From a virus, in the IMG/VR virus record IMGVR_UViG_3300020045_005677, positions 1 to 64,000 of that record: a stretch of 64,000 nucleotides of DNA. One strand, given 5' to 3'. Each line of letters starts with the position of its first letter. The first letter of the stretch is position 1. A model generated the notes under the pieces. The model did no database searches. It was given only the letters and a program-made list of their open reading frames with translations, and had not been told where the DNA came from. The translations under genes and the position numbers were made by a program. Below are positions 1 to 64,000 of this stretch, piece by piece.

Positions 1-17
1 TTCTAGAAAACAGAGGC

Positions 18-368
18 ATGTCTGCTACATTTAAAGATAAAGATTCTATTAATAAGAATATCCATAAAGGTTATGTAACATATGATTGTGGAGAGTTTGG
101 TATAAATACGATGACCTATCTAGGTAAAGTAGGTAAGGCTACTAAGGATAAGAGTAAACATCTGGAAGCTTGCAAGAAGCTAGCTAATGATAAAGACTTA
201 AATCTTAAGATGGCTATGAATGTATACAGCGATGGTCTAGATAAATCTGATGGGGACATAGTAATGGCTTGGAACTATTATAATACTGGTAGAGATGTAA
301 TAATCAATGACAGGATATATAAGGTAAAAGCTATGGTAACATTGTTGCAAGAAGAAATAAAAGTATAA
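18..368 (+). CDS. hypothetical protein (116 aa)
   Basis: ORF followed by a G-U-containing hairpin and T-tract (373-422); no recognisable motif. Confidence 0.7.
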   Translation: MSATFKDKDSINKNIHKGYVTYDCGEFGINTMTYLGKVGKATKDKSKHLEACKKLANDKDLNLKMAMNVYSDGLDKSDGDIVMAWNYYNTGRDVIINDRIYKVKAMVTLLQEEIKV

Positions 369-372
369 ATAT

Positions 373-422
373 TATAATACTGGTAGAATTAATTTTCTGC
401 TGGTATTATATAATTATTTTTT
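373..422 (+). terminator. intrinsic terminator
   Basis: 16-bp stem TATAATACTGGTAGAA / TTCTGCTGGTATTATA with three G-U pairs, followed by TAATTATTTTTT. Confidence 0.7.
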
Positions 423-504
423 GTTGTTAAAATAATAAAGAAAATAATTCAAGAACAGGGAATAGTAAATAAAACAATTTTAAATAGCATAGAAGGAAAA
501 GAAA

Positions 505-2667
505 ATGAAAAATAATAACATTATAAGGGTAAATGATAAATATGTGCTACGGCCTTTGTCAGAGTACAATAAAGCATTAGTAATAGAAGAAAGATATAAC
601 ACTATGTCTTACGAATATATAAAAGATTTAGTTGTAGAAAAAGTTATATCTACGATAATAGAACAGGTTGGTAAAAGTAATATTAGAAATGTACTAATTA
701 AAGCAAATCATCAAGAGTTCAATCCTGATACATTAAATAAAATTAGAGAGATAGCTAGAGCAGTAAAGAAAGAAAAGATTAAGATATATACCTTAGACTA
801 TTTAGGTAAAGATAGTTTATTGCAAAAGATGATGAATGATTATTATCATTATTGTTCTATAGATGTGGATTCAATATTTATGTTAAGAGGAATATATGGT
901 CCAAGACAATATCGCAAGCTAGTACCTTTTGACAAGCTTGCATTAGCTCTTACCTTGCAACAAAATATTGAAACTAAAATAATTAGTATGGATGACTTTA
1001 ACCTAATGCTTAAAGATAACAATATAGATATAAACAAGTTAAACAAAGCAGATAAAAACTCTATCTACTTGTCATATGTTATATATATGGGATTTTATTC
1101 TTTAGGTACGAAATTAGAAGCAAATATACTTCCAAAATTTGATTTTGATACATACATGTCTAGAATTAAAAAACATATAGATTCTAGTAAGGATATTTTT
1201 AAAGCAATGCAGGATATTAAAGAAGCTGGTGGATTTATAGACTTACCAAAGATGTGGGATGACAGTAGTAAAGAGTTAGATAAGCAAAAGGATATAATGT
1301 TATCTGCTTTTAAAGTTGAAGTATCAGGTGTAGAACTTGAAATAAATTATAAACATCAATTAGATAGTCTTATTGGAAAACCAAATGGTTTACGTTCAGA
1401 TTTATTATATATAATTAAAGATAAAACACTTAGTGATGTCTTTTATAAAAATAATGAATTAGAGTTTTCTAGTTATGATATATATAGTATTGGTGAAACA
1501 CAAGAGTTAAATTTAATTAATACTGAAACCCATCATTGGTATGCAATGAAGAGAGCTGCAAGTGATAGTTATCTAATTGCTAATCTTAAACATCCAAATA
1601 AAGAATATTTAGTTATTGTTATTAAAAGAAAGAGCGACGAAAAGAATTTTACATTTGCAGTATTAAAAGATTTAGATATAAGCAGTAGCATAATGAATAA
1701 ACATTCTGATGCTGATAATTTATCAGAAAAGAAACAAACACAAGCACTTACTCCAGAAGAGAAGCTTTTAACTACTACAAAATTAAACTTTATGGAAGCT
1801 ATTGATAATCTTAGTACAGTTCTTAAAATAGCAGTATATGGTTGTGTAAAAAAAGATTCTAATTTATTATTGGAGTTTTTCCCAGCAAGTAGAGATTGCA
1901 TTCATGTACATTTAAAGTACAAAGAAGATAATAAAATAATATTTAGTTTTGGTATTAGCAATAAAGACTCTATTTCCATTATGGAAATGTTTAAAGATAT
2001 AGATATAAATGGTATAGAAATAAATAGAAGTGAATATGCTTATGCTAATGGCCTAGATATTCTTTTAAAAGTTGATGATTTACAAATAGAACAAGCTATT
2101 AATGGATTTGACGATTTAAGTATTATCAAGTATACCTTTTCTAAATTAGCAGAAAATATAGGTATACTTACACTACAAAGAGAATCTAATCGAACTCTTA
2201 CTCTTAAAATGGGAGGTTTTTTTAGAGGACAAAAATATCCTGCTATTAATCTTAAATTAAAACCTATGGACCAAAACAAAGTATCTGAACTAGAAAATAT
2301 TAAATTCTTAGGTCCAGTGTCTCTTAAAATAGATACTGCTATTGGTGTAAATAACTTTATAAAAGAGTTTAGTGGTAGAAATACAAGTGATGCTATTTAT
2401 ATATTAAACATGACATATGAACAAGCATTCCCATTTTCAACATATGAGAAATGTTTTACAGAAGGCTTTAGAGTAAAAGCTATTGAAGTAGATGGTCTTC
2501 TTAATAATGAAAAATATTGGTATATATTCAATTTTCCAACAACTCCAAATAATTTAAGATTTAAAGTTAAAGAGACAAACAAGAACTTCCTAATGATAAA
2601 AGTTTATAGAAATAGTGACAATATGGAGTTTATATTTGCATTAAATAAAAAAGAGGATAAAGAATGA
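505..2667 (+). CDS. hypothetical 720-aa protein with internally repeated ~50-aa module
   Basis: Long ORF with AGGA RBS; the repeat WY..K...D..L..LK..NK.YL.I...RKSD...F.FA..K recurs as WY.F....NNL.F..K..NK.FL.I..RNSD...F.FA..K at the C-terminus. Confidence 0.8.
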   Translation: MKNNNIIRVNDKYVLRPLSEYNKALVIEERYNTMSYEYIKDLVVEKVISTIIEQVGKSNIRNVLIKANHQEFNPDTLNKIREIARAVKKEKIKIYTLDYLGKDSLLQKMMNDYYHYCSIDVDSIFMLRGIYGPRQYRKLVPFDKLALALTLQQNIETKIISMDDFNLMLKDNNIDINKLNKADKNSIYLSYVIYMGFYSLGTKLEANILPKFDFDTYMSRIKKHIDSSKDIFKAMQDIKEAGGFIDLPKMWDDSSKELDKQKDIMLSAFKVEVSGVELEINYKHQLDSLIGKPNGLRSDLLYIIKDKTLSDVFYKNNELEFSSYDIYSIGETQELNLINTETHHWYAMKRAASDSYLIANLKHPNKEYLVIVIKRKSDEKNFTFAVLKDLDISSSIMNKHSDADNLSEKKQTQALTPEEKLLTTTKLNFMEAIDNLSTVLKIAVYGCVKKDSNLLLEFFPASRDCIHVHLKYKEDNKIIFSFGISNKDSISIMEMFKDIDINGIEINRSEYAYANGLDILLKVDDLQIEQAINGFDDLSIIKYTFSKLAENIGILTLQRESNRTLTLKMGGFFRGQKYPAINLKLKPMDQNKVSELENIKFLGPVSLKIDTAIGVNNFIKEFSGRNTSDAIYILNMTYEQAFPFSTYEKCFTEGFRVKAIEVDGLLNNEKYWYIFNFPTTPNNLRFKVKETNKNFLMIKVYRNSDNMEFIFALNKKEDKE

Positions 2668-3572
2668 AAGAAGAAAATAGAAGGATACTAATGATATCAG
2701 ATGGTGATATGATTAGAGCTAAAAATAAAAAAACATATAAGGTTGACGGAGAGTTTAAAAAGGCTACGATTGTAGCCAACTCTCAAGCCGTATATCTATC
2801 TGTAAATGATGACAAGTTATGTGTTGGTAGCAAAGATAGTATTTCTTGTTATGGTACAATATCAGTATCTAATCTTGATGCTGGATATTTAATGCAAAAT
2901 GCTAGCCACTTGCTTAGCGCTTTTATTATAAATGATATTGAAGTAGAAAATATTATATTTGTATTAGATAGTAAAATATTTAAATTTTACGAAACAATAA
3001 TATTTAGTTTTGTATTTGCTGTTAAAAAGTATTCTAAACAATATGGTACTAAAGTATTTATTAAAAAAGATAGTAGTAATATGGATAGTCTTGCAAACAC
3101 TATTTTAGAAAAATATAATGCATATGCTAAAAAGTATTTAGATTTATCGGTATATGATAAGTCTATTAGCAGATTCTACATGATATCAGCTACTGACTAT
3201 CTAAACAATAAAGAAGAACAAGATAAAATACTTGGTTCTTTAAAAGTATTATTAGCAAGAGATATTAGAAGTCAAGATGTAATTAAAACGGTAGAAATAA
3301 ATATAGTTGCTTCTGGAGCTCCAAGAACCAAAGAGAATAAAAAGAAGATTAAAGAGATATCTGAAATGCTTTATATTCAAGAGCATATCTATAGAGCATA
3401 TAGATTATCTGTTTTCTTAGATTCTGAAATCTTTAATTATAACAATGATAATAAAATATGCATGGAGAAAAATGTAAATGAAACGATAGCAGTTAGAGAT
3501 TATAAAACAAAAATAAGAATGTTAAATATTGTAGGTGCAATTGGACTTTCTGAAAAAGGATTTAACCAATGA
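2664..3572 (+). CDS. hypothetical protein, paralog of the next gene
   Basis: ATGA-coupled ORF; shares LEKYN..AK.YL.L...D.....FY.ISA.D..NNKEEQ...L.SL with 3569-4405. Confidence 0.8.
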   Translation: MKEENRRILMISDGDMIRAKNKKTYKVDGEFKKATIVANSQAVYLSVNDDKLCVGSKDSISCYGTISVSNLDAGYLMQNASHLLSAFIINDIEVENIIFVLDSKIFKFYETIIFSFVFAVKKYSKQYGTKVFIKKDSSNMDSLANTILEKYNAYAKKYLDLSVYDKSISRFYMISATDYLNNKEEQDKILGSLKVLLARDIRSQDVIKTVEINIVASGAPRTKENKKKIKEISEMLYIQEHIYRAYRLSVFLDSEIFNYNNDNKICMEKNVNETIAVRDYKTKIRMLNIVGAIGLSEKGFNQ

Positions 3573-4405
3573 GTAAAATAGGTTATGCTATTTATAAAAT
3601 AATAAATGGTGGCGGTCTTAAAGAAATTAAAAGAGAGTATGAAAAATTTAAGATAGAATCTACTGCTAGTATAGTAGCTGTTGAATATAATTATATACTA
3701 GAAACCAAGTTTTTAGTTCCAAAAGGCATGCATATTTCTTTTCCAGCTCATCAAGCAGGAAAGACAGAAGAGCCAAGATTACGTACAGATGGAATATTTT
3801 CATATATTAAAAATGCTTCTCCTGATGCAAAACATATTCTTTTAGTCCCTGAGAAAAATATACATTTAGATAAAGACACTAGAAATAATATCTTTAAAGA
3901 TGCTAAAAAAAATAATATGGAAGTATTTATTAAGGTTATGCATAACACGAAAAATAATGCTAAAGCTAGAGCATATTCTATTTTAGACAAATATAATCGG
4001 CTAGCCAAAGAGTATTTAGCTCTAGATGAAATTGATAGAATAAATAGTCCATTTTATTTAATATCTGCAGAAGACTTTATTAATAATAAAGAGGAGCAGA
4101 ATAGAGTACTGGAGTCATTGATGGCTTTACCATTAAGTCAGCACAAAGATATATTAAATCGTATTGTTGTTGTTAGTACTAGCGATGAAGATGCAGATGC
4201 GGAATTATTGGAAAATAAGACTGAATCATTATTTGTTCATAATCTTATTTCTAGAGCTTATACTATATCTATGTGTTTAGAAGGAATGATGTTTTCTAAT
4301 CAAAAATATGCTACTGAATTAAATGCTAAAATGAAAAAAGAAACAGAACATATGCAAAATTATGTTACATTATTAAAATTTGGATATAAGAAAGGATTTA
4401 ACTAA
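3569..4405 (+). CDS. hypothetical protein, paralog of the previous gene
   Basis: ATGA-coupled ORF; shared C-terminal domain; P-loop-like FPAHQAGKT near the N-terminus. Confidence 0.8.
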   Translation: MSKIGYAIYKIINGGGLKEIKREYEKFKIESTASIVAVEYNYILETKFLVPKGMHISFPAHQAGKTEEPRLRTDGIFSYIKNASPDAKHILLVPEKNIHLDKDTRNNIFKDAKKNNMEVFIKVMHNTKNNAKARAYSILDKYNRLAKEYLALDEIDRINSPFYLISAEDFINNKEEQNRVLESLMALPLSQHKDILNRIVVVSTSDEDADAELLENKTESLFVHNLISRAYTISMCLEGMMFSNQKYATELNAKMKKETEHMQNYVTLLKFGYKKGFN

Positions 4406-5181
4406 TGAATAAAAAAATAAACTACTTCGGTAGAGTTACAATTGAATATATTACTGAAGATACTATTAATATTATTTTAAAAATAAGAGACTCTGATGTA
4501 ATATTATTAAACAGTATTGTTAAATTAAAACATAGCGATAAAGTTGAAGACATAAGGGGATTGTTCTATTCAGATATTATTCTACTACATAAATTGTTTG
4601 GTGCAATAGGAATGTTAATAAATAATAATAAACTAGCAAATACTCCAGAGTATCAATTCCATTCTGTAGAGTTAATACATTATGCTGGCTGCCAGCATGT
4701 AGATAATCTAAAGAATCTATTGGTTGGTTTTACTTTTATGGATAATATACTTGCTAGGCATGATAGTTTTGCTCTTAATTTTAATATTCCACTAAAAGAA
4801 GAAATGTTTGAAGATAATACTTTAAAAATAAATACTAAAAGTAATGATATGTGTATTGGCGTAGACAATGAAGAGCTTATAGATAATCAAGAAGTAAATG
4901 AAATTAAACTTACGCATCCTAGTGAATATTCTGGTGTGGTTATAAGCGTTGACAAGAAAGATGGTAATGTTGATGTTGTTGGATTAGATAATCAAGAGCC
5001 TGGACAACTTGTAGAGTTTAACAATGGAGTTCAAGGAATGATACTTAATGTATGTCCTACTTATGGAAACATAAAAGTTATAATCTTCCAGGAAGACATA
5101 AATATAACTAAAACTTCAAGATGTAAAAACTTAAATAGAAAACTAGAATTTCCTTTAGGGGAACTTCCAAAGAGAGAATAA
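4405..5181 (+). CDS. unknown N-terminal domain fused to an F1 ATP synthase alpha-subunit N-terminal beta-barrel (ATP-synt_ab_N-like)
   Basis: Residues 174-258 (EYSGVVISV..DG.V.VVGLDN...GQLVEFNNGVQGMILN...NIKVIIF...I......RKLEFPLGE) follow the AtpA pattern G.VI.VGDGIA.V.GL.N...GELVEF.NGV.GMALN....NVG.VI.G....I......RI.EVPVGE. Confidence 0.75.
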   Translation: MNKKINYFGRVTIEYITEDTINIILKIRDSDVILLNSIVKLKHSDKVEDIRGLFYSDIILLHKLFGAIGMLINNNKLANTPEYQFHSVELIHYAGCQHVDNLKNLLVGFTFMDNILARHDSFALNFNIPLKEEMFEDNTLKINTKSNDMCIGVDNEELIDNQEVNEIKLTHPSEYSGVVISVDKKDGNVDVVGLDNQEPGQLVEFNNGVQGMILNVCPTYGNIKVIIFQEDINITKTSRCKNLNRKLEFPLGELPKRE

Positions 5182-5183
5182 AA

Positions 5184-5621
5184 ATGTATAATAAAAGCAA
5201 TACATATAGTACTTCTGAATTTATTGCAGAAGTAAAATACTGCAACCTTGAAGCGGTCGATAGGGTTGAAACCTATAACTGGTTAAGGGATTTTATAATT
5301 GAGTCTATTGAGGCATTTATGAGCAAAAATCTTACAGACATGATAATTCAAAGTTCAAATACAGTAATAGAAAAAATTATATTTGATGTAAGAGATAAAA
5401 CCAGAAGAAAAGCAAATATATTTGCAGTTAAAAATACAGACAAGTTTTACAATGTATTCTTTAACGATTACAATATAGAATCTTTTAGCATTCATTTGTA
5501 TTTAGTAAAAGATAAAGATTTTAAATATGCATTTAAAGCAGAAGTAAGTTCTATAATCTTTAGAGAAAAAAGAGAAATGAGTATTTCTTCTCCTCGTTTT
5601 GCATTAAGCTTAGATAGCTAA
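5184..5621 (+). CDS. hypothetical protein (145 aa)
   Basis: ORF at the end of the + strand operon, before a bidirectional hairpin. Confidence 0.7.
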   Translation: MYNKSNTYSTSEFIAEVKYCNLEAVDRVETYNWLRDFIIESIEAFMSKNLTDMIIQSSNTVIEKIIFDVRDKTRRKANIFAVKNTDKFYNVFFNDYNIESFSIHLYLVKDKDFKYAFKAEVSSIIFREKREMSISSPRFALSLDS

Positions 5622-5623
5622 AA

Positions 5624-5661
5624 TTATATACTACATATCGTAATTGATATGTAGTATATAA
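5624..5661. terminator. bidirectional terminator-like palindrome (TATACTACATA family)
   Basis: Perfect 16-bp stem TTATATACTACATATC / GATATGTAGTATATAA, 6-nt loop, between convergent genes. Confidence 0.7.
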
Positions 5662-5674
5662 TACTTTTATTTTT

Positions 5675-6610
5675 TTATCCAAATAGCTTACTCAAAGCTG
5701 ATACCTTCTGAGTACTACTTAATGTTTTACCACTATAATCAAAACTAGCTAATATTGGTTTAGACTCAGTACTCAATAATGATTTACTAGCTAGCTTGGG
5801 TACAATGCTATTACCTTTTAATTTTTCTAAACTAAAGTTACCATCATTTCCTTTTAACCAATTAGGAGACAATGTATTTAAACTATTGCTTACTCCAGCA
5901 TAAGTACTATCGCTTAGATATGGTGTACCAATACTCATTACTGAAGGCGAAGTATTACTATTAATACTATTTAATAACATGTTACTAGAATTAGGAATTA
6001 ATCCATTTACACTACTAGCATATCTACTACCAGCTAAGTCTTTTATTACTCCAATACTATTACCACCAGTAATAGACTTTAATACATCAGATATAGCTCC
6101 AGTTACTAAACCTATAGTAGACATACCTGTATCTATTATAGTATCCAATAAACTAAATACAGCTGTTACTCCAGCACATAACAACATAGCTAATAGCGCA
6201 GCTAATGAATATCCTAATAATGATAAGTTAAATCCACCTAGATTTAAGTTTCCACCTAGTCCACAACCTCCACTACCTACTCCACTTAAATCAGATTGTC
6301 CAGTTAATGATAACTTAGATAATCCTCCTAAGTCTCTACCAAATAAAGCTCCTAGTAATGCTAGTATCTTATCCTTAACAAATCCTAATAAGTCAGTTAC
6401 AAAACCTACTGCTTTTACTACAGCATTCATTAATGCTTCTAGATTTATTTTAATAAAATTACCTATCACTTCTAATACTGTACCAGCACCTGCTGCAATG
6501 CTCTCTAAGAGACTTTTTTCCTGTTCGGCATATAAGACATTGGCTTTAGCTAAATCAGTCACCATAGGCGTATTTAGATTAGTACCGCTTATTAATAAAT
6601 TAGATGCCAT
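5675..6610 (-). CDS. probable virion structural protein, Gly/Leu/Ser-rich with a hydrophobic segment
   Basis: AAGGAG RBS; lies downstream of the sheath-tube block; resembles phiKZ-type virion proteins in composition. Confidence 0.55.
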   Translation of the reverse strand: MASNLLISGTNLNTPMVTDLAKANVLYAEQEKSLLESIAAGAGTVLEVIGNFIKINLEALMNAVVKAVGFVTDLLGFVKDKILALLGALFGRDLGGLSKLSLTGQSDLSGVGSGGCGLGGNLNLGGFNLSLLGYSLAALLAMLLCAGVTAVFSLLDTIIDTGMSTIGLVTGAISDVLKSITGGNSIGVIKDLAGSRYASSVNGLIPNSSNMLLNSINSNTSPSVMSIGTPYLSDSTYAGVSNSLNTLSPNWLKGNDGNFSLEKLKGNSIVPKLASKSLLSTESKPILASFDYSGKTLSSTQKVSALSKLFG

Positions 6611-6656
6611 ATATTCTCCTTAGTTAAAATCAAATGAACTTCAAATACTATTTAAA

Positions 6657-6665
6657 CACATATTA
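6657..6665 (+). promoter_or_regulatory. putative early (virion RNAP) promoter, copy 1
   Basis: CACATATTA with AACTTC 14 nt upstream; motif repeated at 7 intergenic sites. Confidence 0.7.
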
Positions 6666-6712
6666 TTAAATTAGTATATACAATGTACTAATTAATTAAT
6701 TCGGAGAAAGAC

Positions 6713-7135
6713 ATGTCAACAGTAAAAACAACAGAAGATTTAGTATTACAATCTACAATTAAGATTGATGGAGATAGTGCATCTATCAATTATACAGAAA
6801 AACAATTTGATGCTTATCTTGGTGCAGACTTAGCTAAAGCTTTAGAGCAAATTGTAAGTAAGGCAGATAGCTTTAGTGGAATCGTAATTGAAGATAGTGC
6901 AAAATTAGCTGGTAATATTTTAGGAGAAAATCCTGATGTAAATTTAGTATCTGCTAACATTGATAATGTAGGTATTAATTCTTCTATGGAAGTTAAGTAC
7001 TTAAGAAAAGAAATTGATGAAGAAGAGTGGAGACCAAAAGTTAAAGTAACTTCAACATTTGTAAATAAAGATGTATTATTAAGGGCTGCAGGCAGTGCAA
7101 GAGAAGCAATGGCTATTATCTCTGCTGATAAATAA
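6713..7135 (+). CDS. hypothetical early protein (140 aa)
   Basis: GGAG RBS; has its own promoter motif and downstream hairpin (7160-7188). Confidence 0.75.
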   Translation: MSTVKTTEDLVLQSTIKIDGDSASINYTEKQFDAYLGADLAKALEQIVSKADSFSGIVIEDSAKLAGNILGENPDVNLVSANIDNVGINSSMEVKYLRKEIDEEEWRPKVKVTSTFVNKDVLLRAAGSAREAMAIISADK

Positions 7136-7159
7136 TTATCAACGACAAACAAAATAAAA

Positions 7160-7188
7160 CTCTAGATATACTATTAGTATATCTAGAG
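7160..7188. terminator. bidirectional terminator-like palindrome
   Basis: CTCTAGATATACT-ATT-AGTATATCTAGAG between convergent genes. Confidence 0.65.
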
Positions 7189-7226
7189 AGTGAAATAAGT
7201 TTTTTATTTTTTATACAAGAGTAAAT

Positions 7227-8087
7227 TTACTTAAGATTTAAACCTGCTTTAGCTGCTGATACATTAGCGTCAATTTTATTAACAAATAATGCTTCATTAT
7301 CATATCTACTAGATGTAGATACTAATACATTTAATAGTTGTTGAGCAAATTTTCTTGTAGCTTTTGAACTTTCCCAATAACCACCATACTCAATTGTAAC
7401 ATCAACTGTAGCTCCAGCCTCACCTCTATTTTTAGAAGTAGTAGATTCACCAGTAGAACCAGGAAATAAGTTTTCACCTAAGTAAGCATCTACTACATAT
7501 CTATTAGATACATCTGGTTCAATTACTATTCCACTAAATGAATACATTTCAGCACTATAAGTTTTAGTATTTGTATAGCTAGCCAACTTAGTTACTTCAG
7601 GTATTTTAGAATTATGATGCATACAAATATCATTTAGATACCATTCGTGGAATCTATAGATAGGTTTACCATCTTTTTCATTCCATGTAAATGAAATATT
7701 AGATGCTTCTTTTTTAGAATCAGTAATTACTTTATAAGATTCATTAGTACCAGATATTGTTACCTCTCCTAATTCTAGATTAATTTGGTTATTTAATCCT
7801 GCAATCGTCATAGCTCTTTTTTCAGTTAAGTTTTTAAGAGTAGCAATTAAATCTGTCTTATTTGGATAGAATCCAAAAGCCATTGGATATGTTAACATAA
7901 TAAAAATAGCTGGTCTCTTAACATAAGGTTGATTAGCTACCAACATACTATATACATTACCATCTTCACCTACCGTACCATAGTTAGGATTTAAACCATC
8001 CCAACCACCTACTGATAAGTTTACTTGTGGATTTAAAGAGTCAGGAATTCCTGACCCAGTTGTATTAACACTATTATTTAATATCAT
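7227..8087 (-). CDS. tail tube protein (phiKZ gp30-like)
   Basis: 286 aa immediately downstream of the sheath; GLN....E..E..ISG, F...E..G.PI...HE.Y and GIVIEPD.....V..AYL..NLFP..TGE patterns typical of phiKZ-like tubes. Confidence 0.85.
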   Translation of the reverse strand: MILNNSVNTTGSGIPDSLNPQVNLSVGGWDGLNPNYGTVGEDGNVYSMLVANQPYVKRPAIFIMLTYPMAFGFYPNKTDLIATLKNLTEKRAMTIAGLNNQINLELGEVTISGTNESYKVITDSKKEASNISFTWNEKDGKPIYRFHEWYLNDICMHHNSKIPEVTKLASYTNTKTYSAEMYSFSGIVIEPDVSNRYVVDAYLGENLFPGSTGESTTSKNRGEAGATVDVTIEYGGYWESSKATRKFAQQLLNVLVSTSSRYDNEALFVNKIDANVSAAKAGLNLK

Positions 8088-8101
8088 CTTTCATCCTCCT
8101 A

Positions 8102-10243
8102 TTATTCTGCTCTATATGCAAACACAGCAGTTGTTTGTACAGTTCTAGCTACATTTCCATAGATGTTAATAATTAATGTCCAAGAATATCCTCTTTGAAT
8201 ATCTTCTTCTGTAAAGTCTACTTCAACAGTGACAGTAAATGATTTATCAAATGCATCTTCAATTTCACGCATAAAGAAATCAATAATATCTTGTCTCAAT
8301 ACTTCTCTATCATCTCTATAGTTACCAGAGAATTCTCTCCAAGTTTTATCACCTACTGTTTGTAAATGGCAAATACCAAATACTAAGAAGAAACTATTTA
8401 AAACAGAATCATCATATGGATAAACAGTTTGTAAAGCAGGAACAAAGAATTGTTTTCTTGTTTTAGCTTGTGACCAGTTAGCTTGTACATCCCATAACAT
8501 TATTTTAAGATTATCTGGAATTTCATAAGGAGCTAAATCCTTCATTACTTCAATTACATTATCTTTACCAGTACTGAAATCTAAACCAGCTACCCATTTA
8601 CCATTAGAAGCTCCCATGTACGAAGCAGCTTTATAAATAGTATGGTATACTTGAGTAATTCTTCTTTTAAATAAAATATTAGTAGCAAAACCTGAACCAC
8701 CAAATATTAATGCTCTACAAGCTTTAGTACCATAATAATCAGACTCAGGGAACGTAGATAATTTAACAGCTAGAATTGTAAATCTTTCATACTCTTCTTC
8801 ATTAGTCAACTCTCTACCATCTGCATCTGAATAAGTACCTACGAATCCAAATGTATTTTTTCTAATAGCATAGAAGTATGCTATCTTCTCTTTAAGAGCC
8901 ATACTAAATCCAGTATCTATAAATACTGTTTCTACATTTATAGCAGTATCCATTCTGTTAGAATTTGCATCTAAATATTTATCTAATTCAATACCTACAG
9001 CTTTTTCAAAGTTTTCATTAGTCAATGTTCCATCTGAACCATTCTCTAACCAAATAGGAGTATTAGAACTAAATGAAATAGCTTTTTGACCTACCTCTAA
9101 TCCTATCTCTGTTTTATCAAACTCTACTGTAAAGTATCTTACATTTTTACTACTATAACCTGTTAAGAAGTTACATAGATATTTTTCATTTACTAATTCA
9201 ACATCATCATCTGGAGATAAGAAATCGAACCAAGTAGATGTAGCAGCTGATACATTATTGTTCCATACTTTTGGTGTAGAAGAAACATAATCTTTTTCAT
9301 TAGCCATAATAAGATTTAAAATAGTATCAATATGGTTATTATATAAATAGAATTCTTCAAATTCGTTAAACATAATTTCATATCTTGTATTCGTTTCATT
9401 TTCCCAAGTGTTACTAGCATTTTGTAATGTATACTCTTTTTTAGTAGATGGGTCAATAGCACCATTAAATGTAAAGCTAGAATATACAGAACCAAATAAG
9501 TTTTTCTTAAATGTAGCAGATGATTTAGCATCTACTCTTCTTGTATATAATAATCTATACATTAATGATTTCATTTTTGATACTAAATTAGTATCCATAT
9601 TTTTATAAGGAATTGATTCAATAACAAAACCAGAGTTATTATAGTCTTCTCCTAGAAATCTAGCAGGTACTTCCATAATTGGATACATATTAGATGTAGC
9701 AATACCATCTGTCATAGTTCCAGGTAACATAGTAGATTCACCAGTTGTTAAACCTAATGGTTTACTGATAGCTACATATCTTAATTTTATTCCAGGAATA
9801 GTAGGTGTGGTAGTATCAACTAGAGGTTCATCTGTAATAGGGTCTACGGCTATACTTCCATCACTATTTCTTTTATAATTTACTAATAAATTAGTAGCTA
9901 ATACATCAAGATAGATTACTACATTAGCTGCAGGTCCAATATCATCTGGTACTAGTCTTTCAAACACTAACGCATTAGCAGCAGCTCCTAGCATTTCTGT
10001 AAATGCAGTAGAGTGGTTATAATACTTAGAATTAGAATCAAAAGTATCAGCTCCATACAGCGGAACTCTTTCTGCAGAACCACTAAAAGTTCTTACTCCA
10101 ACTGGACCTCTCTTAGCCCATCCAAATTGTAATGGACAAAATTGTGGTACATTGTCAGACAGGGTAATAGTTGCGCCTCTACTTCTGTCTGCAATACCAT
10201 TATTCACAATTTGAGAACCAGCGTTTATGATAGTCTTAGCCAT
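8102..10243 (-). CDS. contractile tail sheath protein (phiKZ gp29-like)
   Basis: 713 aa; N-terminal I.D.S......S...PQ.CP...GWAKRGP and C-terminal D..RGYSWTL.I.IYGN...TVQT....A.R match phiKZ-like sheaths; adjacent to the tube gene. Confidence 0.9.
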   Translation of the reverse strand: MAKTIINAGSQIVNNGIADRSRGATITLSDNVPQFCPLQFGWAKRGPVGVRTFSGSAERVPLYGADTFDSNSKYYNHSTAFTEMLGAAANALVFERLVPDDIGPAANVVIYLDVLATNLLVNYKRNSDGSIAVDPITDEPLVDTTTPTIPGIKLRYVAISKPLGLTTGESTMLPGTMTDGIATSNMYPIMEVPARFLGEDYNNSGFVIESIPYKNMDTNLVSKMKSLMYRLLYTRRVDAKSSATFKKNLFGSVYSSFTFNGAIDPSTKKEYTLQNASNTWENETNTRYEIMFNEFEEFYLYNNHIDTILNLIMANEKDYVSSTPKVWNNNVSAATSTWFDFLSPDDDVELVNEKYLCNFLTGYSSKNVRYFTVEFDKTEIGLEVGQKAISFSSNTPIWLENGSDGTLTNENFEKAVGIELDKYLDANSNRMDTAINVETVFIDTGFSMALKEKIAYFYAIRKNTFGFVGTYSDADGRELTNEEEYERFTILAVKLSTFPESDYYGTKACRALIFGGSGFATNILFKRRITQVYHTIYKAASYMGASNGKWVAGLDFSTGKDNVIEVMKDLAPYEIPDNLKIMLWDVQANWSQAKTRKQFFVPALQTVYPYDDSVLNSFFLVFGICHLQTVGDKTWREFSGNYRDDREVLRQDIIDFFMREIEDAFDKSFTVTVEVDFTEEDIQRGYSWTLIINIYGNVARTVQTTAVFAYRAE

Positions 10244-10310
10244 CTTTGTCTCCTTATAAATAAAGTTAAAATTTATAATTTAATTAAATTATCAAAACAA
10301 GATTAGAAAA

Positions 10311-10346
10311 CTATATACACAGTGTCCTTAAACACTGTGTATATAG
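10311..10346 (-). terminator. terminator-like palindrome
   Basis: 15-bp stem CTATATACACAGTGT / ACACTGTGTATATAG; TTTT follows on the - strand. Confidence 0.6.
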
Positions 10347-10354
10347 AGTATAAA

Positions 10355-12217
10355 TTAATAAATATATATTAAAGCTTTTTCACTTCTTTCAAATTCATTT
10401 ACAGCTACAATTACAAAACTACCATCAGTATTTCTAATTACATCATGTAGTACATAATTAGAAGGAATATCAATAGTTTTTTCTGTATATGTTTTTTCAG
10501 ATACATCGAATACTAACATATACTTAGCAGCAGTATCTTTTTTAGCAAATAGGAATACTTTATTATCTTTTCTTAGTATTCCAGTTTGACAATTATTAAA
10601 TACAGCAGTTAGAGGATATGCAGCATTATACATTGTCCACTCGTTAGTACTTGAATTATAGATATAAAAGTTATCAGTATTTAAACTACCATGAGTAGAT
10701 AAAAACTTATTACCACCTAAGTTTACAAAAGTAGCAGCTAGATTACAATTTAATCTTTTAGCTAAAAACTCTTTAGTATTTGTAGTTAAGTTAATTCTTG
10801 TTAACTCTCCTTCATTAGCTAAGTTAATTGGCAATAGATATAAATATAATTCATCATCACTAATAGCAATAGCATTAGCTGCTATACAAGCTTTAGCATT
10901 AGGAATAGAGTAATCAGTAGTCTCAGTCTTAATTAGCTTCTCTATAGCATAAGGATTGTAATTAAACTCTACTACTCTTAAAGTAGTATCTGATATAGCA
11001 CTAGCTATTAACATTCTTTTATCTCTAGTAAAGAAACTAACACTATGATTATAATCAATAGCATAATTTAAATTAGTATCTTTAGACACTAAGAGTTCTA
11101 AGCTATTAGGATAAAATGTAAACATAGATAAACTATATGGCAAGGTAGCTGATGTTAACATAATATCTTTTTGATTACTTTGGTAAGATACACTAAAACT
11201 ATTAGAATTAGAATTTACAGGCAGTATACCAGTAGAGCTATCATATAGTTTAAATTCATCTTTAGTATATACATAATTCTTATCAATTACAAACGCTTCA
11301 TCTAGAGCACTAGTAGTAATCAAGAAAGATTTAGATTCCTTAATACTAACATTAGTATCATTTTGTAATCCTAATCTTAGTGTATAAGTCTCATCAGGAG
11401 ACAAGTGGTCAGAGTCTAAATATATTTCTGAACTTTTAGTTAATCCATCTACTAAATTTAAATATTGTAATGTATGTACTTCACCTAGATTTTCACCAGC
11501 TCCATTATAAAGATAAGCAGTGTTTACTACTACATTATTATCTGGACTAGTTAATGTATATACTATATTTCTATTGTAAGGTACATTACTAAAAGTACCA
11601 TTTAAAACATAAGATAATGCAGATGTCTCTAGTGTAGTTTTAGCTACTTGAGATTCTGCTCCATTTACAGTTCCAAATACTACCATAATAGTTAAATTAG
11701 GATATGCTTTATAATTAAAAGATACCAATGGTATACTTAATGAATTTAAGTTTACTTTATCTTTAATTACTTTATATACTAACTCATCATTATTAAACAT
11801 TAAATAAGTAGCATACAGATGTCCGTCAGCTCCATCTATTTTAGCTAGAGAAGAAGTAATCTTTAAAAATGTTTCTTTATCTTCTACTTTAATAGAAGGT
11901 TTAGCTATATTAGATTCTGTTTTAATAAACTTATTATTATTTACATCATCAGATACAATAATCTCAGGATTACTAAAATGTTCTTCTTGAGTACCATCAT
12001 CGAAAGACCTTCTATATCTTCCATACCATACTACACCTACTGGAGCACTTAAATTAAATATACCAATATTTAACATTCCATTTAAGTTATCACCTACTAT
12101 CTCTTGTAATACATTAGTAGGAGATGAAAAATCAGATGTAGCTCCAATTTGATAGATACTACTAGTATGTATTTTACCAGTACCTTCTGGCCAAGCTTTA
12201 GTTCTTATAGTTACCAT
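10355..12217 (-). CDS. virion/tail-associated protein with FN3/Ig-like N-terminal modules and Kelch-like beta-propeller C-terminus
   Basis: H.SS.YQI.ATSDFS motif; beta-rich; C-terminal FYIYNSSTNEWT and LVFDVSEKTYT repeats; next to the sheath gene. Confidence 0.5.
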   Translation of the reverse strand: MVTIRTKAWPEGTGKIHTSSIYQIGATSDFSSPTNVLQEIVGDNLNGMLNIGIFNLSAPVGVVWYGRYRRSFDDGTQEEHFSNPEIIVSDDVNNNKFIKTESNIAKPSIKVEDKETFLKITSSLAKIDGADGHLYATYLMFNNDELVYKVIKDKVNLNSLSIPLVSFNYKAYPNLTIMVVFGTVNGAESQVAKTTLETSALSYVLNGTFSNVPYNRNIVYTLTSPDNNVVVNTAYLYNGAGENLGEVHTLQYLNLVDGLTKSSEIYLDSDHLSPDETYTLRLGLQNDTNVSIKESKSFLITTSALDEAFVIDKNYVYTKDEFKLYDSSTGILPVNSNSNSFSVSYQSNQKDIMLTSATLPYSLSMFTFYPNSLELLVSKDTNLNYAIDYNHSVSFFTRDKRMLIASAISDTTLRVVEFNYNPYAIEKLIKTETTDYSIPNAKACIAANAIAISDDELYLYLLPINLANEGELTRINLTTNTKEFLAKRLNCNLAATFVNLGGNKFLSTHGSLNTDNFYIYNSSTNEWTMYNAAYPLTAVFNNCQTGILRKDNKVFLFAKKDTAAKYMLVFDVSEKTYTEKTIDIPSNYVLHDVIRNTDGSFVIVAVNEFERSEKALIYIY

Positions 12218-12231
12218 AAGCTTTTACTCCT

Positions 12232-12903
12232 TTATGAATTTTTATTATCAGTTAGATTAATATCTAACAACATTGAATTAAACATTGATTCTAATACTTT
12301 ACTGCTTACCACTCCAGTACCATATCTATTAATAATCTCTTGATTAGCTGTACCATGATTTTCTAACATAGCATTATAAGTTCTTAATGCTCCTTGGTCT
12401 CCACCTCTAATTTTCATTAGTTCTACCAAGGAATCTTTTAATCCTAACGAATCTAACAGCTGAGCCTCAGGTAATGTTATCTTACTGCTACTAGATTTAC
12501 CAGTTACTTGACCAGTAGTGGTATCTGTAGTCTTACTATCTACTGGTACACCTATTTTAGAAGCTAATGTTTGTACAGTTCTTTTATTGGGTAATCTAAG
12601 TATAGACATTTCTAGATTTGGTATATATGGATTATCATCTTTAAATACTACCTTGTCTAGTAATTTAATATTATACTTCTCAGCTACTGCCATAGTCTTT
12701 TCTACTGTTACTGTATTTTTAATACCAGTAGGTTGTACTACAGCTAAATTTATTTTACCTTCTTCTATACCGTCCATAAAGATATTAAATTCAGAATCAT
12801 TCATTTCTTTTAATACTTTTCTATATCTATCAGAATTAGATTTATCAGATATCTCTTCTATAAATGTAATTAAATCATTTTCCATTTCTTTTCTACTAGC
12901 CAT
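12232..12903 (-). CDS. virion RNA polymerase beta subunit, C-terminal fragment (phiKZ gp149-like)
   Basis: 223 aa; TTGQVTG.S.SSKITLPEAQLL.SLGL..SL.EL.KIRGGD.G....Y corresponds to the beta C-terminal region as split in phiKZ-like phages. Confidence 0.8.
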   Translation of the reverse strand: MASRKEMENDLITFIEEISDKSNSDRYRKVLKEMNDSEFNIFMDGIEEGKINLAVVQPTGIKNTVTVEKTMAVAEKYNIKLLDKVVFKDDNPYIPNLEMSILRLPNKRTVQTLASKIGVPVDSKTTDTTTGQVTGKSSSSKITLPEAQLLDSLGLKDSLVELMKIRGGDQGALRTYNAMLENHGTANQEIINRYGTGVVSSKVLESMFNSMLLDINLTDNKNS

Positions 12904-12913
12904 TATTTATCCT

Positions 12914-13834
12914 TTAGATATTAACAATAAAAGATATTCTATCCACTTCAGTTTTATTTACTGGTCTTAAACTGTACAAGTATGGAGATACCTGCATTAC
13001 ATAATGAGTATTAATTACATTAGATACAAATAAGTCTAATAAATCAATATCTAATGTTACTATATGCATTGGAGTATCTTTTAATACATTTACATCAGCT
13101 CCACCAATATTCAGAGAGTACTCAGTACTTAAAGCATATGAGTTTAAACCTTGCATTACTTTTAAAGCTTTCTTAATATCGAATTTAGGTTCAGCTATTA
13201 ATCCATTTGCATTTACTAATATACTAGGTTTAATAGCAGGTAGCATATCAAATTCAGAAGAGTTACTAAAAATAGTAGAAGTTCTACCATTATCTATATT
13301 AGTTAAGCTAGCTAAACTATAAGTAAAGATTTCAGTAAGAATTTCTTTAGTTGCTGGTAATGTTCCTAATTGGAACAATGTTAAATCAGGAGTAATTAAA
13401 AACTCTCCAGTATTTTTACTATAGTATAAGTCTACAACACAATCAGTTAAGATAGATTTAGTAGAAGCTAAATATACCAATGTGTTATTAGCTAAAATAT
13501 AATCTTTTAATTGTTGGATTGTAGTAAAGGCTTCCACTACTTCTCTAACTGCAATGTTACCAATACCAATGTCTACTAGTATTTGTTTAGTAGAGCTTAT
13601 CATTGTAGCTTTTAAATCAGTAAAAGATTTATTAGCATCAGGCTCAGCTGAATTTAAATGTGCTACTGCAGTAGAAGCAAAATCTCTAATGATAGGTGTA
13701 GATAGTTCTATAGTAGATATTACCATTCTGTCAAATACACTTTTTGCAAAGTTATCTGTTATTAATCCAGTGTCTGACAAAGTAGTCAAATCAGCAGGGA
13801 AAACACTATATGTATATTGTCTTCTATTGTTCAT
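12914..13834 (-). CDS. hypothetical protein (306 aa), probably structural
   Basis: AAGGA RBS; in the late-gene - strand block. Confidence 0.7.
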   Translation of the reverse strand: MNNRRQYTYSVFPADLTTLSDTGLITDNFAKSVFDRMVISTIELSTPIIRDFASTAVAHLNSAEPDANKSFTDLKATMISSTKQILVDIGIGNIAVREVVEAFTTIQQLKDYILANNTLVYLASTKSILTDCVVDLYYSKNTGEFLITPDLTLFQLGTLPATKEILTEIFTYSLASLTNIDNGRTSTIFSNSSEFDMLPAIKPSILVNANGLIAEPKFDIKKALKVMQGLNSYALSTEYSLNIGGADVNVLKDTPMHIVTLDIDLLDLFVSNVINTHYVMQVSPYLYSLRPVNKTEVDRISFIVNI

Positions 13835-13926
13835 TTTTAATCCTTATATGGGGTGTTCATATTATTTTGGGCAAAAGAAAATTAGATATAGATACTCAAA
13901 ATGTATCTATATCTGTTATTATATAT

Positions 13927-14259
13927 TTAAATAGGATATTTACCTATCTCTTCGTATTCTGTCTTGAAAGCATTTTTACAATGGTTCCTATCTCTAAACA
14001 AGAAGTTTATAAAATGCATAAACCAAGTATTCTTATCTTCAATTTCTGAATGATAATAAGCTATACTAGATATAGTCCAATCTTCTTTACCATATATTAA
14101 TGCACCGCCTAATTGGTCTAGCGATATAGCTAGATTATGTAGGTATAAAGATATGCTCTCTTTTCTAAATGTTTTTCTTACTATTTGCAAGACAAAGACA
14201 ATTGGGGCTAATATTGAAATCAATACAGCTGCAATAAGAAATAAAATAACATTAACCAT
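13927..14259 (-). CDS. small membrane protein of a widespread phage family
   Basis: N-terminal hydrophobic helix; AISLDQLGGAL..G.ED.TISS...HC..AF..E pattern; AAGGAG RBS. Confidence 0.7.
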   Translation of the reverse strand: MVNVILFLIAAVLISILAPIVFVLQIVRKTFRKESISLYLHNLAISLDQLGGALIYGKEDWTISSIAYYHSEIEDKNTWFMHFINFLFRDRNHCKNAFKTEYEEIGKYPI

Positions 14260-14293
14260 TTCTACTCCTTTTATGTTATAAAATCATAAAATC

Positions 14294-14324
14294 TTTGTTT
14301 CGAATTTAAAATAGCCACATATTA
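14294..14324 (+). promoter_or_regulatory. putative early promoter, copy 2
   Basis: TTTGTTTC-N14-CACATATTA. Confidence 0.75.
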
Positions 14325-14416
14325 CTGAGTTGGTAATACATTAAGGATTTATAGAACATAAAGTTCTATTTAAACAATAGGGAAATTTCAAACCCATATC
14401 TAAGAAAGGATTAAAA

Positions 14417-14872
14417 ATGAAAATCGTAATATCAAAAGCAGAATTATTAGAAGCTGTAAAATTAGTTAAAGCTCCAGGTATCTTAGCTTCTATAGCTATT
14501 AATATAGTAGATGGAATTGCATATAGAAACATTGTAGAAAAAATGATGGCTGATGCAGAGCAAGAAAGATTAAAAAATGGAGTACCATTCTTTGTTACAG
14601 CTACTGATGACGAAGTAACTATTGAAATTGGTGAAGAGCTAATGTTAGATATGGTAAAAGTATTTGGTAATATTGTAGTAGGTTTAATATCTATGTTTGG
14701 AAATATGAAAACAAATATGGAAGATATGACTGCTAAATATAAAGATAGAGCAGAAACAAGTAAAGAGCTAGAAGAATTAAGAAAAATGAAAGCAAGTGTA
14801 AGCTTAGTATTAGATGGTGATGCTAATTTATTTAAAGAGTTTACAGAATTTAAAAAATCACAATCTAAATAA
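14417..14872 (+). CDS. hypothetical early protein (151 aa)
   Basis: AAGGA RBS; downstream of the promoter motif; followed by a GCCTC-TTCG-GAGGC hairpin. Confidence 0.75.
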   Translation: MKIVISKAELLEAVKLVKAPGILASIAINIVDGIAYRNIVEKMMADAEQERLKNGVPFFVTATDDEVTIEIGEELMLDMVKVFGNIVVGLISMFGNMKTNMEDMTAKYKDRAETSKELEELRKMKASVSLVLDGDANLFKEFTEFKKSQSK

Positions 14873-14930
14873 ACAAGTGGCCTCTTCGGAGGCTAATTAA
14901 ATTAACAATATAAAATTAAGGAAAGTTAAA

Positions 14931-15038
14931 ATGGAATTAGTATTAGTAGCAATTATTGCATCAGTGAGTATTGTAGTATTGTCTAAAGTTAAATGTTTAG
15001 ATAGTGTATTGAACAAAATAGGAGAAAAGATATTTTAA
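14931..15038 (+). CDS. 35-aa membrane peptide (not in the ORF track)
   Basis: MELVLVAIIASVSIVVLSKVKCLDSVLNKIGEKIF*, AAGGAAAG RBS. Confidence 0.6.
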   Translation: MELVLVAIIASVSIVVLSKVKCLDSVLNKIGEKIF

Positions 15039-15071
15039 TTAATATCTAATCTCTATATTTTTTTATTTTTT

Positions 15072-15512
15072 TTAAATTAAAGAGATAGCTCTATCTTCTA
15101 GCTTTTTAAATACTATAATTAAATTCTTAAAGTATTCTTCTATCTTGTTGCTATTGTTTAACAATACCAGTATATCTGTAGCAGCATATCCAGTATCACT
15201 AGAGTGCATTAGTATATTTTCTCTTAAGATGTTATTTAATAAAATTCTCTTAGTATTTAAGTTTAAATGTTTAAAAGATTTATTCATTAATTTTAAAGCA
15301 TAGAGCTTTCTAATAAAAGCTACTCTATGATTATTATTTTTTAATATCTTATTTAAATATGTTTTAAAATTAAATCTCTTTTCATAGTTGTCAGATAGAT
15401 ACATAAAATCTATTGCATTTTCTTTTTTTGTTTTTAGAGCTGTAATATTATTTTTTTTTTCTAATAATTCTCCTACTACTTCTTCTTCACTCTTTTGTAC
15501 TTCTGTATTCAT
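15072..15512 (-). CDS. hypothetical protein (146 aa)
   Basis: ATGA-coupled to uvsX. Confidence 0.7.
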   Translation of the reverse strand: MNTEVQKSEEEVVGELLEKKNNITALKTKKENAIDFMYLSDNYEKRFNFKTYLNKILKNNNHRVAFIRKLYALKLMNKSFKHLNLNTKRILLNNILRENILMHSSDTGYAATDILVLLNNSNKIEEYFKNLIIVFKKLEDRAISLI

Positions 15513-17023
15513 TGTTCACCCTTTATAGTTTTTATTTTAGTTTTATCGTACCAGTATGGTATTTTACCTTTTCTAATAAATAGAATATCTATAATAGATA
15601 AATAAGGTGGTAAATGTTCTGCATAGTTATCAGGAGCAGTCCAACCTCTACTATCTAGTATTAAATTCCAGTCATATCCTAAATCTGTAATATCTTTATA
15701 TAATACTTCTGGTTCACACCATAAATCATTATCAATTACAAATTTTAAATATTTAGAATCCATTAACTCATGAGTAATCTCAGCAGCTCTTTTTAATCTT
15801 TCATCTTCTTCTAACTTTTTTCTTACTGTAGTTCTACCCATTTTAACTTCTGGATAAATAATAAAGTTATAACTAATATTACTTCCTTCTATACCAAACT
15901 TATTTACTTTACAATTATGAAAATCTGTTAGCTCTGGCTTAACACCTTCTCTTTGTGATACTACTACTAGTAATGTTGACCCAGAAGCTCCAGATTTGTT
16001 TCTAAATGGAATTACATCTAATACATGTAAATCTGTAGCCGTTTCATTATCAGAGTTCATAGGGTATTCTGGTAGCTTAGTAGCTTGGTTAATTAATATA
16101 CTACTCTTCTTAACTATTAAAGCTGTTAATGGTATAAAGAAGAATTTATCAGATACACCTTTAACTTTAGTATTTTGGTTAATATAAGTAGATGTTCTTG
16201 GAGGTGGAGAATACTTATCTGCCATAGTCTCCATATTTACTGCTTTACCTACTTGAGCAGTCATACCGAAATACGTATTTGTTTTAAGAGATAGAGTAGA
16301 TATAATAGTTAATATTTTAGTCTTTAAAGCACCTTGATTCATAAACACTGTATTAGAATCATCTAGTCCTTTATTCTCTACTAACTCTACAGAAGCTTGT
16401 CCTTCTAATTCTGATAAACTATCTATATCGTAGAATGTAGGTACAGGAAGAACAAGTACTTTGTTAGTTCTGTAATCCTTATAAGCATTAAACTCTATTT
16501 GCATATCTTTATCGTTTAATTTCTCCATACACTCTTTTCTAACAGAGTCTATCCATTCTCCAGCAAATACTCTAGCTTTATCAGTTACTGTCCATCTAGG
16601 GTCATCACCTTGAATCATATCGTCTGGTAAATACTTAAATGGTTTAGCTAATCTTTCTAATCCGTTAAAAGATATATTGTTTTCTGTATCGTATTTATGC
16701 TTAAAAGAATCATGAGTAGACATAACTGTATTCATAGCTGCTAATTCTAAGAATTCTAGGAATGTAGATTTAAAAGAGTTTCCTGGTCCTGATACAGATA
16801 CGGTTTGTGCTAGACCTCCATTTATTAAATACTCTCCTCTGTTACCTATTACAATGTCACAATTTAATAAGTTAAATCCACCAGGAACATTTAAGTTAAT
16901 TCTCATAGGTGGTCTTAGGTCCATACCCATTTTTTTAGTCTTAAACATTTCTTTTCTATTAATCATTATTGACTTAATATTAGTCTTCGGTTTTTCTTCT
17001 TTCATTTTTCTATCCTTTTTCAA
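15509..17023 (-). CDS. uvsX: UvsX/RecA-like recombinase (phiKZ gp152-like)
   Basis: Walker A GPGNSFKST, YDTE, IDSLSE (Walker B region), F.RNKSG.SG; size typical of phiKZ-like UvsX. Confidence 0.85.
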   Translation of the reverse strand: MKKDRKMKEEKPKTNIKSIMINRKEMFKTKKMGMDLRPPMRINLNVPGGFNLLNCDIVIGNRGEYLINGGLAQTVSVSGPGNSFKSTFLEFLELAAMNTVMSTHDSFKHKYDTENNISFNGLERLAKPFKYLPDDMIQGDDPRWTVTDKARVFAGEWIDSVRKECMEKLNDKDMQIEFNAYKDYRTNKVLVLPVPTFYDIDSLSELEGQASVELVENKGLDDSNTVFMNQGALKTKILTIISTLSLKTNTYFGMTAQVGKAVNMETMADKYSPPPRTSTYINQNTKVKGVSDKFFFIPLTALIVKKSSILINQATKLPEYPMNSDNETATDLHVLDVIPFRNKSGASGSTLLVVVSQREGVKPELTDFHNCKVNKFGIEGSNISYNFIIYPEVKMGRTTVRKKLEEDERLKRAAEITHELMDSKYLKFVIDNDLWCEPEVLYKDITDLGYDWNLILDSRGWTAPDNYAEHLPPYLSIIDILFIRKGKIPYWYDKTKIKTIKGEQ

Positions 17024-17099
17024 TAGCTGTTTTCAAGTAATTGCCCGTAGTAGGAAAACCGTATAATAGCTTTTTATGAAAATTTGAAGATACCAATAA

Positions 17100-17954
17100 A
17101 TGGAGATAAAGATGGATTTAAAAGAGCTAGCAGAGTACAAGTTCCCTGTATATAAGATAGAGTTAGTTGAAGATTATCAAGCAGGACTAGAAGGGTTTAA
17201 GTTCATAGGTGATTTCTTTAATAATGTATTGCTAATGATAGATGGGTTTAAAGATAGATTACATATCTTAAATACATTATACAGAGGTAAACATATTAAT
17301 GAATTAAAAGAACTAGGGTCTATTGGAAAAGACATTAATCATATTGTAAATAACAATACTTATTCAGATTTAGAGAATAAAGAAATAGTTGGTATAGCTG
17401 GATTAAAGAATTTGCCATTAGCTGCAGAAGAGTTAGTTAAATTAGTAGATATAGTAAACAAAACTACTTATAGTTCATTAGTTACTATTCATGATTTATT
17501 AAGTAGATTTATTGCTGATAAAGATTATAGAAAATCTTTTTTAGCTGGAGTAAATAGTATATCTAATATTAAAAGAAATATTGCAGATGATATAGAAGGT
17601 TCTTTATTAAAGTTTATAGATTTAAATATGATTCAAGATACATTAAAATTAAAAGATGTATTACCTAATCTATCATCGTTAATTAAAGTACATGAGAACT
17701 TAATATCTGCTGCTGATAAAACAGACATTGTACAGCTAAGAGATATCGAAGTAATTATTACTAAGATTGAAGAGAAAGTAATGATAATAGCTGAACTAGC
17801 TAAAGATGATACAGAGATTACTAAAACATCTATGAGTCAAGTATCAGAAGGATTATATACAATGGGTAATCTAGTTAAACACCATGGTATAGTATACTAT
17901 GTTACAGCTGAAGTATCTAAAGTATTATTAAACATTGTAAAGAAATTAAAATAA
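17100..17954 (+). CDS. probable internal head (ejection) protein
   Basis: N-terminal YQAGLE|GF matches the S/A/G-x-E prohead protease site of phiKZ-like phages; helical protein. Confidence 0.55.
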   Translation: MEIKMDLKELAEYKFPVYKIELVEDYQAGLEGFKFIGDFFNNVLLMIDGFKDRLHILNTLYRGKHINELKELGSIGKDINHIVNNNTYSDLENKEIVGIAGLKNLPLAAEELVKLVDIVNKTTYSSLVTIHDLLSRFIADKDYRKSFLAGVNSISNIKRNIADDIEGSLLKFIDLNMIQDTLKLKDVLPNLSSLIKVHENLISAADKTDIVQLRDIEVIITKIEEKVMIIAELAKDDTEITKTSMSQVSEGLYTMGNLVKHHGIVYYVTAEVSKVLLNIVKKLK

Positions 17955-17970
17955 CACCGAGGTGTAAATT

Positions 17971-18006
17971 ATAATATGTAGTGTGTAATTACACACTACA
18001 TATTAT
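17971..18006. terminator. perfect 36-nt palindrome, bidirectional terminator-like
   Basis: ATAATATGTAGTGTGTAA|TTACACACTACATATTAT between convergent genes. Confidence 0.7.
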
Positions 18007-18414
18007 TTTATTTATTTTTGTTTTATTTTCATATAGATTATGAATAAAATCTATAATGCTAGGTTTTACAACATTACTAAAGCACCTACAAATTATTAAG
18101 TTTGTTAAGTCATCTAGTCTAATATATTTACCATCCACAACACAGCTATCTCTCTTAAAGAAAAATCCGCCTACTCTCATTCCTATCTTAAAAAATGTGT
18201 AATCAGTAGTCTCTGTTACTTTCCTTCTAATCTCCAAGTACTCTTTATCTGTTATCTCTTTTCTTCCAGTTAGTAGAAAGATTGTAGTACCTAATAATAC
18301 ATCCTTTATATACTCTTCTTTGTGGATAAAAATAAATAAGAAAATACTATAAACAAATCTACTAATTCTACTTATTGCTTCATTGTTCATCTTAATCTTT
18401 TTCATGGTGGACAC
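17989..18414 (-). CDS. hypothetical protein (141 aa)
   Basis: GAGGTG RBS; stop codon lies within the palindrome. Confidence 0.65.
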   Translation of the reverse strand: MSTMKKIKMNNEAISRISRFVYSIFLFIFIHKEEYIKDVLLGTTIFLLTGRKEITDKEYLEIRRKVTETTDYTFFKIGMRVGGFFFKRDSCVVDGKYIRLDDLTNLIICRCFSNVVKPSIIDFIHNLYENKTKINKIICSV

Positions 18415-18480
18415 CTCTATATGCTAAATAATCAAATAATGAAAATCTAATCAAAGAGATTAGCTTGAAAACATTATAAA

Positions 18481-18489
18481 CACATATTA
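18481..18489 (+). promoter_or_regulatory. putative early promoter, copy 3
   Basis: CACATATTA; upstream element degenerate (GCTTG). Confidence 0.65.
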
Positions 18490-18523
18490 TTAAGTTAGAT
18501 TAATAATATACAAGGAAAGAAAT

Positions 18524-18877
18524 ATGTCTACACCAGAGAGTATAAAACCAGAAGAAGATATGTCTGGATATTTTACAATAGAAACATTAAGAGAATCATA
18601 TCCATCTAATTTAGGTGTTGTTGATGCATTTAAAATTTTTGCCAACCAGAGGAAAGTTAGACCATCTAAGATATTTACTGTTAAGAGAAGAATTAATGCA
18701 GTAGAAGGAAATGTTAGTAGAAAGATAGCTGGATATAGACCTAGTAGAATAATTAAAGAGATAGAGGATTATTTATCAGCTGGCAACTATAGAGTGGGTG
18801 TAGAAAGAAGACTTTATTTAGGATATATACTAAAATCAGTAAGGGAGTTTAAAGAATGTCAACTAGAAAAGAAATAG
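18524..18877 (+). CDS. hypothetical early protein (117 aa)
   Basis: AAGGA RBS after the promoter motif. Confidence 0.7.
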   Translation: MSTPESIKPEEDMSGYFTIETLRESYPSNLGVVDAFKIFANQRKVRPSKIFTVKRRINAVEGNVSRKIAGYRPSRIIKEIEDYLSAGNYRVGVERRLYLGYILKSVREFKECQLEKK

Positions 18878-19119
18878 AAAATAGAAAAACCAGAAAGAGA
18901 ACTAAAACATTAGTACAAGAATATCCTACTAAAATAGTAGATATTAAAATAGATGGAGAAATGAATGAAGAGTCATTTATAGAAGACATAAGCATGAATA
19001 GTAAACGACTAGATGAATTAGTATGTTCTGGACTATATAATGTTTCTTATTCTGGTAGCACTGGTAAAGTTACATTATACTTAAAAGATAAAACAAATCT
19101 AGGAGATTTAGATGGGTAG
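18856..19119 (+). CDS. hypothetical protein, paralog of the next gene
   Basis: Shares L..L..S......YSG....+T++LKD..N..DL with 19112-19321. Confidence 0.65.
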   Translation: MSTRKEIENRKTRKRTKTLVQEYPTKIVDIKIDGEMNEESFIEDISMNSKRLDELVCSGLYNVSYSGSTGKVTLYLKDKTNLGDLDG

Positions 19120-19321
19120 AAGAAATATAGATATTATATCTACTAATAGTGATTACAACTTTTCATCATTAACATCAGGAGTAACTGTTAGCAGTAGTGC
19201 TTTAAATAAATTGTATGTATCTAATATGGTAAAAAAGATTAAGTATTCTGGTACTGATGATTCTATTACTGTATTCTTAAAAGATGAAATTAATTACGAG
19301 GATTTAAAATGGGAACAGTAG
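19112..19321 (+). CDS. hypothetical protein, paralog of the previous gene
   Basis: See previous; overlapping start and stop codons. Confidence 0.65.
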   Translation: MGRRNIDIISTNSDYNFSSLTSGVTVSSSALNKLYVSNMVKKIKYSGTDDSITVFLKDEINYEDLKWEQ

Positions 19322-20886
19322 ATAATAAAAAGAAAAAGTTAAATGCTGTAATCTATACAGATGGTAGTGCTGCACCAACTAACCCTGGTCCTGCTGGTGC
19401 AGGAATACATGGATATATTTTTGACTGGAATCAGAAAGAATCTAAAACAGAATTTAAACCATCTAAATACTTAACACTAAATACTGGATATAAAGATAAT
19501 GAATCTGCTATTAATTATTTAGAAACAGCTGATGCTTATAGACAGATGATTAAAAAGATAATTAATGAAAAAAAAGAGCTAAGCAAAAAGCAAAAGTTTA
19601 CTACTCAATTTCAATCTTTTAATGTTAATCCTTTATTCTATATAGAAGGTTTTACAACTATGAAGCATGCTACTAACAATGTAGCTGAACTATCTGGTAT
19701 TATAGAAGTATTAGAATACTTAAATGCTAATCATGAAGATGTAAAATATATTACTATATATACAGATAGCAATTATGCTATTGTAATTGTTAGAGGTATT
19801 ATAGGTGGTCTATTAGGTGGCTACAAATATAGTCCTAACGCTAACAAAGATGTAGTAGAAGAATTAACTAGAGCTGTAAATAAAATTGTTAGTAGTGGTG
19901 TTAAACTAGATATGAGATGGGTAAAAGGACACTCTAATAATTTAGGTAATATTAAAGCTGACTTATTAGCTGATATAGGTAGAGAATATACTACTAGTGG
20001 CTTTGCTGTTAATATTAAAACATATACTCCTAAAGATTATTATTCTGGAGTAAAAATTAATAGTATTGTTTTAGATAATATAGACAAGATAGTAAATGCA
20101 AGTGTATTAGATAGATTAGATAGAGATAAAAGTATTACTTATGGAATTAAGCAAAAAGATTTAAATAGTAATGGTAAATTTGTTACTCCATCTTCTTATG
20201 TTGTTACTGGTACTAATCTAAAAGACAATAGTGATTTAGATAATATCATTAATGATTTAAACAAGATACCTACTACAAATGACAAAGAGTATTCTTGGAA
20301 AACAAAACATAACGACTGGACTAAGCACAAGTTTGAACAAGCTACAGAAGAAGGAACCATTATAATTAATATAAAAGATATTACATCCAATGAAGTATCT
20401 CCTTATATAGAAAAACATGGTATAGATAAAGTATGTAGTTATAAAAATAATAGATATAGATTTTTCGGGGAAGCTGATATTACATTAGCTAAAATATCTA
20501 ATGATAAATTAAGATTCAAAATGATTTATGATTTATACAGTATGTACAATGATTTGTTTGGTCCAGAGGATAGAAATAAATTAAAAGATATTGAAGTACT
20601 AGATATTACTGATTTTATATTAGAGAGATTAGACAAGAATGATAAAGATAAGAAGTCTATCTATAAACATCAAGAAGAAGTAAAGTATGAAAATAAAAAC
20701 ATATTGATGATGATAAGATTTGGAATTAATTTACCTGATAAAAATGTAATTAAAAAGTTAAAAGGTAAATTAGATAAGATTGAATTATATCTACTAAAAG
20801 ATAAATTTTACATAATGCTAACATTAAAAGATAAAGACTTTATACTATATAATAATCCAGTATCTACATACATGGTGAAAAAATAA
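19309..20886 (+). CDS. rnhA: ribonuclease HI with C-terminal extension (phiKZ gp155-like)
   Basis: IYTDGSA..NPGPAGAG, TNNVAEL, IYTDSNY, WVKGHS...GN..AD.LAD: complete RNase HI catalytic set. Confidence 0.9.
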   Translation: MGTVDNKKKKLNAVIYTDGSAAPTNPGPAGAGIHGYIFDWNQKESKTEFKPSKYLTLNTGYKDNESAINYLETADAYRQMIKKIINEKKELSKKQKFTTQFQSFNVNPLFYIEGFTTMKHATNNVAELSGIIEVLEYLNANHEDVKYITIYTDSNYAIVIVRGIIGGLLGGYKYSPNANKDVVEELTRAVNKIVSSGVKLDMRWVKGHSNNLGNIKADLLADIGREYTTSGFAVNIKTYTPKDYYSGVKINSIVLDNIDKIVNASVLDRLDRDKSITYGIKQKDLNSNGKFVTPSSYVVTGTNLKDNSDLDNIINDLNKIPTTNDKEYSWKTKHNDWTKHKFEQATEEGTIIINIKDITSNEVSPYIEKHGIDKVCSYKNNRYRFFGEADITLAKISNDKLRFKMIYDLYSMYNDLFGPEDRNKLKDIEVLDITDFILERLDKNDKDKKSIYKHQEEVKYENKNILMMIRFGINLPDKNVIKKLKGKLDKIELYLLKDKFYIMLTLKDKDFILYNNPVSTYMVKK

Positions 20887-20923
20887 ATAATACAGATGAG
20901 TACATTCACTCATCTGTATTATT
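20886..20923. terminator. bidirectional terminator-like palindrome
   Basis: AATAATACAGATGAGT-ACATTC-ACTCATCTGTATTATT between convergent genes. Confidence 0.7.
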
Positions 20924-21202
20924 ATCTTCTTTTTCTTTTATCTGCTTCCCATTATTTTTATTAGACTGATTTACAATAGCATAGCCATTCTTTGCATCAG
21001 CAAATACAACTCTATTAACAGGAGTCCAAAATAAAGTAAGCAATAATATTAAAATAATTACTGTCTTAGCAGTTTCTTTTGCGTCATACTCAGTATCAAA
21101 TATTGAATACTTTTCTTTCTTGTCGCTTACAAATATAATCTTTATTATATTAATATACAAGTTTGATGCTAGCTTAGCTAATATCCTAACGAAACCCTTC
21201 AT
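20906..21202 (-). CDS. small membrane protein (98 aa)
   Basis: Hydrophobic helix TVIILILLLTLFW. Confidence 0.6.
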   Translation of the reverse strand: MKGFVRILAKLASNLYINIIKIIFVSDKKEKYSIFDTEYDAKETAKTVIILILLLTLFWTPVNRVVFADAKNGYAIVNQSNKNNGKQIKEKEDNNTDE

Positions 21203-21268
21203 TGTGAACCCTTTGACCCTAGCTGTATCGCTAGTTTGAAAATAAAATCATTTAATATAGGAAAAAAA

Positions 21269-21874
21269 ATGAATATAATAACAGGGAACAAAGGAAAGCT
21301 AACTTTTAAAGCTCCATTCGATAAATATAATAGTGATATAGAATGGTTGGTTGCTGGTGACAATACTATTCAGCATTACAATATGCTAGGAGTATCTGTA
21401 TTAGATTTAGTATATACAAAAGAAGGTCTAGCAGAAGCAGACTATAATACAGACTTATTAAATAATGTAAAGATTATTACATTAAGTAATGAAGCTCAAG
21501 AGATGTTAAATATACCATTTAATAGAATAGATTTAAGTGGTAGTCAAGCTAGCTATAGATATAGAGAAAATATATTAATGATTCCATTACCATCCTTTCC
21601 AGAAGATTATAGCTTTAGTGGTTTAATAGATGATATTAAAGCTGTAGTAAAAGAGAGAATAGCATTTGATGTAAATGTAGAGACTGTATCTTCTTCATCT
21701 ATTACATTAGTAACAGAAGAAGACCACACTCTATTTATGGGTAGATTAGAAACTGGTATCACTAATAGAAAAAACTATAAGACTAGATATCTAGAAGTAG
21801 TAAAGATACTAAATGAAAAAGAAACATTAATGTCTGAGCTAACAACATTGGCAGTACGAGAGTTAAATAACTGA
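21269..21874 (+). CDS. conserved phiKZ-like virion structural protein
   Basis: Start moved from TTG 21236 to ATG 21269 (TAGGA RBS); G.L.FKAPF..Y...Y...GL....Y..D....V.I.TL pattern seen in phiKZ-like structural proteins. Confidence 0.55.
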   Translation: MNIITGNKGKLTFKAPFDKYNSDIEWLVAGDNTIQHYNMLGVSVLDLVYTKEGLAEADYNTDLLNNVKIITLSNEAQEMLNIPFNRIDLSGSQASYRYRENILMIPLPSFPEDYSFSGLIDDIKAVVKERIAFDVNVETVSSSSITLVTEEDHTLFMGRLETGITNRKNYKTRYLEVVKILNEKETLMSELTTLAVRELNN

Positions 21875-21906
21875 TATACTATATAGGAAGTCCTATATAG
21901 TATATC
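21873..21906. terminator. bidirectional terminator-like palindrome
   Basis: GATATACTATATAGGA-AG-TCCTATATAGTATATC between convergent genes. Confidence 0.7.
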
Positions 21907-24335
21907 TATCTAATTATGACGTTTTTATTTACTTCTTTAGTTTTATCTAAAGATATATTTTTATTATCTAATACAATCGTATCAGAATCTAAGAACCTAT
22001 TGTATATACCACTAAAGTGTGATACTATAAAGATTTGAGAGAAAGTAGATAAAGATACATTGTCTAATGCTTCATAAGCTTTTACTTTATGTACATCATC
22101 CATATTACTACCAAACTCATCTAGAAACAATGGATAGTCTTCCATATTAGAATATTTCATTACCACTATTTTAAAAGCTAAATTAATTACTTCTTTCATA
22201 GATGTAGAAGTTAAACTAACATCTTCTGAATATCCTTCTTCTCCAGACCTAACTGGAAATTCATAAGTTAATAAATCTTTATCATTATTTTCAGTATTAG
22301 CTCCATTTTCTAATTCTAATCTATAACTCCAAATACTATTTATTACATAGTTAATATCCTCTATAAATACATTTATAAAACTATCTAAAGACTTAGCTAT
22401 TAATCCATAGTTAGGAGATAAAGCATCTATTGCTACATTTAGTATTCTACTCTTATTCTGCAATTCTAGAATATCCTTGCTGGTATTATTTATTTTATAT
22501 TCTAACATATCTGATTTATTTAAAGTATCTTCTAATATAAACTTCTCTTCTCTAAGATAAGATATAGTTTCATCTATAAAATCATTCTTTAATTTCTTAA
22601 TAGCATTGTCTCTATTTTTACTATTATTCTTAAGTATAAACTTATATCTATTATTTAGTTTTAATATACTAGATTTAATATCTCTATCTGATTTAAGATT
22701 TTCTAAATATACACTAGATTCCATTATCTTTTTATTAGCCATAGCTATGTCTATTTTAAGTTCTTCTATATTTACATTTAGATTATTTACATTTAAGTTA
22801 TTAGAGATATACTCTATTTCTTTATTTAGATTATTAATACTATTTGTAATAGATACATATTTTAACCATTTGGTATCTATAGTCAATATTAAGTCTTTAA
22901 TCTTATTGGCTATTATAATAGACTCAGAGTGAATATTATGTTCAGACATGAATTCACCAACTAAAGTCTTAATCAATGGCCTAGAGCCCAATTCTGATAC
23001 TATACTGTTAATCATATCTTGTTTATAATTGTATTTATTTTCTATTTCTAATATTTCATCAATTCTCTTTTCAGAATCATTTCTCTTTTTAACTAGCTTA
23101 TCAATTTTATTAGTTAACTCTTCTTCTAAAGAAATAGAATAATAAGGATTAAAAACATTATTACATTTATTACAAGTTACTTCTTCTAATTCTTTTTCTT
23201 TAGCTAAATTTAATCTAGTAATAGCCTCTGCTATTTCGTATGTATATGGTAATACATTGGATTCTAAATAATATCTCTCTTTATTTAGCTTATCATATTC
23301 TTCTATAGATATATCTATATTTACAGTAGAAATAGCATACAGTTTATCATATAGGAAATCTACTATGTTTAATAGTTGTTGATATATATTAACTAGATTA
23401 TCCTTATTAATATAATCAGGAATAATTTTAGATATATTATATAATTCGATTAGTAATATATCTTTCTCTTTTGTTTTAGTTAATAGATTATCTTCTGTTA
23501 GCTTAATGCTATCATTGGCCTTATCTAATAATCCTATATTATACTCTAGACTATTTCTTGTAAATTTAATATCATTATCTAATTCATTAATCTTGTAGTC
23601 TATTTCATCTAGAGGAATATCTGTTTTAATTCTATTTAATAACTTATCATTTATATTAAATAATTCTTCTAGATTATCTTCCTTAATATTATCTACTATA
23701 TTATTATCTTTATTTTCTAATAGTAAATATATTAAATCATTAATGTTTTTAAAGTCTTCTCTATATTTAATTTTTAATTCTTCATCTAGAGTATGACTTT
23801 TATCTTCTAATAGTTTATTAGCTAATATTTTAATAGAACCTTTAATATCTCTATCTCTAGATACTAATCTTTTAAAATAAGACATAGAGTAATTATAATC
23901 TATATTAGATAACTTAATTATCCAATTCTTTCTAATAGATAATGGCATAGATGTAAATGATGTAATACCTAAGAATAAATTGTGAAAGTCATTATCGTAG
24001 TTTAAGTGTTCTTTTACTAAAGATGTTTGTACTGTTCTAGTACCTGATTGATTTAACTCTATCCCATCTTCTTTAAAGCTACAAGTCTTATTATCTTGTA
24101 TTAATACATACTCTTTATTATTATGTTCTATATGTACTTCTTTATATCCAGCATTAGGAGCAAAATACTTTTTATCAAATACCAAGGGAGAGGTTTCTTT
24201 AATTAATGAAGATTTACCACTTCCATTAGTACCTAATATTATATTAGTTTTTTTATCTATTCTATAATCTATATATCTAATATTGTTTAGTAATAATCTA
24301 TTGTAATTTTTTAATATTATTCTAAGAATTTTCAT
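21906..24335 (-). CDS. sbcC: SbcC/Rad50-like SMC ATPase (phiKZ gp165-like)
   Basis: Walker A GTNGSGKSS, coiled coils with a central CxxC hook (CNKC), signature-like STSM, Walker B LFLDEFGSNMD, H-loop IVSH. Confidence 0.9.
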   Translation of the reverse strand: MKILRIILKNYNRLLLNNIRYIDYRIDKKTNIILGTNGSGKSSLIKETSPLVFDKKYFAPNAGYKEVHIEHNNKEYVLIQDNKTCSFKEDGIELNQSGTRTVQTSLVKEHLNYDNDFHNLFLGITSFTSMPLSIRKNWIIKLSNIDYNYSMSYFKRLVSRDRDIKGSIKILANKLLEDKSHTLDEELKIKYREDFKNINDLIYLLLENKDNNIVDNIKEDNLEELFNINDKLLNRIKTDIPLDEIDYKINELDNDIKFTRNSLEYNIGLLDKANDSIKLTEDNLLTKTKEKDILLIELYNISKIIPDYINKDNLVNIYQQLLNIVDFLYDKLYAISTVNIDISIEEYDKLNKERYYLESNVLPYTYEIAEAITRLNLAKEKELEEVTCNKCNNVFNPYYSISLEEELTNKIDKLVKKRNDSEKRIDEILEIENKYNYKQDMINSIVSELGSRPLIKTLVGEFMSEHNIHSESIIIANKIKDLILTIDTKWLKYVSITNSINNLNKEIEYISNNLNVNNLNVNIEELKIDIAMANKKIMESSVYLENLKSDRDIKSSILKLNNRYKFILKNNSKNRDNAIKKLKNDFIDETISYLREEKFILEDTLNKSDMLEYKINNTSKDILELQNKSRILNVAIDALSPNYGLIAKSLDSFINVFIEDINYVINSIWSYRLELENGANTENNDKDLLTYEFPVRSGEEGYSEDVSLTSTSMKEVINLAFKIVVMKYSNMEDYPLFLDEFGSNMDDVHKVKAYEALDNVSLSTFSQIFIVSHFSGIYNRFLDSDTIVLDNKNISLDKTKEVNKNVIIR

Positions 24336-24413
24336 ATCTCTTCTCCATATGTTTGATTATCAAGAAAACCTATATTTTCAGGTTTCTATTGAAATAAACT
24401 ATAGGAGTTAGCC

Positions 24414-25361
24414 ATGAGCCAAACTGGATTCCATATATATGCATATGGTGTAGTAACAGAAGATAAACCTGAAAATACCAATATAATTAAAGTACTATTA
24501 AAAGATATTACATATGGTGCAGAAGGTGATATGAATGAAAAGAAAGATATAGATATAAATACTAAAAACTCTGAAGGTATTCATAGGTCTGATAAGATAT
24601 CAATGGGTAAAACTATACCAGCTAGATGGATAGCAGGAAACAATAGAACATCAGCTCCGGATGTAAGAAAAGGGGAGACTGTAAAGATTTATAGATATGC
24701 TACTAATGATGATTATTATTGGGAAGATATGTTTGAAGAATCTGAATTAAGAGGATTAGAAACAGTAAGCTTTGCTATTAAGAATACTGAGGCTAAAGAA
24801 AAGATAAACAATACTAATAGTTATTACTTTACAATATCTACTAGAAACAAAGGAGTAACACTACACACATCTAATAATAATGGAGAACCAGTAAGTTATG
24901 ATTTAGATTTAGATACCAAGAAGGGAGTATTAACTATTATTGATAGTAGAAAGAATTATATTAAATTAGAATCTACTAAAGATAAGTTAACAGCCAATAT
25001 AATTAAAGAAGTAGATATAATTACTCAGACATTTAATGTACATTCTGAGTTTACAAATATAATAGCTACTAAGGAATTTACTTTAACTACTCCTAAAGCT
25101 ACTCTAAATACTAATGCCTTGGCATTAAATGCTGACAATGCTGATATGAATGCTAAAGTTTTAAAAATTAATAGTACTTCACATACTATTAATACTACGG
25201 CATACAAGATGACTAGTAATGCAGGAACTATGACATCTACTCCTAATGGATTAGACTTTAGTAAAATGTTAATAGCTCCAGACTTAAAAACAACTCAAGT
25301 ACCTACTTATAATGGTCATAGACATAATGAAACTCAAAGTGTAACTGAAATACCTTTTTAA
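24414..25361 (+). CDS. baseplate central spike / cell-puncturing protein (phiKZ gp164-like)
   Basis: N-terminal OB-like A.W...NNR..APDV..GE.V..Y; beta-helix repeats; C-terminal metal-binding HxH (GHRH). Confidence 0.8.
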   Translation: MSQTGFHIYAYGVVTEDKPENTNIIKVLLKDITYGAEGDMNEKKDIDINTKNSEGIHRSDKISMGKTIPARWIAGNNRTSAPDVRKGETVKIYRYATNDDYYWEDMFEESELRGLETVSFAIKNTEAKEKINNTNSYYFTISTRNKGVTLHTSNNNGEPVSYDLDLDTKKGVLTIIDSRKNYIKLESTKDKLTANIIKEVDIITQTFNVHSEFTNIIATKEFTLTTPKATLNTNALALNADNADMNAKVLKINSTSHTINTTAYKMTSNAGTMTSTPNGLDFSKMLIAPDLKTTQVPTYNGHRHNETQSVTEIPF

Positions 25362-25379
25362 AAATAGATGATAAAAATA

Positions 25380-25415
25380 TATATACTACATAGAAACTAA
25401 TCTATGTAGTATATA
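25380..25415. terminator. bidirectional terminator-like palindrome (TATACTACATA family)
   Basis: TATATACTACATAGA-AACTAA-TCTATGTAGTATATA. Confidence 0.7.
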
Positions 25416-25416
25416 A

Positions 25417-25842
25417 TTAATCACCAAGAAGTTTTGATATTACTAGCTTAAATAAATCCATCATGCTAGGAGGAGCTCCTACTGCTGATATACACTCATC
25501 ACTAATAGCTGCTAAATGAGTAACCAAGAATAGAACACATACAAATATAGACATAATAGCAACTAACCATTTCTTAATCTCTAAGTTTTTAACCTTACTT
25601 AAATACTCTAGGTCTGAACGTTTTCTTTTAGACATATTAGAATACTTTCTAGTTCTTTCTCTTTTAACAATATCTTCCACAATAGAATGTATAGAGTCTA
25701 CACTACTTTTACTTAAAGCTGTAGCTACAATTCTAATCTCATCATCCTTTTTATCTACATAATCAGCTGATGACATTCTGATTAAGCTATTTACTCCATC
25801 AATTACTAATAGAGCATTTGTTTCATCACTTGGTTTCCCCAT
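25417..25842 (-). CDS. membrane protein in the lysis cassette (holin/antiholin candidate)
   Basis: One clear TM (WLVAIMSIFVCVLFLV) plus an amphipathic C-terminus; coupled to the spanin genes. Confidence 0.45.
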   Translation of the reverse strand: MGKPSDETNALLVIDGVNSLIRMSSADYVDKKDDEIRIVATALSKSSVDSIHSIVEDIVKRERTRKYSNMSKRKRSDLEYLSKVKNLEIKKWLVAIMSIFVCVLFLVTHLAAISDECISAVGAPPSMMDLFKLVISKLLGD

Positions 25843-26176
25843 CTACTTTTCCTTCTCTTTCTTTTATATATCTAGCTAGTAATGCTTTCTTTTTATTTTC
25901 ATTTTTAAGAGTATTAATCAATCTTATTCCATATTGACCTAATTCTTTTTCTTTCTCTTTATAGTTCATTTTCAGATACTGTTCAGGAGAAATAGGTTTA
26001 GGAATAATAATAGGTTCAGTAAACTCTTTAGGAGGCAATACATATACAATTTCTTTTTCTTTTTGCACTACTACCTCGGCTTCTTTTCTAGCACATCCAG
26101 ATACCATTACTATAAATGATATTAACAGCAATGTTAATAATACATTATTTACTTTTTTGTGTGTTTGCTTGCTCAT
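25826..26176 (-). CDS. outer-membrane spanin (o-spanin, Rz1-like lipoprotein)
   Basis: Signal peptide with lipobox MVSG|C; Pro-rich VLPPKEFTEPIIIPKP; start overlaps the 3' end of the i-spanin gene. Confidence 0.7.
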   Translation of the reverse strand: MSKQTHKKVNNVLLTLLLISFIVMVSGCARKEAEVVVQKEKEIVYVLPPKEFTEPIIIPKPISPEQYLKMNYKEKEKELGQYGIRLINTLKNENKKKALLARYIKEREGKVDGETK

Positions 26177-26591
26177 CGTTATATGCCTCCCATATTGTAT
26201 TTATAATTATTTTAGATTTCTCTATATCTACTGGCTCTTCTATATATTTTATGGTGGTAGTATCTATACTAGATATAATATCTACTAATTCATTTTGTTT
26301 TACTCTAGCTTCAGCTTCTATCTTTTTAATCTCTTTAGATAGTTCTTCATTCTTAGCAGCAACTCTCTTAAACTCTTCAAAATCATTAGCCAACTTAGCA
26401 TTATTCTCAATACTATTTGCTAAATCTTTTTTAGTAGATATAGCCACAGCTAAATTATTATCATTAGCTTCTTGATTAAATATATCATTAACCTTACCTA
26501 TTCCATAAATAGCCAATAACATTATTAATACAATACCAAATATTATTAATGGTAATGTATTTCCTTTTAACATATCTTTTAAACCAAACAT
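26145..26591 (-). CDS. inner-membrane spanin (i-spanin, Rz-like)
   Basis: N-terminal TM followed by a periplasmic coiled coil; overlaps the lipoprotein gene. Confidence 0.7.
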   Translation of the reverse strand: MFGLKDMLKGNTLPLIIFGIVLIMLLAIYGIGKVNDIFNQEANDNNLAVAISTKKDLANSIENNAKLANDFEEFKRVAAKNEELSKEIKKIEAEARVKQNELVDIISSIDTTTIKYIEEPVDIEKSKIIINTIWEAYNDEQANTQKSK

Positions 26592-27130
26592 AACACTCCC
26601 TCTTTTCTTAAATTTATTAATAGAGTATAAGCAATAGCTATACTATCTACATTGTGTTCTGTTAATAAATCTATATCTACTAATTCTTTTATTTCTGGAT
26701 TATTAGATATAGCTATTAGCACTGGATTCTTATTTCCAATAGGATTAGCTCCTATTGTCTTTTTAATTATAGATGGTGGATATTCTATAATCATTGTGTC
26801 TCTATCATTTTCTAGTATAACATTAGTCATGATAGCTAACACATTAGCTAATGGTATTACAGCTCCTGGCATTCTAGGATTTATAAAACCTGACTCTACT
26901 GCTACTGCTATTGGATTAAAGGTATCTATAATATCCTCAAACTCTCTTCTCATTACTGTTAATCTACTATAAAGATGAGAAGTCTTATAGTTAGTAATAT
27001 TATATTTATTTAAAGATATAGGAATAGGGATAATATCAATTATCTCTAGAGTATCTATATCTACTTCCATTATAGCTACTCCTAGATTTCTACTACCTGG
27101 GTCTATACCCATAATATAAATAGGAGACAT
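26579..27130 (-). CDS. ruvC: Holliday junction resolvase RuvC
   Basis: IMGIDPGSRNLGVA, AVES, K..IG, EH..DSIAIA: RuvC acidic tetrad. Confidence 0.85.
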   Translation of the reverse strand: MSPIYIMGIDPGSRNLGVAIMEVDIDTLEIIDIIPIPISLNKYNITNYKTSHLYSRLTVMRREFEDIIDTFNPIAVAVESGFINPRMPGAVIPLANVLAIMTNVILENDRDTMIIEYPPSIIKKTIGANPIGNKNPVLIAISNNPEIKELVDIDLLTEHNVDSIAIAYTLLINLRKEGVLCLV

Positions 27131-27931
27131 CTATTTCAAGACCTCTGTTCCACCAATTTGAATATCTTTCATTAATATAGAACTAGAGAATAACATAGAC
27201 TCTAAATCATATTGTACAGTTTGAAAGAAAGCAGGTTGTACAGATAAAGCTTCTGTACCATTTACAGTAGTATAATCTACTCCTTGAAGTACTGCTAGCT
27301 CAGATATTATAGCAGGAGTATCAGCTCCATACTTTAAGGCTATAGCAGCTTTAAGATTAGCTAATTCTGTTAATGACAAATAAAAAGATATATTAGCTGT
27401 TACAGCGGTATAGCTATTTATATCTTCATTCATAAAGTCTGATTTTAATCTAGGAACAGGATTAAGTATTGATGTCTTATTGTAATCAAAAGGAACTAAT
27501 CTAGTAGTGATATCTCCAGTCTTAATTACTTCAAACATTTCAGGTTTAGATACATTATTAAAAGTCTTTAAGTAATACTCTACATATTCAACATTATTAA
27601 TAATAGTCTCTTTTCTTAATCTATAATTTTTTCTTTCAGCTACAGTTAAGTCTCTACTTTTTTCAATAATTAAAAAAGGTACAGGCATAAATAAGCTACC
27701 ATGTTCATGTTCGTGTTCGGATGTTTTCATTATGTCGTACAATACTTCATTTCCACCAATACCTACTCCTAAATATTTAAGAACAGGATACTTATCACCT
27801 ATAGATATATTTGGTAATATATCTAGTTTCTCATTCAGTGTAGTATTTGGTTCAGCTGAATACTCTATACCTAATCTTTGATGTAAAGTTACTAATCTAT
27901 ACCACGCTGTATTGCAAGCATTATTTACCAT
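27131..27931 (-). CDS. conserved phiKZ-like virion structural protein
   Basis: LKYLGVGIGG...H.......L....PF......DL...ER..YRLR.......Y..YYLK pattern of the phiKZ-like family. Confidence 0.6.
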   Translation of the reverse strand: MVNNACNTAWYRLVTLHQRLGIEYSAEPNTTLNEKLDILPNISIGDKYPVLKYLGVGIGGNEVLYDIMKTSEHEHEHGSLFMPVPFLIIEKSRDLTVAERKNYRLRKETIINNVEYVEYYLKTFNNVSKPEMFEVIKTGDITTRLVPFDYNKTSILNPVPRLKSDFMNEDINSYTAVTANISFYLSLTELANLKAAIALKYGADTPAIISELAVLQGVDYTTVNGTEALSVQPAFFQTVQYDLESMLFSSSILMKDIQIGGTEVLK

Positions 27932-27940
27932 ATCTTATCC

Positions 27941-28471
27941 TTAGTTTTCTGACCAAAAGTCATCTACATTTAACTCATCACTTTTACTAACTAAGCTAGT
28001 CTCTCCATGTACCATATCAGTTACATTTAATGCATCTGGTAGTTCTAGATTTCTTTGTACTAACTCTGGAGTCTCCATGGCTTCTTTACGTTGTGCTCTT
28101 CTTTGTTCAGATAGTAATGCTACTAAGTTTCCACCCAATTGACTATTAGTATCTTCAGTCTTCACTTTTAATCTCATGTTAGCAGTCTTGTGAGCTGAAT
28201 CTTCTTGAGAATTAATCAATTGTATCACTGCTTCTAAATCTTTACCTCTAGGTGTAACTATAGTAGAGTCAGCTATTATCTTTTCTCTTAATCTTCTAGA
28301 GCTTTCAATTATAGATTTTTCTGTAGAGTCATATCCAGAGTTATCTTTCTTTTCTTCTTTTATCTCTTCTTCTACAATTGTAACAGGTATTAATTCTACT
28401 CGTTTAGCAGTATTGGTTTCTGCTTCCTCAATCTTATCTAACATATCTTCTGTATTGTCCATTTCATCCAT
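27941..28471 (-). CDS. hypothetical acidic protein (176 aa)
   Basis: AAGGAG RBS; first gene of the - strand operon. Confidence 0.7.
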   Translation of the reverse strand: MDEMDNTEDMLDKIEEAETNTAKRVELIPVTIVEEEIKEEKKDNSGYDSTEKSIIESSRRLREKIIADSTIVTPRGKDLEAVIQLINSQEDSAHKTANMRLKVKTEDTNSQLGGNLVALLSEQRRAQRKEAMETPELVQRNLELPDALNVTDMVHGETSLVSKSDELNVDDFWSEN

Positions 28472-28556
28472 GGATGCTCCTTTTCTCAGCTAAAATCATA
28501 AAATTGTTTTAAACATTTATTTATGTGCTACAATACCATACACATAAGGAAAAAAT

Positions 28557-28988
28557 ATGAAATTTATTAATAGTATTATATATAAAATATTAAAAATATT
28601 TTCCAAAGATGAATTAGTAATATTAAGATATAATATAGAACATGTGGAACCAGATTTAAATAAAAACATATTAACTAAGTTTAAAAATATAATAGAGTTT
28701 AATATTTATTTAGCTAGTGTAGAAAGGTTTGTTAAAAGTAAAGATAGAATACATCTAGTAGCTATAGAAGAAAAGAATAATGAAGTATGGATATCATTAA
28801 GAGATTTCTTTAGTATAGAAGATAGATACATAGTAAACCATTTAAATATACATAAAGAAGTAATGAACAGAATATATAAAATAAAGAAAGGTCTAGAAGA
28901 AGTAGACAAACCTGATAAATTATATTATTCATTATTATCTCAACCACATATTATTAACATAGAGCGATATTTAAAATATATTCTCTAG
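28557..28988 (+). CDS. hypothetical protein (143 aa)
   Basis: AAGGA RBS. Confidence 0.7.
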   Translation: MKFINSIIYKILKIFSKDELVILRYNIEHVEPDLNKNILTKFKNIIEFNIYLASVERFVKSKDRIHLVAIEEKNNEVWISLRDFFSIEDRYIVNHLNIHKEVMNRIYKIKKGLEEVDKPDKLYYSLLSQPHIINIERYLKYIL

Positions 28989-29010
28989 TAAATTTATTAG
29001 ACGAGGTAAG

Positions 29011-29511
29011 ATGATGGCTGATAACAAATCGTTATTACACAAGATAATAACTACGCCAGTAAAAAGTAAAGACAGTGGAGGAATATTATCTAAGCTATTT
29101 AGAAAGATAATGACTGAAACAGGTCTCGTGAATGCAGTTGATTCTCTAGTAGAATTATACCTAAAAGATAGTGAAGCCCAATCTAAAAGAAGTGGACTGA
29201 CTCCCAAAAAAAGAAGTCAGATACAAACTGCCATTAAAGAAGAGGATATGACTTGGAAGTCCTTTATAGATTTAGTAATAAATCTAGTAAGGGTAAAGAA
29301 AATAGTGATTACTATAGATTTGTACCATACTGAAACAAGAGTGACGACTCATAAAGTAGAAGCAGGTCCAAATGCTAGTCTAGATGCTACAGCTAGCTTT
29401 ACTAAGATATTAGAAGAAGTAACTAAAGCAGAAGAAGAGAATACAGCAAAACCTGTATTAAAACATATAGATGAATCAAAAATAAAAAGGAGACCTGCAA
29501 GTGGTAAATAA
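29011..29511 (+). CDS. conserved phiKZ-like hypothetical protein
   Basis: GGILSKLFRKI and MTWKSF motifs recur in phiKZ-like phages; GAGG RBS. Confidence 0.6.
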   Translation: MMADNKSLLHKIITTPVKSKDSGGILSKLFRKIMTETGLVNAVDSLVELYLKDSEAQSKRSGLTPKKRSQIQTAIKEEDMTWKSFIDLVINLVRVKKIVITIDLYHTETRVTTHKVEAGPNASLDATASFTKILEEVTKAEEENTAKPVLKHIDESKIKRRPASGK

Positions 29512-30022
29512 TATAAAAAATATTATTAGAGGTGTAGTAGTTGAATGGACTGAAGACCATTATAGGGCTAGAGCACAAATAAAAGAAGAAGAGATAATCG
29601 CAACAATAAATAACAAAAGAATGAACCCACTTGTTAAAATTGGAAACATTGGAGCAATATTATTAAATTCTTCTATATTGGTAAAAGTCTTGCAGTATAA
29701 TTCTAGCGCATTCTTTTCTTCTGTTGTACAAAATGATATTACAAATGATAAGATATTAGAAAATAATGATTTGTTGGATATGCTAACAGTATTAGAGTCT
29801 AGAATATTTTCATCTATAGATAATGATAATAGTAGTTATATCAACAAGATAAATAAACTACTATTAAGTATCCATCCATCATATCTAGAAAAAAGCAAAG
29901 CTAATGGTAGTATGGCTATGTTATATATTATATCTATACATAAAGATTTAATATTTAATACTCTTCAGGATATAGCTAAAAATGTATATATAGATATAGA
30001 AAAATTAACAAGAAAGGTTTAA
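29501..30022 (+). CDS. hypothetical protein (173 aa)
   Basis: Overlapping ORF within the operon. Confidence 0.65.
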   Translation: MVNNIKNIIRGVVVEWTEDHYRARAQIKEEEIIATINNKRMNPLVKIGNIGAILLNSSILVKVLQYNSSAFFSSVVQNDITNDKILENNDLLDMLTVLESRIFSSIDNDNSSYINKINKLLLSIHPSYLEKSKANGSMAMLYIISIHKDLIFNTLQDIAKNVYIDIEKLTRKV

Positions 30023-30026
30023 TAGA

Positions 30027-30557
30027 ATGTTAGAATGTAAAACTATTACAGTTGATAAAAAGAGTGATTATTTAATTGGTAAAATGTTAACTAGAGGATA
30101 CAACGAATCTGGTAAACCTTTCTTTACTAATGCATTAGGAAACATAGGTAATATTAGAAATGCTATGTCTTTTTTAACTAGAGAAGGAATGAGCTTATCA
30201 TTACTATCTGCTACTAGATTAAACAAAAGACAAATTAGTACAATTCTAGGATTACCAAAAAGAAAAGCTAATAACTACGATGAAGTATTATTATCTGTAA
30301 TCAATGACAGAATAGTGCTAGACAAGAGTTTAGTAAAAGAGTTATTAAAGTTTGAAAGAGATGGTGTTATTGCTGTAATCTTTGCTGCTCCTAGCGATGG
30401 AGATGGTGAAACCTTAAAGTATATGGATAAGTATTGCAAGATGCTAAATACTATAGTTAGCTATAATAAAGAGTTTGTTTCTTTAATTAAAACCCAGCAC
30501 AACATTAAAGAAAAAAGAGGTAGTCTTAAAATAGTTAAAAAGAAAAATCAATCATGA
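30027..30557 (+). CDS. hypothetical protein, possibly a degenerate NADAR-like phiKZ family member
   Basis: I.V..KS...IGKML.....F.....G.. pattern only weakly recalls that family. Confidence 0.5.
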   Translation: MLECKTITVDKKSDYLIGKMLTRGYNESGKPFFTNALGNIGNIRNAMSFLTREGMSLSLLSATRLNKRQISTILGLPKRKANNYDEVLLSVINDRIVLDKSLVKELLKFERDGVIAVIFAAPSDGDGETLKYMDKYCKMLNTIVSYNKEFVSLIKTQHNIKEKRGSLKIVKKKNQS

Positions 30558-30703
30558 TTAGAAAAAACATTAAGCTAAACAAAAAGAAAGATAAGTCTAA
30601 CAATAAAAAAACTATCTTTAGAAGTATTATAGAAGTAACTATATTCTTTTTAATACTAATGCTATTAAGCTCTGCTTGGATTTCAATTACTTATGTATAT
30701 TAA
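30554..30703 (+). CDS. 49-aa membrane peptide (not in the ORF track)
   Basis: MIRKNIKLNKKKDKSNNKKTIFRSIIEVTIFFLILMLLSSAWISITYVY*; ATGA overlap with the previous gene; followed by a hairpin at 30707-30731. Confidence 0.6.
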   Translation: MIRKNIKLNKKKDKSNNKKTIFRSIIEVTIFFLILMLLSSAWISITYVY

Positions 30704-30761
30704 ACACTAGATAGATTCTTTATCTATCTAGATGTATATTTTCACCTCGTTATATTAAAAG

Positions 30762-30792
30762 TTTGTTTAGATTTTATTTTAAACACATATCA
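30762..30792 (+). promoter_or_regulatory. putative early promoter, copy 4
   Basis: TTTGTTTA-N14-CACATATCA. Confidence 0.7.
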
Positions 30793-30829
30793 CTAGGGTA
30801 GTATAATAAAATAACAAAAGGATTGAAAA

Positions 30830-31069
30830 ATGAAAAAGTTAGTTATGTTAATTGGTGTTGCAGTAATGTTAATTGGTAGTGAAGATTTATTACCATTAAA
30901 GGTAGATACATATCATGGAGATATTGTACATTACTATTGTAATCAAGATACTAATATTGTAAAAGCTGTAATAAACGAATCAGTATTTAAAGTATTATGG
31001 GATAGAGATATAAAAGGCAATCAACTAGAAGAGTTGAAATGTAAAGACTTTAATCAATGGTCTAAATAA
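30830..31069 (+). CDS. small exported protein (79 aa) with a Cys pair
   Basis: Signal peptide MKKLVMLIGVAVMLIG; AAGGA RBS. Confidence 0.7.
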   Translation: MKKLVMLIGVAVMLIGSEDLLPLKVDTYHGDIVHYYCNQDTNIVKAVINESVFKVLWDRDIKGNQLEELKCKDFNQWSK

Positions 31070-31085
31070 AAAAAAGGGAAAGAAG

Positions 31086-32198
31086 ATGAATAGAGCAGAA
31101 TTAGCAAAGCTATTATTAGTTGGTGGACACAAAAGCATAAGTAGTAATCTTTATAAACAAGATAATATTGATATTAAATTAAAAAATAGAGCTAGTATAG
31201 AAGAAGAGATGAATTCTCTTTTAAATTTATTAGAAAATAGATTTATTCCAGAGTGGCTACCAATGCAAGCTGAATTAGATTTAACTATGGCTGGTGCTAA
31301 TGCATACAAGACTTTAGTTAGTGATAGTGGTAAAAAGATTAACTATGGTTATTGCTTAGCTTCAGAAAGAAATGAACTACAAGATTGCATGCCATGGAAA
31401 CATTGGAAAAATATAGATGAAGTTATTGATATGGAAAATATTAAAACAGAACTTATTGACAAACTACATTTTTTACCAGCTATTGTAAATGTACTTATAG
31501 AAGCATTAGCTGAGCAAGATGATAACAAAAATGATTTAATAAAAGTAATGGTAGAACAAATTGAAAAAAATCAATTTAGGGATAGAAATGAAACTAGATT
31601 TCTAACATTCATAATTGGAGCTAGAAGTTTAATTGCTCACCAAGAATCGTTTGGTATAGATAAAGAAGCAGAAGATATTATTGTAAATTATATGTTAACT
31701 GTATCTGAATTAGATTTAGAGTTTATTGGATTCTTTCATGCTGCACATTCTTTAAAGAAATTTGATAGTAAAAACTTTATTACACTTAGAGATGTTATAT
31801 CTGTAATTGAAGAACAAGGTGGATTGAGACAACTTAAGGTAAAAGCTACATTCTTTGCTCAACTAGAACATTATATATCTACGGTAATATATACATATGC
31901 TATTATTTTCGATATGTCTATCGAAGAAGCCTATGAAGATATGTGGGAGAGATATTTAATTAAAAATGTATTGAACTTATACAGAATTAACAATGGGTAT
32001 AAAGAAGGTACTTATATTAAGATGTTTGATGGAGTAGAAGATAACGCAATCATTAATGAAATTGCTTCCATCTTAGAATTAGAAGATAGACCATTGATTA
32101 AAGATGAATTGTATTCTGCATATGATGCAAGATATAAAGAACTCTATAAAATTGAAAAAGATAGAATAAGCAAAGTGGTAAACCAAAACCAAAATTAA
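31086..32198 (+). CDS. dut: dimeric all-alpha dUTPase (dUTPase_2 family)
   Basis: GKKINY..C...E..EL.D..PWKHWKN......EN...E..D..HF and Y..KNVLN..R.NNGYK.G.Y.K...G.EDN match the Campylobacter-type dimeric dUTPase motifs. Confidence 0.85.
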   Translation: MNRAELAKLLLVGGHKSISSNLYKQDNIDIKLKNRASIEEEMNSLLNLLENRFIPEWLPMQAELDLTMAGANAYKTLVSDSGKKINYGYCLASERNELQDCMPWKHWKNIDEVIDMENIKTELIDKLHFLPAIVNVLIEALAEQDDNKNDLIKVMVEQIEKNQFRDRNETRFLTFIIGARSLIAHQESFGIDKEAEDIIVNYMLTVSELDLEFIGFFHAAHSLKKFDSKNFITLRDVISVIEEQGGLRQLKVKATFFAQLEHYISTVIYTYAIIFDMSIEEAYEDMWERYLIKNVLNLYRINNGYKEGTYIKMFDGVEDNAIINEIASILELEDRPLIKDELYSAYDARYKELYKIEKDRISKVVNQNQN

Positions 32199-32209
32199 AA
32201 AGGTAAAGA

Positions 32210-32476
32210 ATGATTAAAGCAATATTAACAACAATATTTGTATGTATGGCAATAAGTGGATGCGGGGAAAATGAGCCAAATGAACAAATGCTAAATAAAG
32301 CAAGAGCTAATACAGCATGCAAAGATAAAGGTGGAGTGGCAAGTTACATTGCTCCTCCTAGTATGTTTGTATTAAAAGCTTCTTGTAAAAATGGTGAAGT
32401 AGTAGACTATGCTAATATAACAGGTCCTGATGTAGTTGAAATATATAATAAATTAGAAAGTGAGAAATCAAGATGA
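32210..32476 (+). CDS. small lipoprotein (88 aa)
   Basis: Lipobox AISG|C; C-x19-C pair. Confidence 0.7.
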   Translation: MIKAILTTIFVCMAISGCGENEPNEQMLNKARANTACKDKGGVASYIAPPSMFVLKASCKNGEVVDYANITGPDVVEIYNKLESEKSR

Positions 32477-32811
32477 TAAAAGAAAAAGATTCTATAGCTA
32501 CTAGAGGTATAATACCTCTGATTATCTTTGCATTAACTGGAGCAATTCTATATCTATTCTTAATTCTTGATATTATGGAAAAAGAAAAGAAAGAAGAAAT
32601 ACATTCTATTGGAACTGCTACCAAAGAGACACCAGCTGCTGACTTAACAGTTAAACTTAATATAGATAATATAGATATTGAATGTAAAGACTTAGATAGT
32701 AAATTAAGTAAGATATCTATAGATGAGACATCTATTATAGCTCACTGCTTAAATGGTAAAGAGATTGTCTATAGAGTAGAATATTTAGGTATCAATAAGG
32801 ATACTAAATGA
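32473..32811 (+). CDS. membrane-anchored protein related to the preceding lipoprotein
   Basis: N-terminal TM; CKD...A.C.NG..+.Y motif shared with 32210-32476. Confidence 0.65.
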   Translation: MIKEKDSIATRGIIPLIIFALTGAILYLFLILDIMEKEKKEEIHSIGTATKETPAADLTVKLNIDNIDIECKDLDSKLSKISIDETSIIAHCLNGKEIVYRVEYLGINKDTK

Positions 32812-33083
32812 AAATACTTAGTAGTAATAAAGTAAGAGCTTTTCCTTTACATAAGATTCCTAAGCAGTGGTCAGGAAAAAGATTACCTCAGCATGGAGAC
32901 TTTCTCTATATAGGTCATACTCTCAGTTCAGAAATGATTAACTTTACTATTGATGAAATAATCAAACATTGTGAAGATAATAACTTAGATATGCTATATT
33001 CTAAAGGATTCTTAGAATTTGAAACAGACATGACTAAGATATCTAAATTAGATAGAACATCTGCTCTCAAGAAGCAAGAATAA
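32808..33083 (+). CDS. hypothetical protein (91 aa)
   Basis: ATGA-coupled ORF. Confidence 0.65.
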   Translation: MKILSSNKVRAFPLHKIPKQWSGKRLPQHGDFLYIGHTLSSEMINFTIDEIIKHCEDNNLDMLYSKGFLEFETDMTKISKLDRTSALKKQE

Positions 33084-33084
33084 A

Positions 33085-33121
33085 ATATATACTACATAGA
33101 ATTACTCTATGTAGTATATAT
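33085..33121. terminator. bidirectional terminator-like palindrome (TATACTACATA family)
   Basis: ATATATACTACATAGA-ATTAC-TCTATGTAGTATATAT. Confidence 0.7.
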
Positions 33122-33135
33122 AATGTTTTTTATTT

Positions 33136-33525
33136 TTATATTATTCCATTTACACTAAATATTAAACTGGCCATAATTATAGCATAACTTAATATTCTAA
33201 TAGACTTAGCTATTAATACATAACCAGCACCTTCACTAGTCTCTCTAGCTTTGCTAGCTATTACATTCTCATCTTTAGCTATAGCATCAGTATAGATATC
33301 AGTAAAGGTCTCTATAAAAGATATAGCTAAAGCAGCTATAACAAAGATACTAATAATCAATACAGTCTGTACTCCAAATGGTAACTCTTCCATTACTTTA
33401 GTATCAGGGTCAGTTATTAAAAAATAACCAACAAACATTACTAGTGCTAATAAACCTACTAATACTTTTTTACTAAAGATAACTTTAATCATTTTAGTTA
33501 AAAATGATATTCCTTGTTTAAACAT
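33136..33525 (-). CDS. three-TM membrane protein, holin-like
   Basis: Three hydrophobic helices; DPD......LPFG...A..T.EGAG pattern; likely start ATG 33525 with AAGGA RBS. Confidence 0.5.
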   Translation of the reverse strand: MFKQGISFLTKMIKVIFSKKVLVGLLALVMFVGYFLITDPDTKVMEELPFGVQTVLIISIFVIAALAISFIETFTDIYTDAIAKDENVIASKARETSEGAGYVLIAKSIRILSYAIIMASLIFSVNGII

Positions 33526-33555
33526 ATACAATCCTTTAAGATAAAATAAAATCAA

Positions 33556-35395
33556 TATATTTTTAGATTTTTATTTACTAACAAAATATCTTAAATTATT
33601 TTTCTTTTTCATAACGCAGAGCTATAATAGAAAAGAAAAACATTTTAAGATATAATACAATCTCTATTAATTTCTTTTTTTCTTTTAAATCTAAATTAAT
33701 TTTATTATTTAGTAATCTAATATTGTATTTGATAGAGGTTGTTGATTGTATTAATATTTTAATTAGTATTGGTATATAAATGTCCTACTAGCGATTCTTA
33801 TACTGCCTAAGACTAATAATAAAAAATTAGCTAACCAGAATAGCTGAAGGTAAATCAGAAATGATTTAGTGGACATGGTCTGGTGGGGATGGAAGAGAAG
33901 AGGCAGGTTAGCTTGAGCTGAGATTAAAACATTAAGAGGTTCTTAATGTGTGGGGCGTCAGCCCCACACTATTAATATATAAAAAAACTCATTCATTATA
34001 TAGTGTCAGATTTTTATTTTATTCTATTTTAACTAAATTTAATTAACTTTTAAATTTAAAATATTTCTTACTTCTTCTACCTCTTAAACTTTAAAACAAA
34101 TTCTTAACTCCTAAAACAAAAACAAATCTTTTTATTATTCTTAAAACTTAATTACTCTTACAAATCCTAACTTACAAAAATACTTAAAACTATAAACATA
34201 TTTTCTAATCTTAAAAAAATAATTAAATTTAAAACTCCTCTAGAATTAATTCCTAAAACATAAATATCATTTTCTAATTTACTAAACCTATAGACAAGAC
34301 TTATAAAATTCAGATTGACAAACTTAGTAAAAGATATATTTTAATTTAAAGCCTCTACAAGACAAAATTATAGTAGACCCTATAAATCTATATGTTTTTA
34401 AATAGATTAGCTCTTGTGGAGCAAATATGATAGCTCTATTCACGTTTTTAATTGTATATAAACTATCAATATTCAATAAGCGGTCGGCGCCGCTCTCTCT
34501 ACCTCTTCTTTTTGTAATTGCTCTTCGAGGATAGGTTAATCCCTTCGGGGATGAAAAATCTTTTCTTTTTTTAAATCTTCTATCCCAAAAATTTAAGAGA
34601 TTTTTTAATCTTAAAAATTAACTGTAAATTCTAAAAAGTGTTTTCTTTTCTACTTTAGCGATAGCGTTGTGAAAAAGAAAATATTTTTTAGAATCCCTAT
34701 TTATAGGGATAGTTATAAAAAAATTAAAAATTTTTTCTAATATAACTTATTTTAGATTTTTATTTAAAAAATTTATATTAAAATTTTTATAAATTTATAC
34801 TATTTTTCTTAAGATTTTCTATTAAAATCTAGTTAAAATCTAGTTTAATTTAAAAATCTAAAAAAGATTTTTTAAATTCTTTTTTTGTAGAATATACTAT
34901 ATACCTACGTAGTAGGTATATAGTATATTCTATTTTTTTTATATAATAGTATTAAATATATTTATATATTTAATACATCCAATTAACCAAATCTAAGAAT
35001 ATTAATATATTATAATAATAATATATATTTATATATATTATATCCTATAGTACACCACAGGACTAACTCTAGTTTTTTAAAGAATTATTTAAATCTCTGA
35101 ACTGAACTTGGAATACTGAATTTAGAATTTGGATTTAGCATCTAGTAAAATATTTTAAAACCAACTTAGCTAACTGGAATTTAATTTCTAGTTTTTAAAC
35201 TCTAAAATTTAGTTTTATTAATCCCAGAACTATTTCCTTTCTAAAACTAATAATTACCAACCATATGTTCTATAATTAATTTTAAGCTATCTAGAAGCAA
35301 AGATAATTGATTACTAGTATCTTTTATTTAAAATATCAACTTCATTCGTTCTAGGTACTTTAAAATTAATTTAAAAGCATATCAACTTTTAAAGA
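33556..35395. other. large non-coding region (origin / packaging / structured RNA candidate)
   Basis: No ORF of 60 aa or more; G-rich structured block 33780-33970; G-free tract 34010-34242; many palindromes 34479-35041. Confidence 0.6.
34888..34932. repeat. perfect 21-bp inverted repeat
   Basis: TAGAATATACTATATACCTAC-GTA-GTAGGTATATAGTATATTCTA. Confidence 0.9.
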
Positions 35396-35426
35396 TTTGT
35401 TTCAAAACCACTACAAACACATATTA
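35396..35426 (+). promoter_or_regulatory. putative early promoter, copy 5
   Basis: TTTGTTTC-N14-CACATATTA. Confidence 0.75.
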
Positions 35427-35469
35427 TAAAAGTAGAGGCTTTGGCCTAATTTAACAACAGGAATTAAAG

Positions 35470-36288
35470 ATGAGTACAGCAGTAGCAATGTCGTCAGAAG
35501 CGGCTAATAGTGGGCATGCAGTAGAGGTTAATAGAAATAGTTTAATCCAAGATTTTATTGGATTTACTTCAGTTATTAAAGACAAGAGTAGAATGGTTAA
35601 ATTAGTATTAATTACTTACTTTTTAAAGTGTTATTTCTTTTATAATAGTAACATATTTATTCCAAAAATAAGTATGAAAGATAGTCATAATGTTAAAAGA
35701 AAAAAGAACATTATCTTAACTCTTTTAAAAGAATTTACAAAGAGAAATAGAGATATTGTAGTAAGTGAATATTTAGAAAATAAGACTGTATTAAAAGCAG
35801 TAGATTCTAATCTTAGAGGACTAATAGATAATAGAAATATTATTAAAGATTTAATAGATATGGAATTAAGTTTTACAGATGGAATATTGATATCTAGTAA
35901 TAGTAAAATTCATATAGCTGTATCAGCTGATAGTACAGCTAGATTTATAGTAAAAGATAAGTATGGTATTTCTGATATATTTATTAGAGATTTTGAGATG
36001 GTAGACATAGCTTATAGAGGATTAAAGACTGAAGAGTTTGTAGTGCCTGCTGAGCTAAGAGGAGTGTCTTATCCTAATAAAGAAAATAATAGATTTAAAA
36101 TTTCTTACACATTAGGAATGGCAACACATACTGTAGATAAAAATGTAAATGTAAATGATGTATTATTATATAGATTTTATACACTAGCTAAAGAGATTAC
36201 TAAATATTGTAGTAGTAATACATCTGAAGCTTTTGATTGGGAATCTTTAATGCAGAGAGCAAGCAATAACATTATTGTAGTTAAATAG
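35470..36288 (+). CDS. hypothetical early protein (272 aa)
   Basis: CAGGA RBS after the promoter motif. Confidence 0.75.
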   Translation: MSTAVAMSSEAANSGHAVEVNRNSLIQDFIGFTSVIKDKSRMVKLVLITYFLKCYFFYNSNIFIPKISMKDSHNVKRKKNIILTLLKEFTKRNRDIVVSEYLENKTVLKAVDSNLRGLIDNRNIIKDLIDMELSFTDGILISSNSKIHIAVSADSTARFIVKDKYGISDIFIRDFEMVDIAYRGLKTEEFVVPAELRGVSYPNKENNRFKISYTLGMATHTVDKNVNVNDVLLYRFYTLAKEITKYCSSNTSEAFDWESLMQRASNNIIVVK

Positions 36289-36293
36289 AGAAT

Positions 36294-37028
36294 ATGATGC
36301 TTAAGAAAATAATCAAATATCTATTTTCATATTGGAAAGAAAAAGAAAAGACAATCTATCTAAAAACAAAAAAACAAGTAGATATAGAAACTTCCATATC
36401 TATAGAAGATTGTAGAGTATATGCAGATGGAAAATTAAAAGAAGAGTTACTTAGGTTATGTCCTCTATTAAGAATCAATAATGATATGGTTGATATGCTT
36501 TCTAAAATAGGAACATTATGTAAAAATTATGATGATGACGATTTTGATTCTTATACACGTCAAATCTCTTTCTCTGTAGAGAAAGTAGATTTGCTACTAG
36601 ATAGAGCAATTATTTTAATATTATTAAATAGTAAAGGTGTAGTGCATTTTATTAAAATAGATACAGAAGAAAAATACTTAACAATATCTGGTATTTATAT
36701 TCTTGGTAAATGTAAAATATTAGATTTAAATAATGTATTAAAAGATGAAAATCCATCTAGTGTAGCATCTATTAAAAATCATAGATATCTTAAAGTGGAA
36801 AGCAGACCTATTGCATTTACTGTTACTACTAGAAATATAGAAAAAAACAATATATACCAGAAGAAAATATGGGATAGCTACTTAACTGCTGATTATGAAA
36901 TATCAACAGAGTTTACCACAATTAGTATAGTTAATAATAAGCTAGTAATTATAGATTACAGAAAACAATTCGAGAATGCTTCTAAACCATTAACTGGTGA
37001 TAGAACCTTTGATTGCTATTTAAAATAA
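36294..37028 (+). CDS. hypothetical protein, paralog of the next gene
   Basis: Shares II.I...S..G.V.FI.I......I..I..LGK..I...NN+ with 37013-37693. Confidence 0.75.
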   Translation: MMLKKIIKYLFSYWKEKEKTIYLKTKKQVDIETSISIEDCRVYADGKLKEELLRLCPLLRINNDMVDMLSKIGTLCKNYDDDDFDSYTRQISFSVEKVDLLLDRAIILILLNSKGVVHFIKIDTEEKYLTISGIYILGKCKILDLNNVLKDENPSSVASIKNHRYLKVESRPIAFTVTTRNIEKNNIYQKKIWDSYLTADYEISTEFTTISIVNNKLVIIDYRKQFENASKPLTGDRTFDCYLK

Positions 37029-37693
37029 AAAACAAGGGAGTAAGAATTATGAGTTGGATTAAAGAGTTATTGGCCTATTTGGTTGCATTGTTTAGTATTG
37101 GTTTCTTTGGAAAAAAGATTAATGAAGATGAGCTATTTGTAATAGATGGCAAAACAGAAGGTGTAGACCATGATTTGGGATATCTGCTACAAGTAATGTC
37201 TGGTTTTAAAGGAATACAAGCTAATAGAAAAATATTAGAAGCTTTAATAAAGATTGATGGTGTTGCTGACGATAAAGAAAATTATAATCTAATAATAAAT
37301 CGTATTTTCATTGGTAATATAATATTTATAACGTTTATATCTCCAAGTGGATTTGTATATTTTATTAGAATATTAAATAGTGACATAGCAACTAGTTCTG
37401 GATATGAAATTACAGATGTGTTATGCTTAGGTAAATCTAGAATTTACAATACTAACAATATTGAAGGTATATATACTAGAAATATGGCAAGAATTGTAAA
37501 AGAAGAAGATATTACTAACGAAAACTTTCAGATGGTAGTAAATGTACAAGAAAATACATTTGTATTGTCTATATCTAACATTAAGCAATTTGCTAAATAT
37601 AGACAAAGAAACACTGACCATTTTACAATTGGATTTGGTAAAGGTGATTTAGTATTTTTAGATAAAAAATCTAATACTAAAAAATTAAAATAA
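37013..37693 (+). CDS. hypothetical protein, paralog of the previous gene
   Basis: See previous; true start may be the internal ATG after the GGGAG RBS. Confidence 0.75.
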   Translation: MLFKIKNKGVRIMSWIKELLAYLVALFSIGFFGKKINEDELFVIDGKTEGVDHDLGYLLQVMSGFKGIQANRKILEALIKIDGVADDKENYNLIINRIFIGNIIFITFISPSGFVYFIRILNSDIATSSGYEITDVLCLGKSRIYNTNNIEGIYTRNMARIVKEEDITNENFQMVVNVQENTFVLSISNIKQFAKYRQRNTDHFTIGFGKGDLVFLDKKSNTKKLK

Positions 37694-37785
37694 AATTAAG
37701 TATTAATTAGGAGAGTAATCTCCTAGTCAGTAATGTTTGGCTATAAATAAAATTTAAAAATTAAACAAAAGAGAGAAATAGTAAA

Positions 37786-38115
37786 ATGAATATTTTAATA
37801 GAAGTAAATAAAGTTATTCCAAAAAGATTTGTGTATGAAGCTCCAAATACAACATCAGCTTTAGAATATAATAAAAAGATAAGTATAGACTTAGTATTGT
37901 ACAACATATTGTCAGCTTTAAAAGTGGATACTGATAATCCAGATAGAGCTGAATCTAGTCTTAAGTTAGATTATAAAAGATTTTCTAGTTTGCTACCTGC
38001 GCTAAATGGACATTTAAAAGAGTTAAAAATTGCTATTACTACTAGCTCTGTAGTATCTGATGATGCTATGGCTTATGAAGATGCAATGATTCCTTTTGTT
38101 TTAGTTAAGTTGTAA
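37786..38115 (+). CDS. hypothetical protein (109 aa)
   Basis: ORF within the operon. Confidence 0.65.
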   Translation: MNILIEVNKVIPKRFVYEAPNTTSALEYNKKISIDLVLYNILSALKVDTDNPDRAESSLKLDYKRFSSLLPALNGHLKELKIAITTSSVVSDDAMAYEDAMIPFVLVKL

Positions 38116-38124
38116 GGAATATAA

Positions 38125-38685
38125 ATGTTTAAAAAAGATAAATGCTTAATAGATTTATACTTTAAATTAAAGACAGAAGAGTTAAAGCTTACTGAAGTTA
38201 GAATGGCTACTATGTTTCCTTATTTTAGAGAGAATACAGATATAGAATCTATAGTGGACTATATAGAATCCTATACTAATGGATTATCTCATATAGAGAT
38301 ATCTAGAGTAGCTACCAACACTGCAAAAGCCAACAAGTTAAAGAAGTTAATAGTATCAGACTTAATCAAGGCTCTAGAGCTAATTAATAAATTAAAGCAT
38401 GATTACAAAGGAATAAGTTTATTAGCTAGCTATGGACTTACTAAAAAGTTTAGATATTTAAAACAATCAGTAACTATTACTTTTCAAGAGAGTAACAAAT
38501 CTTTAATTTATTCCCTGTCTGAGAAAAACAAGAAGCATATCATGATGACTTTTGATACTCCTAAAGAAATGGAAAAAGAGTTATTGGTAAGCAACTTTAA
38601 TAGAATCTTAGAATTTGATTTTAAAGAGATTGTTAAAATTATAGAAGAAAGAAAAGCTGAAGTTAAAAGAAGTTTAGAGAGCTAA
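38125..38685 (+). CDS. hypothetical protein (186 aa)
   Basis: AAGGA RBS. Confidence 0.7.
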   Translation: MFKKDKCLIDLYFKLKTEELKLTEVRMATMFPYFRENTDIESIVDYIESYTNGLSHIEISRVATNTAKANKLKKLIVSDLIKALELINKLKHDYKGISLLASYGLTKKFRYLKQSVTITFQESNKSLIYSLSEKNKKHIMMTFDTPKEMEKELLVSNFNRILEFDFKEIVKIIEERKAEVKRSLES

Positions 38686-38689
38686 ATTA

Positions 38690-38723
38690 ATATACTACAT
38701 AGAGATTGCTCTATGTAGTATAT
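38690..38723. terminator. bidirectional terminator-like palindrome (TATACTACATA family)
   Basis: ATATACTACATAGAG-ATTG-CTCTATGTAGTATAT. Confidence 0.7.
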
Positions 38724-38739
38724 ATTCTTTTTTTTTATT

Positions 38740-40875
38740 TTACCAATTCAGTAAATTCTTTTTAAACTTAATAGGATTTAAATATATATTTCCTAATGCC
38801 TTATATCCTTCTGCTCCAGCTACCATTTCATATACTTCATTCTCCATTTTAATAAACATACCTGTAGACATAGATTCCATACCTTCTAACACATCTATTA
38901 CTAATCCTTTATCAAAGTCTAATCCCTTAATACTATTTCCAGTAATCTCTTCGATAGCAGCTTTAGCCCATTTTAATATATCAATATTTCTACTGTTAAT
39001 ATTATACTCTTCACCAGTATCTAATTTTGTATATATAGCTACTACATCTTTAGTTTGTCCCATTCTGTGTACCCTAGCTAATGCTTGGTCTAATAGATAA
39101 GTTCTAAATGGTAAATCCATTAATAATACTAAGTCAGCTACTACTAAGTGATGTCCTGTAGATATAGATTTAAATGTACCTACCAATGGGTCTACATCTT
39201 TATCATCTACAAAGCTATTAATTAATCTAGTACCTTCCTTAGTGTTATCTCCAAATACTCCTACTGGATTAAATCCTTGTTTTTTACATCTATCTAATAC
39301 AGTCTCAGCTATCTTTATATAACTTGTCATTACTATAGATTTAGCAGCAGTACTATTTAAGATACTATAATCAAAATGACTAGCCATATCATTGTGACAA
39401 TCTATTCTAGCTCCCAATACAATTCTACCTAATGCTTCACCTCTAATTTTTAACATAGGGTATTTTAATATTACACTAGCTTCTTTAAACTTATCTTTTT
39501 CTTCACCTTTTAATACAGGTAATATTATTATTCTTTCAAAATCATTTACGGCTTTAATTACATCAGTATGAAACATTAATTGTCTCTTCTCGTAATACTC
39601 ACCTACTAATTTAAAATTGTTTTCATATTCCATCCAAGCACTAACTGGTAGAGCACTAGATTTTCTAGCTTTATCTACTAGTATATTATAAGTATTAATA
39701 TAGAAATCTACATTGTCAGCTAACTCTTTACTTCTTCTGTCTATATAGACTATCATCTTTTCTTTAATAGATTTTAAAGTATACTCTTCTCCATTAGGTA
39801 GTTTAATCTCTATAGTCTTAAAGTCTATAGGTTTTAATTCCAAAACAGCTTTTTCTATCTTTACAGATATTTGTCCATATCTAATTGGTATACATTGTTT
39901 TAATATATAATTAGGAGAAGAATATAATTTCTTAAATCTAGCTTCTACTACTTTATTAAACTTAGGGTCTATTATTTCTAAATAAGGAATAATCTCTAAT
40001 GCACTAGCTTTAATAGGAGTACCAGATAACAATACAGCATTCTTAGTTTTACTAATATTTACTAATTTTAATAGGTTCTCTCTTCTGCTACTAGATAAAG
40101 AAGTAAAGTTATGAACTTCATCTACTATTAATACAATATTGCTTCTACTGTATTTTCCAATAAAGTCATTTAGTTTATCAATAGCTTCATAATTGAATAG
40201 CATAAACTTTTGTCCATCATATTGCTTTCCACTATAGTAATCACTAGCTGTATATACATTTTCTCTTTTATTTTTAACTCTATAGAAATTATCTTCATCA
40301 TTTACTATAGTTTTTAACCAAGTAGTCTCTAGGTTAGCATTCATAGCTATAATTAAAATAATATCAGCATCACATCCTTCAGCTATACTTAATCCCATAT
40401 AAGTTTTACCAGTACCAGTAGCTGCATCTGTTAATAAACCTCTATAGTCTAAATCGTTCTTAACTCTTTCATAGGTGTCGTAAAAGATTTCTTGAAAATC
40501 TCTAGGAGGAGTAGCAAATACTTTATTTATTCTTTCTCTGTTTAGAACAAACTTAACTTCTCCTGCTATAGAGTTATTTGGACTTAACCAAGTTTTAGTC
40601 TGTATGATATCTAGGAGCTCTTGTAGAGCCTTAACATTTACCCAGCTAGTAAATCCATATGTTCCAGTTGTTATTCGTTCTAGTATCTCCCTAAGCTCTA
40701 ATAGAAAGAAAGAATCTATTACTATTTCTTTAAAAGATAATTCTCTAAATAGTAAATTAGCTTTCTTGTCTCCCAATACGGTATTTCTAATAAATCCTCT
40801 GAAATTTACTCCGAACATACCTCTAAAAGTATATATTTCTCTAGCAGCATCATATTCCATAGTAGTGCCAAACAT
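38740..40875 (-). CDS. SF2 (SNF2/DEAD-like) helicase, probably virion-packaged
   Basis: Motif I ATGTGKT, II DEVH, III SGTP, VI QALARVHRMGQ; C-terminal GME|S and GAE|G protease-like sites. Confidence 0.85.
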   Translation of the reverse strand: MFGTTMEYDAAREIYTFRGMFGVNFRGFIRNTVLGDKKANLLFRELSFKEIVIDSFFLLELREILERITTGTYGFTSWVNVKALQELLDIIQTKTWLSPNNSIAGEVKFVLNRERINKVFATPPRDFQEIFYDTYERVKNDLDYRGLLTDAATGTGKTYMGLSIAEGCDADIILIIAMNANLETTWLKTIVNDEDNFYRVKNKRENVYTASDYYSGKQYDGQKFMLFNYEAIDKLNDFIGKYSRSNIVLIVDEVHNFTSLSSSRRENLLKLVNISKTKNAVLLSGTPIKASALEIIPYLEIIDPKFNKVVEARFKKLYSSPNYILKQCIPIRYGQISVKIEKAVLELKPIDFKTIEIKLPNGEEYTLKSIKEKMIVYIDRRSKELADNVDFYINTYNILVDKARKSSALPVSAWMEYENNFKLVGEYYEKRQLMFHTDVIKAVNDFERIIILPVLKGEEKDKFKEASVILKYPMLKIRGEALGRIVLGARIDCHNDMASHFDYSILNSTAAKSIVMTSYIKIAETVLDRCKKQGFNPVGVFGDNTKEGTRLINSFVDDKDVDPLVGTFKSISTGHHLVVADLVLLMDLPFRTYLLDQALARVHRMGQTKDVVAIYTKLDTGEEYNINSRNIDILKWAKAAIEEITGNSIKGLDFDKGLVIDVLEGMESMSTGMFIKMENEVYEMVAGAEGYKALGNIYLNPIKFKKNLLNW

Positions 40876-40898
40876 AATCTTATTCCTTATAATTTATT

Positions 40899-41675
40899 TT
40901 AATACATTAAGTTTCCAACACCAGCTTTAATTCTAGTATTTCTAAATCTTTGGTCTGCCATATTTATAATAGCAATCATCTTTTTTCTTTTTTCTTTATA
41001 GAGTTCATCTCTATCTGAATATTCATCTACTATTTCTTTTAAGATAGATAATTCTACTCCACCTTTTAATACATTACTATTTATCTCTATTCTCTTTTTT
41101 TTATATATCCACTTCTCTACAGCTATTAAACATAACTCTGCAAATGGAATATGAGTCTGAGTAGGTAGATTATTCATATTTGGATTATTCTGTACTCTTA
41201 AGTTAATAATAGAGTATGGGTCGAAGTATTCAATATTCTCTATTTTAATTAAGTTTTCAGATATTACTTCTAATTTTACATTGGAGTACATATCTAAATC
41301 AGCATGGGTTCTAAATAGCTTTTCTACTGCTCCTTGAAATCCACCTTGTACTGTATTCATATATGTATTATAAGGAGCAGTTACAATTGAATCTACAGAT
41401 AGTATAGGAGAATTATTTAAATACTTTTTAGGTATTTCTAATAGCATTATTCCTTCAGCTGAATATTTAACATTAGCAGCACTAATAGGTACTTTCTTTT
41501 CTACACCCTCTAGCATATTTAATTCAGCTACTACTATATTTCTAATTATCTTATTTTCTATAATACTAGGTATAGATACTAAATTAGCTCCATACTTGGG
41601 AGTAAAACAAAAAGTTAATAATTTATCTTCCATTTCATCCATTATATACTTTTTAGCATATTCTATAGCATTCAT
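40899..41675 (-). CDS. conserved phiKZ-like virion structural protein
   Basis: GGVEL...KEIVD.YSD..E.Y pattern conserved in phiKZ-like phages, adjacent to the helicase. Confidence 0.6.
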   Translation of the reverse strand: MNAIEYAKKYIMDEMEDKLLTFCFTPKYGANLVSIPSIIENKIIRNIVVAELNMLEGVEKKVPISAANVKYSAEGIMLLEIPKKYLNNSPILSVDSIVTAPYNTYMNTVQGGFQGAVEKLFRTHADLDMYSNVKLEVISENLIKIENIEYFDPYSIINLRVQNNPNMNNLPTQTHIPFAELCLIAVEKWIYKKKRIEINSNVLKGGVELSILKEIVDEYSDRDELYKEKRKKMIAIINMADQRFRNTRIKAGVGNLMY

Positions 41676-41678
41676 ACT

Positions 41679-42776
41679 TTATTCCTTTATTTTATTTTCT
41701 ATTAGTTCTAAATAATTATTATAGTCCTTTAATAACTCTTTAGGTATATTACTATTTTCTCTTTTATACATTTTAATTAATGTTCTTAATCTAGCTATAT
41801 AATCATTGTTTAATTTAAAACTAGATTTACCTAGATAAGAAATAACAAAGTATATATATCTTAATCTACTATATACCATAGCCCATCTGTTTATAGAACT
41901 ATAGCTAGTATTAAATCTGCTTAAGTCTAAAAACTCTAGAGCATTAGTATTAATTAGTTTTAAATTATAAAATATAAAGTTATAATCTTTTTTAGTAAGC
42001 TTATCTAATTTATTACCAAAGTCTAGCATATAACTATTAAACATACTATCCATTCCTAGTAATACCATTGGCAATCTGTTTCTGGCTTCTACTGTATTAA
42101 AAACAATATTGTCCATGTTGTACTCTATATAGCTATTTAATATAGATAGATTTAGCATGTCTCTAGACATATTGGTATATACATATCTAAATACAAATTC
42201 AGCTATAGATATTCCTCTGTCCATAGCTATAGCATTTTTCATATAGCATCTATATTGTAACATTAATAATACTACATCTACTGCATATATATTTACATTT
42301 TCATTTTCATTATCTGTATACTCTAACTTATTATTTAATCCATTAAAGTTTAATCCACTATAGCAATGGTATAATACATTTACAGCTTCAATATTTTTCC
42401 AATTGTTTTGTATGTCTACTAGCTTATCTAATTCTAAATCTTTATCTACAGATACAAATACTTCTTTAGCATTTATCATTATCTCATCTTTTAATACATC
42501 ACCTTTACTACCAGTAGTCACTACTTTACTATTTCTAATTACATAATCTTTTCTAGCTCTAATTTTAAATATATAATCCAATACATTACTTTCTTCTATG
42601 TATAAGTCATTTATTATTTTTACAAAGACATTATCATTGTTTACTCTAGATACCATATCTTTATATTTTTCAGATACTGTAGATAAATTAATAATAGAAT
42701 TCTTCTGTACATTTTTAAAATTGCTAATAGTAATAGTAGAATATTTTATATCATCATCTTTAATAAATATATCCAT
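41679..42776 (-). CDS. conserved phiKZ-like virion structural protein
   Basis: IYAVDVVLL.LQY..Y and F....V..N motifs; same operon. Confidence 0.5.
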   Translation of the reverse strand: MDIFIKDDDIKYSTITISNFKNVQKNSIINLSTVSEKYKDMVSRVNNDNVFVKIINDLYIEESNVLDYIFKIRARKDYVIRNSKVVTTGSKGDVLKDEIMINAKEVFVSVDKDLELDKLVDIQNNWKNIEAVNVLYHCYSGLNFNGLNNKLEYTDNENENVNIYAVDVVLLMLQYRCYMKNAIAMDRGISIAEFVFRYVYTNMSRDMLNLSILNSYIEYNMDNIVFNTVEARNRLPMVLLGMDSMFNSYMLDFGNKLDKLTKKDYNFIFYNLKLINTNALEFLDLSRFNTSYSSINRWAMVYSRLRYIYFVISYLGKSSFKLNNDYIARLRTLIKMYKRENSNIPKELLKDYNNYLELIENKIKE

Positions 42777-42973
42777 TGTGTGTATCCTTTATTTATTTTA
42801 TTAAGGCTCACATATAGCCCTCTTGTTCATCAAAAAAACTTCTTAGATAATATATAATATATTTTTCTATTATACCATATATTATGAATTATTTTCTTGG
42901 TTATTCAATAACATCTATAATCCTTTTGGATTATAGATAAATATAGCCTAGTGAGTAGATAAAGTTTTTAATA

Positions 42974-43004
42974 GTTATTTCAATTATTATTTAACCACAT
43001 ATTA
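42974..43004 (+). promoter_or_regulatory. putative early promoter of chimallin, copy 6
   Basis: GTTATTTC-N14-CACATATTA. Confidence 0.7.
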
Positions 43005-43104
43005 TTAAATTAGTATAGTATTATAAAATCCTTTACATTTAAAGGCTATTAGTATTATACAAGTTTCATTAATTAATTAAACAAAAAAACACAGGAGAAA
43101 ACAA

Positions 43105-45078
43105 ATGGGTAACGAAACAAACGGCGGAAGCTTAGAAGAAGGATTAAAAGGACTAGGAACAGTTTTTCAACCAGAAGTAGATGACTTTAAATCTAGCAAT
43201 AGCAATGATGATTACGAAGCAAGAACTGAAAGAGAAAATGACGATAGTTCAAGAAGAAGAAATAGCCAAAGAAGAGCTGCTATGCCAAACTTAGCTGCAA
43301 TGTTTAAATCAATGGGTCAAACTGTAAATACAGGAATCAATGATAATACTTTAGCTGAAGCTGAAGCTGCATTCACTGCATTACTAGAAGTTGAAAATAA
43401 GAAATCTAAATTAGATGTAAAAATCTTAACTGTTAGCAAGCAAGAAGTAGGTGCACTATATTCTTCAATCGTTCTTTCTTACAATGCTCCAAAATTAAAT
43501 AAAGTATTTTATTCAGTATTGATGCTAGCTGGTACGGGTAGAAAAGAGTTAACAGTATCTGATATTTTAAGAATTGTTCCTAGAACAGCTCAAGAAGCTA
43601 AAATCAGTAAGAAAACAAATAGAGAGATTGAAAGAGAAATTGCATTCCCATTCCAATCATTCGATGAGGTATATTACCAACCAGCAGTAGAAGCTAAATT
43701 AGCTAGACTATGGAACTTAAATCAAAATCAACAATTAATTTATGTAGATACTATTTCTGCTAGCTCAACTGTAGAGTTCATTAATGAATCTAAAGAAGGT
43801 AAGAAACCATCTAAAGAATCTATCTACTTCTTTAAAGCATTATACGATGCAGTAATCCTAATGGATGAAACAATTACTTCAGCTGATGGTGCAGTAGATT
43901 TAACATTTACTCCAATTATTGAAGCTAGAGAATTTGGTGCTAAGTTAATTGCTGATGTATATGTTGGTGGTGATAACAAAATTGCTAGAGAAGATTTAAT
44001 TGTTGAATTAAAACTTAAACTAGGTGAAACTGGTAAAACAGATTCTATTAATGAATCAGCTCAAGAGTTATCATTAATTAAAACTGGAATCTATTTAGCT
44101 CCAATCTATGATGTAAGAATTACTAGAGATAGAGAAACTGGTAGAGATGTTGAAACAAATAAAGTATTACCAATTGTTACAATCAGTAATATTGAAGCTG
44201 TAAACAATACTCTTAAATATGTATTAGGTGGAGTAATCTCTTCAACTATTATGTTAAAAGATACAATGTTTCCATATGGTATTTTAAAATCTCCTAATAA
44301 CTGGGGAGCTTTAATTGCTTATGAAAATGGTGATGCTGATTATTCTGCAATTGGTGATTTTAAATCTCCTAAATTCTCTAGTGATGATGTGTTAGCTGTA
44401 GCTGATATGTTATTAGCAAAAGATTCTAAAGGTTATGGAGAAGCATTATTAGCTATTGATTTACCTCATTCTACTTTATCGTTAGGTATTGCAATGCTAA
44501 GAGATTGTACATCATCTGATGCTGCAACAAGAATGCATGCTGGTAAAGCTGTAGTAAAAGCATTAAGAGAAATGACAGATGGTAATTTCCCTAAAGATTT
44601 CCCAGTTGATAAAATCTTTACACAATGGACAACAGCTCCAGTTGGTTACATAGAAGGAGTTAAAAATATTCCTTTATCTAATTTAGATTTAACTAAAGTA
44701 ATTGAAGCTGAACCAAGAGTAAAAGCTGAACAAGTATTAAGCTTTAATATGTCAGAGTTTGACGATGATGCAATTGATGCTTATATGGAAAAATTAGAAG
44801 CTGCTGAAGCAATTGGTTGGGGAGAAGCTGTACTAACAGACAAAGCTACTAGAGCTATCTTTAGTTTCGATTTCATCAACGAGTTAGATATTGCATTAGC
44901 AGAAGCTGGATTAACTATTTACCATAACAAATTGGTAGACAAAAGAGCTTCTTCTAAATTTAGTAAAGTTGGATTAGGTTACGGTAGATTCAATGGTGGA
45001 TTTACAGAATCTAATTCTGGTATTCATGGTTCAGGTAAAAGATTTAATTACTCTGGTATCGCAAGAAGAAAGTGGTAA
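43105..45078 (+). CDS. chmA: chimallin, phage nucleus shell protein (phiKZ gp54 / 201phi2-1 gp105-like)
   Basis: 657 aa with disordered N-terminus and Gly-rich C-tail. TDKATRAIFSFDFINELDIALAEAGLTI matches the recalled ChmA segment GKAERCTYNAKFIEALDRYLAEAGLQI; YSSIVL, REDLIV, WGAL and G.F..F also align. Syntenic directly upstream of nvRNAP beta'-N, as for chmA. Confidence 0.85.
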   Translation: MGNETNGGSLEEGLKGLGTVFQPEVDDFKSSNSNDDYEARTERENDDSSRRRNSQRRAAMPNLAAMFKSMGQTVNTGINDNTLAEAEAAFTALLEVENKKSKLDVKILTVSKQEVGALYSSIVLSYNAPKLNKVFYSVLMLAGTGRKELTVSDILRIVPRTAQEAKISKKTNREIEREIAFPFQSFDEVYYQPAVEAKLARLWNLNQNQQLIYVDTISASSTVEFINESKEGKKPSKESIYFFKALYDAVILMDETITSADGAVDLTFTPIIEAREFGAKLIADVYVGGDNKIAREDLIVELKLKLGETGKTDSINESAQELSLIKTGIYLAPIYDVRITRDRETGRDVETNKVLPIVTISNIEAVNNTLKYVLGGVISSTIMLKDTMFPYGILKSPNNWGALIAYENGDADYSAIGDFKSPKFSSDDVLAVADMLLAKDSKGYGEALLAIDLPHSTLSLGIAMLRDCTSSDAATRMHAGKAVVKALREMTDGNFPKDFPVDKIFTQWTTAPVGYIEGVKNIPLSNLDLTKVIEAEPRVKAEQVLSFNMSEFDDDAIDAYMEKLEAAEAIGWGEAVLTDKATRAIFSFDFINELDIALAEAGLTIYHNKLVDKRASSKFSKVGLGYGRFNGGFTESNSGIHGSGKRFNYSGIARRKW

Positions 45079-45094
45079 TAAGTTAACAACAAAG

Positions 45095-45130
45095 CAAGGA
45101 TAGGAATTATTTCCTGTCTTTGTTTTTTTT
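45095..45130 (+). terminator. intrinsic terminator after chmA
   Basis: CAAGGATAGGAA-TTAT-TTCCTGTCTTTG (two G-U pairs) followed by T8. Confidence 0.8.
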
Positions 45131-45159
45131 ATTTTATATTAATTTTTTAAAGGAATAAA

Positions 45160-46383
45160 ATGTTACACTTAAAGTATGTTTCCACAGATGAGTTCTTTGG
45201 AGATATTGAATCTGGTAAAATATTATTATCAGCATTACCATCAGTTACTGCGGCTTCAGAAATAGAAGATTCTCTTTATACTGTTTTCCAAGATAGTGTG
45301 TTTGACAATATACCACAATGCAATTGCAAGAAGTATAAGAAAGCATATCTAGAAGGAGAACTATGTGATGAATGTGGTTCTAAAATAGAATCTGTATTAG
45401 AGAAGAAAAATCCATTGGTATGGTTCGAGAGATATCCTGAATCAGAAAAGTTTATATCTCCATATTTTTGGTTGGTATTAAGAAGCTTATTAAATACAAA
45501 AATAGATATTTTAAGATATCTATCTGATACTAAGTATAATCCTCCTGTAGTGATGCCAGCTTGGGTGCCACAAATGATTAAAATATTAGACTTTAAAAGA
45601 GGGTATAATAACTTAGTAATTAACCTGGAAACAATATTGGAATATGTATCTACACATAGCCAGTTTAAAACTGGAGGTAAAGGTATTGAAGCTGCAATAT
45701 TATTAAAGACTTTTAGAAGAGATAAAGATGGTGTATTGAATAATTATATTGGATTATTTAATAAAAGACTATTTGTGGTTGAAGAAACTAAAATGGGACA
45801 CTATACTAATCTAATTCTAGGAGAAGTAAAAGATGTAGCTTATAATTATATTTTAAATAATAATGAACATGCTACATTCGAAAAGAGACAAAATGTAATG
45901 TCTAGATTAATTCATGGTCTAGCCAACATAACAGAAGTATACATTAAAGAAAATCTACAAGGTAAATTCGGAGACTTTAGGAAACATCTAAGTGGAGCTA
46001 GAATGCCATTTAGTTTAAGAGCTGTAATTAGAAGTATGAATAAAGCTAGCCATAGAGATGAATTACACATTCCATGGACTGGAGCTGTAAATAGTTTAAG
46101 ACCACATCTATTAAACTTATTAGTAAATAGATTTGATTATACCTACAAAGAAGCTTCTCAGTTATTATTCGAACATGCTAAAAAATACAATAAGCTAATT
46201 GATAAGTGTTTTAAAATAATGATAAATGAATCACCATTTGGTGGTATAGTTTGTCTATTTACTAGAAACCCTACATTGCCTATGGGTAGTACGCATTATA
46301 GAATAATTACTGAAGTGAAATCAGATATTTATGATAATACTATTTCTACTCCAAATACAGCTACTAAATCTCAAAATGCAGAT
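45160..46383 (+). CDS. non-virion RNA polymerase beta' N-terminal subunit, exon 1 (phiKZ gp55-like)
   Basis: Zn finger CxC..CxxC, HLSGARMPFSLRAVI, FTRNPTL; ends ..QNAD. Confidence 0.9.
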
Positions 46384-46808
46384 TAACGATATTTAAACAA
46401 GATTTAAATATCAGTCAGGGTAGACACGAAAGTTCTATTCCTTCTCTTCTTGAATTGTCTGGAAAGTCCACAAAAGTAAATAAGCTACAACATAGTTAGA
46501 AATGACAAGTGTGAATGCAGTAGAAATACAAAAAAATTATTTACCTCTCCTATGCTAAACAATAATGCTAAGGGAATATATAAGGGATACCCAGCAGCTA
46601 AGCACCTAAGTCTACTAGCATAAAACTAGTACGGTGAAAGTTCAACGACTATCCAGTTGCGTGGAGTACATTATACAACGGTATAATGGAAGTGGGAAGA
46701 TACCTAAGTCTAATTTATTAGATATGGTAAAGATATAGTCTATTCACAGTGTATAAGTTAAGTTTATACATACAGTCTTAATGGACTGTCATTATTGAAG
46801 TGTGAATG
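46384..46808 (+). mobile_element. group I self-splicing intron (IA2-like), no homing endonuclease
   Basis: 5' exon ends in U with a U-G pair in P1 (GAU/U with AGUC at the end of the first hairpin); P GAATTGTCTGGAAAG 46452, Q CCCAGCAGC 46590, R GTTCAACGACTA 46640, S AAGATATAGTC 46730; P7.1/P7.2 hairpins; terminal G; splicing restores NAD-FDGD in frame. Confidence 0.92.
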
Positions 46809-47039
46809 TTCGATGGTGATGCTTTAATGTTATATTATATGTTAGATAATGTAATGTCTAGATTGGCTAAATCTATGCAAGGACATCATAGTGTACCAGG
46901 CGATAAAAAGCCAGGAGATATTTCTGCTGTAGCAGGATTACCGTCTCCTACAATTATGACATTAACTAACTACATGAGATTAGAAGAACCAGAAATTTAT
47001 ATAGATGATAGTTTTATGGATTATCTATATAATAAATAA
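46809..47039 (+). CDS. non-virion RNA polymerase beta' N-terminal subunit, exon 2
   Basis: Begins TTC GAT GGT GAT (FDGD); spliced product is 484 aa. Confidence 0.9.
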   Translation, partial: FDGDALMLYYMLDNVMSRLAKSMQGHHSVPGDKKPGDISAVAGLPSPTIMTLTNYMRLEEPEIYIDDSFMDYLYNK

Positions 47040-47049
47040 GGAAAAGAGT

Positions 47050-47655
47050 ATGCAACCTCTAATAATTAAAGAATCTAGTCAAGGATTTGAAGATATTATA
47101 TATGGAGCTCCATCAAGGGCTCTGTCTAACTATATGGCAGACAAACTATCTCATATCTCAGGTTTTCTTAATGAAAAGACAAAAGGCTTTATAGATAGGT
47201 CTAGAGAGCTGTATAATCAATTCAGTTCAGATGCAGCTAGAAAAAGAATATCTGATAAAATATTAAACAATAATATTTCTCTATCTAGAGATAGTATTAC
47301 ATTATTAACAGAATCTAATTATAAAAATATTAATAATGTTAATAGAAGATACTTGATGGTAAATCCAGATATATATACTAACCATAAAAAAGGTAGGCTA
47401 TCTGGATACTCTGGAGTATATGAAGATGTTGATAGATATGAAACAGATGTTTATTGGAAAAGAGATTACTTAAGAGTAATGAATGGTATGGTAACTACTA
47501 ATAGCAATGAAGAAAGAACTAAATATATAACTATGTGTGGAGAAGATGATAACCTTATGTTCTCTGAACAATTAGTAATATTAAAGAACTGGGAATTTGC
47601 TAATAAAATGTTAACAGAAGATATTGATATTACAGAAGATAGTATAGAGGCTTAG
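47050..47655 (+). CDS. conserved Chimalliviridae-type hypothetical protein downstream of nvRNAP
   Basis: RYLMVNP.......GRLSGYS..Y.D........DY.RVMNG pattern; start at ATG 47050 with AAGGA RBS. Confidence 0.65.
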   Translation: MQPLIIKESSQGFEDIIYGAPSRALSNYMADKLSHISGFLNEKTKGFIDRSRELYNQFSSDAARKRISDKILNNNISLSRDSITLLTESNYKNINNVNRRYLMVNPDIYTNHKKGRLSGYSGVYEDVDRYETDVYWKRDYLRVMNGMVTTNSNEERTKYITMCGEDDNLMFSEQLVILKNWEFANKMLTEDIDITEDSIEA

Positions 47656-47723
47656 GTCTCTATACTATATATCTTTTTTTATTTTTAAAAATAATTTGAT
47701 TTACTATAACATAAGGAAAAATA

Positions 47724-48338
47724 ATGGATGCTGAAACAAGAAAAGCGATAACAGGTAAGAACATCTATGATTATAGATTAACTGATTTAGGGTTTGATAT
47801 CTATAAAAAGAATGGTAGTATATTACTATCACAAACTACAGAATTAGAATTATCTAAAGATGATTGGAAGATAGAAGCAAAAAGAAAAGAGATAGCTGAA
47901 AAATATACTTACGATGAAAATCTAAGACTATTAGGAGAAGCTAGAATTACTGCTTTAGATAGAGTAAGAAAACTTTATGAATTATCTGCATATATTCCAT
48001 TAAATATTGATGGTGTAGATTGGGATGCTAGAGAGACTTCTGCTATTGAATTAACAATTGCACAATTCATTTATCAAGATGAAGGATTACCAATAGTATT
48101 TAACGATGCTAATAATGAGCCTCATACTTTAACAGTTAAATCTGGTAAAAAATTAGTAGATGAAATTAGAAAAATAGGATTATCTATTTTACCTAAAATC
48201 CAAATGAAAAACAAACTATATAAAGACATTAAAACAATGACTGATATAGATGCTATTAACAGCTTTAATCCTGCTGCAGAGTTTGGATTAGAAGTAAATA
48301 CATTAGGTACTGTAACATTGCCAAAAAGATACTACTAG
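47724..48338 (+). CDS. DUF4376-like tail fibre assembly-type protein
   Basis: ID.V.WDA..., +.F.DANN....LT, K......I......AI pattern. Confidence 0.4.
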   Translation: MDAETRKAITGKNIYDYRLTDLGFDIYKKNGSILLSQTTELELSKDDWKIEAKRKEIAEKYTYDENLRLLGEARITALDRVRKLYELSAYIPLNIDGVDWDARETSAIELTIAQFIYQDEGLPIVFNDANNEPHTLTVKSGKKLVDEIRKIGLSILPKIQMKNKLYKDIKTMTDIDAINSFNPAAEFGLEVNTLGTVTLPKRYY

Positions 48339-48362
48339 TAGATAATTATCTACTAGTAGTAT
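48329..48362. terminator. perfect 34-nt palindrome containing both stop codons of the convergent genes
   Basis: ATACTACTAGTAGATAA|TTATCTACTAGTAGTAT. Confidence 0.75.
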
Positions 48363-49089
48363 TACTTCTTTTATCTTCAATTTTAATACTAAAGAATTTT
48401 ACATTTATAAATGTAACTTTAATAAATGTATGCAATATCTTTTCTAAGTCAGTAAATGATTTATCTACTGAATCATTTTTATATATCTTGTTGGCATATA
48501 ACTTAGGAGCTATCATCATTACATCAGGTAGTCTTAATGATACTAGGTTGCCACTAGATATCTGATATTCTGCCCAGTCTAATCCATTGTACATTATCAT
48601 TAATCCAACATTTTCATATATGAATTTAACAGATATTAACTTCTCAGGTACATCCATTATATCTACATCTAAGTATCCATTAAATATAGCTCTAATACCA
48701 TTTCTAATCTTTATCTTATCTTCATCTGTTAATACATATGGATATACATTAAGAAATAGCTTTACTCTCTTTTTAGGATGCTCTACTAATGACTCAGCAA
48801 TATAAGATTTAATTAGTTGTGGAATATGAGTAGGTATTGGTTCTTTAATAATACGACCATCTCTTTTTTTATATAACTCCCTAAATAAATCATTATCTAA
48901 GTAATCAAAACTATCAGTAATTCTATTAGTATAATTTTTAATATTTCCATCTTTTAATACATTGTTAAACATAGTCTTATCAAAATGAAATAATAATGAT
49001 AATCTAGTATCCAATAGACTATCCAGGTTCATATAGATATCATTCTTAGCTTCTTTACTTTCTATCTCTGGTTTGTAATTGTGTGTCAT
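48346..49089 (-). CDS. conserved phiKZ-like hypothetical protein
   Basis: IY.NLDSLLDTRL.LL...Y..R..D.F pattern. Confidence 0.6.
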   Translation of the reverse strand: MTHNYKPEIESKEAKNDIYMNLDSLLDTRLSLLFHFDKTMFNNVLKDGNIKNYTNRITDSFDYLDNDLFRELYKKRDGRIIKEPIPTHIPQLIKSYIAESLVEHPKKRVKLFLNVYPYVLTDEDKIKIRNGIRAIFNGYLDVDIMDVPEKLISVKFIYENVGLMIMYNGLDWAEYQISSGNLVSLRLPDVMMIAPKLYANKIYKNDSVDKSFTDLEKILHTFIKVTFINVKFFSIKIEDKRSNTTSR

Positions 49090-49556
49090 TATTTCTTACC
49101 TCCTACAAACTTTTTAGCTATTGCATTCTTTTTCATTTCTGCTTCTACTATTTTCTCTTTACTTTTAATTCTCTCTATTACTTTTTTAATAATAGATTGT
49201 TTTAAATTAATAGGTACAGCTGCCCATTCTGGATAGGACATACCTAAATGTTCTTTTATATCTAAAGACATATATTCATCTAGTAAGTTTTCCATTCCTA
49301 TTAAATATATATTTGTATCTATATCTTTATGTAATACAGACTCTATTATCTTGCTTTGGTTTTTACTTACTATTCCAAAGAATAAATTTCTAGCTTCAAT
49401 TAGGGCACCTTTTGCAAGGATAGGAGATATACTATTAGCTTTCTCTGCTAATAGTATATCTCTCATGTATTCTAAATATCTATTAAAGAAAGGCTTCTTA
49501 TCTTTGGCTAAGGATAGGTCAGCTGGATTATTATATAAATAATCTAAGAAGGTCAT
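49089..49556 (-). CDS. hypothetical protein, possible tail/baseplate assembly chaperone
   Basis: IKEHLGMSY.EW..+P pattern; coupled to the upstream gene. Confidence 0.45.
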   Translation of the reverse strand: MTFLDYLYNNPADLSLAKDKKPFFNRYLEYMRDILLAEKANSISPILAKGALIEARNLFFGIVSKNQSKIIESVLHKDIDTNIYLIGMENLLDEYMSLDIKEHLGMSYPEWAAVPINLKQSIIKKVIERIKSKEKIVEAEMKKNAIAKKFVGGKK

Positions 49557-49570
49557 ATCCTTAGGAAGAA

Positions 49571-51244
49571 CTATGCCCTTTCCTCTATCCTTTTGAATTT
49601 CAAGGTACCCAGTGTAAAAAGCACTTGCAATACATTAAAAGGTATTATCTTTTTATGTCTATGTCCAGCATCTACCTTATAATTATCATTTACTTCTTTA
49701 CACTTAGGACAAGTATATTCAGGAATACCGACAATGTTATTTGTAGAGCTATTAATAAACTCATGAATGTTATCTAGTATTCTATCGTACATAGCTAAAT
49801 GTTGACTAAAAATAGATAAAGCTTTATCTATATCATCTAGAGAAGTAATAGTACTATTGTCTCTAGTAATAGATTTAACATAATGTAAATAGTTACCTAA
49901 TAGATTAGACTTTTGTTGCATAGCATAAGCAGACTCTACAAAGCTATTTTTTCTTTTCTCATCAATACTACTAATTATATCTAAAGCAGTTTTTCTTAAT
50001 CTGCTAGTCCAATAAGTACCCTGAGTAATATATTCTTCAATTGTTGGTACTTTATATACTATTTCAATATCTACACCCTTATTGTCTTTATAAGTTTGTT
50101 TTTTAGTATTGTACATAGACCAAGAATCTTGATAAGCTTTTACTTCTTCTACAGTTACACTATCTTTACCTTTCTTAGCCATATGATAGTTTTGTGCATC
50201 GCTAAATAATGTAAAGTCTACATGTAGTGTTAAGTTTGGATTTAACTTAGATAATGTTTTAAAATTACAAGGATTTTCTACATTTAAGAAATTAGAACAT
50301 TGAATCATTCTTTTTAATCCATTTGGAAACATTACTTGTATTAATCCATTAATCATTGCATTAATATCTGAAGATAAAATTAATTCTCTTAAATCTGAAA
50401 ACTTATCTACTTTAACATTTGTATATTTAATTTTATTCATTACTAAGTCAATAGCATATTTATTATATAATACAGAATGGTTACCATATACAGTAGCAGC
50501 AGTAGATGCTCCTATTTCACTCTCATTAGCAGCAGCTAAATATTGTAGTACCATATATTCTGGCTCAGTAGGGGTCTCTATACCTAGCCAAATACCTGAG
50601 TTAAATAAAGGAATAGGAATTACTACTTCTCCTCCAAATGCATCTTGTAGACCCTTCATAAATGATGCACTAGCATCTTGATTAGTTATGTTTACTTTTA
50701 TAGGCTCTGAATACATTTTGATAGTTCTACCGTCTGGACCTTTAAACATTGTTTTATTAAACAATGGAGTATCTACCTTAAATAATAAATCTAATTGGTC
50801 AGCATTGTTTTGGTTTAGAGTATGTATTCCTAAGTCAGCATTAGATTTACTTTTCTTTAATCTAGTTTGTGCAGAATCTGTATAACTAGCTATAAAATCT
50901 CTATGTAGTTCATTGGGTAATGATACCATATCATCTTCATCATCTTTAAAGTCAGACATTTCTATTGCTTCGTCTGTATCTAGAGTTTCAGCTATTAATA
51001 AATCAGATACTTTCTTTTTTAGTTTAGGTTCTACAGATTTAATTTTAATATCAATACTTTTACTATTACCATTAATATTAATCTCATCTATTTCTTCTAA
51101 TCCATCTAGAATTACCTTTAGTTTACTATTGGTATCTAAGTCCTGTCTAGTATCGGTATTGTTTTCATCTTTAATTTCACTTGTTTCTGTAGTGCTATGA
51201 TTATTTTCTTTATCGTCAATGTTTTCCATATCATTCTCCTTCAA
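49571..51244 (-). CDS. conserved phiKZ-like protein, possible baseplate hub assembly factor
   Basis: IPLFNSGIWL, GIPEYTCPKC, IP..V...F motifs; acidic N-terminus. Confidence 0.5.
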   Translation of the reverse strand: MKENDMENIDDKENNHSTTETSEIKDENNTDTRQDLDTNSKLKVILDGLEEIDEININGNSKSIDIKIKSVEPKLKKKVSDLLIAETLDTDEAIEMSDFKDDEDDMVSLPNELHRDFIASYTDSAQTRLKKSKSNADLGIHTLNQNNADQLDLLFKVDTPLFNKTMFKGPDGRTIKMYSEPIKVNITNQDASASFMKGLQDAFGGEVVIPIPLFNSGIWLGIETPTEPEYMVLQYLAAANESEIGASTAATVYGNHSVLYNKYAIDLVMNKIKYTNVKVDKFSDLRELILSSDINAMINGLIQVMFPNGLKRMIQCSNFLNVENPCNFKTLSKLNPNLTLHVDFTLFSDAQNYHMAKKGKDSVTVEEVKAYQDSWSMYNTKKQTYKDNKGVDIEIVYKVPTIEEYITQGTYWTSRLRKTALDIISSIDEKRKNSFVESAYAMQQKSNLLGNYLHYVKSITRDNSTITSLDDIDKALSIFSQHLAMYDRILDNIHEFINSSTNNIVGIPEYTCPKCKEVNDNYKVDAGHRHKKIIPFNVLQVLFTLGTLKFKRIEERA

Positions 51245-51809
51245 ATTCAGATTCTAATTTCTCTTTGTTTTCTAATAATAGCTCTTTAGCTTTTACTGTA
51301 CTTCTTAACTCTAAATCTATTTCGTTTTGTACAAAGATAGTATATACTTCAGTTAGGTTTTCTAACTCATTATTTAATTCATACAGCTCTTTAGTTAATG
51401 AATTAAATTCATCTATAGACTTAGCCATAGCTAAATCTTTTTCTAATTCAGTTTTAGATTCGTCTGCTACAATTTCTACATATTTACTATACTCTTCTTC
51501 TAGGGCAGGTATTCTAATATCTAGTAAGTTTAATCTATCCATATTGCTAGTTATATTTATTATTAGCCCGTTTGCTTTTTTAGACATTTTAATAAATTTA
51601 GATGGTAGTATATATTCAGACATTTCACTCAGCATTACTACTCTAGCTGAAATTAATTCTGCCAATACATTATATCCCTCTTGCATTGTTTTAAATAGGT
51701 TTACTACATCTATAATATTTAATTCTACTACCTTATTAGAATCAAATTCTTCAGTAGGCTCTACAGCTTCTACAATATCATTTTCTTTAATATTTAAGTT
51801 ATTTTCCAT
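51231..51809 (-). CDS. hypothetical coiled-coil protein (192 aa)
   Basis: AAGGA RBS. Confidence 0.7.
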   Translation of the reverse strand: MENNLNIKENDIVEAVEPTEEFDSNKVVELNIIDVVNLFKTMQEGYNVLAELISARVVMLSEMSEYILPSKFIKMSKKANGLIINITSNMDRLNLLDIRIPALEEEYSKYVEIVADESKTELEKDLAMAKSIDEFNSLTKELYELNNELENLTEVYTIFVQNEIDLELRSTVKAKELLLENKEKLESEFEGE

Positions 51810-51854
51810 GGTTAATCCTTTTTTGATTTTAAAGTCAAATATAAGGAGTTGGAA

Positions 51855-52742
51855 ATGAATTCTATTTCCGAATTAGCGGGCGTTGAGGCCTTAATTAATA
51901 GATATGTAAATCCAGAAAATAAAGATAAATATTTGGACCTATTAGGTATATTTTTAGATAGAACAGAAATGCAAATATTTGATTCTATTAACAATATGAT
52001 AAATAATGAAGAAAACCTAAATGGTAGTGATATTACTGGTGTATTAAGAGAATTAACAATTAGACAAGCTCTATTAATGCTTGAACATAACTTTGGATTA
52101 GTATTTAATTCAGATGCTGATAACTATACTATACATCAGATACACAAGTTAGTATATCAATTAGACTTCTTTGTAGATGTAGATGAAGATAGAGCTAATG
52201 AGTTTATGGAAATGTTAAATTGTGAAGAGGATGAATTATTAGCTTTTACTTCTATACTAATAGATATAGGAGTAGATGAATTCTTTTTACTAGAACATCT
52301 AGAAGGAATTAAAACAGGATATAGAGATGAGTATATGAAAGCTCTATCTGTAATTAAAGATAAAACTAGTACAATAGATGATGTAGATGTATTAAAGAAT
52401 ATAGCTATTACTAAAGTATTAAATAATCTTAAAGCTATACATAATGATAATGAATTTAGTAAGTGTTTAAATATATCATTAAGAACTATGAATTATTTAG
52501 ATTTAGGTACTGTATTAAAAGAACTAAATACATTAAAGGTAAAAGAGTTAAATAATACTAGTTTAGCTTTAGAATTTATATCTGCTTATATATTACTAAA
52601 TGATGATACTGAAGAACTATTATCTCTATACAGAGAACAGTTTTTACCAGGATTAGAAATAGAAGACTATAGAGCTGAACAAATCTATAAAGAGATGGCT
52701 TTAAAGTATACTGAGTATGAAGACAAAAGGATAGGCAGATGA
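51855..52742 (+). CDS. probable virion head protein preceding vRNAP beta'-C
   Basis: AAGGAG RBS; AGVE|A protease-like site near the N-terminus; acidic. Confidence 0.55.
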   Translation: MNSISELAGVEALINRYVNPENKDKYLDLLGIFLDRTEMQIFDSINNMINNEENLNGSDITGVLRELTIRQALLMLEHNFGLVFNSDADNYTIHQIHKLVYQLDFFVDVDEDRANEFMEMLNCEEDELLAFTSILIDIGVDEFFLLEHLEGIKTGYRDEYMKALSVIKDKTSTIDDVDVLKNIAITKVLNNLKAIHNDNEFSKCLNISLRTMNYLDLGTVLKELNTLKVKELNNTSLALEFISAYILLNDDTEELLSLYREQFLPGLEIEDYRAEQIYKEMALKYTEYEDKRIGR

Positions 52743-54049
52743 ATGAAAGAGAATTATTCCAAACAGTACTAGAAGAAAAAGTATTAGGTAAACTAGATTA
52801 TATTAGAGCTCTGTTTACTATACCATATATGGCAGATAATGCTAACTATAAATCTGATATATTAAATATTAAAGATAATAAAATTATTATTACTTTTCCT
52901 ACTAGAAAAGTAGAATTAGATTATTATAAATTTCCTATATTAGATTATTTAGATAATGTAACTATCTCTCCAGATATATTTAAATCTTTAGATAAAGAGA
53001 TAGAAACATCTATTGGTATTGTAATATGTAATCTGTTAATTATAGAAGAACCATTTAATGGAAAGATTAAATTTGTAGATGGTGTAATTACTGATAGCAT
53101 AGAAGACTATATAGCTGCTAATCTAGTATCTAATAATTATACTTTTAAATCTAAAGAAGAAGAACAAACTAAGATTAAAGTATCTGAGTTAATTAAGTTT
53201 GTAGACCAAGCTCAATATCTTAAAACATTATCTAGATTCTTTGTTGTAGCTAGTAGTAAGAAAACATTACTTCCTCCTCCTGGAATACAAGAGAAGAAAA
53301 TACAATTAGTAAAAGATATGATTAAAGAGTTAGGACCTGATGCATTTAAGCAACAAGTAAATATTGTTAAGTTAGAAGATGAGTTGAAGAAAATAGATGC
53401 AGAGTGGCTAAAAGATGACCCTACATTTGGAATAGTAACTTCTGGTAAAGTATTGTCTAACTCTAGAAAAGAATTATTCTTAACAGTAGGTGGTATCGAG
53501 GCGTTTGATGAGAATGATGATTTATCATTTGTTTTAAATTCATTATTAGAAGGATGGCCATCTGACCCTGACTTAATGACAGCTATATTCAACTCTTTAA
53601 GAAATGGTTCGCTAGCTAGAGCATTAGATACTCAATATGGAGGACTATTTGCTAAAGTAATATTAAGAGCTATAGGAAGCTATATTATTAAGCCAGAGCT
53701 AGACTGTGGTACCAAATTAGGTAAATCTACTTTAGTAGATAATGACAATTATAAAAAATTAACAAATAGACATATTATTTTTAATGCTGAAACAATCTTA
53801 ATGGAAAATGATGATATGTCTAAACAGTATATAAATAAGAATGTTTTAATTAGGTCTCCTAAGTATTGTCAACTAGGAGGAGAGAAGCTATGTGGTAAAT
53901 GTGTAAACAAATTACTAAATGAAAATGTAGATGGAATTAAGAATGAAGTAACAGCTGTAACAAGTAATGTACTAAATGAAGCTATGAAAGCAATGCATAA
54001 TACTACTAAACAAATTGTAAGGCTAGTAAAGAGCGAAATATTCAGCTAG
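52739..54049 (+). CDS. virion RNA polymerase beta' C-terminal subunit (phiKZ gp80-like)
   Basis: Bridge-helix-like RNGSLARALDTQYGG, Zn site DCGT...RSPKYC......CGKC, trigger-loop-like MKAMH. Confidence 0.85.
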   Translation: MNERELFQTVLEEKVLGKLDYIRALFTIPYMADNANYKSDILNIKDNKIIITFPTRKVELDYYKFPILDYLDNVTISPDIFKSLDKEIETSIGIVICNLLIIEEPFNGKIKFVDGVITDSIEDYIAANLVSNNYTFKSKEEEQTKIKVSELIKFVDQAQYLKTLSRFFVVASSKKTLLPPPGIQEKKIQLVKDMIKELGPDAFKQQVNIVKLEDELKKIDAEWLKDDPTFGIVTSGKVLSNSRKELFLTVGGIEAFDENDDLSFVLNSLLEGWPSDPDLMTAIFNSLRNGSLARALDTQYGGLFAKVILRAIGSYIIKPELDCGTKLGKSTLVDNDNYKKLTNRHIIFNAETILMENDDMSKQYINKNVLIRSPKYCQLGGEKLCGKCVNKLLNENVDGIKNEVTAVTSNVLNEAMKAMHNTTKQIVRLVKSEIFS

Positions 54050-54120
54050 TATAAATATTTTATAATAGATACTACTCTGAAAACAAGAAAAAAGAATAAC
54101 AATAATATAAGGAAATAATT

Positions 54121-55113
54121 ATGGAAAACGGAATTAATATAGATGCAATCAACAGCATGTTAGAATCAGTAGCTACTGCACCAGTAGAACAAGCTCAACC
54201 TCAGCAACCTCAATATCAACAACAAGGGAATAAACCTCCATATCATGGAAATGGTGGCAATGGTGGAAATTATAAACCAGCTTTTAATAGTGGCAATAGA
54301 CCTCCAAGAGACCCAAACCAACCAAACATCTATACAGATGAAAATATTACTCCACTGCCTATAGATGCTAGCGCTCTTAAGAATAGTTTATCTTATGCTA
54401 TTGTAGCTATAGATGAAAATCCACCTGCTGAAATAGTAGAAGTAATTACTAAAATAGCTGATGCTCTTAAAGTTAAAAAATATGTATACAGATATGATGG
54501 TGAAATTAATCCTAGTTTGGCTAGAGATATATTCATGAAGCAAGATTTAAGTATCCCAAATACTTATCAACATTTTATTCCTTGGGCTAAAGGTTTTGAA
54601 ATTGAGGGTGTATATCCAGTTAGTAAGAGACCTAGTATTATGGCAGGACAAATTGCTAAGTTTGTTAGTCAGTATACAAAAAGAGACCCTAGTAATCCAA
54701 ACAATAAACAAACACTATTTGGTTTCAGTCAAGCATCTGGTGCAATAAGAAATATAATGGCTAATAGAATACATTTATATTTAGGTAAAGATTGTTTAAC
54801 TAGACTAAAATTTATCATTTTGTATTCTAGTTGTGGTACTGAAACAAAAGAAGAAATCAATTATGAGACAACAAAAAGAAGAGCTAGCGAAGTAATTAGA
54901 TTTGCAAATACAGCTGGTATTAAAGTGTTTAACTTAGCTAAACCAGATGGAGCTAAAAGATTATTCGAGTTTATTACAAATGGCGAAACTGTTACTTCCG
55001 TAGCTCCTATTAGTGCTCCTGTATCAAATCCTAATGCACCAGTAATTACTGAGTTTACTGGAACACCAGCTGAAACAGCTCCTACTGCACCAATTGATGA
55101 TATGCCATTTTAA
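54121..55113 (+). CDS. DprA/SMF-like Rossmann-fold protein with low-complexity N-terminus and SSB-like C-terminal tip
   Basis: IPW.KGF, NR.H..LG.D.....KF.I.YS..G.E, IR.A...GIKVFNL..PD...RL pattern of phage DprA-like proteins; ends IDDMPF. Confidence 0.6.
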   Translation: MENGINIDAINSMLESVATAPVEQAQPQQPQYQQQGNKPPYHGNGGNGGNYKPAFNSGNRPPRDPNQPNIYTDENITPLPIDASALKNSLSYAIVAIDENPPAEIVEVITKIADALKVKKYVYRYDGEINPSLARDIFMKQDLSIPNTYQHFIPWAKGFEIEGVYPVSKRPSIMAGQIAKFVSQYTKRDPSNPNNKQTLFGFSQASGAIRNIMANRIHLYLGKDCLTRLKFIILYSSCGTETKEEINYETTKRRASEVIRFANTAGIKVFNLAKPDGAKRLFEFITNGETVTSVAPISAPVSNPNAPVITEFTGTPAETAPTAPIDDMPF

Positions 55114-55135
55114 TAGATAGACCTAGGAGAAAACA

Positions 55136-56017
55136 ATGAAAATATTTAAAGATAGAAGATTGAACAAATGGTATCAATCTTTAAATGTAAAGAAAGTATC
55201 TGATTTAAAAGATGGTGATGAGATAATATTAACAACGGAAGGTAGAGAATACTTTAATGGAAATGGTATTTTTGCAATTAATCAGTTTGCAGATAAGCTA
55301 GTTAGTAATGTCTTAGAAAAACCTTTTATTGCAGTATTAAAAGAAAAGCCTAATTTTGATGGTTCAGATTGGAAAGAAGTTATTCATTCAACTGGTAATT
55401 ATTTATTCCAATCTTTAAATAGCATACATCTTATAGAAACAGCTGCTATTCTTGGTGCTAAAGATAGACTTAGATACGTATCAGTAAAACTTGATGAAAG
55501 AATTATTACTAATATTAAATCTAGGTATGCAGATGATGATGTTATAACTTTTGAAGTTGTAAGTTTAGGGAAAGAAGTTTATGATTCCAATTCCGATTAC
55601 TGCAAAGGAGTACCATCTTTTTTCCATATAGAAGAGGTAGTATCTTTTTATACAGAGAAAGTTGATATAGCTACAGAAGAAAAGATACTAGAGCTTTATA
55701 GGCTAGTAGCTAGTAAATTATTAGAAAGATATCATTTATTAAAATGTTTAAGACAAGGTTATAAAGTTATAGATAAAGATGATTTTCCTTTTGTTGTTAA
55801 AGAGGATGATTTTGAAACACTAGATGATTTAATTATGCTTGGAGATAAAATTATAAATGAGTATAATAGAGTTGAGGATTATGCAAATTCTTATAGAGTA
55901 ATTGAAGAGTATTTTAAAGGCAGAGATACTGTAGTTAAAAGTGTTTTCTTTGGAGCTTTAGATATCTATAATGACGATAACGAATTGGCATGCTTACTAC
56001 CTGCAATTTTTAGTTAA
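55136..56017 (+). CDS. hypothetical protein (293 aa)
   Basis: AGGAG RBS. Confidence 0.75.
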   Translation: MKIFKDRRLNKWYQSLNVKKVSDLKDGDEIILTTEGREYFNGNGIFAINQFADKLVSNVLEKPFIAVLKEKPNFDGSDWKEVIHSTGNYLFQSLNSIHLIETAAILGAKDRLRYVSVKLDERIITNIKSRYADDDVITFEVVSLGKEVYDSNSDYCKGVPSFFHIEEVVSFYTEKVDIATEEKILELYRLVASKLLERYHLLKCLRQGYKVIDKDDFPFVVKEDDFETLDDLIMLGDKIINEYNRVEDYANSYRVIEEYFKGRDTVVKSVFFGALDIYNDDNELACLLPAIFS

Positions 56018-56039
56018 ATTGATAAATTTGATTTAGAGG

Positions 56040-56996
56040 ATGGGGCCTATGGCTAGAAATAAAAATAAAAACAAACAAGGAAATAACGTGGGAAAAGAAA
56101 CTATTAGTCCAGAAGATATTGGTGAATTAACAGAAACATATGCAGTAGAGAACATAGGTACAAATGTAGAAGGAACTGAAGTAGATACTCCAATTTCTAC
56201 AGAAGGTGGTATTGAACAAATTGATACTCCAGCTGATGAAGCTAATGTTGTTGATGAAGAAAATACAAATCCAGAGATTGATGCTCCTGCAGATGTAGTG
56301 GAATCTGAAAACAATGTACAAGATTCAGATGTAATACCAACTGATGATACTAATGCTCCAGTTGAACCAACTATTGAACCTGCTTCTGATTTACCAGAAG
56401 AAAATATAGAAAAACAATTACCTACTGCTACAGTACTTACTGGTGAAGGAACACTAGAACCTGAAGCAGAACTTGCTTTTAATAGACAAGTTATTGTAGA
56501 TACAATTGTATATGGAGAAGATGAATTAACTATTGTTAGAACACTTTTAAAAGCTGCTAAAGCTAAATTTAAAGAATCTAATATTATTACTAGATTACTA
56601 GATACTGTTGAGATGTATTTAGTTACTCCTGCTTCTGCTTCTAAAGGTGGTGCATTAGTACAAACTTATGCTATTGAATTTAACAGAGCTGAAAAAGGTG
56701 ATTTAACTAACTTAGCTATCTTTATGCTATCTAAATTAACTGGTAAAGAAACTGAAAAAAGAGGTCTTAAATCTTTATCATTAGCTTCTATTGTAAATAC
56801 TACTAGACTAGTAGAAGATAGAGAAGTTAAACAAGAATCTTTAAAATTAGTAGATGCTTTAGCTGAACTACATAGTGCAGAAGAAAGAAAGAAAAAAGTA
56901 AATGTTTTAATTTCTTTAAATAAAGCATTTAATGTAAATCCAAGATATCTAAATGCAAATGCGGTAGAGATTTTTAGAGAATACTTTTCTAAATAA
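56040..56996 (+). CDS. hypothetical protein with long acidic Pro/Glu/Thr-rich disordered N-terminus
   Basis: GAGG RBS (start may be 56049); strongly biased codons; followed by a hairpin at 57008-57040. Confidence 0.75.
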   Translation: MGPMARNKNKNKQGNNVGKETISPEDIGELTETYAVENIGTNVEGTEVDTPISTEGGIEQIDTPADEANVVDEENTNPEIDAPADVVESENNVQDSDVIPTDDTNAPVEPTIEPASDLPEENIEKQLPTATVLTGEGTLEPEAELAFNRQVIVDTIVYGEDELTIVRTLLKAAKAKFKESNIITRLLDTVEMYLVTPASASKGGALVQTYAIEFNRAEKGDLTNLAIFMLSKLTGKETEKRGLKSLSLASIVNTTRLVEDREVKQESLKLVDALAELHSAEERKKKVNVLISLNKAFNVNPRYLNANAVEIFREYFSK

Positions 56997-57007
56997 TAAA
57001 ATAAATA

Positions 57008-57040
57008 TATTACACATAGATTATGTATCTATGTGTAATA
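57008..57040 (+). terminator. terminator-like palindrome
   Basis: TATTACACATAGAT-TATGT-ATCTATGTGTAATA followed by GTTCTTTT. Confidence 0.65.
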
Positions 57041-57075
57041 GTTCTTTTGTCGTCTTTTAATTAAATGTTAAAATG

Positions 57076-57106
57076 TTTGTTTCGAAATAAAAATAGACAC
57101 ATATTA
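57076..57106 (+). promoter_or_regulatory. putative early promoter, copy 7
   Basis: TTTGTTTC-N14-CACATATTA; flanks nearly identical to copy 2. Confidence 0.75.
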
Positions 57107-57179
57107 TAAAGTTGGTAATAATATAGATAAAAAGCTAATATTATTAATAGTACTATATAATAAATAAAGGAGCAATCTT

Positions 57180-57812
57180 ATGGAATTATTAAGATTTGGA
57201 ACATTAGAAGCTGCAGAGAACATGGAGAACTGGTTATTAGACTTTAGAGATAATACTGATATTCCAGAAGATGTATATTCTAAGCACCTAAGTATGTGCA
57301 AAGAATTTCTAAATACATTAACTCCAATGGTAGATAAAGGTTCTACTACTGGTTTTACAATGGATAATGCATCAGATACCGAAGAGCTATTTGACAATAT
57401 AAAAAGTATTCTAAGTTCGTACGTAAATAGACAAAATGTAGAAATACTATTGTTAAAAATACATACATACTTAGAAGGTGTACTTACAAAGGTGTTTAGT
57501 ATTAATACTAAAGAACAATTAGAAAAAACAAAATCAATATCTAATGCTGAGGAGCAAAAAATGAATACAAGTAACGTAAATACAGAAGCAAGAATTAAAG
57601 AATTAGAAGAAGCATTAACACTATCTGAATCAGCTGCAACAACAATTATAAAAGAAGTAAGTATCTTCGATAAGATTCCTGGTGGAATTTATACTGCTGC
57701 AGGTTTAGGAATTGTTGCTGCTTATGGAATCTATAGAGTAGGATACTTAAAAGGATATGCCACTGGTAAAGATGAATCTGCTACAATTATCATTATGGAT
57801 GAGAGAGAGTAA
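57180..57812 (+). CDS. early coiled-coil protein with C-terminal membrane anchor
   Basis: AAGGAG RBS; TM GGIYTAAGLGIVAAYGIY. Confidence 0.7.
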   Translation: MELLRFGTLEAAENMENWLLDFRDNTDIPEDVYSKHLSMCKEFLNTLTPMVDKGSTTGFTMDNASDTEELFDNIKSILSSYVNRQNVEILLLKIHTYLEGVLTKVFSINTKEQLEKTKSISNAEEQKMNTSNVNTEARIKELEEALTLSESAATTIIKEVSIFDKIPGGIYTAAGLGIVAAYGIYRVGYLKGYATGKDESATIIIMDERE

Positions 57813-57911
57813 TCTCTCTCCATTCTATATTATTTTTTTTCTTTTTTTATTTAGATTACGGCAGTGTCGTTATTTGAGTTATTTTGAAATTTAAGATTAA
57901 AGGAAGTCAAC

Positions 57912-59459
57912 ATGAGAATGGCTAACATGCTATTGCAAACAGCAAACTTAGAAGCAGGTTTAGAAGTAAATATTGCTATACAAAAAGACCCAAAGTTTAT
58001 AAATGAAGCTAGTGCTTATATAGATGAACTAAAAGTAATCTACGATAAAGATACTAAAGTATTTAAAGATACTGCTACTTTCTTAACTATTAGTAAACAA
58101 GCTAAAGAGATTGTTAATAATCTATCTCTTCTATTCTCAGAGAGAATAGGTATTGATTTTACAATAATAGGAGATTCTACTGGTAATGCTTGTGTATTCT
58201 CTGTTACTCCTTCTAATTATAATGTTATTGTAGAAGAGGCTGGTACAGTAGAAAAAGATTTACTAGATGCTATAAAACTAATGAAAGATTTAGGTGCAAG
58301 ACCTAATGAGGATACTGAATTCAATATGGATAGCTTTAGTGGTATTGTTAAGATTTATGAATCTATGTTAAGCTCTACTAAATCTCTTAATACGTTATTA
58401 AAAACAGATTCTGTAAAATTTGATTTACTTAAAGCTAAAGTAACTGGACTACCTAAAGACTTTAAGTCTATTATTGCTATAGATATTGTATCATTTATGC
58501 AAACACATTCTATTAAAGAAATATTAGCTGTATTAATTCATGAAGCAGGACATCAGTTTACTCATTTATTAAATATGTATAGAATAGCTAGAACTAATAC
58601 TATCTTAAAAGATTGTAGTGTATTAGCTAAAGATGGAGATATCGGTAAAGTAGAAATAACTCTTAAAAAAGAATTGGGAATAGAAATTCCTAAATTAAAT
58701 AATTTTAAAGAAGAAGATAACTTTAAAGATATTAAAGTGTTTATGACTACTCTGCTAAGTAAAGCAATGGTAACTAATGAAAATGAATCTAGTTATTCAT
58801 CTAGAGATAGTGAAGCTTTAGCAGACCAGTTTGCTAGCAAGTTTGGATTAGGACTAGAATTAGCTACTGCATTAGATAAAATTGCTAATAATAGTTATAC
58901 AGAGCTAGATTACTTTCTAGGTGAAAATACAATACTATGGATGTTAAAAGTAAATATTATTATATCTGCTTTTGTTCTTGCTTATGGCTTAATTGCACTT
59001 GCACTACTTGGTGCTCTTTCTGTTACAGCTGCTATCGTTGTTACTAGTGCAGCAATTTCAATAGCTATAGAATTGTCTGTAGTAGCTATTGTATTTTTGG
59101 TTGCCATAAATGTATTTAGATTCTTTTATGGTGGTAATGATGCTTTTGAAGCTGTCTATGATGACAAAAAAAGAAGATTAGAGAGAATTAGAAATGATGC
59201 TATCAGAATGCTAAATAGTTTAATTCTAAGTGCTGATAGTAAAGATAAAGAGATGATAGTTGATAAGATTAATGATATTCAAGCTTTGGATAAGGTTATT
59301 GATAAAACTAGAAAGAGTAGAGCATTTGTAGATATAGCTGGAGACTTATTTTTCTCTAGTAATAGAAAACACTCTATTGAGACATTGGTGCAACAAATAT
59401 TAGAAAATATGAATGCTAATAAACTAACTATGCTTGGTGCTAAGTTAGAACAACTATAA
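57912..59459 (+). CDS. internal head/ejection protein with zincin HExxH motif and TM hairpin
   Basis: AGLE|V processing site; LIHEAGHQF; EALADQFA...G.G..LATALDK; long hydrophobic region. Confidence 0.7.
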   Translation: MRMANMLLQTANLEAGLEVNIAIQKDPKFINEASAYIDELKVIYDKDTKVFKDTATFLTISKQAKEIVNNLSLLFSERIGIDFTIIGDSTGNACVFSVTPSNYNVIVEEAGTVEKDLLDAIKLMKDLGARPNEDTEFNMDSFSGIVKIYESMLSSTKSLNTLLKTDSVKFDLLKAKVTGLPKDFKSIIAIDIVSFMQTHSIKEILAVLIHEAGHQFTHLLNMYRIARTNTILKDCSVLAKDGDIGKVEITLKKELGIEIPKLNNFKEEDNFKDIKVFMTTLLSKAMVTNENESSYSSRDSEALADQFASKFGLGLELATALDKIANNSYTELDYFLGENTILWMLKVNIIISAFVLAYGLIALALLGALSVTAAIVVTSAAISIAIELSVVAIVFLVAINVFRFFYGGNDAFEAVYDDKKRRLERIRNDAIRMLNSLILSADSKDKEMIVDKINDIQALDKVIDKTRKSRAFVDIAGDLFFSSNRKHSIETLVQQILENMNANKLTMLGAKLEQL

Positions 59460-59471
59460 TAGGAATAGACA

Positions 59472-59936
59472 ATGGTAAATTTTTTAGACCCAACTAATAT
59501 TAAATTAGCAGACTATGCTAATAAACTAAGTCCAGATATTAAGAATGTAGCTATCTTTGCTATGGCATATACTACGTTTAATTTATTAAGCGAAAACTTA
59601 ACAAAAGAAGATATGGTAACTAATAGCCCATCTATTGGTGTATTAAAAACTAAAATAGCTGATTCTATTAATGAGTTAGTAATTATTGATAGAGAAGTAT
59701 TTAAAAACTACTTAGTTAAATTTGTAGAATATAATAATGCAAAAATCAATAATGGATATACAGAAGTAAATAGTACTAAAGATATCTTTAATGTAAATGC
59801 TATTTTTGGAAATACTATTTTAGAATTAGTAGATAACAACTTTGAAGTATTTAAAAATACAACTAGATATTATTCAAGTAGTAACTTATTGCAAGATGAA
59901 ATAATGAATAAGATTATTGCTAATAAAGGAGCATAG
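59472..59936 (+). CDS. probable head protein (154 aa)
   Basis: AAGGA RBS; in the head-protein operon. Confidence 0.55.
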   Translation: MVNFLDPTNIKLADYANKLSPDIKNVAIFAMAYTTFNLLSENLTKEDMVTNSPSIGVLKTKIADSINELVIIDREVFKNYLVKFVEYNNAKINNGYTEVNSTKDIFNVNAIFGNTILELVDNNFEVFKNTTRYYSSSNLLQDEIMNKIIANKGA

Positions 59937-60851
59937 ATGAAAGATATTAGTAAACTAGAACTAGCAGTCAGAGGTCTCTCCGATGTGCTATCTAATAATA
60001 AAGTTTCTCAATCTCATATTCAAGATTTACATGCTGGTATGGAGTCTTTGGATATTCCTGTAGGAAATCCAAATATTAGAATGTATTCTAGAGTATTATC
60101 GGATATAGGATTAGAAGATGCTAGTAGAGAATTAGAGCTAGGTAGATATGCTTTAACACAATTGAGCTATGAGAATAGTAAAAAGTCTTTAGCTGGTATT
60201 AAAAATAGTGTAGGTATGATTTTAGAGAGAATTAACTATAGAAAAGAAAATTATGATATTAATCAAGTAGTAGTAGATAAACTACTAGATGAAGCTAGTT
60301 GGAAATATAATAATTATAATGTAGATACAAATGGTGACATAGGAAGAACTACAGGGATTGTAGAAGATAGTATTTTTAATCCTTATGTACTTAGAAATAT
60401 TATACATGAATTATTCGATACTGATACACTTGTTGAACTAAGCAAATATCAAGAAGCAGTAAATAAATATTCTCCATTTTTAAATTGGGTATCATCTACT
60501 GATTTAGAAAAGATTGTTTTTGATTTAGAATTTAATGTAAATGATGTATATATTAAAGATGTTATAAACTTAATCATATCTGATAAAGTTACTGTAGCTT
60601 TAGATAGTATATTATTTTCTCTTACTGAGTATTATTTAAACTCTTATAAATCTTCTGAGTTTTCTCCTAAGGAAATTAAAGCATTAGTAGAAGTAACTAA
60701 AAGAGATGATGCCAATGAAGGAAAAGAAGAAATAGATAGAGAATATTGGGGATTGGTAAATACTAAGTATCATGGTGTATTTAACGATTCAGATGGTATA
60801 GAGTTGTTTATGTGTTTCTATAGATTAATTTATTCTGTAGAGAAAAAATAA
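59937..60851 (+). CDS. probable internal head protein
   Basis: HAGME|S processing-like site. Confidence 0.55.
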   Translation: MKDISKLELAVRGLSDVLSNNKVSQSHIQDLHAGMESLDIPVGNPNIRMYSRVLSDIGLEDASRELELGRYALTQLSYENSKKSLAGIKNSVGMILERINYRKENYDINQVVVDKLLDEASWKYNNYNVDTNGDIGRTTGIVEDSIFNPYVLRNIIHELFDTDTLVELSKYQEAVNKYSPFLNWVSSTDLEKIVFDLEFNVNDVYIKDVINLIISDKVTVALDSILFSLTEYYLNSYKSSEFSPKEIKALVEVTKRDDANEGKEEIDREYWGLVNTKYHGVFNDSDGIELFMCFYRLIYSVEKK

Positions 60852-60856
60852 TAAAG

Positions 60857-60886
60857 CATATAGATAGTCAATTGACTATCTATATG
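60857..60886. terminator. perfect 30-nt palindrome between convergent genes
   Basis: CATATAGATAGTCAA|TTGACTATCTATATG. Confidence 0.7.
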
Positions 60887-63738
60887 TTAGTTTCTATGCT
60901 GATATTTACTTTATAGTTTATATCAATATTATTGTTGTTGTCTAATGCTATTTCCTTATCTACAGTAAATACATTTCCATCACTAGTAATAGTTACTACT
61001 TCTTTATTGTCAGGAGTAATATTATCTATCTTTACACCTAATACATTACTACCTAATGTAGTTAATATTTCAGCTCTAATTTCAGATATACTAAATGTTT
61101 TATTCTCTACTGCTTTATGTATAATATCACCTACTATATTTTTATAATTGTTTATTAAATCTGTAGTAATATCTACTGCATTCTTTAAGTATATAATTAC
61201 TGTAGGAGTAATAATACTATCATAAGCTGTAATTAGATTGTTAGATATTACTTTAACAGTACCAGCTGTCTTAAATGGTCTATAATAGATATTAGTTTGT
61301 TCTAATGTTCTATCGTTTAAATCTTTAATGCTATTATTTAACCAAGTAATAATTGTATTGGTATATTCAGATACATAACTAGGATAATCATTACCAGCTA
61401 CTAAAAACTTATAATCTACCATTAGCATATCTATTGCTCTTACTACACCAGACACTCCATCCAATATCATATTTCCATTACTATCCAATATATAGTCACC
61501 TTTTCTATGTGCATATATATTATTACCTTCATCATCTTGAATTACATCTCCTTGAGAATATAATAATCTACTCTCTAAATCTATAATTACATTATTAACA
61601 TCTCTGATAGGCCAAAAGATACTATTTGTCTCAGGACAATATTCATATATGTTTTCTGAATACTTAGCTAGCTCATCAAACTCATATCTTTTAAACTTTT
61701 TATTAGTATAATAGTTTTTAATATCATTCCATAAATTAGTTAATTCTTGACCTATACTATATCTTACTGTCTCCAATGTTAATACATTTAGATTCTCTTT
61801 ATCATCTATCATTACTAAGTTATCGTAAGAAGCATGCTCAATATCTTTTATTACCATATTATCTATAGAATATAATACAATATCCATTTTCTCAGAAATA
61901 GGTACACTCTTAGTGACTACTAGACTATCTCCACCTGATATACTAATTCCATTATTGCTATCTACAAAGAAAGTAGATTTAATATTAAAAGTAAAATACT
62001 TACCAGTTGAATCAGAAGTCATAGCTTCTGTAAAGTATACTTTTTCTATACTATCATTTAGAGGTATAGATAATTGAGCTTTAATAAATGATGGTCTAAG
62101 ATTATTGAAATCATCATTACCAGATACTTTAAATTTAATTATATATCCATCAGCTCCAATAGATATAGACATAGATACAATATTAGCTCTAGGCTTAATA
62201 TAATTGTTAGTAGCTTCTACTCTTAGATTACTTAAATATGGATTATCTAAATCATATATTTTAGATTTAATAATATTAGCATCTTTTTCTATAATATAAT
62301 AAAAAGGATTATAGAATATAGTATTACTATTTAAATAGGTAATTAACTCTTTTTTACTCATATTGTTAATGTTAAAGATAGATACATTATCTAATACTTC
62401 TAGTATACCATTAGAGTATTTAAATAGAGATTTAGATTTAACTACAGCATTGTCATTAGTTAATACTATGTTCTGATTATTAGTTAATTCATCTAGCTTT
62501 AAAGATACAGTATTGTTATATAAATCAGCTCTTACTTTAATATTAGAATTCGTAGATACTGGTAATGTTTTATTAGCTATAAATGTTCTTCCTGTTACGG
62601 TGTCTTTTATTAAGTTAATTTTAAAATCATCTCTACTAGCATATTCTTCAATTTCTTTAATAGTAATAGGTGTATCTATTTTACCTATAGTATTAAATAT
62701 AACAGAATCTCTAATTTCATCTATTGTTTTACCATTCTTTCCATAAGTAGCCATACCTCTAGATACTACATACTTATTAATATTTTCAGTCACTGCTGAA
62801 TCATAGTCTAATGTTGGTCCTAGTTTTAATTGGAACTGCTGACTATTCATTATCTCTATTGGAATATTAATATTACCCTTAGTAGTGTATAACACTATTT
62901 CTATAGTATTATCTATTATGCCTTGCATCTGATATAACATAGGTAAATCATACACTACTTTACCATCTAGAAACTTAACAAATATACTAGGAGTATTTGT
63001 ATCAAATACTGTATCGTTATATACTATATTTAATTTAGTTCTTACGTTATCTACATTAATAGAAAATACTTCTGTATAAAAGAATTTATCTTTAACAGTA
63101 GCTTCGTAAGTAAACTTAGTACCTACTGTTAAATTGTCAGTAAACACTTCTCTTTTTACTTGTCTTAAGATAGTTTCAAATACTATCCATTCTATATTAT
63201 CAGCATCAGTAGTTAATATATTATCTAAGATATATACATTGTCTATTCCTAATCCACTCTCTGAACTTTGTTGTTCAATATTTATTTCACCACTATCGTA
63301 AATATAAATATCTATTTTATTTAATAATGTAAATGTAATTTCATCTATTGTTAAACTAGTATATAAAGGAATAGAACATTTCTTATATCCCTCATAAGCT
63401 ATACCAGCTTGTAATATATCTAATTTCTTAATAAAGAATACACTAGATATTGTACTAGGTGTAGATGATATACCAATTATATCTGCATCTGATATATGCT
63501 TATATAATTCATCTGTACTCACTCCTAATATAGGAAATACATTTCTGATACCAATATTAAATTTATTTACAGCTGCAGCTGATAAAGCAGCACTAGCTTC
63601 TATTTGTAACATAAAAGGATTAGTAGGGTCTACTAGTTCTAGACTAGCAGTAGTATTGTTATTTATTAAACTAATTATCTTAGCTATAGACTTAGTAGGG
63701 TCTACTACATAATTAAGTAAATCTTCTTCTGTTGCCAT
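60880..63738 (-). CDS. baseplate wedge protein (phiKZ gp87-like, T4 gp6-like)
   Basis: 952 aa; DPTNPF...+EAS...S...L.P...T..+LY.H.SD motif at the N-terminus. Confidence 0.7.
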   Translation of the reverse strand: MATEEDLLNYVVDPTKSIAKIISLINNNTTASLELVDPTNPFMLQIEASAALSAAAVNKFNIGIRNVFPILGVSTDELYKHISDADIIGISSTPSTISSVFFIKKLDILQAGIAYEGYKKCSIPLYTSLTIDEITFTLLNKIDIYIYDSGEINIEQQSSESGLGIDNVYILDNILTTDADNIEWIVFETILRQVKREVFTDNLTVGTKFTYEATVKDKFFYTEVFSINVDNVRTKLNIVYNDTVFDTNTPSIFVKFLDGKVVYDLPMLYQMQGIIDNTIEIVLYTTKGNINIPIEIMNSQQFQLKLGPTLDYDSAVTENINKYVVSRGMATYGKNGKTIDEIRDSVIFNTIGKIDTPITIKEIEEYASRDDFKINLIKDTVTGRTFIANKTLPVSTNSNIKVRADLYNNTVSLKLDELTNNQNIVLTNDNAVVKSKSLFKYSNGILEVLDNVSIFNINNMSKKELITYLNSNTIFYNPFYYIIEKDANIIKSKIYDLDNPYLSNLRVEATNNYIKPRANIVSMSISIGADGYIIKFKVSGNDDFNNLRPSFIKAQLSIPLNDSIEKVYFTEAMTSDSTGKYFTFNIKSTFFVDSNNGISISGGDSLVVTKSVPISEKMDIVLYSIDNMVIKDIEHASYDNLVMIDDKENLNVLTLETVRYSIGQELTNLWNDIKNYYTNKKFKRYEFDELAKYSENIYEYCPETNSIFWPIRDVNNVIIDLESRLLYSQGDVIQDDEGNNIYAHRKGDYILDSNGNMILDGVSGVVRAIDMLMVDYKFLVAGNDYPSYVSEYTNTIITWLNNSIKDLNDRTLEQTNIYYRPFKTAGTVKVISNNLITAYDSIITPTVIIYLKNAVDITTDLINNYKNIVGDIIHKAVENKTFSISEIRAEILTTLGSNVLGVKIDNITPDNKEVVTITSDGNVFTVDKEIALDNNNNIDINYKVNISIETNI

Positions 63739-63761
63739 TATTTATTCCTAATTTTAATTTT

Positions 63762-64000
63762 TTATTCAACTGGTAATATAATAGATTTTGGAATATACCA
63801 TTCCAGCTCTCTAGTATCTGGATTAATATATGGATATGTTCTAAATCTATATAATCCTAATAATGATTTAGGTACTCTCACTAGCCCAGAATCTAATCCA
63901 TCTACCATTCTAGCATAATCTGGATTAGTAATAGCTGTATGCTCATTAAACTGAGCAATAGCCATAGGGTCATCTACTTCAAATCCTGTAGACTTAAATA
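63762..64000 (-). CDS. C-terminal part of a baseplate/tail structural protein (runs off the window end)
   Basis: Frame is open to the window end (FKSTGFEVDDPMAIAQFN..NP...YP.INP.T.ELEW). Confidence 0.6.
   Translation of the reverse strand, partial: FKSTGFEVDDPMAIAQFNEHTAITNPDYARMVDGLDSGLVRVPKSLLGLYRFRTYPYINPDTRELEWYIPKSIILPVE

Follow-up and report, generated by a model that had tools for sequence, protein, structure and literature searches.

An uncultured freshwater giant (jumbo) phage encodes a protein of 258 amino acids, D, whose residues 176–253 are homologous to the N-terminal crown beta-barrel of the F1 ATP synthase alpha subunit (AtpA). The homology is confirmed and is specific for the alpha type of barrel. 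The domain itself is well known; a lone crown barrel on a phage protein had no precedent in GenBank phages, IMG/VR or the viral structure library, and the full-text literature that we searched contained no description of phage-borne crown domains or of phage ATP synthase inhibitors. These results agree with an earlier note on this DNA, which knew of no such fusion. To our knowledge, crown barrels are otherwise confined to ring ATPases, where they form the N-terminal collar. In this jumbo phage, one has been cut out cleanly and stands free of any ATPase, apparently under selection and with its conserved positions rebuilt.

The phage and the operon of gene D

The protein is encoded in a 64,000-nt window, the whole stretch of DNA analysed here, which is the first half of an IMG/VR virus record of 128,412 nt (CheckV completeness 48%, GC content ~27%). 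The record encodes a phiKZ-type tail sheath and tail tube as well as a split phage RNA polymerase subunit, the tail sheath having an identity of at most 33% to that of any cultured phage. In public runs the region occurred only in DNA contigs of a single freshwater metagenome study; there was no RNA dataset among the public runs listed.

Gene D is the fourth of five genes, A to E, that make up one transcription unit:

373..410, plus strand: terminator-like hairpin at the end of the upstream unit (16-pair stem, then a T-run)
505..5621, plus strand: transcription unit A-B-C-D-E, five genes with overlapping or abutting stops and starts and with terminator-like hairpins at both ends
505..2667, plus strand: gene A, 720 aa (open reading frame)
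2664..3572, plus strand: gene B, 302 aa, paralogue of C (blastp of B against C, E 7e-15)
3569..4405, plus strand: gene C, 278 aa, paralogue of B (open reading frame, blastp)
4405..5181, plus strand: gene D, 258 aa, two-domain protein (open reading frame; orthologue P0002)
4405..4752, plus strand: N-terminal domain of D, aa 1–116 (beta-beta-beta-alpha-beta-alpha in the AF2 model, pLDDT 50–65)
4753..4920, plus strand: linker of D, aa 117–172, predicted disordered (AF2 pLDDT 26–33)
4930..5163, plus strand: AtpA-type crown beta-barrel of D, aa 176–253, corresponding to AtpA 28–101 (profile and fold matches)
5184..5621, plus strand: gene E, 145 aa (open reading frame)
5623..5662, plus strand: terminator-like hairpin at the end of the A-E unit, between convergent genes (18-pair stem)

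None of the genes A, B, C and E has detectable relatives of known function or any similarity to a barrel or to ATP synthase. For gene A, no relatives at all were found in PHROG, Pfam, PDB, GenBank phages (tblastn) or Atlas. B and C are paralogous over their full length (28% identity), both end in K-G-F-N, and each has a single relative, in a sister phage: P0018 is the orthologue of B (66% identity) and P0017 that of C. The longest contig recorded for P0017 and that for the orthologue of D, P0002, have the same length, 26,002 nt, so the two probably lie on one contig. Profile comparisons (hhalign) of D with the B/C family and of E with D were not significant, and the AF2 model of B, obtained from a four-sequence alignment, was unusable (pLDDT 42.6).

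Strain-variant contigs of the freshwater runs carry a 13-nt deletion at 5264, inside gene E, and, in gene B, a 1-nt indel at 2875 and a compensating pair of such indels at 3271/3273, all of which may reflect either frameshifts in these alleles or mistakes of assembly. Convergent with the operon, and not far from the genes for the tail tube and sheath, the minus strand encodes at 5675–6610 a Gly/Ser/Leu-rich protein of 311 aa without family match, with a strongly hydrophobic stretch at about residues 126–160.

The open reading frame of D is as the earlier note had described it. Its N-terminal domain had no relatives in Pfam, PHROG, PDB or Atlas and no paralogue in the 128-kb record, and its linker resembled nothing known in the same four collections. 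Among 5.8 billion protein clusters and 1.8 billion representatives, the only orthologue was P0002 (254 aa, 61–66% identity); in fact, the exhaustive search of the representatives with D returned this protein and short AtpA fragments, and nothing else. D had no relatives in GenBank phages (tblastn) or in IMG/VR (pattern scan) and no match among the BFVD viral structures at E ≤ 0.001. A strain-variant contig of 705 nt, spanning 4487–5191, differs by 10 substitutions without gaps and leaves the frame of D intact.

An alpha-type crown barrel at the C-terminus of D

Searching the PDB sequences with D (phmmer) gave 59 matches at E ≤ 10, of which the top 51 and four weaker ones were F1 alpha subunits (best match, E 2.3e-6). 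Beta, V-type and FliI chains were absent from these matches; the remaining four, to ribosomal protein L6 and haemoglobin beta chains (E 0.49–0.94), fell within the N-terminal part of D. With a two-sequence profile of D and P0002, all 54 PDB matches were alpha. The NCBIfam atpA model (TIGR00962) matched the barrel, and only the barrel, with E 4e-7 and 29.1 bits, which is under the 484-bit score that stands for a full-length AtpA. Using a profile made from 80 AtpA proteins, residues 1–130 of each (AtpA-N), we obtained 49.0 bits for D and 44.3 bits for P0002, in both cases for profile positions 28–101 only. Comparison of profiles (hhalign) gave P 5e-15 for the D barrel against AtpA and nothing against AtpD. 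The Pfam family ATP-synt_ab_N (PF02874), which the earlier note had proposed as a check, scored 14.2 bits on D residues 176–242 (E 0.063, profile positions 5–67 of 69), below its gathering threshold of 20.9 bits, and 16.8 bits on the same barrel in a six-frame search of the phage's own record; the more specific AtpA profiles were the ones that gave clear matches.

The predicted structure points in the same direction. The AF2 model of D has six strands at aa 177–246 with a pLDDT of 72–93, although AtpA fragments were part of the alignment behind it, so that it leans towards the AtpA fold. Foldseek aligned this barrel with alpha chains of the PDB (E 3e-6, rmsd 1.2–2.7 Å over 70–79 residues, 35–39% identity). 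Both the profile match and the structural match to the AtpA barrel on which the earlier note had staked its reading were thus found, and its placement of the domain was borne out, with the barrel at nt 4930–5163 beginning within 2–3 codons of the position 4924 that it had given.

Other elements of that description need to be sorted. The part of D in front of the barrel (residues 1–175) is indeed unrelated to AtpA, as judged from Pfam, phmmer against the PDB and the AtpA-N profile, and the protein does stop where AtpA would pass into its nucleotide-binding domain: its C-terminus lies five residues past F-P-L-G, the counterpart of the V-P-V-G that closes the AtpA barrel. However, the delta-binding helix that the earlier note cites is absent, since positions 1–27 of the AtpA-N profile, which represent it, were unmatched in D, as was the linker into the nucleotide-binding domain. 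Because only AtpA 28–101 was matched, only the ring-forming module appears to have been kept. D contains no Walker A motif, the HAS-barrel (PF09378) did not appear in its Pfam scan at E ≤ 1, and the nucleotide-binding domain PF00006 had no match anywhere in the 128-kb record (48% complete). Judging from its sequence, D has no delta-binding helix and no P-loop domain, and a catalytic role is not to be expected.

Compared with its closest known relative, the F1 alpha crown barrel (PF02874; about positions 28–100 of TIGR00962), the barrel of D is alike in sequence (at most 45% identity), in predicted fold, in domain boundaries and in its alpha-specific character. It differs in lying at the C-terminus of the protein, whereas in AtpA it is N-terminal, and in being fused to a phage-specific domain, while the delta-binding helix is missing, as are the nucleotide-binding and C-terminal helical domains. 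Two hairpin insertions of 2 residues each are present as well, and 15 of 31 near-universal residues have been replaced. The same barrel superfamily includes the FliI/type III secretion ATPases, the A and B subunits of V/A-type ATPases and the HAS-barrel of HerA; in these ring ATPases the barrels serve as a ring-forming collar and as a docking site for stator proteins, and, as far as we know, they always sit on an ATPase domain. None of them was matched by D, all the ATPase chains among the PDB matches being F1 alpha.

Divergence, selection and origin of the barrel

The three parts of D have evolved very differently. Between D and P0002 the barrel retains 74% identity and the N-terminal domain 66%, whereas the linker has drifted to 36% with 15 gapped positions. 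Together with the intact frame in the strain variant, this conservation speaks against a decaying fragment, the outcome that the earlier note had named as fatal to its proposal. The GC content at third codon positions of the barrel (0.186) equals that of the neighbouring phage genes.

By comparison with cellular proteins the barrel is strongly diverged. Its mean identity to the sampled cellular AtpA groups is 31–41%, the best single value being 45%, whereas these groups share 45–68% with each other. Among 56 cellular AtpA barrels, 31 columns are at least 85% conserved. At 12 of these near-universal positions, mostly G, L, F, N and P, both phage proteins have kept the cellular residue; at 15 both have another one, which in 11 cases is the same in both. 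This shared choice of new residues suggests new constraints common to the two phages. With a conserved fold and rewritten AtpA positions, it is the barrel fold that appears to be selected, the constraints of a working alpha subunit being gone. The barrel seems, from these sequence comparisons, to be old, ameliorated, under selection and re-purposed.

The earlier note had also proposed a tree. We ran it against cellular AtpA, and the phage pair stood on a branch of ~4 substitutions per site; on such a branch the apparent sister, two rows of a second phylum, is not trustworthy, and the donor lineage cannot be named. The best cellular matches of the barrel were in Alphaproteobacteria and in this second phylum, reached via a metagenome-assembled genome (MAG) labelled Deltaproteobacteria, whose AtpA barrels gave up to 45% identity and 46 bits. 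The AtpA barrels of a phylum reached via a MAG labelled Bacteroidetes gave only 17–28 bits, and those of low-scoring Pseudomonadota with gammaproteobacterial-type sequences 12–25 bits; all genomes sampled for this comparison lay outside the Campylobacterota. Given the long branch and the untrustworthy sister, we rejected calling a donor or a host from the barrel domain.

In the course of this comparison, one 4.5-kb contig of the MAG labelled Bacteroidetes gave 41 bits with an alphaproteobacteria-like AtpA barrel, against 17–28 in 40 other genomes of that phylum; this contig is probably mis-binned.

A candidate beta-type barrel and possible roles

A profile made from 54 AtpD N-termini (AtpD-N) and scanned over all 214 open reading frames of the 128-kb record picked a single one, p187 (E 0.002; next E 0.11):

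126691–127254 of the genome, outside the window: p187, 187 aa (AtpD-N profile match)

Residues 7–81 of p187 are collinear with the whole AtpD barrel (hhalign P 1.3e-4; P 0.54 against the AtpA profile). The match is weak (~12 bits, 21% identity), and none of 2000 shuffles reached its score. p187 had no match in Pfam, NCBIfam and PDB sequence searches, no homologue in the protein collection and none in the five genomes searched. Its N-terminus is a probable beta-type (AtpD-like) crown barrel, as far as sequence similarity of this kind can tell; an acidic stretch and a coiled-coil-like helix follow, with a heptad pattern at aa 93–130 (77% hydrophobic residues at positions a/d). Ahead of p187 lie two genes of 230 and 240 aa that are paralogues (blastp 3.7e-15), and an overlapping gene of 148 aa follows it. 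We detected no homology between the other genes of the D and p187 operons, and the 148-aa product compared with the N-terminal domain of D was not significant (hhalign P 0.036). Like D, p187 would be a lone crown-type barrel without ATPase domain, and its gene lies in a small accessory operon with translational coupling and two paralogues at the start; unlike in D, its barrel is of the beta type, N-terminal, far more diverged (~21%) and followed by the acidic stretch and helix. The phage probably carries a matched pair of alpha and beta crown barrels. Moreover, since the 128-kb record (48% complete) gave no match for a nucleotide-binding domain or for the gamma and delta subunits, crown pieces are all that it appears to have of the enzyme.

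The reading that we tentatively favour, as possible though short of probable, is that the barrels of D and p187 dock these two phage proteins onto each other as in the F1 crown. The loss of the delta-binding helix, the same rewriting of the conserved AtpA surface in two phages and the apparent beta-type barrel in the genome make a docking pair the best fit. The barrel of D would have derived long ago from an F1 alpha crown domain and been kept as a protein–protein docking module, with the beta-type barrel of p187 as its most likely partner. In F1, the AtpA barrel packs against beta barrels in the crown; those of D and p187 would pack side by side in the same way and so join the two proteins. 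One possible form would be a six-membered ring, with three molecules each of D and p187, held by the coiled-coil-like helix after the p187 barrel, with the N-terminal domains of D displayed on flexible tethers of ~55 residues. This geometry is attractive, and we infer it purely from the parts; the binding of D to p187, its stoichiometry and what the resulting complex does we infer as well. Several facts weigh against the pairing: the beta-type signal of p187 is weak, the two genes are 122 kb apart, only the p187 gene run follows a copy of the promoter-like motif described below, and p187 has no orthologue, so that co-occurrence in the sister phage was not seen. Two separate captures would also be easier to explain if each barrel was at first useful alone, against the host enzyme. 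If they do pair, this would be a natural case of a virus building its own assemblies with a hetero-oligomerisation interface borrowed from a host machine, and it would offer protein engineering a compact orthogonal alpha/beta docking pair.

The earlier note had suggested a decoy or modulator of the host F1Fo, or else a borrowed oligomerisation module. The capture stands; a decoy is weakened by the missing helix, the divergence from AtpA and the internal beta-type candidate, and the oligomerisation module, for which the docking of D to p187 would be a possible form, is better supported. A host-directed mimic would use the alpha-type barrel of D to dock the beta crown barrels of the host, or a different host factor with affinity for the AtpA crown, and thereby poison new F1 assembly, tether the N-terminal domain of D to ATP synthase subunits or titrate the host factor, with p187 doing the mirror-image job on host alpha. 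We regard this as somewhat unlikely. In its favour, the phage seems to have taken the two crown partners of a single host machine, and no other part of that machine was found; each capture would be selectable on its own as an inhibitor, the alpha-specific character has outlasted a long divergence, and the domain was cut exactly as the ring-forming module. However, a mimic should stay host-like, and no cellular AtpA exceeds ~45% identity to the barrel among 1.8 billion representative proteins and the GTDB species genomes with an AtpA carrying either of two barrel motifs. Of the near-universal AtpA residues, half are replaced, including conserved charged ones, a change of which residues freed by the loss of the nucleotide-binding domain could explain a part. 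In addition, the delta-binding helix is missing and assembled F1 has no free crown edges, so that only nascent subunits could be hit. That both crown halves, alpha in D and beta in p187, were taken and aimed at the host enzyme, stopping or redirecting new F1Fo assembly, we consider unlikely; each barrel might then cap the complementary nascent host subunit, or the two together might make up a pseudo-crown in which stator or assembly factors become trapped. Binding of host subunits would open the unexplored question of phage manipulation of ATP synthase; if D and p187 are aimed at the host in this way, they would be the first known case of a phage product directed at this enzyme.

AtpA ancestry might also be only historical, the barrel now serving for homo-oligomerisation of D or for binding some other phage or host ligand, possibly the product of A, B, C or E. 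In favour of such a role, the barrel has diverged strongly from AtpA and has acquired residues common to both phages, D is coupled in translation to four lineage-specific genes, and B, C and D all have orthologues in the sister phage, those of C and D probably on one contig; related barrels, moreover, form homo-hexamer collars in FliI and HerA. We nevertheless find this quite unlikely, since it leaves the beta-type barrel in the same phage unexplained and since A, B, C and E show no similarity to the barrel or to ATP synthase. Least credible of all, indeed highly improbable, is a non-functional leftover of illegitimate recombination with host atpA, carried along by a functional N-terminal domain. 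Although only two phages carry the barrel and its Pfam score is under the threshold, it is the best conserved segment in a pair of orthologues that are 61–66% identical overall, next to a linker that has drifted with indels. Neither of the orthologues nor the strain variant has stops or frameshifts, and the residues that determine the fold are kept, the fold itself being predicted with confidence.

A promoter-like motif, CACATATYA, bears on the relation between the two operons. It occurs in 18 exact plus-strand copies in the 128-kb record, usually extended to CACATATTAT.AA.TAGTA. A copy of the CACATATTAT motif at 123591 precedes the p187 gene run, but none lies ahead of the D operon, the interval between the hairpin at 373..410 and position 505 included; co-regulation of the two is therefore not evident. 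Eight copies fall within the window:

6657, 14316, 18481, 28945, 30784, 35418, 42996 and 57098, plus strand: promoter-like motif CACATATYA (exact match)
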